Of a DNA stretch of 64,000 bases, positions 1 to 64,000 are shown in pieces (the stretch's first letter is position 1; every line of letters begins with the position of its first letter). The position numbers and the translations under genes were made by a program. The stretch is from Curvularia clavata (taxonomy: Eukaryota), in NCBI GenBank assembly GCA_023920165.1, contig CP089277.1, positions 2,356,001 through 2,420,000 of the forward strand, in the 5' to 3' direction. The notes under the pieces were generated by a model. That model did not search any database. It had not been told where the DNA came from and saw nothing but the letters and a program-made list of their open reading frames with translations.

Positions 1-500
1 TTGGAGATATGTTGAGGAAATGGTTGAGGTTTGGACACCCAGTCCATGAAGTATTGTAAGAGATTCTTCTAGAGATATTGTTAGTAATGCGTTGCGGGCA
101 CAAAACGTGTTGAGTCGACTAGAGAAGAAAATGACCTAGATAGCGTACCAGTGTAGTTTCTTCTCAATACCAAGAATGTGGTGATGAGTGTGCTTGGAAC
201 AAGATATCGCCATTGGAATGCCTCTATTATCCCTACTAACTGTCCTTCACTCCCAAGTGCGTCCTGCGACAATAGCATTGGTGCCTGGTTCGAGGTTCGC
301 CATTTCATCCACAGTAGCAGTACGCTTCCCACTCCCAACATTATCCTGAAGAGTACCCCCACATAGTATGCTGCATGCGCGGGTAGCGTCGTAGGTACAC
401 AACGCGTCGAGACGGTGAACGTGATCGTAGAGGGTGTGGGTTGCAACACACGCAGTGTCTGGGCCGGAGGAGAGGTAAGGCGTTCGGGCAAACTTGACAT
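1..500 (-). CDS. GPI15: GPI-GlcNAc transferase subunit PIG-H/Gpi15-like (3' part runs off the window)
   Basis: Exon 500-149 encodes two hydrophobic stretches and ends LRRNYT. Intron 148-69 (GTACGC...CTAAC...TAG). Exon 2 reads EESLTILHGLGVQTSTISSTYLQ, resembling the fungal PIG-H motif ESLLVLRGLGIQTST. Confidence 0.8.
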
Positions 501-800
501 TATGATCCAATCCCTATATGGGTAGGGTCATTAGGAGACATGCACCAAAGACTGAGCCCCTAAAGCGGGATGTGGGGGAGGGATTGAGACGGCGGAAGAA
601 TGGATGAGCGGGATGACCCGCTGGCCTGGGACGGCTTATCGATAACATTATTTCCCCCAGTCCAGATAGGTTCATGTTTTGGAAGCTCCATAACTACCTT
701 ATTTCAATCCTTTACATCAACATCACTTACTCACCTACATCAACGTCACACTTCTGTGAGAAAGCGCACGTTTACGCTCCTACCGAACACAAAGGGGACC

Positions 801-1433
801 ATGGACTCCTCACGACCATCAGATCGCGACCGGTCGCGCTCCCCCAGACGATCCCCAGCTCCTCGCAAACCCAAGAACTACAGCGGCCTCAAGTACAAAG
901 GCGACCGTGAGCGGCGCGACCCGGACAGACGGCGCGACGACAGAGATCGCGACAGAGAACGAGACCGAGACCGAGAAAGGCGACCAAGAGACTCAGATGA
1001 CAGGAGGCGCGACGACTATAACCGTGACCGTCGCCCTCGCGACGACGAGCGCTCTCACCAGCGCAGAGACACAAGTCGCGATCGCCACCGGCACCGGCGC
1101 TCTCGCTCGCCTCGAGACCGCAAATCACGCGACTCTTCTTCCACCACCAAGGAGCCTAAGAAGTCCGCCCCAGCTGCCTCGACCACGCCTTCCGAGCCTA
1201 TGATCCTCGTCACCATAAACGATCGTCTCGGCACAAAGACTCAAGTTCCCTGTCTGCCCAGCGACCCTATAAAACTGCTCAAAGCCATGGTGGCGGCGAA
1301 GATTGGGCGACCAGTGCACGAGATTATGCTTAAGAGACAGGGAGAGAGGCCGTTTCATGATAATTTGACGTGTGCGGATTATGCGATTAGTAACGGAGTG
1401 CAAATTGACTTGGAGCTGAATACGGGTGACTAG
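801..1433 (+). CDS. Hub1/UBL5-like ubiquitin-fold protein with long RS/RD-rich N-terminal extension
   Basis: ATG at 801 in good context (accATGg). Residues ~1-130 are Arg/Asp/Ser dipeptide-rich (RSRSPRRSP, RDRDRERDRDRE). The C-terminal domain (1200-1433) MILVTINDRLGTKTQVPCLPSD...DY resembles Hub1 MIEVVVNDRLGKKVRVKC...D. Confidence 0.85.
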   Translation: MDSSRPSDRDRSRSPRRSPAPRKPKNYSGLKYKGDRERRDPDRRRDDRDRDRERDRDRERRPRDSDDRRRDDYNRDRRPRDDERSHQRRDTSRDRHRHRRSRSPRDRKSRDSSSTTKEPKKSAPAASTTPSEPMILVTINDRLGTKTQVPCLPSDPIKLLKAMVAAKIGRPVHEIMLKRQGERPFHDNLTCADYAISNGVQIDLELNTGD

Positions 1434-1711
1434 AGGGATTTGGAGGATTGGATAGTGGAAATTGAAAGACTGAAGTCAAATCAGGGCGGTCTCAGAGGGG
1501 GCGATGTTTGGAAAATTTGGAGTCTGAAAACGCATGGATGTATGATACCCAGAGGAACTGGAGAGAGACGATTTAGTGTGGATCTGTCAAGGCAGATCAC
1601 CGCCCAAGTGTGGAAGATTGGACTTGCGTGATCTGAATCTGAGGCTCCCAACGTTGAAAGGGGTATATTTCAAATCAATATGTACATATCGTACAGGTTC
1701 CCATGAGTGAT

Positions 1712-3640
1712 CTACTCATCCGCATCTTCCTCCTTTCCCCTGACCTTCTCAGCGTCGACAATTCCCTTCCTGGCTCTGTACCTCTCATTCACCACCTCGA
1801 CAGGGTCCTGCCTTTCCCTCTTCAAAACCATCGTATAGTTCCCCTTTGCCCTGCCAAAGTTCCCTCCCTCAAACACCCTCGGCCCGCCCTTCGCGATGCC
1901 CACGGTTTGCTCCGAAAGTGGTATCTCAGTATCAAGTGTAGAATTGCCCAAGTCTGCGATCTTGTCTAAAAGAAGAGCAGAAAGCGTCTCTTCAATCTTG
2001 TTGCCGCGCCACACTTCCCAAACATCATCGATGACGCCGCCGCGCCCCCATTTTCCTTTTCCAATAGTGGCAGGTCCGCCTCCCTTTTTCGCTGTGCCTT
2101 TGGCTTTTGGCTCGGAACCGCCTTCGTCGCCAACGTAGATCCAGTTTAGTCGGTCTTCGTAGCCGTGCTCGCGCTCGTCGGAGCTTTGGACTTCGTCGGG
2201 GTGCGGAAAGATGCAGTCCCATAGGACGAGGGGCGCATCGGATGCCATTTCATATTTCGGACGTGTGGGGTTGGCGGATATATCGAGGAGTTGGGGAACG
2301 AGGGATGGCGATTCGAGGCCTTGACCGATGAGGAAGAGGATGGCGACGAGGGAACGGACTTGGTGCCATAGGAATGCTGAGCCATGAAGTGTGAAGGAGT
2401 AGAGTTTCGGTTGTTGTTCTGTACCTGAAACTTGTAAAGCAGGGTGGGAAAGGAACCCTGGCACGGATAATGACGACACTTCTTCGATATCGGCGTGGAA
2501 GATGCGGCGCTGAAAGTTTGTGATTTGTTTGCTGGCATCAATTTTGCAGAAGTTACGGAAATCATGCAGGCCAATGAGGTGTTTACAGCCTTGCCTCATG
2601 GCTTCAATGTCGAGCCAGCCCTCGCGCATCCTAACTTTGTTTTCTGAAGACGCGGAAGCATTCGTGTCGTATAGACCTGTAGACCCAGGCACAGGGGCAA
2701 AACAGGGGTTCGTGAAGAAGTATTTGTATCTTCGCTCCTTGCAGGAGAAGCGTGCACTGAAATCTGGTGGCGGGTTTGGGCACCAAGCATATACACGAAT
2801 ATCAGGCGGAAGGACGCGGTTTAGTAGCTGAATGTAGGGAAGTTCGTCGGTGAGATCGTTAAACGGCTTCGAGGGGGTCTCGGAATTGTCTTTCGGAGAC
2901 ACTATAGAGTCCTCTTGTTCTTCTCGATTGCCCTCTGGAGACTCTTGCGCTGGCTTAGACGTCTTTGGCAAAGGCCTGTTACTCCGAACCCTGACGCCAA
3001 TAACCTGTCCGAAAGCGCTTACGCCTCTGTCTGTTCTTCCGCATTTTGAATACTCGCAGCCATCCCAATTGACATCGGCACCTTCTCTATCCCAGTTTGC
3101 AAAAGTCTTTCTATCAATTCTCTCATATGCCTTCTCGTTCCCTGCTGTGGAGACCGGGGTTATCAAACGGGTCTTTACCAGTGCTTTCCATAGCTCTTCC
3201 TCTATTGTTGGTAGTGGGGTTGAGTTGTTCTTGTGGTGCTCGAATCCGTTGTACTTTTGGCCCAAGTATGCAAATTTGAGCGCTATTAACCGCGTACTGT
3301 ACTTGGAGGCGTCGAATACTTTTGGTGGCGGCTTGGCAGCCTTGCGAATCTCCAGTGGCTTGGAAGGATCTGTGGATAGTGATGTCTGTTGGTCCAGAGA
3401 TACCGCGGATGGGTTTTGGCCATTTGCTCCTATTTGCCTCTCCAGCTCTTGTATCCTTGCAATCAATTGCTGCTGAGACCACTCCTCATACCCCGCCATC
3501 TTCCCTCTCTTCCCATACGATTCTCGGAACTGCACACGCCGTGGCACTCTAGAAAGCTTATGGAAGCCGCGCTGGGGGCAGAATATCCGATGTAACGAAC
3601 GTTGGAACTCTGGAAAGGCGTGGGTGAGCGACCCGCGCAT
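1712..3640 (-). CDS. PUS3: tRNA pseudouridine(38/39) synthase, TruA family
   Basis: Intronless 642-aa ORF with IALKFAYLG, catalytic CGRTDRGVSA, FSARFSC, HDFRNFCK and GSAFLWHQVR motifs. A second in-frame ATG lies at 3499. Confidence 0.93.
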   Translation of the reverse strand: MRGSLTHAFPEFQRSLHRIFCPQRGFHKLSRVPRRVQFRESYGKRGKMAGYEEWSQQQLIARIQELERQIGANGQNPSAVSLDQQTSLSTDPSKPLEIRKAAKPPPKVFDASKYSTRLIALKFAYLGQKYNGFEHHKNNSTPLPTIEEELWKALVKTRLITPVSTAGNEKAYERIDRKTFANWDREGADVNWDGCEYSKCGRTDRGVSAFGQVIGVRVRSNRPLPKTSKPAQESPEGNREEQEDSIVSPKDNSETPSKPFNDLTDELPYIQLLNRVLPPDIRVYAWCPNPPPDFSARFSCKERRYKYFFTNPCFAPVPGSTGLYDTNASASSENKVRMREGWLDIEAMRQGCKHLIGLHDFRNFCKIDASKQITNFQRRIFHADIEEVSSLSVPGFLSHPALQVSGTEQQPKLYSFTLHGSAFLWHQVRSLVAILFLIGQGLESPSLVPQLLDISANPTRPKYEMASDAPLVLWDCIFPHPDEVQSSDEREHGYEDRLNWIYVGDEGGSEPKAKGTAKKGGGPATIGKGKWGRGGVIDDVWEVWRGNKIEETLSALLLDKIADLGNSTLDTEIPLSEQTVGIAKGGPRVFEGGNFGRAKGNYTMVLKRERQDPVEVVNERYRARKGIVDAEKVRGKEEDADE

Positions 3641-4401
3641 TGTTTGGTGGCATGGCGGATGACAGTCATAATTTTTGGCATGCAGCCTGACGTTCAGGGT
3701 CCAGTAAGTCTAGCCGAGGGAGGCAAGGCTGATCGACGACCCCACGTTCAGCCTCCTCTTGTGCCATCTCGTCTCACTTCCTGTCATCTCATCCCTCTGC
3801 TCGGTTCAGACACGAGGGAACTGCATACCGAAGCCATGTGATCATATGCGAACCGTCTGCTGTGCGTATCGCCGCTCAACCAACAGCCGCCAAGCGATCT
3901 GCGAGCGTAATCATCCCTGCGCCTTAACACATCCCGCCCACTCCCGAGAGTCCAGCATTGCTACTGCATTTATCAGTTACCCGTTTCAGCTTTCGCTCTT
4001 GCTGAACAATACTTGGACCATTGGACTTTCGTGCAGATTCCCGCTTGTTGTACGATTCATGGAGCGCACTAGGCTGTGTCGGTGGTACTAGGCAGCCATC
4101 TAGACCAGGCAGCTGTTAGGCAGCTCTCAGGCACAGCCCCCCGCATAGGGTATATCTTGAGCGTCGAGACTCCCTTTCATATCCATCTTCAACTCACATC
4201 CTGATTTGTCTCAATCATCCACACCACCTTACTACCATTTTCCCCATTGATGTTGTAGCTGCTGCTGAGAAAACGCCAGTGTGAAAGCATTCGTTTCGTC
4301 TCTCGTGAACTCGCTGCACCTTTGTAGAATTTGTGACCTGCCAAGATTATTCTCATAAATTCACCCAACTGCTGCGGCTTGTCGTACTTCGAGTCACCCT
4401 C

Positions 4402-7400
4402 ATGATGTTCAGCGGTTTTCATCAGCAAGCTCCGGTACACATTTGTGGGCTGTACTACATCGACGCGTTTCTGGGATGGCAAAGCGGGAAGCGCTTTCTT
4501 CCACAAGTCAAACTTGAAGCAAAAGCTACCATTCTTGCTACCACCTCCCAAACCGTACTCACGCAGACTTTTGTCAATCCATCCAACGTCAAGGGTATCA
4601 AGGAATGTCGTTATACCTTTCCACTCTTTGACGGCGTCAGTGTCGTAGGCTTCACATGCCATATCGGCGAGCGAAAGATCGTTGGCCAGGTCAAAGAGAG
4701 AGAAAAAGCAAGGGCCGTGTTCCAAGACGCAGTTGCAAGAGGTGAGACGGCCGGACTGCTTGAACAGCTACCAGATGCTTCAGATGTCTTCTCCACGACC
4801 GTTGGGAATATTCCCCCTGGAGCACAGGTTGTCATCAAAATCACTTACCTGGGCGAGCTGAAGCACGACATGGAGGTCGATGGCATCAGATTCACGATTC
4901 CTAACATCATATGTCCAAGATATGGTGACTACCCAGGCACATTGTGTAAGAGCTCAGCCACCGATGCCATGGGCACTAGTATCTCGATAACCGTGGACGC
5001 GGACATGGCCGATGGATCTTTCATCCAGAAGGTGCAGTCGCCAACACACCCCATTTCAATGACAATGGGCACAACTTCGACTGCACCCAATGCAGAGCCC
5101 AAAATGACAAAAGCATCAGCTACCCTCACGCTTGGCACTGCAGAACTAGACAAGGATTTCGTTCTGCAGGTCATTGCCAAAAACACAGGAGTACCAAAAG
5201 CCATCCTCGAGACCCATCCGACAATTTCAGGTCATAGGGCCTTGATGGCAACGCTAGTGCCAAAATTTGCCCTACCCCCTGAAAAGCCCGAGATCGTATT
5301 CGTATGCGATCGCAGTGGTAGCATGGGTGGTACCAGGATTGAACTTGCAAAACAAGCGCTCAAGGTTTTTTTGAAATCACTTCCCGTTGGAGTCAAGTTC
5401 AATATTTGCTCTTTTGGCTGGCAGCACTTCTTCCTTTGGGACAAGAGCGCCACCTACAACCAGCAGACGCTTGATGAAGCAATGAATCATGCGAATATAT
5501 TCACAGCAAACCTAGGTGGCACTGAAATGTTGGGGCCACTGAAAGCTACCATTGAGCGACGGTACAAGGACATGCCCCTCGATATCATGTTGCTCACTGA
5601 TGGTGAGGACTGGAGACAGCAACAGCTCTTCTCTTACCTCAACGAAGCGATTTTGTCAACCAAGGCTCCCATCCGAATATTTACATTGGGAATTGGGAAC
5701 GGAGTCTCACATGCCATGATTGAGGGATTAGCCAAGGCAGGAAATGGCTTTTCGCAGGCGGTTGGTGAGGGCGAACCAATGAACACCAAAGTCGTCCGGA
5801 TGTTGAAAGGAGCACTATCCCCGCATATCAATGACTATACTCTCGAAGTCAAGTATAACAGTGACGATATCTCTGCTCATCTGGATGTCGAGCCTGATGA
5901 TGATTTTGAGATTGTCGAAAAGGTCACCGATAGCCTCAAGGTCAAACTTGATATCAACGAGGAGAAAGTCGCTCCAGAGAAAACAGTAAGCTCGAAACCG
6001 ATTATTTTAGCCAACCCAGCAACTGATGATTACCAGAACAAACCAATTTCTCTATTCGATCCAGAAGCAGATCCTGACCAAGAAGAGCAGCCTGAACATG
6101 ACGAGACAGGAGAAAATCGATATGCCCACCTCCCCAAACTACACGTCCCAAAAATCATCCAGGCACCACAAAACATCCCATCGCTATTTGCTTTCCACCG
6201 CACTTCAGTTTACCTTCTTCTTGGCCCTAACGCCCCACAAGGAACACCCACTTCAGTCGTTCTCCGCGGTACCAGCGCCCATGGACCCCTCGAACTCGAG
6301 ATCCCCATCCAAGTTCTTGAGAAGCCAGGGGAGACGATCCATCAGCTTGCCGCCAAAAAGGCCATTTCCGAGCTGGAACAGGGACGCGGTTGGCTTTTGG
6401 AAGCAAAAGATGAATCGGACACATTAATCAAGACCAAGTTCGAAGGACGCTACGACGATATGGTCGAGCGCGAAGCCGTCCGTCTAGGTGTACAGTTCCA
6501 AGTCGGCGGCAAATGGTGTTCCTTCGTGGCTATAGAGTCCAACAGGGAAGAAGCAGAAGCCCAAGGCAAAGCCGCACAAGGCTGGGAGTGGCTAGAAGAC
6601 GAATTCAATATCGAGAATGCTACACAAGAGCCTGCAACACAGTTTGGCGGCGTCCCTGCTCCTACGCAGCGGACTAAGAGTAATTCACCTCGTGGGTTTG
6701 GCGCATCTAGCGGCCCGTTCAATTTTGGAAATTCCAACCAGCAACCTGCTGCTGTTGCTTTCGGAGCACCTAGCACGAATAGCGGAGGACTCTTTGGGTC
6801 TACTAATACCGGTAGTAACAATCTATCTGGAGCGCCTGGTACCAGTTTCTTTGGAGCTCCAAGTGCTGGCGGTCTCTTTGGGGCATCCAACACGACAAGT
6901 ACTGGTTTTGGAGGTAACAATCAATCTAATGGAGGTCTTTTTGGATCCGTCAATCCAAGTGGTCCTTCTGGAAATAGCAACCAATCTGGCGGAGCTCTCT
7001 TCGGCGCCCATAACGCGAACATTGGTGGTCTCTTCGGATCTGCCAACCCAGCCAGTGCCTCTTCCTTCGGAAAAACATCTTTCTTCTCTGCACCCAGTCC
7101 AAGCCAGGGCAGCGTTTTCGGATCCTCTGCACAGAATCAGAATAACAGTGGGTCATCCCTATTCTCCGGCCCCAGTCCACCCGGTGGCTCTCTATTTGGC
7201 GCTCCAGCACCCTCCCCTCCAGGTAACAAGACCCTGCAAGACTATCAAATGGGTCTCATGTTGCTGGAGCAGCAGAACAAGAAACGACTACTCTTTGCGA
7301 GACAGGAAAATGACGATACAGGGTCTCAACCGCTTCCTCCAGCTCCTCCCAGCGCACCAGCTCCTGTTGTTGATGCAGCCCTCCTAGCGCAATATGAAAA

Positions 7401-7788
7401 AGAGCTTAATAGTTCAGCTGCTCAGATGCCTCTTCCTTTGGCTCTCCGCAGCGAAGATTTCGTTCATCATCTCATCTCCCTGCAATCTTTCGCCGGCTCC
7501 TGGTCCCTGACGTCCGACCTGCTCAACTCCCTTGAGCTTGAGGAGGCACGCGTGAAGGCCGAAATGAGCCAGGCCGAGGGCGATGCTGCGTTGGATGAAA
7601 CAGTGCTCGCGACTGCTCTTGCCATAGCAATATTTCAGGATTACCTGTCAGAGTGGAAGGGAAGTTGGGAGCTTATTGTCGAAAAGGGGCGGAGCTGGCT
7701 AGAAGGAGAGGTTGGGGCAGAAACGGCCGGGAAGTATCTGGAACGAGCGCGCAAGGTTGTTGAACAGAGTGTGTTGTCTGAGTTGTAA
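4402..7788 (+). CDS. VIT + von Willebrand factor A domain protein (VWA5A-like) with FG-repeat region
   Basis: VIT domain (LTQTFVNP...YTFPLFDG...GLLEQ...DVFSTTVGN), vWA MIDAS (VFVCDRSGSM, GGT, LLTDG) and a C-terminal LISLQSFAGSW...WELIVEKGRSWL domain. Probable in-frame 51-nt intron at 5986-6036 (GTAAGC...CTGAT...CAG). Confidence 0.9.
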   Translation: MMFSGFHQQAPVHICGLYYIDAFLGWQSGKRFLPQVKLEAKATILATTSQTVLTQTFVNPSNVKGIKECRYTFPLFDGVSVVGFTCHIGERKIVGQVKEREKARAVFQDAVARGETAGLLEQLPDASDVFSTTVGNIPPGAQVVIKITYLGELKHDMEVDGIRFTIPNIICPRYGDYPGTLCKSSATDAMGTSISITVDADMADGSFIQKVQSPTHPISMTMGTTSTAPNAEPKMTKASATLTLGTAELDKDFVLQVIAKNTGVPKAILETHPTISGHRALMATLVPKFALPPEKPEIVFVCDRSGSMGGTRIELAKQALKVFLKSLPVGVKFNICSFGWQHFFLWDKSATYNQQTLDEAMNHANIFTANLGGTEMLGPLKATIERRYKDMPLDIMLLTDGEDWRQQQLFSYLNEAILSTKAPIRIFTLGIGNGVSHAMIEGLAKAGNGFSQAVGEGEPMNTKVVRMLKGALSPHINDYTLEVKYNSDDISAHLDVEPDDDFEIVEKVTDSLKVKLDINEEKVAPEKTVSSKPIILANPATDDYQNKPISLFDPEADPDQEEQPEHDETGENRYAHLPKLHVPKIIQAPQNIPSLFAFHRTSVYLLLGPNAPQGTPTSVVLRGTSAHGPLELEIPIQVLEKPGETIHQLAAKKAISELEQGRGWLLEAKDESDTLIKTKFEGRYDDMVEREAVRLGVQFQVGGKWCSFVAIESNREEAEAQGKAAQGWEWLEDEFNIENATQEPATQFGGVPAPTQRTKSNSPRGFGASSGPFNFGNSNQQPAAVAFGAPSTNSGGLFGSTNTGSNNLSGAPGTSFFGAPSAGGLFGASNTTSTGFGGNNQSNGGLFGSVNPSGPSGNSNQSGGALFGAHNANIGGLFGSANPASASSFGKTSFFSAPSPSQGSVFGSSAQNQNNSGSSLFSGPSPPGGSLFGAPAPSPPGNKTLQDYQMGLMLLEQQNKKRLLFARQENDDTGSQPLPPAPPSAPAPVVDAALLAQYEKELNSSAAQMPLPLALRSEDFVHHLISLQSFAGSWSLTSDLLNSLELEEARVKAEMSQAEGDAALDETVLATALAIAIFQDYLSEWKGSWELIVEKGRSWLEGEVGAETAGKYLERARKVVEQSVLSEL

Positions 7789-9531
7789 CTAGGTTGTAAT
7801 TAGGGGGTTTTGATAATGGTCGTTAGAAAAGGGAAAATAAAAAGGGTGAAGTTCATCTTGTGTGCGATGCAAGGGGCTGGCCTGATCGAGCGGTAATGGT
7901 GTTGCAAGTGCTTATCACATGACGTACTCGTACTAGGTAGAAACATGTATCAAGAAAATAAACGTCGGTAAATGATAACCACTAAGATTTGATATGCAAC
8001 CAGAAACTGTGACACAAGACTTCGATCGTCGCTTTGTACTCTATATCATGCAGTGACATTGTGCATCGTTGCACCACTCGGCGAGTTTCTAGGGATTAGG
8101 TAGACTAGGCAGACGCGCGAAACCGACTGGTGAGATAGATGGTTTAGTCAAAGTTAGGCATCTGTCACATGTAGTAGGTGGCGTCAGGGTCATGTACAGT
8201 CAACACGCTGAGTCCTTCTAAGCTCAATATGTGTACATCACTATACCCTTTTTGCAGGACCAACTTGTTGGCGGCGGAGTCCTGAATTACTTGCGTCCGA
8301 TCAATATTGGCTGACATGGGTGCCATTCCTGTGGGAACAAGCACCCAAGAGCGCAGCCACAGGAAGTACATACACTACGAAGAAAAAAAGGAGGCAGGTT
8401 GGAGGAAGACGGGTAAAATAACTTTGGACGACAGATGATAGCGAAAGCAGGTCTTCAGTAACCTGGACCGGCGCATGTTTTTAGTTGGTCATTCGTGCGA
8501 TGAGAAGGCTTGCGTGAATTCTAGAAAAGGCCCGAAAAGTAGCGTCCAGCAAGTAGCGGCAGATGAAAGGTCGATCTTTGCAAATGTTTCGAATTCCTGA
8601 AAGCCAAATTCCGCCACGTTCCGATAACTCCCTCAATGGCGTCCGATAGATAACCCCCGTGAGCGTTGTTGAACCGTCCAGCTGAGCTTTTTCTCGAGGC
8701 AGCAGCCGGTGTGCTGCAAGAGCGAGACGACTGCAGCCCTGTTACAGGCTCAGCACACTCAGCTCACCTGCAGGCTCAGATAATAATAATCTTTGCCACT
8801 AGACAAACCCCGATCATGACCTTCGATTCCAAGACGGAACCAAAGGCCTGAACAACGTCAGTTATGCAGGTATCATTCGTATAGTTGCTAGCGAAGCCAT
8901 TTTGAGGACCTGGCGGGTTTCAAAACGCCGTCCGTGGTGGAGCTGAACCAAGATAGGACGCGGGAGAGCTAAAGAGCGGAAGGGGGAAAAGCAATGTGCA
9001 ACAATTGTACACATGCAGGCGTGCGATTGGTCTGAAGCCAACACGGGAACTTACTTTACTTAGGATCGCAGTCGCGCCCCCCACAACATTTCCCCGAACC
9101 ACAGGGCCATGTTTACATTGCGAGATAAGCTTCTGAATTGGAGTGGCTGTCAGGTCTCCCTTACCAAGAATAAATCGCGGGTAGATGTGCCATGCAGTCA
9201 TGTGCTATAAGGCTAAGCCCCTCACCGCGCCTTGGTGACCGTGCCGCTATCTTCCCTTCCCGTCTGACATCTCCCTCTTTCTTTCTTCACTGTCTGGATC
9301 TTCTTTTTCTGTCCTAGACATTGCACGATTTCAACACTCCTTTGCGAACCGACCCTTTTCCCGCCGACTACAACGAGCTTTGTAGTGTTATTGCCAATGC
9401 GCCTATCGACCTGGAGCCCACTATGACCTCACGACGACCGCATCCTCCCACTCTCAAAAAGCCCGGCGGATAGCGATCGATTTCTGTTGTTAGAGTGGGC
9501 TTTTTGAGCCTACTCTGACAAATTTCCGACA

Positions 9532-11159
9532 ATGTCCTTGCCGTTCAACCAAGAATCATGGATCTGGTATACATGCGCGGTTTGCATGATTGGGGCCAGG
9601 GTGTAAGTGGACTTTTCCGTCCGAAGACTGCAAGCAATTATGCTACGGTCAACAGATGAAGTTTTCGGCGTAGGAAATGAAAGAGCTCGGCATATTGGAC
9701 TCGGGATGATTGGGGTGCCTGTCTTGTACAACCCCCGGTCATTCCAGCATGTCTTGACCCACTCGGTCACCTACGCAGCGGGATTGCCGGACAGGCTATA
9801 TTTTAAGCGCAACTTGCATTGCACGTGACAATACCGAGAATGCCTTTGCTGACTATCTGCGCGTTACACAGCATCTCCCGGAAAATGCTATTCCGATCAA
9901 TCAAGGGCCTCCAGATTGATGACTGGATCATGGGTCTCTTTGTCACAGCCGCTTACACAGTCCTGGTTGTACTCGCCAACAGGTGGCTAAAAGTCGACTC
10001 CAATCTTGAGCCACCGGGGTTCGACTTTGGAGCGCTCAGCCCGAAAGAGCTATCGAGACGGGTCTACGGAAGCAAGCTGGTAGTCGTCGTGGAACAGATG
10101 CATATTTCAGTCATCTGGGCATGCAAAGCATGTCTCCTGATCATGTACCACCGCATAACCCGGACGGCGCTTCACTACGAAAATATCGCAATCAAGATCC
10201 TGGCTGGTTACACGGCGATTGGATTTGTCATTGTGGAAGTGCTCTATTTTGCCGCTTGGTGCCAACCTTTCTCGGAATACTACACGGTACCGACTAGCTC
10301 GCTGCAGTGTATTACACTTGTGCACCATCGCATTGCAAAAGCTGTGTTTAGCATCTCCTCGGACTTGATTATGCTTTTAATAGCACTCCAGATGCTAATT
10401 CGATCGCTGCTTCCGGTGAGGAGGAAGATTATCCTATGCGCCATCTTTTCTCTGGGACTGTTCGTGGTGGCTGCGAGCATTGCGAACTGCTACTACTCTT
10501 TTAGTGATCCCTATCAAGTGACATGGATCTACTGGTACGTTCGGGAATCATCGACAGCTATCTTGGTTGCCAACCTCCCGTTTACCTGGACTATTCTGAG
10601 AGAAATGTTTGAGCTCGGACAATTCGATGAGACGAATCCTCCCCCCGCGTGGACGTACCATTCAGCTTATACGGTGGGATCTCGCAGACAGGCGCATCAG
10701 ATACACAGCCAGACCAACAGCTCGCATCGGACGTATTCTCAGAGCTATGCGAGCAGAACGACGCGAAGCATGACGCTGGTGACGTCGAATGGCGTAAAAT
10801 CGGTCAAGAGGAGCAGTCAGCCCGAAGATGTTAGGATTGATTTGGCACGCGAGCCTATCGAGCTCGACGAATTTGCTCCCGCAGTGCTGCGCGGTGCTAG
10901 CAAAGGCATCATGCAGTTCGATGTGGAAACAGGCTTAAGTGACGACACGCAACGGCCAGTCTTTCTCGATCCTATGCAGCAACGCAGCAAGTTTGTATCG
11001 ACTTTACCAACGATTACGCAAGACGGAAGTGAGAAGATCTACATCGACGAGTGTCGGATATCCACGCCATCTGTAGCGCACTTTACTCTGTCTTCCAAGC
11101 GGACGAGCGCCAATAGTGTAATGAGCCTGGTCCGAAGGCCTACCAGCCCGGTGCACTAG
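9532..11159 (+). CDS. PTH11-like (fungal rhodopsin-domain) integral membrane protein
   Basis: Exon 1 9532-9602 (MSLPFNQESWIWY...GARV) and intron 9603-9871 (GTAAGT...GCTGAC...CAG) join in frame to the 446-aa ORF. Motifs LQIDDW, IWACKACLLIMYHRI, CQPFSEYY, SDLIMLLI and RESSTAILVANLP; about 7 TM segments. Confidence 0.85.
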
Positions 11160-12006
11160 TGTGAAAGTTAATCCTACGAAGAGAGAAACATGCGTTTTTT
11201 TGGGGAAATGCGTGACTGAATGAAGATGAAGATGATTTTCTTTGTGGTGGCGTTTGAGAGATACCCCTTTTTGTAGTGTAATGTGTAGTCTTGGTATTGT
11301 ACTCTATTAATAAAAGAAGACTCCATGTCAGTGCCGCAACTATGCAAAAAGCAAGTCTATTATGCCGGCTACTCATGGATGTTTGCCCCTTGGCGGCCGA
11401 GTGTATGCAAGCGATGGCGGCGTGAGGGGTTCCGGATGCAGGGCCAGAAGCAAGTCACAGACTGCACTACATACATAAATATACCTAGAGCGAGACCCCG
11501 CATTGCTAGCATGCTGCAAACACATGTCTCGACCGACTCGCTGGTCTACCAAAGTCGCGCACCCCCCAGATACGCACATGGAGCAGCATACCTGTCTGGC
11601 GGCACCGGTACGGGTCACGTCATAGCCAGGCCTCGAGTTCCCCGCGCTGCAGGATTGAGCGCCCGCGCGTGACAGGCAGCCTGTCCCCCACGGCAATGAG
11701 GGCGCATATCCAAGAAGGCGACGGAGGGGTATTAGCCGTGGCAGCGGCACCACCTGCTGGTTCGAGAAGTATATAGGGCACAGCTAAGCAGGCATCGGGC
11801 TATGCGACGAGCTCATAACGGCGTGCCGTCGCCTCGGCTCTGGTTATCCCGCTAGGCGACTCCATCCATAGTCGTACTATCAGCCGAATCTCGTCGCCGT
11901 ACTTCCTATCCACAGTCGAGACCGCGGCCGGAAACCCTCGACCTCTGCACCGCGCCCTCCACCCATCTTCCCGAGGCTATCACCTTGTCCTTCCTATATT
12001 TTCGCC

Positions 12007-13650
12007 ATGAGGCCGGCACTTCCAACCCCCGCGGCTATCCGCTCTGCATCTTCAATTGCACGACTCTCTCGCCCTCAGACGTGCTCTTTTGCGACTCGCT
12101 GCTTAGCTTCTCAGACTACTGCGACATCGGCCCAGCGCTTGAGCCCACGACGAACAACTGCCAACAACACTGCCATTGCTGCGCCCGCCAGGCTATACAC
12201 ACAGCTCGGAAATTACAGGATGGCGTCCTCTGCTGCTGCCAACAAAATCAAGGTCAAGAACCCCGTCGTGGAGCTTGACGGAGATGAGATGACTAGGATC
12301 ATCTGGCAGTCCATCAAGGACAAGGTACGCCCAACATCACGGAGGAAAAAAAAGCGAACAAGCGTGCAGGTAACAGGCTGACTGAGTTTGCCAGTTCATC
12401 TACCCCTACCTCGACATTGACCTCAAGTACTACGATCTTGGTCTGGAATACCGTGACAAGACCGACGACCAGGTAACCCTCGATGCCGCCGAGGCTATCA
12501 AGAAGTACTCGGTCGGTGTCAAGTGCGCAACCATCACCCCAGATGAGCAGCGTGTCGAGGAATTCAAGCTCAAGAAGATGTGGCTGTCGCCCAACGGTAC
12601 CATCCGAAACCAATTGTAAGATCACTCGTGTCTGCAAAGCGCTGCGCTGCGAGTATTTAGCTAACAGCACCTCAGAGGAGGAACCGTCTTCCGTGCGCCC
12701 ATCGTTATCCCCACCATTCCTCGCCTGGTACCTGGATGGAAGCAGCCCATCATTATCGGCCGTCACGCTTTCGGCGACCAATACCGCGCCAAGGACCGTG
12801 TCATTCCCGGCGAGGGTACGCTTGAGATGGTCTTCACACCAAAGGGCGGCAAGCCAGAGGTCATCAAGGTCTACGACTTCCCTGCTGAGGGCGGTGTCGC
12901 GCAGACCCAGTACAACACCACCGAGTCCATCTCCGGTTTCGCACATGCCTCGTTCAAGATGGCGCTCGACAGGAAGATGCCTCTGTACATGAGCACCAAG
13001 AACACCATTCTCAAGGCCTACGACGGAAAGTTCAAGGATGTCTTCCAGGCCATCTACGATAGCCAGTACAAGAAGGACTTTGAGGCTGCCAACATCTGGT
13101 ACGAGCACCGTCTGATTGACGACATGGTCGCCCAAATGATTAAGAGCGAGGGTGGCTACGTCATTGCCATGAAGAGTACGCATTCTCCCCTGTGTTTTCC
13201 TAGCTGTCTACTGACAAAACACCAGACTACGACGGAGATGTCCAGTCCGATATTGTCGCTCAAGGTTTCGGCTCTCTAGGTCTCATGACCTCTACTCTCA
13301 TCACCCCAGACGGAAAGACATTCGAGGCCGAGGCTGCCCACGGAACCGTCACCCGCCACTACCGCGAGCACCAAAAGGGCAAGGAGACCTCTACCAACCC
13401 CATTGCTTCCATCTTTGCCTGGACCCAAGGTCTTGCCAAGCGTGGTGAGCTTGACAACACCCCTGAACTTGTTGTCTTTGCCGAGACACTCGAGAAGGCT
13501 TGCATCGACACTGTCGATGTAGACAAGATCATGACCAAGGATCTTGCGCTAGCATGTGGAAAGAAGGACAGGGCCAGCTGGGTTACTACTAACGAGTACC
13601 TGGATGCTGTAGAGAGGAGGCTCAAGTCGAGTCTGAAGGAGAAGCTATGA
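12007..13650 (+). CDS. IDP1: NADP-dependent isocitrate dehydrogenase
   Basis: Motifs [47 protein letters not shown] and [12 protein letters not shown]. Introns 12325-12394, 12616-12675 and 13176-13225 restore the frame. Confidence 0.96.
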
Positions 13651-14015
13651 GTGCAGGGACGAGGCTGAAATCTAAAAGAAACAAAATTATCATGGTTGAG
13701 AGATCGCCCTATATATCCGACAGCTAGCCTGTATAGATAGGTAAATGCTTATTCCCACGTTCGTAGAAATGGCACACACTAGTGGCTATAGGTGTTTTGT
13801 TTTGCCAGCGCCCAATCAATAGCTCGTGCATGGCGTTCTGCGTACACGGTGACGTGAACGGCAGGTGGGCCATTTGTTTGCTTGTTGCACAGACTGATCC
13901 AAAACAATCGCTGCACTCGTCTTCTGGACCCCGGTTCTCTTCAATTGCTCAAGAGTCGCATTTGGGCCCATCCAACCACTGCTTATTCGAGCTCACGGGA
14001 CAAACGCATGCCACG

Positions 14016-16718
14016 ATGGTACCTTTCACCGACTTGAGCGTCGAAACTGGGTGCATCTCAACGGATGCCGCTATGGCCTCAATGCCAGCTCCAACCATCA
14101 AGGTCGCACCAGTCGCAGATGAGAACACAGACCCCTCGAGTACGACAAACAGTGCACGCTTTCCGCTTCAAAAGAGCTCTCGCCCTGCCGCCCTGAAGTC
14201 GAGGGCGTCCCCAGGTCGCCAACGGTTCCTCCGCGAAACAAAAATGTCGTTGATGACATCGTCGCCTCGCACACCCACCAGAGGGCAAACGACTGCGCGA
14301 GCACGAGGGACCCCGTCATCAGCCAAGTTGGAAATAGGTAGGGATTCCTTCTACTTTTCCATGGACCTTCCGCCTAGTAAGATCACGCCCAAGAAGGGCA
14401 CAACCCCCAAGAAGCAGAGTCCCGCGAGGGCAGCATGCAGTACGCCAACAAACACAGCAAAGTCAGACTTGAAAAGTAGGATCCCGACGAAGCAGACACC
14501 TAGTCCTCGCAAAAACCGTAAATCGATCCAGGAGAGTCCCAACAAGGTGTTTTCACCGACTCCGACAAAGAAGGATAGACCCGACGCGTCCAACGATTTT
14601 CGGCCTTGCAGCCCAGTCAAGCGCGCGATTGAGCTGGACTCGCCTTCTAAGCCAGTCAATCTAAATTTTGAGTTCGCAGGAAAGCTTGTGCCACGTCCTG
14701 AATTTGCAGCTGAGACACATTTGGGTTGTGTGGCGGATATGATGAAGGAGGATGATTACGATACCGACGCGATACCAGGCACCCATCCCATTCCCAACCC
14801 TAGAGAATTTCTTGCGCCTGTCAGAAAACGACGGCCCACAGTAAAGCCGCAACCGGAGGATATCGGGCAGCTTATGGCTAAGCTCAGGGCGGAGAACGCG
14901 ACGTCGACAACACATGAATGGGTGTCTTCTTGCGCCGGCGAAGCAAAGATCTCGCCCACACCATTGCACAAGGCCTCGGAAAAGCTTCAACTAAAGGAAC
15001 CGCTTTCTTACATAAGAATCTCAAGCAATCAGGCTACATCGGCGCAGAACATAGCTGTTAGAGTCGAGTCGGAGTCGACTGTGATCGTCTGTGAACCGAG
15101 AGAAATGCAACGGCAAGAAGAAGACTGCGATACTGCGTCTCAAAAAGACCTCGGGTCTTTCCTCGATCTATACACCGTACAAAAACCAGAGACATTGCAA
15201 CATCCCACTCTGCACGATTCAGAATCCGCTTCGAATAAGAGACAAGTCGAAACACGAGTGGACTCGGGAAAACAGGTCGACTGCCAAGACACGGAAGATA
15301 CAGCGTCAGAGGCCGCAAAGGGGCTGCACTTGGACCCGAATAGAGAACCAGAAAAAGGTCTCAGTCCAAATTCACAACAGCAGGCAAATATGCAGAATTT
15401 GCAGAAGATTAAGTGCAGCTCGTTGAAGGCTGTAAGCCCGGCGTTGTCTGGACCTACTAACTTGACTGAACCACCTTCCGCACCAGATAGCGACTCCGTA
15501 ACAGGACCACAAAAGGTTAAAATTCCATGTGGAATTGGATCGCTTAGAAAAGTGAAAAGCTTCCATTACGACTCGGAATCTCTGCCAAGGGTTATGACGG
15601 GCTCTCCAAGTAGACCGACCTTGTCAAGGATGCCCAGGGCACCTGTGATGCCGCGACGTCTTCCTGGGAAACCCATGCCAGCTTTAGCAGAGAATAATCG
15701 CAACAAAGTTGAGAAACCAGGCATTGGCGTCGCAGTTCCAAGCAAGACCAAAGGGTCAAGAACAAGTCAGTCAGCGAATACAACACCATCAATCAAGCCT
15801 GCCAGACCGTCTATGCCAGCGCCGTCAACTCTTAAAAAGGTCGCCTCAACGCCGAATATACAAGCCTCTCTTAATTCCAGACACACTTCTGTCAGACCAA
15901 AGAGTTACATTCCTTCAGTCAACCCCAGCAATTCGAAAGCCTCTGCGGTTCCCACACCAAAGCAACTCCCGTTTAAACCATGCCCCAAGCCTATTACGCC
16001 TCCTTCCCACCACGAATCCAACACCAAACCTCTCCGTTCCATTCTAAAACCGACATCATACCAGAGACCCCCCATTCCACCAACCCGCCCGAAAACCTTT
16101 GACGGATCCTCCGCACTGCGCCGCCAACCCAGTGTCCCGCGCCTCACCCCCGCCCTCCCTAAACGAGGCAGTCTCGTCCCATTGATCAAAGGCTGGACCA
16201 AAACACCCGTCAAACCAACACCAGTCTTGCTAGAATCCACAACGCCAGAAGGCTCGCCACCAAACCCAAACCCAACCACTACTACCACACGACCCATCAC
16301 ACTCGCAGCGTCTCCTTCTCCCTCTCCCTCTCCCCAGCTCAATCCAAGCCACGCCCCCAGAAACCTCCCGCTACCGCCCGAACGCACACGTTCGCGCCAT
16401 GCACCACCAAGGTACCTATCACCTAACCCCAGTTTCCCCGTCGTCAAGCGCTCGCGTGCTTCGACTTCGCCCTCGCCTTCGCCTTCACTCTCACCTTCGC
16501 TCTCCCCTTCGCCATCTCCCTCCGCTGTGAGCACAGCAGATGAAGCAGGCGAAGGAGATCCCAATGCTCTCCGCACACCGAGCAAGACTATTATCCACAG
16601 TCTCGACAAGGCGATTGATGCCAAGATTGCGGAAGATGCGTTGAGAGGGCTGCTATTGTTGGAGGCGAGGGAGAAGGCAGAGTTGGAGGCCAGGGAAGAT
16701 GAGGATGTGATTTTTTGA
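14016..16718 (+). CDS. Uncharacterised Pro/Ser/Thr/Lys-rich, probably disordered protein
   Basis: About 900 uninterrupted codons; first ATG at 14016 (start uncertain). Many S/T-P-x-K motifs, (SP)n runs and a short helical acidic C-terminus. Confidence 0.75.
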   Translation: MVPFTDLSVETGCISTDAAMASMPAPTIKVAPVADENTDPSSTTNSARFPLQKSSRPAALKSRASPGRQRFLRETKMSLMTSSPRTPTRGQTTARARGTPSSAKLEIGRDSFYFSMDLPPSKITPKKGTTPKKQSPARAACSTPTNTAKSDLKSRIPTKQTPSPRKNRKSIQESPNKVFSPTPTKKDRPDASNDFRPCSPVKRAIELDSPSKPVNLNFEFAGKLVPRPEFAAETHLGCVADMMKEDDYDTDAIPGTHPIPNPREFLAPVRKRRPTVKPQPEDIGQLMAKLRAENATSTTHEWVSSCAGEAKISPTPLHKASEKLQLKEPLSYIRISSNQATSAQNIAVRVESESTVIVCEPREMQRQEEDCDTASQKDLGSFLDLYTVQKPETLQHPTLHDSESASNKRQVETRVDSGKQVDCQDTEDTASEAAKGLHLDPNREPEKGLSPNSQQQANMQNLQKIKCSSLKAVSPALSGPTNLTEPPSAPDSDSVTGPQKVKIPCGIGSLRKVKSFHYDSESLPRVMTGSPSRPTLSRMPRAPVMPRRLPGKPMPALAENNRNKVEKPGIGVAVPSKTKGSRTSQSANTTPSIKPARPSMPAPSTLKKVASTPNIQASLNSRHTSVRPKSYIPSVNPSNSKASAVPTPKQLPFKPCPKPITPPSHHESNTKPLRSILKPTSYQRPPIPPTRPKTFDGSSALRRQPSVPRLTPALPKRGSLVPLIKGWTKTPVKPTPVLLESTTPEGSPPNPNPTTTTTRPITLAASPSPSPSPQLNPSHAPRNLPLPPERTRSRHAPPRYLSPNPSFPVVKRSRASTSPSPSPSLSPSLSPSPSPSAVSTADEAGEGDPNALRTPSKTIIHSLDKAIDAKIAEDALRGLLLLEAREKAELEAREDEDVIF

Positions 16719-17175
16719 TAGGTTCTGTGAGGTATGAGGAGAGTTTGGATTGTCCATATGAACCAGCTTTGTTGTTTTCGGTTTCTGTTTTCTTCGCCTT
16801 GCAAAAAAAGGGGAAGCTAGGCCTGGCGTTCGTGTAACAGAGTGTTGAAAGCGATTTTTCTTGAGTTTATAGGTCGATGAGGTGGAAGGTGGAGGGGGAG
16901 CGATTGTGTTTGCATGTGTGTGTCAAGGACAGGACGTTCCTCTTCTCCGCATAATACCAATTCTCGTTTAGATTTTGTCATACTTAGATAGAAAAATAAT
17001 CAGGTTTAAAATTCTATACATCAATCTTGCAGGTTGTAAGAGTTTCCAGAACAGCACTTTTGCCTAGCAGGTGTTGAAACCAAGAAATTGAATGATATTC
17101 CATATATACTTTTGTCAACAAAGTTACTCGCACGCAGAACAAAACACATCAATCCACTGAGCCGTCTCATTCAGC

Positions 17176-22163
<4,988 letters not shown>

Positions 22164-24305
22164 GGCCGAGAAATTGCGGTTTGAACAAGTCCCTGCGTGG
22201 TTGGAGGCGTGACGCTATGCCTGAGCGGAGAGCTGAACTCACCGCCGCTACCGGACCTGCAGCAACGCGCGGGGCAGCCCCAAATCCTCTTCAACCGCCA
22301 CACCAAACGCTCTCACCTGGCTGAAAGAGTAGTCGCAACCCAGAAATGCCTTACACTTGACGTCAATAGTATCGTCTTTACCTTGATCAGTAATTTCTGT
22401 TGCAAATTTCCTTAGATACTCAACAGGTTACAAAAAGGTTGCTAATACTTTTAGCACAATTTATAACCACCGTGTATGCAAGGTAACTAGGTTTGGAGAA
22501 TTTGGGCAAGTTTGGTGAGTGACTCCATAGCATCGATTCTCGGGATTCAGTCGAGGTCACGCCGAGCGATTCCAACGCGCAGTCTCTCGTGCTGTCCAGG
22601 GGCAAACCAACTTCTATTTGCGACAACCACGTATTCCCTTTTCACCCACATGCGGTCTTCTTACTTACATCCATTGTTTCCCGACCGCAGTCTGTCCACG
22701 TCAGCTACGATATGGCGGAAGGCATCACAAAAGACCTTCGTGTGACTGTAAACGCTTGAGAGCGCAGAAGGCTGCTGGGGACTGTACCCATTTGTTTGTC
22801 ATCTCAAACGCGGTAAAACGCGAGAGAGTTCATCTTACCTACGTACTCTCGGAGAAGGATCAACAAGATTCCGACTGTACTGAGTGCTCGTAATCCTCTG
22901 ACGGCTCCTGAGCGTATACAGCCAATAGGCCTCCAGCGTCCATCTGATTACGCATCCAAGAATAAGCCGGGGCCTTTATGGGGCAAGGCTAGGCCATATG
23001 AAGAAGATTCTTGTGTGGTCCACAGCTGTGCGGAACTAAGCGACATTGAAGGAGATGCATTCCTGTCTCCCCGATCTCCCCTGGCAGTACACTTCAACAA
23101 CATCTCCCGCAATCACCATAAGCAAGGCCATTGAATACCCATAGGCCAAGATACACAGCCTCAACTCGAGGCTTGGCCTCCCTTTGCTTCCATTTGTCCG
23201 CCCCTTACGACATCCGTGCTTTTCTCCAAGAATGCAAGAGACAGCCCCCCAAGCATCAAAAAGCCGGGGTGAAATGCAGCGCCGGTATAGCGTACCAGTA
23301 CCAGATCTGCGAATCAGCGTCTGGCTCGACAAGTTGTCAGCATGTCAGCTTCAGCATACCAGCTGAGCCGGAGGGGCCAAGTTCGCGACGAGACATTGGC
23401 AATGCTAACGCTCGGTGACATCTTGGGGTAACGTCCAGCAGCTTTGTTGATGTCAAAATGCAACTCTTACAGTTGAAATCTTGAGATTAATATTTCCTCA
23501 CTATAGAGTACTAAGCTTTATAGTCATATCAAAGCACTGAGGTGAAGTGACTTTTTGTTCATGATAACCTCTGCCAAGGACATATACGTAGGCTAAGGAT
23601 TTGGCGCCTTGGGCTGCGGACCACGACAACATTACTGGCCATATAGCTACCTCTCCGCACGTTATATTCTTTATTTAACGAGTACGGTTAGAACAGTGTT
23701 CCAGCAGTTGTTTGGAAAACAATTTTGCTGCTCTTATCGTAGAAGCTCAAGATGAGCATGAAGCTCTGATCTCATTACAGTACCCAATTCACGAGCTTCT
23801 GTGGTCCCTTCCTCCTGATTCAAAGAGCATGGTTAGATATGAGCGGGCGGTGAAATTACCTGGTTCAAACAAGGGTTCTGATTGAGCAAGAGTGGTTGAC
23901 TCGCCGTCTTGCCCAGCACACCAAAGACCCAAGGGTTTGGCAGTCTTGGTTCAGTCTCCGTGATGCACGAGCCGACTGGTGTTCACCCTTCCAAGAGTGC
24001 GGGAAGCTTGGAAACAAAAACATACAGAATCTCCAAGCATGCCGCGTCGGGTGAACGGTTGTCGGTACTTTCGACGTATGAACGCAAAATGCGCTAGGGC
24101 CGACAACCTTGTTGGGCCAACGGCAGCATATTCACAAGATACCAAGACCGTGGCTCCCCTCGTTTCCCCATGGGGTCGGATATACCTGTCCCAAGTGATT
24201 GGGTTATAAATTTAAGACTGAGCCCAGTCCGTTGAGATTAAATTTTGCGATTGTCGCACTTCCTTCTAATTATCTCTGTCAAGTAATTTCTGCTGCATTT
24301 AGAGA

Positions 24306-26096
24306 ATGAATACACAAACACAGGGTCCAGTGCCCCATGGGCCGGACTATACCGATGAGAAAGGCTCCGATAGCTCACTAGCCCCACCCACGAAGCTTGA
24401 AGATGTTGAACGTTCCGCGGAAACGACTGAGATAGATGCAGCTACCGAGGCAAGAGTGATAAGGAAGTTGGATATGCGCATCGTGCCAATGATCTGCTGG
24501 ATCTACTTGATGAACTTTATGGATCGAGGTGTGTCATGTCTTTCTACTAACGAAGCTTTTCTAATAAGAAGTCAGTCAATATTGGAAATGCCCGTCTCTA
24601 CGGTCTGGAGGAAGATCTCGGCATCGATCCGACCAGCAATCAGTTTCAGCTTGCAGTCTCTATCTTATTCGTCACCTACGTCGTAAGTCGAAGGTCAAAC
24701 AGTAGTTTCATTCACATAAGCTCACCTCAAGCAGCTCTTTGAGACGCCCAGTAATATGATTTTAAAGAGTGAGTTCTGCACATAGCCTGCGCATTGAACA
24801 TAAGCTAATCTCTGTTTCCAACAACAGGAATGCAGCCAGCGCGTTATCTCGCAACACTCATGTTCCTTTGGGGCATAGTATCCACTTTCACCGCTTTTGT
24901 CAACAACTACGCTTCCTTGATCGCTTGCAGACTCCTCTTGGGATTGTTCGAAGCAGGACTGTTCCCTGGAGTTATACTCTACTTGTCCATGTTCTACAAC
25001 AGGAGGAACGTATCCTTCCGACAAGCTATTTTCTACGGTACTTCTGCCATAGCTGGTGGGTTGGGAGTAAGTGAACATCAACTAAGAATTTGGGAATTCC
25101 TTCTAATAGTGTCAAGGGAGTTGTCGCGTACGCTATAGGTGAGATGGACGGCAAAGCGGGATGGCGGGGTTGGAGATGGAGTAAGCTTAATATGCAGCAT
25201 TGGCTCATGATAAACGCTAATCACGTATTCCTCTAGTTATTATGATTATCGGAGCTCTGACTGTGGTAACCGCTTTGCCAGTGCCCTTTGTCCTTCCAAA
25301 CAGCCCCGAAACCGCCAAGTTCTTGACTGAAGACGACCGCCGAATTTTGCATCAACTGCGAATGAGGGAAATAGGACAAACTGTATCCGGGCAAGAACTA
25401 CAGAAAGAAGATGTCATAAAGGGCATCAAGGACTGGAAGGTATATGCCTTCGCTGTGGCTCAGTTTGTGGGACTCGGCATGCTCTACAGTTTCTCTGTTT
25501 TCCTTCCGACCATCATCAACGGGTTGGGGGGCGGCTGGACGCGCCAAGAGGTTCAAGCTCTCACGATTCCAGTGTACTTTGCTGGTTTCATAACCTACGT
25601 CACTGGAGCATACTACAGCGACAGGACACAGCAGAGAGGTCTCTTTTGCATTGCCGGGCTTGCTGTTAGCATGATTGGATACATCTTCCTCATTTCAAAC
25701 CAGGGCCTTGGTCTGAGCTTCGCAGGCTGTTTCGTCGTAGCACTAGGTTTATGGGTCGCAACCGGAATCGCCTTCTCATGGGTTGGCGTCAACAATCCTC
25801 GCTATGGAAAGCGAGCCTTTGCCAGTGGGATGCAAATCACAATCGGAAACTGTGCCGGCATTGCATCGCCATTCTTGTACAGCGGTAAAACGGCGCCAAC
25901 GTACCGGCCTGGATACGGTGCTACTATTGGTCTGCTTGCCTTGGGTATTACGATCTACACGTCATTACATCTATACTTCCGTATGAGGAACAAGAAGAAG
26001 CTCGCCGGCGAGGAAGACTGGAAAGTGGAGGGCAAGACTGAGGAAGAGATTGCTGAGATGGGAGAAGACAACCCAAGATACATGTACACGACTTAG
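24306..26096 (+). CDS. MFS transporter, anion:cation symporter (Dal5/Tna1-like) family
   Basis: Motifs RKLDMRIVP, DRVNIGNAR, ETPSN, RLLLGLFEAGLFPG, GWRW and YSDRTQQRG. Introns 24529-24575, 24683-24734, 24769-24827, 25067-25116 and 25181-25236 join in frame. TATAAA at 24205. Confidence 0.92.
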
Positions 26097-26460
26097 AGCG
26101 TGTTTGCTGAAAGAGGGTAGTGCTGCCTGTGCTTATTGTTGGGTCTGGACGTCGTAGTGTCTTAGGTAAACTCGTCTTTTGTAAGAACATAAAGAATCAA
26201 ATATTGCATTCCTGAAAGTTATGTAGCTTGTGATTCCTCACACCACTGCCTTTACATGAGCAGTGCACATGACTGTAAACTCCTCGCACTGGTGCACGTG
26301 CCCTCTCTATCCCGACTAGGACTAGCCTCCGTTGACATCATCTGGGACGCTTCCCGTTGGCTGAAAGTTCGTCGCTCGTGCAACCACAACCCGAATACAA
26401 ACTCGTTCACAGTATCTAGATATCCGCACATTCCTTACATCCTGAACTGCAAATCGCTGG

Positions 26461-28262
26461 ATGCCAAGCATATCTTTTGCTGGAGCTAAGAAACGCAAAA
26501 CGCGTCATCCAGGCTATACCTTTAGGAGAGCACGCCAGGAGCCGGGTGTCACTATGCTTGGGCCCGCAGAGAATGGGCTTTTACAGCTCGTCGATGAACT
26601 CCTTCTTAACATAATCGACCATATCGATTCGCGAGATGCACTGTGTAGTCTTGCTGCGACATGCACAAGACTCCAGGGACTTGTTGAGCCTTACGTCTGG
26701 AAAGATCTCGAGGTGCTTAAGGGCGCACATGCACGCAGGCTCGCCAAAGCCCTTGATAGCCGAGAGGAGCGGTCCGATTACATTCAAGAACTTGCTATCC
26801 GATATCATGACGAATATCGGGAGGGGATTGAGGAGCTGAACCACTTCGTAGGCTTGATGAGGAGGCTGCGACACCTGCACATTGAGAGCCCTTGTCCAAA
26901 CAATTCAGAGTGGCAACAAGGCAACATCTATTTCGACGGCTACTCAAGAATCGATTTCACAAATCTATTAGCTAGTTCAGTCTATCCTCGGACCGGTATA
27001 CCGCAAGCATTGCCCATGTTGCAATCGTGTATGTCTAGGCACCGACACGAGTGAAGCGGAGCTGACTTGCAACAGTAATAATACATGCACATGGCTCTGG
27101 AGACAACAAATTTGCTCTTGGTCGTGCGGTGGCCATGTTCAAGCACCCAACACTACGCAGTATTACGCTGTCGTGCTTGAACTTCGATACTAGAGTCGGA
27201 GCACCGTTCGAAGTTTCCGAACAGGAAATCAAGTCGACGCCGCTTCAATCGCTCACCCTCATCGAATGCAATGTCGGTGTATCCTTTCTAGATGCCGTTC
27301 TGAGCCTCCCAAGAGCCTTGAAAGAGCTATCGATTGGTGAGCGCCTGCACGCCTTCGAAGGCTGTCAGCCATCCATGATCCCAGACTACCGCACATCCTC
27401 AAAGCTGTTTCTTACCGCATTACAACGGCAGGCAGGTTCTTTGCAGCGTCTGACGCATTGTGGAGGTCATCTTGGATATCTCACCTCACGCGAAACTGAC
27501 CCGGAAGGCGCTGCAAAGCTACGCTCATTCATAAACCTTGAGCATCTCGAGCTAGGCTTCGAGTCACATCTTTACTACTACCTTCGCCAGAGCGGTTTCC
27601 CGCCCGCTCTTAAATCTCTCAAGATGCTTGACTCTGCTATTTCCATCAACGCCGGCCACGACCTACGCTCTCTGTCCGCAATCGCCTTCCGCTCACTCAC
27701 CTCCCTTACAAATGAGTGTTTACCGCACACTCTAGCTGATGACTTTACATTACATTTGAAGTTCTCAGATCATTCATTCTTCCGTCTTTTTGAAATTGCC
27801 GACCCGACTGAGCAATCGCACCTCCTCAGCGCACTCTTCTTCGACCGTCCAGCAACATACAAGATTGCGTCGACACTAAAGTCATATAGCCCCAAGTCAC
27901 ATTTCATCGTCTCTCGCGAAACCTTTCCTGGTGGAAAATCCTTTATCCCACCGTATATGCACGGTGAGGAGCTTCCGGTAGAAGAGGTAATGTACAACAG
28001 CGACGACTTTTGGCGGTTCAATGGTATCAACTACCGCATCATGGACGACGAGAGTTGGAGGAGCGAACTTAAGAAGGGAAAGAAGCTGCATGTTTGTAAG
28101 AGTTGCCAGAAGAGAGGAATGGGCGTGGATGATTGCCTTAGTCTAGGGGATGGCAGCGCGTGTATTCCTTGCAGAGCTACGAGCTTGGAGGCATGTGAGT
28201 GGGATAGGGATGAGAATGGGGAATTAGTAGGCGTTGGAGATGTGGAGAGTGGATCAGAATAG
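26461..28262 (+). CDS. F-box / LRR-like protein with C-terminal Cys6 motif
   Basis: F-box-like LLQLVDELLLNIIDHI...LCSLAATCTRL and LRR-like repeats (LRSITLS, LQSLTLIEC, LKELSI, LEHLEL). Intron 27029-27075 joins the two ORFs. Confidence 0.85.
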
Positions 28263-28563
28263 GCTGGACTAATCAGGTGGCAAATGGCTTCCGGGTTGCT
28301 GTTTCAGTAATCTCGAAATTGATGCAGGATACCTCCTTTCCCTATATTTGGTAGTCACCGGCTAAGCGCGTCGGCGCTTTGCAGGGTAGAGACAGTTCTT
28401 ATTCTTTTTTTAGCTCTTTTTGGCTCAGACACGATTATGTACTGGTAGACGTCACGAAACCTAACGAGAATTCGCATTGCTTCAATCTTTACAATTCCAT
28501 TTAAATGAATAAAATCATGATCGTCATGAAGAGCCGCGCTGCAGCTCTACCACCAAACTAATC

Positions 28564-30343
28564 TTACAAAGTGTACCTATAAAACGGGCTCTTATCACCC
28601 ATAAGCAGCAACTCCTCCTCGCTGTACCGCGCACGAATCGCGGCCTCACCCTGCTCAGCAATCATTTGATCCCTCTTCCTGTTCTCGCGCGAGTACGCCC
28701 ACCTAAGTACAAACGTCATGATGATAGCGAGACAGCACATGGACAAACTAGCCGAGAAGCCCGTCCTGTATTTTGGCGCCTCACGAGAAAGGTAAATGTT
28801 GCTGCCCATGATACCACCCATGTTTCCGACAGAAATAAGCAGCGCCATGCCGACAGCACGCTTGGATGAAGGGGCAAGCGAGTTTCCGATCCAAGAGACG
28901 AGACAGGTGAAGGGGCAGTAAAGACCTCCCGCGACGGGGAAAAGGAAGCCATAGGTGATACCTGGGTATTTGGGCTTGGGAATGGCGAGTTGCGCGATAA
29001 AGCCGGCGACGGCGATGGAGTACCCGGCGATGATGTAAGGGGAGCGTCTGCGGGTGAGATCCGAGGCCCAGGCAAAGATGAGAGTAAGGATAGCCGCGAA
29101 GACGTAGATGGGGATGGTGAGAAGTTGGGCGTTGGCGCTGGTGTAGCCGAGGCCTTGGATGACGGATGGGACCGTGGCGGTGAATCTTTTCAATTCAATG
29201 TTAGAAAATACTCAAAAAAGGAGCAATCCAATCCAATACTTACCCGTAAACACCGACAGTGTTGCCCCAGAAAACGACAGTCGCAGCCCAAATCTTCCAG
29301 TCTGAAAGTCCGGCCAGAATCTGCTGTTTACCAATCTTGTCTGCGTTGGTTGTTTGTCCTTGACCGGATCCTTGGTCGTTGGAAAGTCTGGCAACAAGCA
29401 GATCACGCTCAGGCTGGGTGAGGAACCTTGCTGTCTCCGGACTGTCTGGGAGAACCTTCCAGATGATGAGTGCCAGGGCGACAGGAATCAGACCTTCGAT
29501 CAGGAAAATCCACTGTTGTTTTGTGTTAGCAAAAACTGACAATCTTTCATAAACGACGGTGTCTATCTGCTTACCTGCCAGCCAGCAAGTCCAGCGCGTC
29601 CATCGAGTTTCTCGATTCCGTAGGCGAGGAGACCACTAAAGGCACCAGCGAGAGAAGCAGCAACGTAGAAGACAGCCATGCGGCGCTGAACCTCGAAACG
29701 ACGGTACCAGAGAGTGAGCAAGAAGGTCGCAGCAGGAAAAAACCCAGACTAGAGATGAAAAAGTCAGTATGCCTGTATTAGAAGGCTTTGCGATTCGCCC
29801 TTCTACACATACCTCTGTGACGCCCAAGAAGAAGCGTCCTGCGAGTAAACCACCATAGCTCGATGTCAAGCCCATCAGCGTCATGACGAGACCCCAGCAA
29901 AACATCAGAATGGCCATCCAGTAACTTGGACGCATCATCTTCAGGACGATGTTGCTGGGAACTTCGAGAAGCGTGTATGGAACGAAGAACAAAGTGACGG
30001 CCGTGTTGTATTGCGAGCCGCTCATGTTGAGATCCTTGGTCATACCGGCAATTTTCGCATTACCAACTGCTGTCTGTTAGATTTCTGTAATGTAAGACTG
30101 ATGGTTACGATGGTGATACGTACTGTTGCTTCGGTCGATGAAAGCGACGAGGTAGAGCAGGGCGAGCATAGGCACAAGTCTCATGTCGACCTTTCTCAAT
30201 ACCCGCGCGGCTTCGGCATCGTCATGCTCAACATTCTGCGCTTCAAGTCTGCCAGAGTTGGAAGAATGCGATATATTCTCGGCGACATCCTCGGTCTGCC
30301 TCTTCTCAACTGAGAGCTTCTCTGGGTCCATTGTGGTCGCCAT
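28564..30343 (-). CDS. MFS transporter, high-affinity nicotinic acid permease (Tna1-like) family
   Basis: Motifs RKVDMRLVP, DRSNIGNAK, LEVPSN, GRFFLGVTE, WIFLIEG, AQLLTIPIY and KRAVGMALLISVGN. Introns 30123-30067, 29812-29749, 29574-29513 and 29243-29186. Confidence 0.92.
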
Positions 30344-32339
30344 GACGAGATGTGACACCCACTGTTTTGTTTGGCTTTCGGCGATGCAATGCAGGAGGCA
30401 AGAAAGGAGGGTGATCAATGTGCCAGGCAGTCGCACACTGTGCAATTTACTGGGGGCACAGCAGATGCTATAAAGTCGTTCGGTGCAATTCAAAGACCGA
30501 ATGCACTAGCCCAACGGCATACTTCATATGGAAGGGATCTCCAGGCGAGATGGGCCATGGGGTCTCATCAACCTGTCGCCGCTGGCGTTGTGGGGAATGA
30601 TAGAACGCCTCTAATGTTATCCGGGGTAACAAGTGGCAGACTTGCGGGGTAGGGGGTCACCTAGTCTGACAAGCATCCGGTTGCAAGACTCTGCATGACG
30701 TCGGCTGGGGTCAACCATCGGGTAAGGTGTCATAGGCTAGTACCGCGGGACGCATTTGCCGGCCTCAGAAGCCGCGGCAGCCTATAGAAGTCGTTGAAAA
30801 GTCGGCGGTGAGGATAAATGCTGGGCGTACGTGAGGTTAAGCGACAAATCGGCATATGGCCGAGATGCGGAGGATTGGAGATCGGTGTCAACGCCGCTTT
30901 CTGTCCAACGTTGCCGCGGAACCTGGGGAAACTTGGCACAACACTGTCGGATAGCATTCTTGTAGTCTTCACAGGAACTGTTGTCGTAGCGCCCGGGTGG
31001 TCGACTTCAGCCGTCCTGTGCCGCACCCGGTGGGCATCGTTTCGTTACGGCCCTTTCGTATATGCAAGGACGGGGCACTGCTGCCGCGCCGACGACGGAC
31101 TCGTACTATGTGAGATTTGACTAACGTACGATTAACACGCCCCTTGCCTGCCAGTATAGAAGATGGGGGTAGCAAACTGGAAACTGGAGCGAAAGAGCAC
31201 ATAGTAGGTAGGGATTTGCCAAGCAACGTTGGATCAATCAAAGCATTCAACAAGATGCGTTTTCATCATAAATCTAAGGGTTTCCTTTGCGAACTCATTC
31301 ACATGTCAATCATGCCCCATTACCCTCAGATCATAAGATAATCTAGGTTGCATAATCGTACGCCTACTGAAAGGATTACCCTAGCCAGTCCCAACACTCT
31401 GGGTGCGTTAAACTCTCAACGCATTTGAGCCGCTGGCCAGTTGCAGGGTAACAGATAGACAATAATACGTGGTAGCGAATCAATATCCTCTATCTCCGGG
31501 ATAGTGCCCTGCATTTTCTATTGGCTAGCCTGAAGGAAACATACACTGACTTTATTCCCTCACCTACTTTGAACTATACATTCTCACATGGCCAAGACCA
31601 TATCTAATTATTGTCCTATACAAGTAGATATGCCCAGCCTCCAGGACCTACACCTACGTCTAAGTAATGCTAGGATGTTTGAATAATAAATGCATGTGAA
31701 AGCTAGACTCCTCCGAGGAAGAAATCAGTATATAAGCCCGTACATGCTCCCGTCCCTTTGCGTCGAGTCCAGACACAGAACCAGCCAATTCTCAACAATA
31801 TGGAAAGTCACCTGACCTTCGGCAGTATTCACGGACCCCGACTCAATTCAGTAAACCAGACCGGTAGGATCTCCTGCGTTCTACACCTACCCCCTAAGAG
31901 CAAGCGTCAAGGGATAAGCGCATCAGACGGACATTCTCTCCTACTGCTTTCTAGCAACACATCAGTGGAATCACTCCATATGCACAGCATAGCGGGTCGC
32001 ACACCGCAACCTCGATGCGAGGTACAAGGTGTCGGAAAAGCAATTCAACGAGAAATGCACGAATCAGGCCAGACCTCATGGGTCCACACCACGGAACGGC
32101 TATAGCCACGTCTGTGTCCATGGCGACGCCAGTGCGCCCGACATTAGACCGGACTTTAAGACCAGCAATGTCCACATATGGAATTGCAGACATGGAACGG
32201 ATGATAATTCGGTCGGTGCTAGATTTTGCGCCATTTGGGATTTTGGGAATTTTGAGTTTTCGTAAACCATCTCAGGAGCGCTAAGGCACTAGTCAAGTGG
32301 AACTGGGAAAAAGAAATAAGAATCGCTTCGCTGAACAGC

Positions 32340-32702
32340 TTACAGGATACCAATGGCAATGTCGCCCTTGACCCTCGCAATGATCCTAATGTCGGCTTCC
32401 AGGTCCAGCTTGATGTGTACCTTCAAGCTACCCTTGACGTCCTTGCCGTTCTCGAGGCCGAAACCTTCATCGTCTTCCTCATCATTGTTGCCCTTTCCCT
32501 TTCCCTTCTTGCCCTTGGTCTTGTTTCCGGTGGGGTTCGTGACGGAGCCCATGGTCTCGCCTACATCGGGAAGGCCGCGACCGCCTGTAGCGTTGCCGGC
32601 AGTGCCAGCGAGACTAAGAAAGAATTAGCATGTCTGTCTGAGCAAGAAGCGTATTAGAGAAGTAGTGTGAGATTCATACTCTTTTGTTGCAGCGTCCGCC
32701 AT
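32340..32702 (-). CDS. Small (98 aa) Gly/Lys-rich protein with conserved-looking beta-rich C-terminus
   Basis: Exon 32702-32680, intron 32679-32614 (GTATGA...GCTAAT...TAG) and exon 32613-32340 give MADAATKDLAGTAGN...SLKVHIKLDLEADIRIIARVKGDIAIGIL. Confidence 0.8.
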
Positions 32703-33562
32703 TTCGAATTCAGATTCAGGTTTTGGCTCTAATACGGGTGAAGGCGGTGGCGTTGGAATAGATAAGACTGGAGGCAGAGGAAGCGACTTCAATCGAATTT
32801 CCCGCTTCGGTTTCAGGCGCTGCGGCAATTGTGCTGTCCACGCCACTGCTTCGTAAGTTTTGTTGCTAGAAAGACTGGAGAGTGTCGTGGTAAATTGTAT
32901 GCATCAACGTGAGCATACATCAGCTCATAAATACCTCTGGGAAGAAGCTAATTGACCTTCTTGGCTGAGGCTCCCACGTATCCGAGCAGCTGCATCACCG
33001 ATACGCCCAGTCGGCGACTTAATCTTAGCGAGAAGAGTCCTTGCGTGACTTCAGAATTGCGAAGTTATTCGAGCATTCTTGAGACTCTAACGCACAAAGT
33101 ACATAGAGCAACGGGCTAATCCCGTTATCGACAGCATGTTTTCCAAACACGGTAAAAGACTATCTCAAAACGGATACGCAACTTATGTCGCTTTTTTCGA
33201 TCAGCATTTTGTGGCTTGTTGCTCGTCACTAGTTTCCGTGTTTCTTGTTGTTCGCGTCGATCATGATGGCCCCCAAGTGGAGCGTACCGGAATCTACGCA
33301 TTTGATTGTGATATGATTGGCTTTTGTTTAATGGCATATGCAGCCGCATCATGATCTGCTCTGATTTCCATCATGGCTTCATGCAGAATGTATAAACTGC
33401 AGCTGACACATGTCTGCTTTTGGAAAAGCTACGGTGCAGCTCTCGTAGTAGGTGAAACCAGGTTCCGCGGTGACGTACGAAATTTGCAGATCCGCAATAG
33501 CAATTCTTCCCTTCTTTTGGGTCTCGATAAATGATCAATCACCGCGCCCACAGGACATCAAG

Positions 33563-34195
33563 ATGGTATTCGGCCTCATATCTCTTGTCGCGACGATTCC
33601 CTTGACCGCGTCATCCGTATTGACGCTCCAGGACCAGGCCGAAAGAAAAGATAGCGACGGCCCCAGCTCGGAATGGAAGTACGACAAGTGCCACATACGA
33701 TGCCGAGCAACCGAAAGATCACCAGAGGACCGCAAAGAATTGTTCAAAGACAGCCATGTTGTGCTTCGTGAAGGCCGGTTATATGTCCAACTATCCACAT
33801 ATCAAGGACCACACCTTCATCCCTTCACTGGCTACTATCTACCATTCCCAAACTCGAATTTCGACGGCATTGTGTCCACTATTTCGAATGACCCTCCGCA
33901 ACTGAATTGGATATACCTAGACACTGATTCCGAAATCTTCCACTTCAGTCATGGCTTACGCGTAGAAGCCGAAGAAGGGCTGGTTGGACCATTCGGTGCT
34001 CGCGTTTGCGCTGATGGCGAGAAACGTTATCTATTTGAGAATTGGGAAGGCTTCATTGCCGTAGAAAATGAAGAAGAACCGGGCTTGTGGAAACTCTGCT
34101 TTGACAAGCACGATGACGGGTTACAAGCAAGAATACGTCCAGGCCAAAGGACGGCGGAACTGGAACTTATACGCGTGGAAATGGAAGAAGAATAA
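33563..34195 (+). CDS. Uncharacterised fungal protein (HPFTGYYLPFP / PPQLNWIY family)
   Basis: 210-aa intronless ORF from ATG 33563 with a hydrophobic N-terminus and globular composition. Motifs HPFTGYYLPFP, VSTISNDPPQLNWIYLD, WEGFIAVE and WKLCFD. Confidence 0.8.
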   Translation: MVFGLISLVATIPLTASSVLTLQDQAERKDSDGPSSEWKYDKCHIRCRATERSPEDRKELFKDSHVVLREGRLYVQLSTYQGPHLHPFTGYYLPFPNSNFDGIVSTISNDPPQLNWIYLDTDSEIFHFSHGLRVEAEEGLVGPFGARVCADGEKRYLFENWEGFIAVENEEEPGLWKLCFDKHDDGLQARIRPGQRTAELELIRVEMEEE

Positions 34196-36045
34196 TGTTG
34201 CATAGTCCCTATTCAAGTCTTTGGCTTGCAAGGGTGCGGGAAAGTTACTGATACCTTTTTGTACAGATGGCAGGGAGATCACGGAACGGCCCGTCGATAT
34301 AGATATTCAACAGGGCTGCCTTGCAGTAAGCAATGGACCATGTTTGTTTGGGTTGCTTGGAATGCTTGGATTGTGGGAAGAAAAGTGGGCTGCTTTCCCT
34401 GTATTCAGAAGATTCGAAACACTGTATCTGATCGAGATCGTGCAAACAAGTTGTCAGAAAATGCTAAGCTCAGCTCAATTTGCTCGCCACCCTAGCTGTG
34501 TGAATTCAATGCATGCTTAGGAAGAGGGCGATGCGTAAATGCAGCAGACTAAAGAGAATCTTGGAATGGGGCGGACGCGTGTATCCCGCCGATCGCGACC
34601 GAGCTGAGATGACGTTGGCACTACTGCAACATTAATCATGGCAGCTTCAGCTTTCTTGGAGCATCATCAACCCTCACCCTGCGCACTTAGACCGCTTTGA
34701 CATTTCCAAAACTCTCCTCGTACCAAAGGATACCTGTACGCGGTTTCGCGGTCACCCGCGGCTTTTTTGACGCTTTTTCCTTGCCGGCAATCACCATGTG
34801 CGACTTCGTCCCTCTCCCAATCGTGTGCTTCCAATGCGGAACGTGTGTACACCCTCGAATCACCGCCAACTGCATCTAATAATCTAACAAAAAAAACAGC
34901 GACCAGAACCCATGCCATTGTAAGGTCGTCGGGCCTACGCTTGGATTTGTTGTTACAGTTGGCATGGCTGTAAGAACAATTATCTTAATGCGTGGTTATC
35001 AGCTCACATTCTCCAGATCTTCTGCTGGCCGGCCTCGCTTCTGTGCTGCTGCTGTGCGACCGACGCAGGCAAGAGGTGAGCTTTTGCATCTGCCAAAAAT
35101 ACATAGTACTAACAAAATAAGTGTCCTTGCGTTGCCTGTTGATACCGGGAATGCTATCAGCAACGCCATACCGATATGAAGGCCTTTGCAAGGCCTGGAA
35201 TTTTAGTCGATACCATCCCTCCTTTTCAATTTCTCGTTCCAAAATGTACCTTCATGTTCCCGGTACTTTCTTTTGAGATGGCTGAGCAAGCGTTGGCGGA
35301 CGGATGGCAAGCTAGCGGCTTTTATATGATACCCATCAGCTAATAATATTCTAATTTTCACTGGGCAATCGCGTCATGAAATACAAGTGCGAATATACTG
35401 CACACTTGTTTTCACAGCGGTAGATAACCTCCACTTAAACCATACTCTTCAAAGACGAGCATATTTAACAGGAAAATAGGCTATGTAGATCTTGCGTGAA
35501 AATATGTCACTTCGAATTCCATACACAGCATACTCCACTAAGAAGTAGAGAGACACGGGAAGACTGAATATCTTACACTATAGTGATAGTGTCAAGCCAC
35601 AGCAGTGCATCCAATATCGCCTATAACTTTGTGGTACCCCTAAGAAACCATACAAACTGACATTACAAGCCAATGCTAGACATTCCGTTTTACTGCAGAA
35701 TGGCCCCCTGAGACCACATCTCACACTAAACGATGGTCATTGTGAAATGGAGTGCGATGTACCAGTGAGATGGTAGAAGCGGTGGTCGAAATCGTCTTGC
35801 ATTGTTCACACTCAGACTGTTGGTGGGCGCACAATGCTCTCCTATACATCGCTCCCATCTAGAGACTGTTTCTACACAACTTCTGATCTCTGCCTGTATA
35901 AAACTACATGATTTTTCCCCAGACGTTTTTTCATCACTACCCTCATACCAACCTTCATAACAGCTTCTAGATCAACACATCCAGACCACTTCTTCGATAC
36001 CAACTTCCATACCATCACTTCCAGACTAGCTCCAAGATTTCTCAA

Positions 36046-36849
36046 ATGGCTTACAACCGGGATCCCGAACAGCCGATTATGGAATACGAGGTGGATTCTT
36101 TCACCTGGGAGGACGGCCTCCGTGAGATTGAGGAGTTCGACTGGTCTAAAGACGATGCCCAAGAACCAGGTGAGGCTTCGACTGCCAATACCACCGCCGG
36201 CCCCTTGGTAGGTGCTTTGCCTAATACACCAGGCAAGCCTCCAGTCTCTTCTACTCTTGCCCCCAAGAAGAAGGTGCGTTACAGTATGGCTGGGTCCGAG
36301 ATGGACTGGGAGCCCACTCCCAGTGCATCCACTCGAGAGGCTGGCAAGCCGATTGCTCGTCAATTGTTCCCATCAGCTTCGCGCTCGGCGAACCCCCTGG
36401 CATCGGGTCTAGGATTTCCATCTAACGATGTCCCGAACGTTGCCTTTGAGGCCAAGTTGTCTGCCCCCTCCCAACTTCCCGCTACTTCCCAAGGTAAGGG
36501 CAAAGACCCAGTCACTAACCAAGACAAAGGCAAGGCCCCAACTGCCGATAAAGCTGAAGAGCAATATGTCGGCCCAGTTACACGGGGCATGGTGAAAGCG
36601 TCCAGCACGCACTCCAAAACCAAGACCTCGCCTTCCAAGCAGTCAGCATTCAAGCCTGGCAAGTCACTAGACGTCAATCAGTACTCCGGCCCTGTTACGC
36701 GGGGCATGAAAAAGGCGAGCGGCGTCCAGTCTGACGAGGAAATGATTGACGATGACTCCGACGACGAGGACTCTGACGAGGAAATGATTGACAAGGATTC
36801 TGACGACGAGGACTCTGGCAAGAACCACGCCATTGCCGTAACCCACTAG
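36046..36849 (+). CDS. Orphan low-complexity protein with internal repeats
   Basis: 267-aa ORF with coding-like GC and codon usage inside AT-richer flanks. TATAAAA near 35897 and good start context (caaATGg). Confidence 0.65.
   Translation: MAYNRDPEQPIMEYEVDSFTWEDGLREIEEFDWSKDDAQEPGEASTANTTAGPLVGALPNTPGKPPVSSTLAPKKKVRYSMAGSEMDWEPTPSASTREAGKPIARQLFPSASRSANPLASGLGFPSNDVPNVAFEAKLSAPSQLPATSQGKGKDPVTNQDKGKAPTADKAEEQYVGPVTRGMVKASSTHSKTKTSPSKQSAFKPGKSLDVNQYSGPVTRGMKKASGVQSDEEMIDDDSDDEDSDEEMIDKDSDDEDSGKNHAIAVTH
36730..36813 (+). repeat. 42-bp tandem duplication encoding SDEEMIDxDSDDED twice
   Basis: tctgacgaggaaatgattgacgatgactccgacgacgaggac followed directly by tctgacgaggaaatgattgacaaggattctgacgacgaggac. 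Confidence 0.9.
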
Positions 36850-37215
36850 GTGGGTGTCAGAGCAAGGCTGGAGCCAAGCAACATGGTGAAGATACTTGGT
36901 TCATTGATATACGATCGAAAAGGTTGTTGAAATGTTGATCTGGGAAAAAGGATCATAAAGGGCATTGTAACAGATTGATAGACGGATGGTTGGGTCGGCG
37001 TTTGGATAGGCGTTTAGGTGTGCTTTAGTCATATTTTAAAAAAAAATCGAAAACAGCACAAAGAAAGATAGCAATCGTGCATAGGACATGTGAAACTTGA
37101 TCAAGTGATATGTAAGACAACAAATATAGTATCGTACATCCCTTTATAACAGAACTAGACAGCGACCTCCTTCACTATACCTCCAAAACACATAGCCACT
37201 CAAAGACCAAGACAC

Positions 37216-39219
37216 TCACCGCTTATCCCAGTGTATGTGAACGTCCTCAGGCTTGTTAATTTGCAGCGTCAACACCGGTTGGCTGTCTTCTAACAAGTCG
37301 AGCAAGCGTTGTCTCGCCAGTTGCGCACTTTCCCCTTCCCGCGCAATTGGCCGCGCGTTACATCTATGAAATAGCGTCGCAATAACAGCTACGAATTCCA
37401 CCTGCGACATCTTCTGCCCAGGGCATGTACGTGGGCCAACAGACCAAGGCATAAAGGTGCCTTGTGGCGGTGTTATGAGCGTGGGCTCTGTTGTGTCTGG
37501 TCGTAGCCAGCGCGCGGGGTTGAAGGACAGAGAATCGGAACCCCAGGTTGAGCGCGAAGTATGCAACGCCATTGTGTTGACGCAGACGGTGGATGGAGCC
37601 GCAATCTGGAGTGACGTGTCTGCGAAAGCAATATTCTGACTGGTGGTCATGGATCGCATAAGGAGGGTTACGGGTGGGAAGAGGCGGAGGGTCTCGAGCT
37701 AAATTGTTGATTTGTTAGCACTGAGCATCGAATGAAGAAGAGACTAGGGATCTAGCCTTCCTTGAAATATACTGTGCAAAGATGTAGGTATGCCAGCATT
37801 GTGATAACTTACCATGACAGCTAAACATCGGACTAGTTTCGGAAACACAGCCGCATAGTCTTTTGGTGACATGTCAGGTCCTTTAAACACAGTATCGATC
37901 TCGGTCTGAATCCAGGCTTGCCACTCGGGATATACGGCAAGCAGTGCGACAGCGTAGGACATTGTGTTTGCAGTTGTGTCGAAGCCAGCAGCAGTGAAGA
38001 CGAAGAGATTTCCTGCGATTTCTTCCTCTGTGAGAAACTTCTTGGTGGTTTTGTCTGACAACTCTGGTTTTAAAGTGTCTGTCCAGTTCTTCTCCTGGTC
38101 CGAGAGTTGGACAAGTGTTTTCATGATGGTGTCTGGACTGTTGTTTGGACTCTCAGTCGCCTGGGAGACATTTGGCGATGCATAAGCACTCTTTTGGCGC
38201 TCCTGATTGAGCATGTCTTGTGTAAGTCCTGGCAGTCGCTTCAGTGCTATACCTAATCGCTGCGATACCTGCGGCATAAAAGGTAAGCTTAGAAAGCTGG
38301 CAGGAAGAAACGCAGCGTAGATAAGTTTTTCTGTGACCAAAGAGATAGCATCCACATATGAGATGTCCGCAGACGGTCTGGTCGACGGTGGAGATAAGTT
38401 GAACGGCTTGTTGTGTCCATAGGCGATACGGGCGAGGACGTTTATCGCAATTGTACGAAGACCAAGAACTATCTCAGCGGGCCTCTGAACAGCATGAGAC
38501 GAGGAAGCTGAGAGCAGGAGGTCTGCTAGACACGATGCTTGTTCCACGCTCACTGTCCATACTTCTGGGCTAATGCGTTCGTTCAGAGACGGGGCGACGA
38601 TACGACGTTGGCGGGACCAGGATTCATCTTTAGCCTTGTACTGGTGAGTCAGTCATAATGTATAACGCGAGTCTTAACGTACTGTTACAATGTTTGGACC
38701 TAAAAACCCCATAGTTTCGGTGGAAATATCTGGATGGACAAAATCTCTCCTCCTAGACATGATTGTATGCGCCATGGATGGGTCCGCACAAACAAGCCGG
38801 TTGAGTCCTGTAGTAACAACGACAAAGACAGGTCCAAGCTTCTCATGGACCGCTGCCTTATCGCGGAACTCCCAGCCCCAGATGCTAAGTTCTACGATAG
38901 CGAATATAGATGTGGGAAGGATGGAACGAACAATAGGACGAAGAGGGACGGAGAACATGGACCAGAATATCTAGAAGCATGATCAGTTTCGAACGTCTGT
39001 ATCTGAAAATACAGACTAGAGTATGTGCAGCTTGTTTCGAGTACAAAATTGTTTGTTGCGAGAGGAGGAGTGGTAACTTACACTGTCAGGATCGTAAAGG
39101 CAAATAACGATAGGTAGCCCAGTAGCGCGAGCTGCTCGATAGTTGTTGGTGAAGCTCCATAGCTGGGAAACAAGATATAGCAACGCTATTGTCAATAGCC
39201 CGGTAATAAGAAGCCCCAT
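37216..39219 (-). CDS. Cytochrome P450 monooxygenase
   Basis: N-terminal TM anchor, I-helix AGFDTT, ExxR (LETLR), PxRW and heme motif WSVGPRTCPG. Introns 39081-38971, ~38682-38641 and 37812-37699. Confidence 0.92.
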
Positions 39220-40407
39220 GAGTTTTGAAGACAGAGACAACAGGAGCAATGATCAATGTCAACTGTAGTCCTACTGTAGTTTGTGATGGCGCCTGTGATA
39301 CTACTCGTCTCCTGTCTTCAATATACCTGCACTAAAACAGAACAAAGTTTGTGTGAATTCTAAGACCTAGGAAATAGTACATTTAAAACAAGAGAACAAT
39401 ATGTGCACTTTGTATTCAAAATGTCACCTAACGACTATTCAGGTTTGACTAGAGATATCCTACCGGAAGTTTCGTTTCCGGGTCGTACGTTGTCTGTGCG
39501 TACAACGGCTATGCCGGTAACCCTATCTCCCGGGAACGCCTAGTGAACTTGTACTCTTTTTGGCTAGTTCCAGCCCACAAGGTTTTCCGCCACACCAGGA
39601 TGGCTTTCCCTTGATACTGCAAGAGGCTGGTGAGATTTGTCTCCTCTACAAGATTTGTCCCTCACAATAGTGCTAGTGCTTAGTCCAATTTAGCGTGCAA
39701 TCTCTGAACGCAAGATCTGCGTGTCTCTTTAATACGTACGTAGAGTTCTCTTCACTGCAAGGGGCTGATCAAAGAAGTCATAACTGGAATGAACGGGACC
39801 GAGTACTGAAGGATTTATTCGATGGTGAGCTATGTTCTATCTACAAATGTGCTTATGTCTGCTTTTTGGGAAAGGGTTGTACCAACGCTGTCTAAGCATC
39901 GTTCGGCTGAGCTGCCGATGCCAGGTGCTTAGGACAGTACCCAGGATCTGTGCGTTGGTAGGCTCTCAGCAGATCTTCTCTTCGCACCGAGACATCATCG
40001 AGGAACACCTACAAAGGGCTTTCGGCCCTTTACATCCATCATCTTTAGTAGTAGGATTTTGTTGTAGTTCTCCCAATCAAACACAGACGAAATCTAAACC
40101 ACTTTAGCTTTTTTCTATGATTTCTACAGAGAAGCATATAATACACTTAGGACGCATGATGTGTTGTATAGCTACAATCTTATCATTATTTAGACTATAT
40201 ATAATCAGAAGAAAAAGCAAAGGCCTCTGAATGATGTTAGGTAGAATTATCTGTCTTTTATACACTTACTTAGAGAATGATATTCTGCTACACTAGTTGT
40301 TCTGATACAAAGGAATGCACGTGAGTTGTTTGTTGCAAAGCATTGGCTGAGCGTGTGTCAGACCTCAAAAGTGAAGTGATTTTTGTTTCATTTGTACCAC
40401 CAGGTTG

Positions 40408-41466
40408 CTATATCTTACTTGACATGTGACCCACTTCGTCCTTCGTCATGACATCGCAAAGCCAGTCTGCAGCCTTGTCAGCCATGGCAGGTGGAAATGC
40501 ATGGCCGACACCGTCGAACAGGACATCTTCAAAATTCATGTTCAGGCTAGGATCCTCTGCGATGATGCGTTTGAAGTGCTTGAGAAACGGCTCGCCTGCT
40601 TCGTACGGAACCAGCTTGTCTATCTTGCCACTGAGGTTCAAGATACTCTTTCCTTGTAGTCGCTCCTTCATGAGAGCCTTCATTCTGTCCAATTGTGCTT
40701 GGTCGGGCTGTTTGTCTTCGGCTATGGGGTTGAACATGCCGGGAAGCAGGAGACCTGCAGGATCATACTGAGCGATGGCGTCTTGCAGGGCCTGTGGAAA
40801 ATCGGGGGATCCGAGAAAGGTGGCTCCAGGTGGTGTAGTTTTTGTATAAGATTCTCGCTTGGACAGGCGTGCGCGGTCGGTCATGAGGCGGGTGTAGTCT
40901 GGACAGCCGATGCCAACAACGCCTGCTGTGATGCGCGGGTCACCCAGCAGACAGTGCCAAGTTGCGTGGCCACCTAGCGAGATACCGAGGGCAAAATGGT
41001 GAGTAATTTTAGGTGCATCTGGTGCTGTGAAGATGTAGGATTGAAGATGGTTGATGAGTTGCGAAGTGTCAGTGGCGGTTCCGTGGTAGCAGCCAAACAT
41101 GTCTTGGGCATGCCGCTCGTTTCCGTCTCGCCAGGCTTGGTTGTGCAACTCGTCGACTTTGCGGGAGCCATGATTACGCTGATCGAACGCAGCAGCTATG
41201 AGGCCCTTGGGGTTCTTGCCTGCGCGACCCTCTTGTATGCGCTTATTCCACTCCGAGATGACGCGGTTGGCAATTGGCTCCATGTGTTCCTTCGATTGTA
41301 GGCGTGGATTGAGGAGCCACAGGCAGGCGACCGACGGAACAGATGCGGGCAATTCATCGAGGCCATGGACGTCGACGAGAACACCGGCAATAGTGAAGGT
41401 GTGAGAGGACAATGGGCGCTGGGTGGAGCGCGGGGTCCCATGGAGAGGATTCGTAGTCGCTGCCAT
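40408..41466 (-). CDS. Alpha/beta hydrolase
   Basis: FDQRNHG, nucleophile elbow GISLGG, Asp (GKIDKLVP) and His (GVGHAF) form a triad. ATG at 41466 (MAATTN). Confidence 0.88.
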   Translation of the reverse strand: MAATTNPLHGTPRSTQRPLSSHTFTIAGVLVDVHGLDELPASVPSVACLWLLNPRLQSKEHMEPIANRVISEWNKRIQEGRAGKNPKGLIAAAFDQRNHGSRKVDELHNQAWRDGNERHAQDMFGCYHGTATDTSQLINHLQSYIFTAPDAPKITHHFALGISLGGHATWHCLLGDPRITAGVVGIGCPDYTRLMTDRARLSKRESYTKTTPPGATFLGSPDFPQALQDAIAQYDPAGLLLPGMFNPIAEDKQPDQAQLDRMKALMKERLQGKSILNLSGKIDKLVPYEAGEPFLKHFKRIIAEDPSLNMNFEDVLFDGVGHAFPPAMADKAADWLCDVMTKDEVGHMSSKI

Positions 41467-42093
41467 GGAGAAATACAGAGAGGTGCTAGAGGTGCTGGGA
41501 TGAGGATACAGGCGGCGGGGGCTAGCTATATGGCAGATAGCAATTGTGGCAAATATGAGGGGATATGAGTAATAGTGAGGTGCTGGCCATGTTGGGCGAT
41601 AGAGCAAGAGACGGGAGTGGAATGCGGAACGGCCATCCTGCCAGTGCCGAGGCTGATCAGTGCGGGCGGTCAGCAAGGCGGCGAGGCCAGGGTCCCCCTC
41701 TTCCCCTGACGCCAACGGCCAGGGCACTAGTGTAGCCGTTCGCCGGGACAGCAGTCGAGAGATTAATTGGGATGGATGCACTCCACTCTGCAAGGGCCCA
41801 TCGAACCTATACTCACCACCTTTGCGGCCGTGTGTTTCCGTGGCCGAGCTAGCTGCTTATACAACACGCTGTCTTAACTACACGCACGGCATCCGCACTT
41901 CCGTGAGGAGAGCAACAACCTCCATCCATCAATCCATCCACCCACGTCACCAAAGTGAACGACAGCACATTCATGTCTATCATGGCTCTATAGCGCCCTA
42001 GAAGCTGACCAATAAACCACCCAACCCTTCCCTCACGCGACCTCTCTACTCCTCTCCTCTTCTTTCATCTCATCTCATCCTCATCTCGCCAGC

Positions 42094-45000
42094 ATGCCTG
42101 GCTCAAACACTCCAGACGCCTCGCCCATGGCCCGTAGCCCGCGGTCGACATCCCCAGCTCCACCAAGGAGCGCAGAAGATCCAGGACGGGTGCCTTCACC
42201 ACTTCGTCTGGTCCAGCCCAAGAACGAGACACAAGACCTACACAATCCCTCGCCCTCAAACGGCGCCCCTAGAATTATGCGCTCTGCCCCTACCGGCTCG
42301 CCGCTGTCCCCCAAAGAACCCGCAGAGTTTCCCTTCAATGCGCCAGCTGCTGCAAATGGCGGTAGCGTTGCCCCCGAATATGCTGAGCTTCCCCCCCGAT
42401 CCAGCTCCTACTACCCGCCCTTTGCGCCCATGTCACGCCATCCTACCGAGGGCGAGCTCTCTGACGCACCACGAGAACGCAAGAGTGTTCAGTTCGCGCG
42501 ACCGACAGGACTTGGATCAGACTCGCCGCAAGGAAATTCGCGTCAGCAGTCGTGGGAGGTGGACGAGAGCGACGGCAAGGGCAAGGAGCGGAGTACACAG
42601 TCCTCATCACTAATGGGCAAACTGAGGGCACTGGCATCGCCCATGCAAGGACATGGTCGCAGCCTGAGCGCTTTGGCAGGAGGCTCGTCCGGCGGCCATG
42701 ATAGCTCGCCTCACGGTCCATTGTCGCCCACATCAGAGCTCGAAGAGCCACGGTTCGAGGGGCACGATAGCGAGGCTGATGCTGACGGCGAATCGAGCGC
42801 CGGCGAGGGTGCTTCGAGAAGCAGACCGAGGCAGAAACGGAGAAAGAGCAGTCGGCGCTGGTTCGATGGCGAAGCCGAAGGCACACAAACGGCCCCAACA
42901 ACACCAAAGCAGATGAGCAACAGTGGCGGCTTCTTCTTCTCACGCGACTCACCCACCATGACACCCACCTCTACCCGTCCGGGCTTCCTACGCCGATCCA
43001 CCATGGACGATATACCCGAGAACGAGCGCCAGGGCTACTCCGAGGACGAGGGCCGTTCGCGTATAGCCAAGGAGAGTGCGTGGTCCCGCGGGCTACACAG
43101 TGCTAGGGGACTTTCGTACGGCGGTCTGCGGAGACACGACCCCAACAGCGAAGAAGAAGGGCAAGGCAATCGGCCAACAGGCAATCTGCGGAGCTTGACA
43201 ACCTTCAGGAATGCTCATGGCGACACACAGCCTTCGCCATGGAGGATGCGGAGCGAGCGCACCTCGAGTTTGAGTGCACAGAAATGGAAGTCGATCAAGA
43301 ACAGCTTGAAGCTTCTAGGTAACAGGCAGAAGGTTGAGCGTCAGATTGACCACGCAAAGTCGGCCGAGCTCATGGCCGAGCTGCTTGCCGGAGCACCTGC
43401 GGCCCTCTTCTTGGCCAGCATGTTTCAAAGAGACGAGCATGGCCACAAGCGCATCCCTGTCCTCCTCGAACAGCTCAAGGTAAGCATCACCGATACCGAC
43501 CGGCCTGGCAAGAAAGAGGGCGACCGTCACACTGCTTTGCGTATAGAACTTGAGTACGGCAGCGGCCTTACCCGCATGAAGTGGGTCGTCTATAGGAGTG
43601 TCGCCGACTTTGCCAATCTGCACCTCAAGTTTAAAGTGCAGGAGAAGCAAGACGCCTTCCGAAACAGGCCAGCAACCCGCGCCCGTGAGATAAAAGATAA
43701 GGCTGCCAAAGACGGCGAGGAAGAGGAGGAAGAGAAGGAGGACCCTAGGACAAAACTTCCTCGTTTTCCTAGGAGTGTACTGCCCTATCTCCGAGGCCTC
43801 CGAGGTTACGGTATTCTCGATGACGAAGGTGATGAGGAAGAGGAAGAGACTGCTGTCGGAGGCGCCGCCAGCGGACCCGATGGCGATGCCAGCGCTACGG
43901 AACGACCTTCCAAAGCAAGGCGAGGCAAATCATCTTTCCTGGGCCGCAGACAATCTAGTGTCAGTGGCAGTCAGGCTCAAGGCGCTGTCGGTGCGCTGGC
44001 AGCGAGACAAGGCAGCTTCGTTGGAGCCATCGGTCAACCAGCACAAGCGAAACAGAACCATCACGAGCGACAACGGAAGAAGCTAGAGCAATACTTACGT
44101 GGCCTGATGACTTATCTCATATTCCGCCCGGATAGCAACCGGCTGTGCAAATTTCTCGAGCTCTCTGCCCTCGGTGTCCGACTAGCTGCTGAAGGCGGCT
44201 ACCACGGAAAGGAAGGCTTCTTGATGATCAAGTCATCAAAGGGAGTCGACAATAGGAAGGGCTGGACCAAGGTCTCCATGATCAACCGTCACTGGCCTAA
44301 ATGGTTTCTAGTGAGGCACAGCTATGTCGTCTGTGTAGATTCTCCCGAGGAGATGAACGTCTACGATGTGTTTTTGGTGGATGCCGACTTCCACTTGGAA
44401 TCCAAGTCAGGCAGGATACGAGACAAGAAAGCCAGAGATATCGCAAGTGAAGCAAAGGCATCGGCAACAGGTCACCATCAGTTGAAGCTGGTCAACGCTG
44501 AGCGAAAGATGAAGCTGCTAGCTAGGAATGATCGGATGCTGCAGCAGTTTGAAGAGTCAATCTCCTTCATGGCACAAAACACATTATGGTCACAACGCCA
44601 ACGTTTCGATAGCTTCGCGCCGGTGCGTAAGAAGATCTACGCACAATGGCTTGTCGACGGTCGTGACTACATGTGGAATGTTTCGCGAGCCATCAGCATG
44701 GCCCGAGACGTCATTTACATCCATGATTGGTGGTTAAGTCCTGAGCTCTACCTACGCCGCCCAGCTGCCATCAGTCAGAAGTGGAGACTCGACAGGCTGT
44801 TACAGCGAAAGGCACAGGAAGGTGTCAAGATATTTGTCATCATGTATCGCAACATTGGTGCTGCCATCCCCATTGATTCCGAATATTCCAAGTTCTCGTT
44901 GCTCGACCTGCACCCGAACATCTTTGTGCAGCGTTCGCCAAACCAGATCCGTCAAAACACCTTTTTCTGGTCTCACCACGAGAAGATTTGTGTCATCGAC

Positions 45001-47813
45001 CATACAGTCGCCTTTTGTGGAGGAGTCGATCTATGCTTTGGTCGCTGGGATACCCCGCAGCACGTTGTTGTAGACGACAAGCCTACCGGCTTTGAGCTCG
45101 ATGACACACCCAAGGACGCCGACCACTGTCAACTCTGGCCGGGCAAGGATTACTCCAACCCCAGAGTGCAGGATTTCTTCGCTCTGGACAAACCATACGA
45201 GGAAATGTACGACCGCTCAAAGGTTCCTCGAATGCCATGGCACGATGTCGGCATGCAAATCGTGGGTCAGCCAGCTCGTGACCTGACGCGGCACTTTGTT
45301 CAGCGATGGAATTATCTGCTGCGCCAGCGCAAGCCTTCGCGGCCAACACCATTTTTGCTTCCGCCACCCGACTTTAATCCAGCGGATATTGAAGCTCTTG
45401 GGCTTGACGGGACGTGCGAAGTGCAAATTCTTCGTTCTGCATGTGCTTGGTCATTGGGTACACCCAACAAGGTTGAGCACAGCATTATGAATGCGTATGT
45501 GCAGATGATCTCAACCTCGGAGCATTTCGTCTACATCGAAAACCAGTTCTACATAAGCAGCAGTGAGGTGCTGGGCACGAAGATTGAAAATAAGATCAAC
45601 GATGCCATTGTCGACCGTATTAAACGTGCTCATGCAAATGACGAGGACTGGAGGGCATGCATCATGCTTCCACTCATGCCTGGATACCAGAATACTGTGG
45701 ACGAGCAGGAAGGTAGCAGTGTCCGTCTCATCATGACCTGCCAGTACCACAGCATTTGTCGTGGCGAAGGCTCCATCTTTGGCCGTCTGAGGGCCGCGGG
45801 AATCGAGCCAGAAGATTACATCCAGTTCTACGCCTTGCGATCGTGGGGCGAGGTCGGCCCGAACAAGATGCTCGTTACAGAGCAACTCTACATCCACGCC
45901 AAGATCATGATTGTTGATGACCGTGTTGCCATTATTGGATCTGCGAACATCAATGAGCGATCTATGTTGGGATCGCGAGATTCCGAAGTTGCAGCCATCA
46001 TTCGCGATACTGAAGTACTTGACTCTTACATGGGTGGTAAGCCTTACAAGGTTGGAAAGTTCCCTCACACGCTTCGCATGCGTCTCATGCGAGAACATCT
46101 GGGTGTTGACGTGGACTGCATTTCCGAGGAAGAAATTGCCAGTCAAATGTCTGATGCCGATAGTGTCGGTTTCCAAACAGAGTCTTCTGGACCCGGTTCA
46201 CCTACGGCCCAACGCATGACTGAACAAAAGCTGGAAGAGAACAACTACAGAATGCAAGACGAGCTCATCGAAAAGGCCGAAAAGCTGCACAGCTTCAACC
46301 ATGACTTCGACTGGGCGCAGGACCATAACCCACACCTACAAAGCCCCAAGAAGCCATCATCTGACGTTCGCGTGCAAAACAACACAGCACATGCAAAGGA
46401 TGTGCGCGGTGAGGGTGCTGACCACATGCTTGAAGTGGAACAACTGCGACCAGCCGTTGCCCAAGGTCGAGATTCCTATGTTGACGAACATGGCCACGAG
46501 AAACTTGTAACAGACATTGCCGCTGAGGGTTTGGCGGCTGCACCAAAGAAGACGGCTGCCCTCAGGACTCGAAAGCGCAGTGGCACCACGGGTACCAGGA
46601 CTAGTGCAGTCAGTGCGCTGACTGAGGGAACCGGATATGCTGGTCTTCCACCCCCCAAGTTCCCGCGTATGGACACGGCAAAGTTAGGACTTACGCAACT
46701 CAGCCAGCTACCTGCCTTACCCATATCGGACGACACGGACATTGGTGGACCGCCTGCTCTCCAGCGCACCTGGAGCCAAGGCTCCTCGTCGGTCCTTAAC
46801 CCAATCCTTTCTGAGATGCGACGACCCATTGTCACTGAAGACTGTATGCGCGACCCGATTAACGATACCTTCTTCCTCGACACATGGCATCAAATCGCAG
46901 AAAACAATACCAAACTGTTCCGCCAGGTCTTCCGCTGCATGCCTGACAACGAGGTCCGGACATGGAAAGAGTATCAAGAATACACTGCTTTCGGCGAGCG
47001 TTTTGTCAAGGCGCAAGGCGGTGGTGACAAGGAACGGGTGCATAAGCAGCAAGATGCACCTACCGCTACCGGGCCGCCTGGTACAGGCATTACAGGGAAG
47101 GTTGGGACCAAGGTCGGAGCATTAGGTGAAAAGCTCACGGAGAAGGTGACCAACACTTCTGACGGCAAAGTCAACAGCGAGAACGGGAGCTCAATTGCTC
47201 CTCACAGTGTCGAGCAATGGGCCGAAGGCCATGAGAAAGGAGCGCATGCTCAGAACCGTGGCATCCATATCGACACAGCTTCTGGCTCTACATTGAACGA
47301 GAAGTTGGCACCAGAGCCTGCCGACGACGCCATTGTGTCTCCCATGAACCCTGCCCCACCAGAGAAGACATTCACTTTCCCCGCACCACCACCTGTACCC
47401 GATAGTTCATTCGATTTCGCAACAAACGCACCACCACCAACGTCCCACTCGATGCGTGAGCGCTCCCGCCAAGTCACTATTAACGAGCCCACCATCCACC
47501 CATCCCAAACCTCTACTCCTCCCAACCGCTCCAACACCAAGCGTTCGCGTCGCCGCGCCACAACCAAGAGCTCCAATAAGACGTTCCAAGCTACAGACGC
47601 AGACATGATGCTCGACAAGGAAGACGCAAAGAGGGTGCTTGAGCTGGTGCAAGGCCATTTGGTGCTTTGGCCGTATGACTGGTTAGAAAGTGAAGAGAAG
47701 GGCGGCGGTTGGCTGTACAATGTTGACCAGATTGCGCCGTTGGAGATTTAGTAAGTCTTGCCTTTACTTAAGCGATGCTGTGTCACAGGAAACTAATTAT
47801 TTGAAGTAATTAA
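42094..47813 (+). CDS. SPO14: Phospholipase D1 (PX-PH-HKD-HKD)
   Basis: Two HKD motifs (HHEKICVID; HAKIMIVDD...GSANIN), IYIHDWWLSPE and YIENQF. A probable terminal intron at 47751-47806 adds YN*. Confidence 0.96.
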
Positions 47814-49012
47814 GAACCAAGAACAATAGAGGGCAGTGATAGACAGAGGATGGTAAGAGGAGACTGAGGTATTCGGGTCGTCTTTCCTTCTGAATCGGGG
47901 TTTCTTTTCTTGGTCTAATACCTTTGGATGTTTCTTTCGAATTCGCTTGTTGCTGTGCGCTTCTTTTTTAACTCTGCTCTCTCGCTTTTTGGTATTGCAT
48001 CGTTTGTACAGGGAGTTGGGGCAAAGCAAGATGCCCATTTTTTTGTATACAAGCATTTTCGGGGCGTTTTCTGTTTTTCCTTTCCTCTCGCTTCAGTCCT
48101 GAGTTTTCCTTTGGGCCTCTTGTTCATTTAAAAATCCTTTGGATACGTGCAAAAAATATTTCTTTCGTAACACTTTTTCACAGTTTCTGCTTTGGTTTTA
48201 CTATTCGAGTTCTGTTTTTTCTTCTCTTTTTGTTCTTCAATTCTCTCTTTCGACGCTTGTTCGCCGTCAGACCTACATTTAGCTAACTAAGCCTATATCT
48301 TTTAGTTAAGGCTTGCCTTGAAGTAGAAAACTGGTCAAGTGCATAGTTATTAGCGCATTGTAATAAGAATTAGTTCCATGCGGTACGCGTAGCCTGTGGC
48401 AGCTATGTGGGCAAATCAGGATGCTTGGAGAGTGGCTGACTGGCCGGCTGATTTTGCCGTCCTTACGAATCACTATCCAGCGACCCTGGACCTTTTTGCG
48501 GTCAAGAATCATGTGACGTCTTCCTCCTCGCCTCACTTTCATTGCCCTGCCCTCAGCACGCCTACCAAGTGCACATGGTAAGTCATAAAGACGGTGAAAG
48601 GCTCTTATCTTGCCCGATAGCCGATGCAGCCAGCTACTGCCGGGTAAAGACAAGATGCATATGCGGTATATATGTCAGTCACGGGGATGCCGAGGAAGTG
48701 TTGGGTTCAGGGCTTGAGGAGATGCAGGGTAGGGCTGCTCGTTGCTTACACACTTCGTGGACAAGCTAGGTGCACGTGATCAGAGGATGAAAGAGTCAGT
48801 TTTTGTGCGAGTCGTGGGGATGTTGCGATAAGGTACGGAGTAGATGTAAGAGGAATGCAGATATGAAGACATTGGTTTCATCTCAAAAAGAGGAAGATGG
48901 ATACCAATCAGTCACGTGGCCTGACAGGACGGGCAACACCCTGTGTAAGGGTCCCTCAGCTTCCCCCTCCCTTTCCCGTTCCAAGCATGAAGGCAGACCA
49001 ACCAAGTCTACG

Positions 49013-49027
49013 CACACACACACACAC
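49013..49027. repeat. (CA)7 microsatellite
   Basis: cacacacacacacac read directly. Confidence 0.8.
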
Positions 49028-50025
49028 CTCAGCTCCAGCTGACTTTTTCCCCCTCTCTGCACCCACTCCAAAATTCCACCAAGTGAGCGCACTCGCACGC
49101 CACACTAATGCCATGGCGAAACACTAGCGAACCAAAGATTCGATTCAGTTTTTGCCTTTGCCTTACACCCTCCGCGCTCCCTCTGCCCGCTCCGCGCAGC
49201 AGCGAAGAGCAAAGACCACGCTGCTCCCCCTCCCATCCTTTCCCCAGACATGAAACAAGCAAAAAAAGTGTAAATGCGTTGTCTGTGCACAAGTATTGAT
49301 TTCTGTTCTTGGCTTGCTACATGTGTAATACTAGGGAGGTTGTCGCTGGGGTGATAATCTTGACTCGCTAATCGGGGAGAGTTATTTTCGGGGAAAGGAA
49401 GGAGGGAGGGGGCACTGGTTTCGTCGCGTTGATCGAGACGTGTCGTGTTCGCGTTGCTGAGGGGGACAGGAACGGAACGGCCGGGACGAGGGGGGCACGG
49501 TGCGTCCTCATTACTGTGCTGGGCTGCTGTGCGACGACACACTTGTTTGAGTGGTGGAATTTACGTGGATGGATTTTGCTGAGGGTGCAGACTCCCGTCT
49601 TGTCTGTTTCCAGGCCGGCGTTGCTACTTCAACCAGAAGCCATTGCCCTTGTTGAGAGAGAGCGTGCACAATGTTTCAGTCATGGCGCCATCACGGTCAT
49701 CAGAAGAGAAGGCTGTAACAATAATAATCATAGATTCATTGATAGTTTGCCTAATAGATTTAGTGGCACAGTGCTGAGAGACGCGATCGACCCTGTCCGA
49801 TCAAGCAGTCGAAATGTGAGCATAATAATATCATACATGTCAAATGGAGTCACTTCCGGTGAGCCATACATATCCACCGCCAGACGCCGAGTTGCCGAAG
49901 AAGGACCCAAGACAGAAACAATCGTCGGCCAATGCAGCCAACGAAAAGGACCGAGGAGATTTTGTTGCCGAGTAGATAATAGGAAAAAGAAACGAGAAGA
50001 AAGAGAAGAGATGCAAGCAAGCTCG

Positions 50026-50958
50026 CTACATCTCCATTGCGTCCACATCTGCGTGAGTCGAAGGCATGTTGACATTGGGTCGCATAGCAGCTGTCGATGC
50101 GGGTTCCGAGGAGGGAGTGAGTTGACGGGCATTGATGCGCTCGCCCTCGACGCGAGGGGTGGCGCCAAACATGAGGTTGCTGACGGTCCGCTCCAGTGAC
50201 CAGCCGACGAGCTGGCACCACTGCAGGCTGTCCGAGAAGAGCCAGTAGCCCTGGACACCGTGTTGCTTCGCGCGCACAAGGTAGGCATTGAGCGATTCTT
50301 TCTCAAGCATGACAAGTACATCAGTAAAGTCGAAGTGACGTTCAATGACACGCGAGTATGCGCGCGCGGCGTCGCGAAGGTTTGGGTTGGACATGACGTT
50401 CTTCCAGCCCACGCCGAGCGACGCAATGAGCTTGTTGACGGTAGTGCCGTTGTCGTCGATGAGCTGTTCGGTCTTCTGAGCATCCATGTCGTTGAGGGAT
50501 GGAACTTCGACGTTGGCAGACGGGCTCATGCGTGCAGACTTGCGTGATATAGCGATGGGGCGAGCAGCAGCTTCAGCCTTCTCTTCCCTTTCGATCTTCT
50601 CTTCATACCAAGTGCCCGATTGCGATTCGGCGGCCATTGTGTAGCCAGGCTCACCAGGGTAGATGAGCGTCATGCCTGGGCCATACACAGGCTCGGGCTT
50701 CGGTTTCGCAGGTGCTTGGGTGACGATGGATCCGACGGGTAGGTTCTCCTCCGGCTCGTCGACGTCGGCGATGGATCGTTTGCGCCCAGCGGTGGCATTG
50801 GAGGCGGCGGCTAGATAGTTGAGCGAGGGTGGAGTAGGGTATTTGGGGCGGAAATTACCCATTGGTGATGCGGCGCTCTGGTGGCGTGAAAAGTAGCCCT
50901 GCGGTTGCTGGGGCGGCAGGACGACTGTTGGTGACGAGGCGTAGTAGTTGAGACCCAT
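50026..50958 (-). CDS. Uncharacterised conserved-looking fungal protein
   Basis: 310-aa ORF with strong coding bias, NLS-like AGRKRS, GPGMTLIYP/AESQSGTW motifs and a globular C-terminal half. Divergent from CCT3. Confidence 0.8.
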   Translation of the reverse strand: MGLNYYASSPTVVLPPQQPQGYFSRHQSAASPMGNFRPKYPTPPSLNYLAAASNATAGRKRSIADVDEPEENLPVGSIVTQAPAKPKPEPVYGPGMTLIYPGEPGYTMAAESQSGTWYEEKIEREEKAEAAARPIAISRKSARMSPSANVEVPSLNDMDAQKTEQLIDDNGTTVNKLIASLGVGWKNVMSNPNLRDAARAYSRVIERHFDFTDVLVMLEKESLNAYLVRAKQHGVQGYWLFSDSLQWCQLVGWSLERTVSNLMFGATPRVEGERINARQLTPSSEPASTAAMRPNVNMPSTHADVDAMEM

Positions 50959-51743
50959 ACTGTATGTTTAGTAGATTAGAACAACAAGAGGTGCGAGGAT
51001 ACAAAGATGTGCAAGCGACTACTAGACAAGGGGTGAGCACGCGACGAGATGTCCTCTGGTGTCACTAGAAGCGACGGCGATGATGAGGCAGAGGATGGAT
51101 AGTGATAGAGCGAGGCGCAATGGAGATGAAGTGTAATGGGTGGATGGGTATGGAAGGCAAGAAGAGAGAGGGCGACGAGGGTATTCAAGTACGAGGGAGC
51201 CCGGGCGAGGGACTGGAGAAGGTGCGTGGGAAAGGTTGGCGCGAGGAAGTGAGATGGAGGAGGGAAGGTTTGGAGGGCGCCAGAGCGGTCTTGTAAGCTG
51301 TCGCGCAAGTCCCGTGAGAGGCTGGAAGCGATGCGGTGAGAAGCGGCAGAATGTAAGGTAAAGTGGTCCGGCTATTGATCGTCCAGGGCAGGTCAAGCGT
51401 GCATTGGCCGGCTGACGAGGTTTGACGACCCCATGCAGCTGCCAAGACCCGGGCCGATTTTCAGCCGAATTCTTGAATCTAGTGGAAGATGCCGGTGCTA
51501 GTGATGTAAGCTAGCTTTTTCTGCAGCTGAGTCAGCCGGGTGACGGGGCTTGTGGCACGGCCTGTGGCTGGAGGTCGGCTGCAGATAATCCGCGCCGGGA
51601 TAGTGGCGGTTGGGACGCGGTTTTTGGTGGTAGCAAAAGTTAGCGGAGGAGCTGCAAGGCACCAGACGCAAGATACCCCACGCACCTCGAACCTCGAGCC
51701 TCCTCTTGCCCCTCTACACTGCTTCCGAGCCCATATTTTCACC

Positions 51744-53544
51744 ATGCAGGCGCCAGTGGTGGTTATGAGTATGACGACTGAAGCATTGGATACTTCAAAC
51801 AGCCCACTAACACAACACCAGACACGCAGACCCCGGGCGGGGAGCGGCAGTTTGGCCGCAAAGCCCAGCTCTCCAACATCACAGCAGCCAAGACGGTCGC
51901 AGACATTATCCGATCATGTCTCGGTCCCAAGGCCATGCTGAAGATGCTGCTCGACCCCATGGGCGGCATCGTCCTCACCAACGACGGCCATGCTATCCTC
52001 CGAGAGATTGAAGTCGCACACCCAGCAGCCAAGAGCATGATCGAGCTCAGCAGGACACAGGATGAAGAAGTGGGAGACGGCACAACCACCGTCATCATAT
52101 TAGGTGTGTAGCAAGTGCGGGGAAGCCCACGCAGACAGCTGACAATGGACAGCGGGAGAGATCCTCGCCCAGGCTCTGCCCCAGCTCGAGCGAAACATCC
52201 ACCCCGTCGTGATCATCCAAGCATTCAAGAAGGCCCTCGCCGATGCCCTCGAGATCGTCAACGAAATTGCCGTGGATGTTGACACCGACGACGATGAGCA
52301 AATGTACAAGATTATCAACTCTTCAATCGGCACAAAGTTCGTTTCACGGTGGTCGGATTTGATGTGCAGTCTCGCCCTCAAGGCTGTTCGCACCGTCTCC
52401 CTCGATATTGGTGCTGGCAAGAAGGAGGTCGACATCAAGCGTTATGCACGTATCGAGAAGATTCCTGGCGGTCAAATTGAGGACAGCGTGGTGTTGGACG
52501 GAGTCATGGTGAACAAGGACATCACACACCCAAAGATGAGGCGGAGAATTGAGAATCCCCGCGTTCTGCTGTTGGACTGCACACTGGAGTACAAGAAGGG
52601 TGAGAGTCAGACAAACATTGAGGTCAGCAAAGAGGAGGACTGGAACAGGATACTGCAAATTGAGGAGGAGCAGGTCAAGGCCATGTGCGATGCCATCATT
52701 GCTCTCAAGCCCGATCTTGTCATCACCGAGAAGGGCGTAAGCGGTACGTTATCCTGCATCTACCTTTCCGTCGAGCCTTGGCTAATTTGAACCAGATCTT
52801 GCACAGCACTACCTTGTCAAGGCCAACATCACCGCTATCCGCCGCGTTCGCAAGACAGACAACAACCGTATTGCTCGCGCGACAGGTGCCACTATCGTCA
52901 ACTCCGTCTTTTCCGCCGTTGCCTCCGACATTGGCACTGAGTGCGGTCTGTTCGAAATCTCCAAAATCGGAGACGAATACTTCACCTTCCTCACAAAGTG
53001 CAAGAACCCTAAGGCCTGCACTATCATGCTCAGAGGTCCTTCGAAGGACATTCTCAACGAGATTGAACGAAATTTGCACGACGCAATGGGCGTCACCAGG
53101 AACGTGATCTGGAACCCCAAGCTGTGCCCAGGCGGTGGTGCAACCGAAATGGCTGTTGCTGTCGGTCTAGACAGGAGGGCGAAGCTCATCGAGGGTGTCG
53201 CACAGTGGCCGTACAAGGCAGTCGCTGAAGCTATGGAGGTCATTCCCCGCACACTCATTCAGAACTCTGGAAACAGCCCGATCAAGGTACTCACACAACT
53301 ACGTGCAAAGCATGCAGAGGGTTACGAAGACGGCAGACACGGTGGAAGCTCTTGGGGTATCGACGGCGATGCTGGCAAGGTCGTCGATATGCACACATAC
53401 AACGTATGGGAGCCTCTGGCCGTCAAGGAACAGAGTATCAAGACGGCTGTGGAGAGTGCTTGCCTGCTGTTGAGGGTGGACGACATTGTGGCTGCGAAAT
53501 CAGCGAAGCAAGTCGGTGGTCCGATAGGCGGAGGTGACGACTAG
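51744..53544 (+). CDS. CCT3: T-complex protein 1 subunit gamma
   Basis: MQAPVVVMN, SCLGPKAMLKM, TNDGHAILREI, EVGDGTTT, VDIKRYARIEKIPGG and PGGGATEM. Introns 51769-51821, 52104-52152 and 52744-52795. Confidence 0.97.
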
Positions 53545-54372
53545 ATGTGTATAAGTTGAATACAGGCTTCGCAAGACCCTGGTTTATTCAATTCAGGAAA
53601 CCTGATTAAAAATATCAATCAAGTCACAAACAGTGCGGCTGAAGTCAACGGTCATTGCAATCACTAATAAGTCTGTGGTCGTGTACTAGTGTTACGCAAG
53701 CTATATCACGTGTCGTCGGACATATCACGTGCTGAAGGCTGAACCACTGAAACAAGCGCCATTTATCGGGGGTCCGAAGCTCAAGATTGCCGCAGTTGCA
53801 GTTGACGCAGCTCTGGGATTGGGCCGACATACAGTAGCACAGCCATTGATACCGTCTCTCCAATCGCAAGCCCATGACAGTTAGCGTGGCTGCGCCCACT
53901 CGTATTCCAAGCTTTAGGCACCCCAGGCTGCCTCACTGCATCTCAGCAAATCGCGCGTCGGCAGCTCCGCTTATGCTGTAGCAGCCAATCGCAACTCACG
54001 ACCGTATGCTGCTGGTTTTGCTTGTCACTGACATCCGCTCAGCCACCGCACGCTGGAAATAAGGAAATCTGGGGGCGAGTTTTACATGCTAGACAGGCCG
54101 CGATAGCTGCTCCTTACTTTGTTGGGTATCCTGTGCGATGGTCATGGCGGGGGCTGACGGTCTCAGTTGGTATGCCTAACTGTTAGCTATTCACGACAAT
54201 GGAGTTATGATCTTCTCTTGTTGAGTTAAGCACAAGGAGAGATGAGGGATATGTATATATGGTTTGAGTACGGACTGCAACAATTCACTACTTGTTCAGT
54301 GTTTGTCAACTTTCAGTTTCTTTGAAAGTGTATTCTTCTTCGAGTTTTGTTGTATTCACCAGTCCAGTCATC

Positions 54373-55632
54373 ATGTCGTCGAACAACGTTATGGGTACCC
54401 TCATGCTGGCAGCCAGCAGCCACTTGGAGCGACGACGAGAAAAAAAGGACGTCACATGTCCGGTGGAAAATACAGAAGGTCCTGAAATCGTCTACTTTGT
54501 TGGAGAAATGACATATCACCGCTTCGCAACCCTGCTTTCCCTTGGTTGCGGCATCCTCAGTACAGTTATCGTGGTGGTATTGATAATGCTACACGCCTTC
54601 AACTACTCGAATCCAGTCCAGCAACGACAGGTTATCCGCATTGTTTCCTTGATACCCTGGGTTTCGCTATTCTCCTTTCTCATCGTCTGGCAAGTCGAAA
54701 TCGGAGAATACTTGGAACTCTCACTCGACCTTGGATGTGCAATGGCATTGTCATCGTTTCTGCTCTTTATGTGCGATCTCGTGCTCTCGCATCCAGGCGG
54801 CTTCGAGTCTCTGTTTAGAGAACCAGCGGGTACCAATCCCCAGCGCAAATCTGATAGCCCAAAGTGGCTGAAGGTGACCTTTACTCCTGCACCTTGAAGC
54901 TTATTGAACTTCAACTAACAATCAACAGCAAACATGGTACGGCGTCCTTCAATTCATCCCCGTCAGCGCCATCCTCTGGGCTGCCACCGCCATCTCCCTG
55001 GCTGTCGGCACATACTGCAAGCAGTCCAATAGCCCACACTTTGCCCACATCTGGATCACGGTGATCAAGGCGGTCAGCATGGTGCTAGCCATCATCTACT
55101 CGCTCAAGTTCTACAAGCGAAACAAGCCTCTCTTGTCTAAACACGGTATCATACTCAAACTCTTGACCTTCAAGGGTGTCCTCGGTCTCAACTTTCTCCA
55201 ATCGGTAAGAATCTGCCCTCATACAACCAAACACAGCACTAGCAACAAAGACTCTAACTCGAGCCTTTCCAGTTCATCATCTCCATCCTCGCCGGCAGGG
55301 GTGTCCTCAAGCCCACACAGTACATGACCTTCCACGACATCAACACTGGTCTCGCCTCCCTCATTCTCGCCTGCGAAATGCCCATTTTTGCCGTCCTCCT
55401 CATCTTCGCCTTCTCACATCAGCCCTACAGACGTGCCCAGGGCGGCCCTGCCTCTGGCCCTCTGAATGCCATTGTCGATGCGATTAATGTCTCGGATTTG
55501 CTGGGTGCCTTTTTCCGCGGACCCATGAGACTGGTGAGGGATCAGCAGAGGCAGATTCTCAGACAGGACAGTATGAAGATTCAGGCGTTGCCGAATACAG
55601 GTGATGAGGAGAGTACCGAGTATAGGCATTAA
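54373..55632 (+). CDS. Organic solute transporter alpha / TMEM184-like membrane protein
   Basis: HAFNYSNPVQQRQVIRI, LKLLTFKGVLGLNFLQ and CEMPIFAVLLIFAF. Introns 54874-54928 and 55205-55272 keep the frame. Confidence 0.82.
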
Positions 55633-56244
55633 AGGGAGGGGGCAGAGTGGTTTAGAGGGTGAAGGATAGTGTGACGATACTCTGTAATGACGTTTTGATT
55701 GTTTAGCGACATGGTGTTGGGGTTTTGGTTACTAGATTGCACTTACTAGTGGCATGTTCTTTTGTTTCGCTCTCCGGGCACTTCGCTATGCTTGAATAGG
55801 ATATCAACTTTTTAGTATGCGCAAGTGTGGTTCTAGACGATTGGAAATGACATTTAAATGAACTGATCTATCCTCAATAATAACTTCTCAGAAAGGCTTG
55901 AGATTTAAAAGTATAGTCATATCCTGCAATCGTCTTTGGGTAGGGTTCTAAAAGACGAGTAGTTCTGATATCAGACTACGTATGGAGGATGGGACTCCCA
56001 TCTTGTAAACAAATTCTAATTACAACTATATTGCTTGATATGAGAAACTCGTATACTATAAATCCTTCATAAATATAAAAAATCTCTATAGAATCTCATC
56101 TTCGCGAACAACTTCATATAGTGCAACTCCATACAACTAACTATAGCATCTAGCACAGCTGCCTTTCACTAGCTGAGAAAAGTAGTAGAAAGAAAGTCCC
56201 CAAAATGTGACAAAAAATCAAATGACTCAAATCATATAATTTTT

Positions 56245-56431
56245 ATCAAGCGATCAACTCCCAGGTACTGAAGTTGCCCGACGCCCGCCTTCCGGATCGA
56301 ACCAACGTTCTACGGCCGACGCCTGCGCCCCTCCCAGCTTACAACCCAAATATCTATTTGTTAGTAAGTCTTGCAGTTTTCAAGATTCATTGTGCTGGAA
56401 GGCCCACCCGATTGGGGAGTGATCGCTTGAT
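56245..56431 (-). repeat. Inverted repeat (17 bp, one bulge) enclosing ~150 nt; candidate structured ncRNA
   Basis: atcaagcgatcaactccc (56245-56262) is complementary to gggagtgatcgcttgat (56415-56431). The repeat itself is seen directly; RNA status is unproven. Confidence 0.6.
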
Positions 56432-57043
56432 GGTGTAGTGTGGGACGTTGTAGTATATATGCTTGCTGGTAGTGAATAGCAAACAAACACTTCGATTATG
56501 TGTGATCACAGCGCACTTTGCAGAGGGCGGCAAACGGCCACACGGAAATTTCGTGTAGTATGCAACAAACGAGCACCGTAAAGTTATTGAGCAACTCATT
56601 CCAAGGCAGTCCCTCGTACGCTCCCATTAAAAAAAACTCTTTCACAACCACCCCATGCTTCAACTAACGCCTCACTAACCGCCAATGTATCACACATCAT
56701 TAGGATGATGTTATGACAATACACATAGTATAAGAGTCCTAGATTGAAACTTCTGATGTGACATATACAAATAAATTCTCGGCTAATCAACAAAATCTCT
56801 CTCCGAAACCCCCAAAAGAATATCTCTCTTTCTTTACATGGTTATCTCTGCACGTCCAACGCTGCTCTGCAGAAATGATTTTTGGCCCTTCTGTCTGGTC
56901 TGCAAGTTATATACCTCTTACTTTCCACACACATCAAAATGGTTTCTCAACGCACACAAACAGCAGCAGTAACACAGTGAACCATACAGGAAATGATGTT
57001 TTTCTCTTGGTGGAAAGAATAAAAGACTCCTGCATGACACTGT

Positions 57044-58557
57044 CTACTGCACCTCGTTGTTCCACCGTCGAGGTTGCGCCGGCAGTCCATTTGCCGACGG
57101 ACCCCTGCTTCCGGGTCTGCTGTTGGATCCGTCTACTGAGGGTGCAGGTCGCATGGGTAGGTTGACAACATTGCTGCTGCTGGAAGATCGGCTGGGATAT
57201 GATGGGCGGCGAGGTGCTGGTTCGCCGTCGCCGTTAGCCACTCTTTGTCTTGGATCGCTGGATTCACGCTTGTGGGGCGGCGAGCGTTCGCGCAGCTTCT
57301 CCTTGATGGCTGATGCTGGTGCGGAAGGCGCAAGATGCGACTTGCGCTTGTTGTGTTCAATCATAGAAATAGCCCAGGCTTCAAGGTCGACGGGTGTACG
57401 TTTGGCGGCTTGAAGGAAGGCATCGTGATCCTGCTGTCATCAGTATGTGTATCTACATGCAATATGGCGTAAACCTACGTAGAGTTCCTTGGGTGTAGGT
57501 CGCTCTGCCGGGTCCTTCATCAAACACTTGGCAATCATGTCCTCCAAAATTGATGGGAAGGCATCGCTCTTTGGCAGCTTTGGTGAGGGCTCCAAAACAA
57601 TTTGTTGCAGAAGATCAAGAATACCCTGAGGGCCTCCGGCATCATCGTCGTCGCCGCTCCCGGCGAATGGGAATTTGCCAATGGCCAACTCCATGAGTGT
57701 AAGACCGACACTCCACACATCCGACTTGACTGTGTATGGCGATCCCTGTATCCGCTCTGGTGCCATGTATGTGCCAGTTCCAACGAATGTTTCGGCAATG
57801 GAGCCCTCAAGTTCGCTTGACACACCAAAATCACATAGCTTGATGTTGCCCTTTGAGTTTACGAGGATGTTCGAAGGCTTGAGATCGCGGTGCATGATGC
57901 GGTGGGCGCTGTACAAGTAGGCGAGGCCGCCGAGGACGGCTTCTGAAATCTTTCCCAGTACGTCGACACGTACTGGTCCGAATGTTCGAGATACCCAGTC
58001 AAGAGAGCTATAATCGACAGTTAGCATCCATGGAATTTGCAGTGTGTACGAGAGTTTGCCTACCCCACGTCCATGTATTCCATGCACATTATGACATCGC
58101 CTGACGAGTTTTGGAAAGCGCCGTAAAAGTCGACAATGTAATCCGAGTTGCAGTCGTGCATAATGCGGAGTTCTCGTACGATTCGTTTTCGGACTTCGTT
58201 TTTTGCTTCAACATGTATGACCTGCCCTTGTCAGTCTCTTGCTTTCCTAGTACCCCACCTGCTTATCCGACTCACCTTTCTCGCCATTATGACCTTGGTG
58301 GCAGCGTGCTGCACCTTGCTGACTGTTCCTCCGTTTCCTGAGCCCAATTCCCGAAGCACTATCAGATCCTCCGCCTTAAGGTCTAGCTGAAACTCGACGC
58401 CAATCTCGAGCGTATCCTGCTTCTCGTCGTTGGCGCGGGCACCGGGTATTTGAGCGTCGCCGGCCGAGGGTGCTGGCTTGGGTGCAGGAGCGCTGAGTGC
58501 GAGACCTTTGACATTCTTCCTCTTCATAGTCTTCTGCTTGAAGGCTGATTCTGCCAT
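57044..58557 (-). CDS. STE7: MAP kinase kinase, pheromone/pathogenicity pathway
   Basis: MAPK docking site KRKNVKGLAL, GSGNGGTV, HRDLKPSN, DFG, activation loop SIAETFVGT and YMAPER. Three introns (~58275-58223, 58063-58008, ~57477-57432). Confidence 0.93.
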
Positions 58558-59103
58558 TTTGTCGGTTTGCGCCGGGCGCCGGTGTGATGCGAGGGTGGAC
58601 AGAAAGGGTGCAGGGACTGCAAGGCTCCGAGTGTAGGGTCAGAGACGATGTGTCTGACAGTACAAGGGCGCAAGCGGTGGCTTTTGTTTCGAGTTTGCCG
58701 CCCGAAGCTGTGTCGACAATGGTACGCCAATCACGGCGGTAGCTCAAAGGAGGAAGCGTCTATTGGATTCGCAGCGTTGGGACGCGTGAGCGACGATGTG
58801 CACGCCCAAGGCAGTGCAGGGATTGATTGGGAGGGTCGTTGTTTTATGCAGAGCACGATGTCTCGGGTGGCTGTTGGCAGCAGAAGAAGTCAGGAGAGAG
58901 GTTGTGGTCGTGTCAGTCTCCCAAGCTAGCGGGGCGCGCGCAGGGTGGGGGCAGAGGGACTGGGAGCGGCGTCTAAACGGGCTCTGCAAGGCTGCAGATG
59001 GAGCAGCACAATAGTCGCGCACTTGGAGAAAGCGAGCTGCAGGAAGCGGGCGACACGTTGGCTCTGCTCGGGATGGGCGGCCAATATATAGAGACTGACA
59101 ACT

Positions 59104-59124
59104 CACACACACACATACATACAC
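59104..59124. repeat. Imperfect (CA)n microsatellite in the STE7/SPT6 divergent promoter
   Basis: cacacacacacatacatacac read directly. Confidence 0.7.
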
Positions 59125-59801
59125 GATGCATCGTTCAGGAGGTTTCAGAGTGGCATGGTTGCTCGTGGCTATGCCTCACCTACTGCTAGTGGCCATCTTC
59201 GGACGGACGCCCATGAATAAGACTATTGTATCGGATTGTAACAGAAAAGCCCTATGGATACTACATCATATAGACGCACCAACGGCGTGCCTGCAATGAC
59301 CCAATCGTCTCCAGCTACCTGGCCAACGGCCGTCGGACGTAGACATGATTCTGACGCGGCCATTGGCTAGATAGCGGCAATCCCCTGCGCGACTCAGGAC
59401 GCTGTGTATATCCGACTCTGCGTGATTGGGGAAATGTATAACAGAAACAGTGCCTCAAGGCGCATAATTGCCGGGCGGTTTTGGGATTCACGTGTGGATG
59501 TGGCGCGCAGTACTGCAATACCATGGATGGGCTTGCTTGGTAGCCCTTCCGCTCCCTAGCGCGGCTGTCACGTGCACAGCGTCAGTGCGGCTGAAAGTTA
59601 ACGCGGCCGATGGGTTGCGCGAGCCTTTGAGACCCTACATCTACCTTTCTCTTCCCCTTTACCTCGATTGCCCTCGACCTTCGCTCCCGCCTGGTCGCCA
59701 CAGTCGCCTGATCCCATTACTGTCAGGCGCCCCTCGAAACCCAAAAGTGCGCCGTCGACCCCGATCCTCAAACTTACGCGTTTCCCTTTACCTGGTCCGT
59801 C

Positions 59802-62800
59802 ATGTCTGAATTCTTTGACACAATTGCCGACGTCGGTAGCGAGGAGGAGGAAGATGAGGACTTTGATGGCGAAACTGGTGAGGGTAGCGAACCCAGGCCC
59901 AAGAAGACAAATGGCACAGCCGATATCGACGACTCCAGCGAGGAGGAAGACGAAGACGACGAGGACATTCTGCGAAAGGCAAGCTTCGCCATAGCAAACC
60001 GAGCTTCCAGGAATGCTGACAACTGTATAGGAAGGCGAGGGTTTCATCGCCGATGAAGATGAGGAAGAGGAAGAGGAGGTAGCAGAGCGCCGGCGGCGGC
60101 GCAAGAAGAAGAGAAAGAACCGTGAAGCAGAAGAGGCCCTCGACGATGAAGACTTGGACCTGATCGGCGTCGAAGTAGAACGTCCCGCAGAAGAACAGGT
60201 AAGGCATATTCCGCTAGAGCCTAAACCCGACTAACATGTGTCCAGTCGAGGTTCAAGCGCCTCAAGCGTGGCCACAAGGAGCGCGTCAAGTCTCGGGGTA
60301 TTGACGACATCTTTGCCGACGACGAAGTCAATGAAGACTACGACGAGCCGCGGGCCCGATTGGGCGATGAATTCGACGACTTCATCGAGGACGACAAGTT
60401 CGAAGACGAAATCGAGGATGACCGCGACGTCACACAACCCGGCATCAGCCTAATCACCAAGGGCCTACAAGCTGCAGGACTCGATGAGGGCGCCGAAGAG
60501 GACTATAGAGCTGCATTTGGTGATGGCACAGATTACGACTGGGCGCTGGAAATGCAAGAGGCCGAAGAGGAGGAGCAGGCTGGCGAGGGCCGCGAACTAC
60601 AACTCAAGGACGTCTTTGAGCCATCACAACTCCAGGAGCGCATGCTGACGGATGAAGACAACATCATCCGCGAGACTGACATTCCTGAGCGCTTGCAATT
60701 GGCCCGAAAGCCCTTCAAGGAGATTGAGCTCACACCGGAGGACATGCAGGCACGTCTGACCGAGGAGGCAACTTGGATCAGCAACATGCTATGGCCTAAG
60801 AAGGGTCTGCCAAGATATTTCCTGCAACCTTTCGAAAAGGCTGTACGAAAAGTCCTTGAATTCATCAACCTCGAGGATTACGAAGTCCCCTTCATCTTCA
60901 ATCACCGAAAGGACTACCTCATCCACGCGCCGAGCGATAACGATTTCGATGACATCGACAACCCACCACCCATGGATGCTCGGCCAGAGCGTCTACTTAA
61001 CCAGGCTGACCTGTGGGAAGTCTTTGATTTTGATCTCAAGTTCAGGGCTTTTGCTGAAAAACGTGATGCCCTCAGGCAGAACTATGAGAATCTGAAGAGC
61101 GTTTACCCTGACATCAACGACACTGAGATTGAGGAGCTGTCTGCTAGGGCCATCACGATCGAGGAGATCCAAGAGCTTCAAGATTACCTACATTACAGGT
61201 ACTCGCAAGAGATTAACGAGGTCCGACAAGAAGTCAACGGTACACAGAAACGTGCCAACAACGCCCGGAGCTTTTTCGACAAGCTACGAAGCAGCAAGGC
61301 GAATCAACTTGTCAAGGCCATTGGCATCACCCCCGAAGACTTTGCCAAGAAGGTGGACGGAACGAGCAGAAACGCCTATACCATTGAAGACCCACCTTAC
61401 AAAGTCGAGGAGCTCGCTGACCAGCTTGCCGAGGCCCCAGAGACTGGTGCTACTCTTTTGAGATCCACGAAGCTACTGTTTGTCCAAGACCTCCAAATGT
61501 GCTCGCGCCTGCGCAGATACCTGCGTGGTAGCTTCTACCAGAATGCCGAAATCGACTGTATTCGCACTGACAAGGGCATGCGGAAGATTACCGAGGATCA
61601 CCCCTACTACGAATTCAAGTATCTGCGCAGAGTTACCTTCTCAGATCTCCAAGGCCGGCCGGACCTTTTCTTGAAGATGCTCAAGGCTGAGTCCGAAGGC
61701 CTTGTCCAAGTCAAGATATCCATGGGCAACTACCAACAGTTCAAGACGCGTCTGCAAGAGAAGATCATTTCAGAGGGTGTCAGTGAGGTTTCTGATACGT
61801 GGAATGCGCTTCGCAAGGAGTTGCTTAGCGTTGCGCTTGACAAGCTCCAGACCGTCATTGCAAACGGAGTCAAGGAGACTCTGCGTGCCCGCTGTGAGGA
61901 TGAGCTTGCCGCCTCGGCTCGAGAAAACTATTACAACAAGCTCGATCAGGCGCCCTATAAGCTGAAAAGTGCTCCTCTTGGATCGATTCCCAACGTCCTC
62001 TGTTTGTCAAACGGCAAGGGTCAACGTGGAGATGCCATCATGTTTGCTTACGTCGAGAACGATGGCCGAGTCATGGAGCAGGGTCGGTTAGTCGACATGC
62101 GGCTGGGTAATACTGAACGCGGTATTCCTGAAGGACAAGATATTGCAAAGCTGGTCGATGTCATTGCGCGTCGACGTCCAGATGTCATTGGTGTCAGCGG
62201 CTTCTCGGTTGAAACACGCAAGCTGTACAAGGACATTCAGGAAATCATCAGCCAGCGAGGCCTGACCGGTCCTGCGTACGAAGATGAGGATACCGGCGAG
62301 GAGAGAAACGAACCTCTGGAGGTTATCATGGTCAATGATGAGGTTGCTCGCCTGTATCACACCAGTGCACGAGCGGCTGCCGAGTTTCCAAAGTATCCTG
62401 CGCTTACAAGATACTGCATTGCTCTCGGAAGGTATCTGCAAAACCCACTCGCTGAGTACGCATCACTTGGCCGAGACATTGTTTCAATACCCTTCATACC
62501 CAACCAGACCTTGATACCGCAGGAGAAACTTCTGGATCGACTAGATACTGCCATGGTTGACATGGTCAATCTTGTTGGTATTGACTTGCCGGAAACTTAT
62601 GACGACAAGTACTTGTCAAAACTTATACCCTATGTGTGCGGTTTGGGACCTCGTAAAGCTGACCGGCTGATTAAGGCCATTCAGGCCAACAGCGACGAGA
62701 TTCTCTCACGTTTCGATCTCCTTGGTGTATCAGAGTCGCGCGACCTCAAAGCAGCTATGGGTCCCAAGGTTTTCCAGAACTGCGCCAGCTTCCTGTACAT

Positions 62801-64000
62801 CCCATACGACCCGACCGAAGAGTCATCTGACTACCTAGACTACACGCGTGTGCATCCTGAAGACTATGACCTGGCGCGAAAGATGGTTGCCGATGCCTTG
62901 AACATGGACGAGGAGGATGTCAAGGCAGAGACTGACGAGGGCGGTCCTAGCGCTGTTGTCAGAAAGATGGTGCGAGAGGAAACCACCGATCTCGTCAACG
63001 ACCTGGCTCTGGAAGACTATGCCGCCGAAATTGAAAGGAATTTTGGACAGCGTAAGCGTGCCACTCTCGAAACCATCCGAGCCGAACTCGACAACCCGTA
63101 CGAAGAAATTCGCCAAATTTTTGCGCTGCTGTCCGGCGACGAAATGTTCACCATGTTGACTGGTGAGACGAAAGAGTCGCTCTACGAAGGCATGGTGGTT
63201 CCTGTTACCATCAAGCGCACGTTCCCCGATCATATTGAAGTCAAGCTGGAGTGCGGAATCGAAGGTGGTGTCTCTGAGTCAGAGTTCCCAGAGGGCGTTG
63301 GCAGCGGTGGACAGGAGCCTCGTCACGTCTACTCAAGTCACCAGATTGTGCGCGCACGTATTGTATATCTCAACCGGAAAGCACTTACAGCACAGTTGTC
63401 TCTCCGAGACGATCTCATTCGGCAACCGCAAAAGAAGCCTTACGACCGCGCCGCTGGCGAGTGGGACGAGGCCCAAGAAGCACAGGACAAAAAGGCGGCC
63501 GAGAAGGAGAAGGAGGTCGCGTCTGGCCGACCTAACCGTGTCGTCAACCACCCTCTTTTCTTTTCCTTCAACACGATCCAAGCAGAGGAATACCTCGGTG
63601 GTAAGGAGACTGGCGATCTTGTCATTCGTCCATCGTCCAAGGGTTTTGATCACTTGGTCGTGACATGGAAGGTCTCTAACAATGCCTACCAACATCTTGA
63701 CGTGCTCGAGATGAACAAGCCGAACCAGTTCTCATTGGGCAAGCAGCTCAAGATTGGAAAGCACACATACTCTGATCTTGACGAACTGATTGTCAACCAT
63801 GTCGAGGCCATGGCACGCAAGGTTACGGAGCTGACCCGAGACGAGCGATTCCAGCCTGGTACTCGGGAAGATACTGGTATGTTGACGATACCGATTAATT
63901 CTTGAGAACGTATAGCTAACTTCTTGCGTGTAGAAAAATGGCTAGAGAACTACTGCGAGGCCAACCCGTCGCGGTCCATGTACGCGTTCTGCAGCATGCC
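59802..64000 (+). CDS. SPT6: Transcription elongation factor / histone chaperone Spt6 (3' end beyond the window)
   Basis: Acidic N-terminus, DVFEPS, DIPERLQ, YqgF-like region, HhH (VCGLGPRKA), TRVHPEDY, S1 domain and SH2 (VIRPSSKG). Introns 59979-60030 (GC-AG), 60199-60245 and 63877-63933. Confidence 0.97.

Follow-up and report, generated by a model that had tools for sequence, protein, structure and literature searches.

Described systems closest to the locus

Complex, pseudoknotted, stand-alone RNAs are seldom found in fungi. In the text available from two fungal screens the motifs are mostly single-copy or linked to mRNAs (PMC5640933; Gao et al. 2021), and for the second screen that text describes structures that are chiefly single-copy, with no use of the term pseudoknot. 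The element described here lies in a window of 64,000 nt of Curvularia clavata DNA (G000:C4:2356001-2420000), and all its features are on the minus strand. Judged from sequence, it is a member of a real, uncatalogued, multicopy family of pseudoknot RNA type with a Pol III layout, rather than a single gene with an intron.

The U6 gene of this genome (L023, RF00026) resembles the family in having a TATA at -30, a B-box-like word, a T-run and one upstream CAAAC. The family differs in having no U6 sequence, in carrying the B-box inside the RNA, whereas the U6 B-box-like word lies downstream of the gene in this genome, and in the number of loci, 62 against 1.

The 5S rRNA genes (RF00001) are dispersed, and 37 were found, compared with the 62 loci of the family. 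Both groups comprise dozens of dispersed loci of Pol III type and have a 10-nt G-rich word in common. However, the family profile has no match to six 5S loci, the fold differs, and family copies are only 51-94% identical. The invariant linker of the family (window 56403-56411) is found again within the 3' half of 5S genes L124-L129, the half in which TFIIIA box C lies. Of these genes, L124 is strongly unlike L125-L129 in its 5' half, and the sequences suggest distinct 5S types.

Group I intron P3/P7 and RNase P/MRP P2/P4 cores run through a stem, an insert, stem 2, a return, a hairpin and a return. The family resembles them in this strand order only; it has no Rfam match, and their conserved sequence boxes were not seen.

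Neurospora milR-1 to -4 resemble the family in the Pol III transcription predicted for it, TATA-like elements, a T-run and length, and in the accessible portion of the paper pri-milR-1 is about 170 nt long with TATA-like elements and T-runs (PMC3547838). Compared with what that portion describes, the family has a pseudoknot core, many genes, and no guide common to its subfamilies. The AfuSINE2/3 elements, as far as the available text presents them, are also short and dispersed, with a B-box, a T-tract and sometimes a second B-box (PMC5063351). The family lacks their target-site duplications (TSDs) and their tRNA or 5S head, and has an external TATA, upstream motifs and a covarying pseudoknot.

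The fungal HDV-like ribozymes, in the accessible part of PMC5640933, are likewise small, pseudoknotted, multicopy fungal RNAs. Between stem 2 and the stem-1 return, the family has 2-4 nt and not their P3/L3 hairpin. The nested double pseudoknot of the HDV-like class was not found in the family, nor was an Rfam match. Introner-like elements of Dothideomycetes are multicopy and structured and carry branch-point and acceptor words (PMC3609843, PMC4457414, as far as their available text goes), whereas the family is mostly intergenic, with its own promoter-like and terminator-like motifs and no consistent donor.

None of the motifs in the accessible text of Li and Breaker 2017 (PMC5640933) fits the family, and four family motifs are absent from three of its supplements, which may not include its alignments. 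In the literature searched, as far as its texts were available, there is no description of the family; 'intergenic structure 2' of Gao et al. 2021 was compared by text only.

Searches for known RNAs

Rfam 15 gave no match at or near the gathering score for the 44 loci scanned, namely the window, for which the earlier note on this DNA had proposed the scan, and 43 further members. ARAGORN found 0 tRNA genes in the window and 0 in 24 of 24 loci. The members are not Fungi_SRP; the canonical SRP gene is elsewhere (136.6 bits) and is not matched by the family profile. No cmscan match to RNase P or MRP was found on members, and the MRP gene was located at another place. The SRP, MRP, U6 and 5S genes of the genome all lie elsewhere. 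The genome search for nuclear RNase P was empty, and its control was also without a match, so this search is uninformative. For Ro60/TROVE, the Y RNA partner, an exon-wise search gave 0 matches, with the control found in 2 of 14 genomes.

Viral contigs gave 0 matches, and the plasmid and phage collections gave matches only at E 2-7; none of the collections searched (viral, metagenome, plasmid, phage) is a fungal genome set. In metagenomes, 11 matches to a 20-nt word all look bacterial, with 10 at 12-15 bits against the profile and one, L017, at 22 bits, other pattern matches lying at 12-16 bits. One Streptomyces match was judged to be chance. In L017:84-144, a metagenome contig with bacterial genes, a 25-nt stretch and an upstream 9-nt word are common with the subfamily-A P3 hairpin. 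The stretch lies inside nested palindromes, beside a four-helix-bundle-like gene, and the likeness is possibly due to chance or convergence.

The element and its setting

On either side of the element is a gene whose 3' end faces it: an OST-alpha gene (PF03619, plus strand) and a kinase gene (PF00069, minus strand), the latter presumably of the STE7 type. Genes with spliced introns, an SRP RNA of the fungal kind and scattered 5S genes are the marks of a filamentous ascomycete in this genome. Re-reading of the coordinates placed all the minus-strand motifs where the earlier note had put them. TATATA is at 56459-56454 and begins 28 nt ahead of the terminal helix. The 54-nt segment 56407-56354 holds TACTAAC and TAG, the B-box-like word is at 56303-56294, and T6 is at 56217-56212. 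The helix arms given as 56431-56415 and 56262-56245 are also present, as 19-nt arms that are 84% complementary. T6 follows the helix only after 28 nt because the window copy has an extra 3' hairpin.

The GC-rich core and strongly AT-rich flanks that had been described are a real but moderate contrast: GC is 53% in the element, 64% in its 3' core, 34% downstream and 42% upstream. The statement that no ATG-initiated reading frame explains the element needs a correction, as a 70-codon minus-strand ATG frame (56599-56387) overlaps its 5' part. For the 201-nt minus-strand sequence, the predicted fold is better than that of any of 200 shuffles (z -4.01). The analysis supports the proposal of an RNA-like unit that is structured, is absent from the catalogues searched and has a Pol III-type layout; what the earlier note missed is that at least 62 related loci exist, this unit among them, and that its fold is a pseudoknot.

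The element is probably separate from the STE7 3' UTR. Contigs on the STE7 side end at 56728, 56711 and 56667 in three studies whose runs are guessed to be RNA, a weak hint that the element is outside this UTR. In runs X19 and X17, also guessed to be RNA, the introns of the neighbour genes are spliced (55100-57600). X19, X17 and X16 have no contig over the element and none spanning 56407-56354, and X9 has one low-depth piece at 56166-56320 with 1 difference, the neighbour genes being uncovered; both observations speak neither for nor against expression.

Family members and subfamilies

DNA and pattern searches of the 32.4 Mb genome, checked locus by locus, place the family at 62 or more dispersed loci on all 8 contigs. 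The figure is a lower bound, since several weak pattern rows were left out of the locus-by-locus check. Subfamily A has 10 loci, including the window copy, subfamily B has 12 and subfamily C has 40. Both ends are kept in 49 of the 62 loci, while 13 are truncated, deleted or split, and the elements are 170-320 nt long. The 23 aligned copies, like all copies compared, come from one genome, and no two have the same sequence. Within A they are 55-83% identical, within B 71-94%, and copies of different subfamilies 51-72%. The nearest relative of the window copy is 82% identical to it. A copy of subfamily B is found 2.7 kb to the left of where the window starts. The loci L039, L044, L045, L048, L056, L057, L059-L062, L065-L070, L119, L121 and L122 were fetched and are not members.

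Predicted fold

The RNA is predicted to form a conserved three-stem H-type pseudoknot inside the terminal helix P1. The strand order is P1, G-rich linker, P2 5' strand, variable domain, a 5-nt strand, 2-4 nt, P2 3' strand, P3, a second 5-nt strand and the P1 3' strand. The two 5-nt strands pair across P2, which gives the H-type pseudoknot, and the third stem is in loop 3.

In the window copy, the P1 arms are 56415-56431 (5') and 56245-56262 (3'). The near-invariant G-rich linker from P1 to P2, which is also the would-be donor, is at 56403-56411 and has GGTGG in 23 of 23 aligned copies. C copies have a second linker-like word at the base of loop 1. P2, which is stem 1 of the pseudoknot, has its 5' strand at 56394-56402, within the proposed intron, and its 3' strand at 56330-56338. 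It is 98.4% paired over the 23 copies, with double changes in 3 of 8 pairs, one of which, from U-A to C-G, is private to the window copy. The variable loop-1 domain (56346-56393) ranges from 24 to 184 nt across copies and contains here the branch-point-like word (56366-56360) and the TAG (56354). Stem 2 joins 56341-56345 to 56273-56277. The P3 hairpin inserted in loop 3 is at 56280-56329, with an apical hairpin at 56310-56299 and one G-G mismatch in the window copy.

Over the 23 copies, 95.0% of 802 cells are paired, and double changes occur in 12 of 36 pairs (38 cells). Slid controls reach 29-42%, and 0 of 500 shuffles reach the observed value, a result inflated because the structure was derived from the same, related sequences. 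Nine C copies have 94.8% of 288 cells paired, with compensatory changes in P1, and P1 in subfamily C has 96% of cells paired with double changes in 2 of 11 pairs. The window copy has two concerted changes of its own.

In stem 2, 99.1% of 115 cells are paired (23 copies). Its central pair is C-G in 11 copies, U-A in 11 and C-A in 1, and only in 1 copy has one side changed without the other. When the tree is built with these columns left out, it gives 3 changes, at least 2 of them forced by well-supported branches. The pair has switched between U-A and C-G at least twice, and probably three times. In 30 motif-parsed copies stem 2 is paired in 147 of 150 cells, and in 19 more copies in 85 of 95, where some of the misses are alignment slips; the counts include 3 of the 30 rows with a mis-assigned helix arm and about 4 of the 19 with a mis-assigned start. 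Columns with G-U exceed those with A-C (21 vs 7, p 0.013), an excess that favours an RNA of the minus, or element, strand.

Other pairings were also considered. The 3' strand of stem 2 could instead be drawn against the G-rich linker, but a G-purine mismatch in 23 of 23 copies rules this out. The 5' end could pair with the linker in 22 of 23 copies, without compensatory change. A G-quadruplex of the four GG tracts and a pairing of the linker with tRNA CCA ends come into consideration as well.

The fold bears on the proposal that the loci encode precursors of Pol III milRNAs, comparable to Neurospora milR-1 to -4, with Dicer cutting P1, P3 or the 3' hairpin. Size and signals are similar to those given for pri-milR-1 in the available part of PMC3547838, and the subfamily-A copies hardly vary over a stretch of 20 nt in P3. 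This stretch is not common to B and C, however, the motif is absent from the paper texts searched, and the constraint is centred on a pseudoknot that a Dicer substrate does not need. The simple milRNA hairpin that the earlier note had suggested is disfavoured because the pseudoknot covaries, and milRNA precursors are very unlikely.

Promoter-like and terminator-like signals

The motifs in and around the pseudoknot unit lend fair support to Pol III transcription, presumably of the unspliced RNA. Upstream, the window copy has two GTTTG-type motifs, distal (56529-56538) and proximal (56479-56490). This motif, found in either orientation (GTTTG/CAAAC), is enriched among copies: it occurs at -150 to -41 in 28 of 30, compared with 5-7 control windows, and in 17 of 19, compared with 4 and 6. 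The TATA box (56454-56459), about 28 nt ahead of the predicted start, is conserved in position. A TATA-like word is found at -36 to -21 in 22 of 30 copies against 0-4 in 30 control windows, and in 10 of 19 against 0-2. The promoter words hold a fixed distance, though the C upstream regions are unalignable (1 aligned pair among 28). The predicted start is pyrimidine-purine, and two pyrimidines precede the A in 29 of 30 copies.

The predicted Pol III transcript would cover 56212-56431, about 215-220 nt, if it starts at the first base of the helix and ends at the first run of five or more T. The B-box or T-loop word inside P3 (56294-56303) is present in 23 of 30 copies, compared with 0.48 in shuffles (maximum 2), and is doubled in 5 copies; in several C copies it forms a 7-nt T-loop on P3. 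Together with TATA and the B-box, a terminator of at least five T gives a U6-like Pol III set, and it is present in 30 of 30 parsed copies, for which the T-run also served as a parsing criterion.

In 14 of 30 copies no more than 2 nt separate P1 from the start of the T-run. An added hairpin that ends in the T-run is present instead in 9 of 12 B copies and in the window copy, where it is the 3' extension at 56212-56244. A second T-run (56202-56205) is a putative back-up terminator, and a second run of at least four T occurs within 45 nt in 28 of 30 copies. Further downstream, an AGTGAA-type motif (56162-56170) has counterparts at +5 to +70 in 14 of 30 copies, compared with 0-3 control windows.

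The proposed intron

The earlier note had read 56407-56354 as an intron-like segment. Fungal introns generally have a minimum length of roughly 40 nt. The corresponding segments in six A copies are 54, 37, 51, 94, 30 and 31 nt long (37 in L002, 30 in L009, 31 in L025). Branch point and acceptor are found together in 0 of 12 B copies, which retain the fold, and the 5' half of the segment is helix P2. The intron reading is unsupported on these three counts. Since the 5' half is P2 with a compensatory change, and B is without intron signals, the unspliced RNA appears to be the constrained form. The segment is probably no intron, though occasional splicing is possible.

A spliced Pol III RNA, with an intron from the G-rich linker to a YAG and P2 as a splicing switch, was weighed against this. 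A branch-point-like word with a YAG is kept in 6 of 9 A copies and in 6 of 9 and 12 of 19 C copies, the length variation is located in this segment, and in the C copy L080 a word resembling the donor consensus tops the stem. The spliced form of the window RNA folds as well as the unspliced form (z -4.85 vs -4.26). Three of the would-be introns nevertheless fall below the fungal minimum, no B copy qualifies, and among the 13 GTA-type words of 19 C copies none has a G at +5. C copies also have up to four branch-point-like words in tandem, mostly without a usable donor. Splicing as the normal route is the least probable of the readings considered, and the sequences are better read with the branch-point-like word as a displayed binding motif.

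Gene family or mobile element

The loci are, on balance, probably an undescribed Pol III pseudoknot RNA gene family under birth-and-death evolution. The main rival is a selfish non-autonomous element, SINE-like or retrozyme-like, whose pseudoknot would be selected only in masters, where it self-cleaves or recruits the mobilising enzyme, with most copies dead. At least 62 dispersed copies in subfamilies, 13 of them broken, and an internal B-box would suit such an element. So would the B copy L054 (C3:3510.0k), which has a broken terminator and appears to lie in the intron of a gene, with its upstream part cut near -75 by eye; from its translation by eye, we take the host gene to be tyrosinase-like.

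No TSD signal was found: the mean longest shared word in own flanks is 3.93, compared with 3.98 in cross-copy flanks (30 copies), although old TSDs may have eroded. There is no upstream-versus-downstream inverted match that would indicate end-to-end TIRs, and the P1 inverted repeat lies within the unit. A tRNA-, 5S- or 7SL-derived head was not found, and the B-box/T-loop is in the 3' half. The shared unit in A and B reaches -143 and +58, past the predicted transcript on both sides, so that it includes TATA, upstream motifs and post-terminator sequence, which transcript copying would not carry. In subfamily C the flanks are unalignable but the motifs are kept. The lack of TSDs, TIRs and a tRNA or 5S head, the unit that exceeds the transcript and the retained C motifs favour genes. 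The termini also differ from those of FoHeli Helitrons; the search for PF14214, the Helitron2/FoHeli partner, was empty, and its control was likewise without a match.

The same results bear on the MITE that the earlier note had named as the alternative to an RNA. The many dispersed copies it associated with a MITE do exist, but the TSDs expected with them give no signal and the unit ends have no TIR, so the preference for an RNA over a MITE holds.

The 13 broken loci and the private changes of single copies speak against genes. At Watson-Crick pairs these changes are without strand bias: 14 lead to G-U, 11 to A-C and 14 to other mismatches, while 4 are double changes that keep the pair and 6 are concerted with a shared partner. 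The lack of strand bias suggests that many copies decay like neutral DNA, as the copies of a mobile element would. The changes are concentrated in few copies, and 14 of 30 have none. That some copies are constrained and others decay is compatible with birth-and-death genes as well as with an old element that has several masters. The selfish element is possible, at a clearly lower probability than the gene family.

Proposed mechanism and meaning

For the gene family, a working model can be drawn. The TATA, the upstream activator sites and the internal B-box would recruit Pol III as at U6, and transcription would start at the first base of P1 and stop in the T-run. The unspliced RNA is modelled as a P1-closed pseudoknot of P2 and stem 2, with P3 in loop 3 and a variable loop 1, and the closed ends would confer stability. 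The G-rich pseudoknot core could conceivably be a protein-binding scaffold or decoy that is needed at a high dose. The loop-1 domain, which displays short, often branch-point-like words, might bind an RNA-binding protein of the branch-point type. The family would expand through duplication at the DNA level, in which promoter and terminator are copied along, and decay would remove copies, as in birth and death.

A bolder form is doubtful: a new class of abundant Pol III pseudoknot RNA whose invariant G-rich core is catalytic or binds a ligand or protein, and whose loop-1 modules are swappable and display branch-point-like words in tandem, by which the splicing machinery is titrated or redirected.

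With at least 60 loci that have promoter-like motifs and strong covariation, the family may be an overlooked and possibly abundant RNA class or, alternatively, a non-autonomous element of a new kind, one that takes its own promoter along as it spreads. In addition, the paralogs supply a testable structure model, natural compensatory variants and probes.

Individual copies with unusual features

The copy L040 ends in four repeats of a 15-nt unit followed by the terminator, and its downstream flank is duplicated about 90 nt further on. About 290 nt past the family copy in L082, at L082:1826-1903, there is a degenerate fragment like the 5' end of large-subunit rRNA (25.5 bits, E 0.038). The subfamily-C copies L130 (G000:C2:3236.8k-3244.2k) and L131/L132 (C7:183.7k-194.4k) are each split by an insert of 7-11 kb. 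The two insertion points fall in one region of the element and differ by a few bases, and both inserts are bounded by related inverted repeats adjoining TA. A NACHT-WD40 gene is present in one insert, and the second contains a TPR-kinase gene, a HeLo gene and two DDE_1 transposase reading frames; these inserts are possibly cargo-carrying pogo-type transposons that favour family loci.
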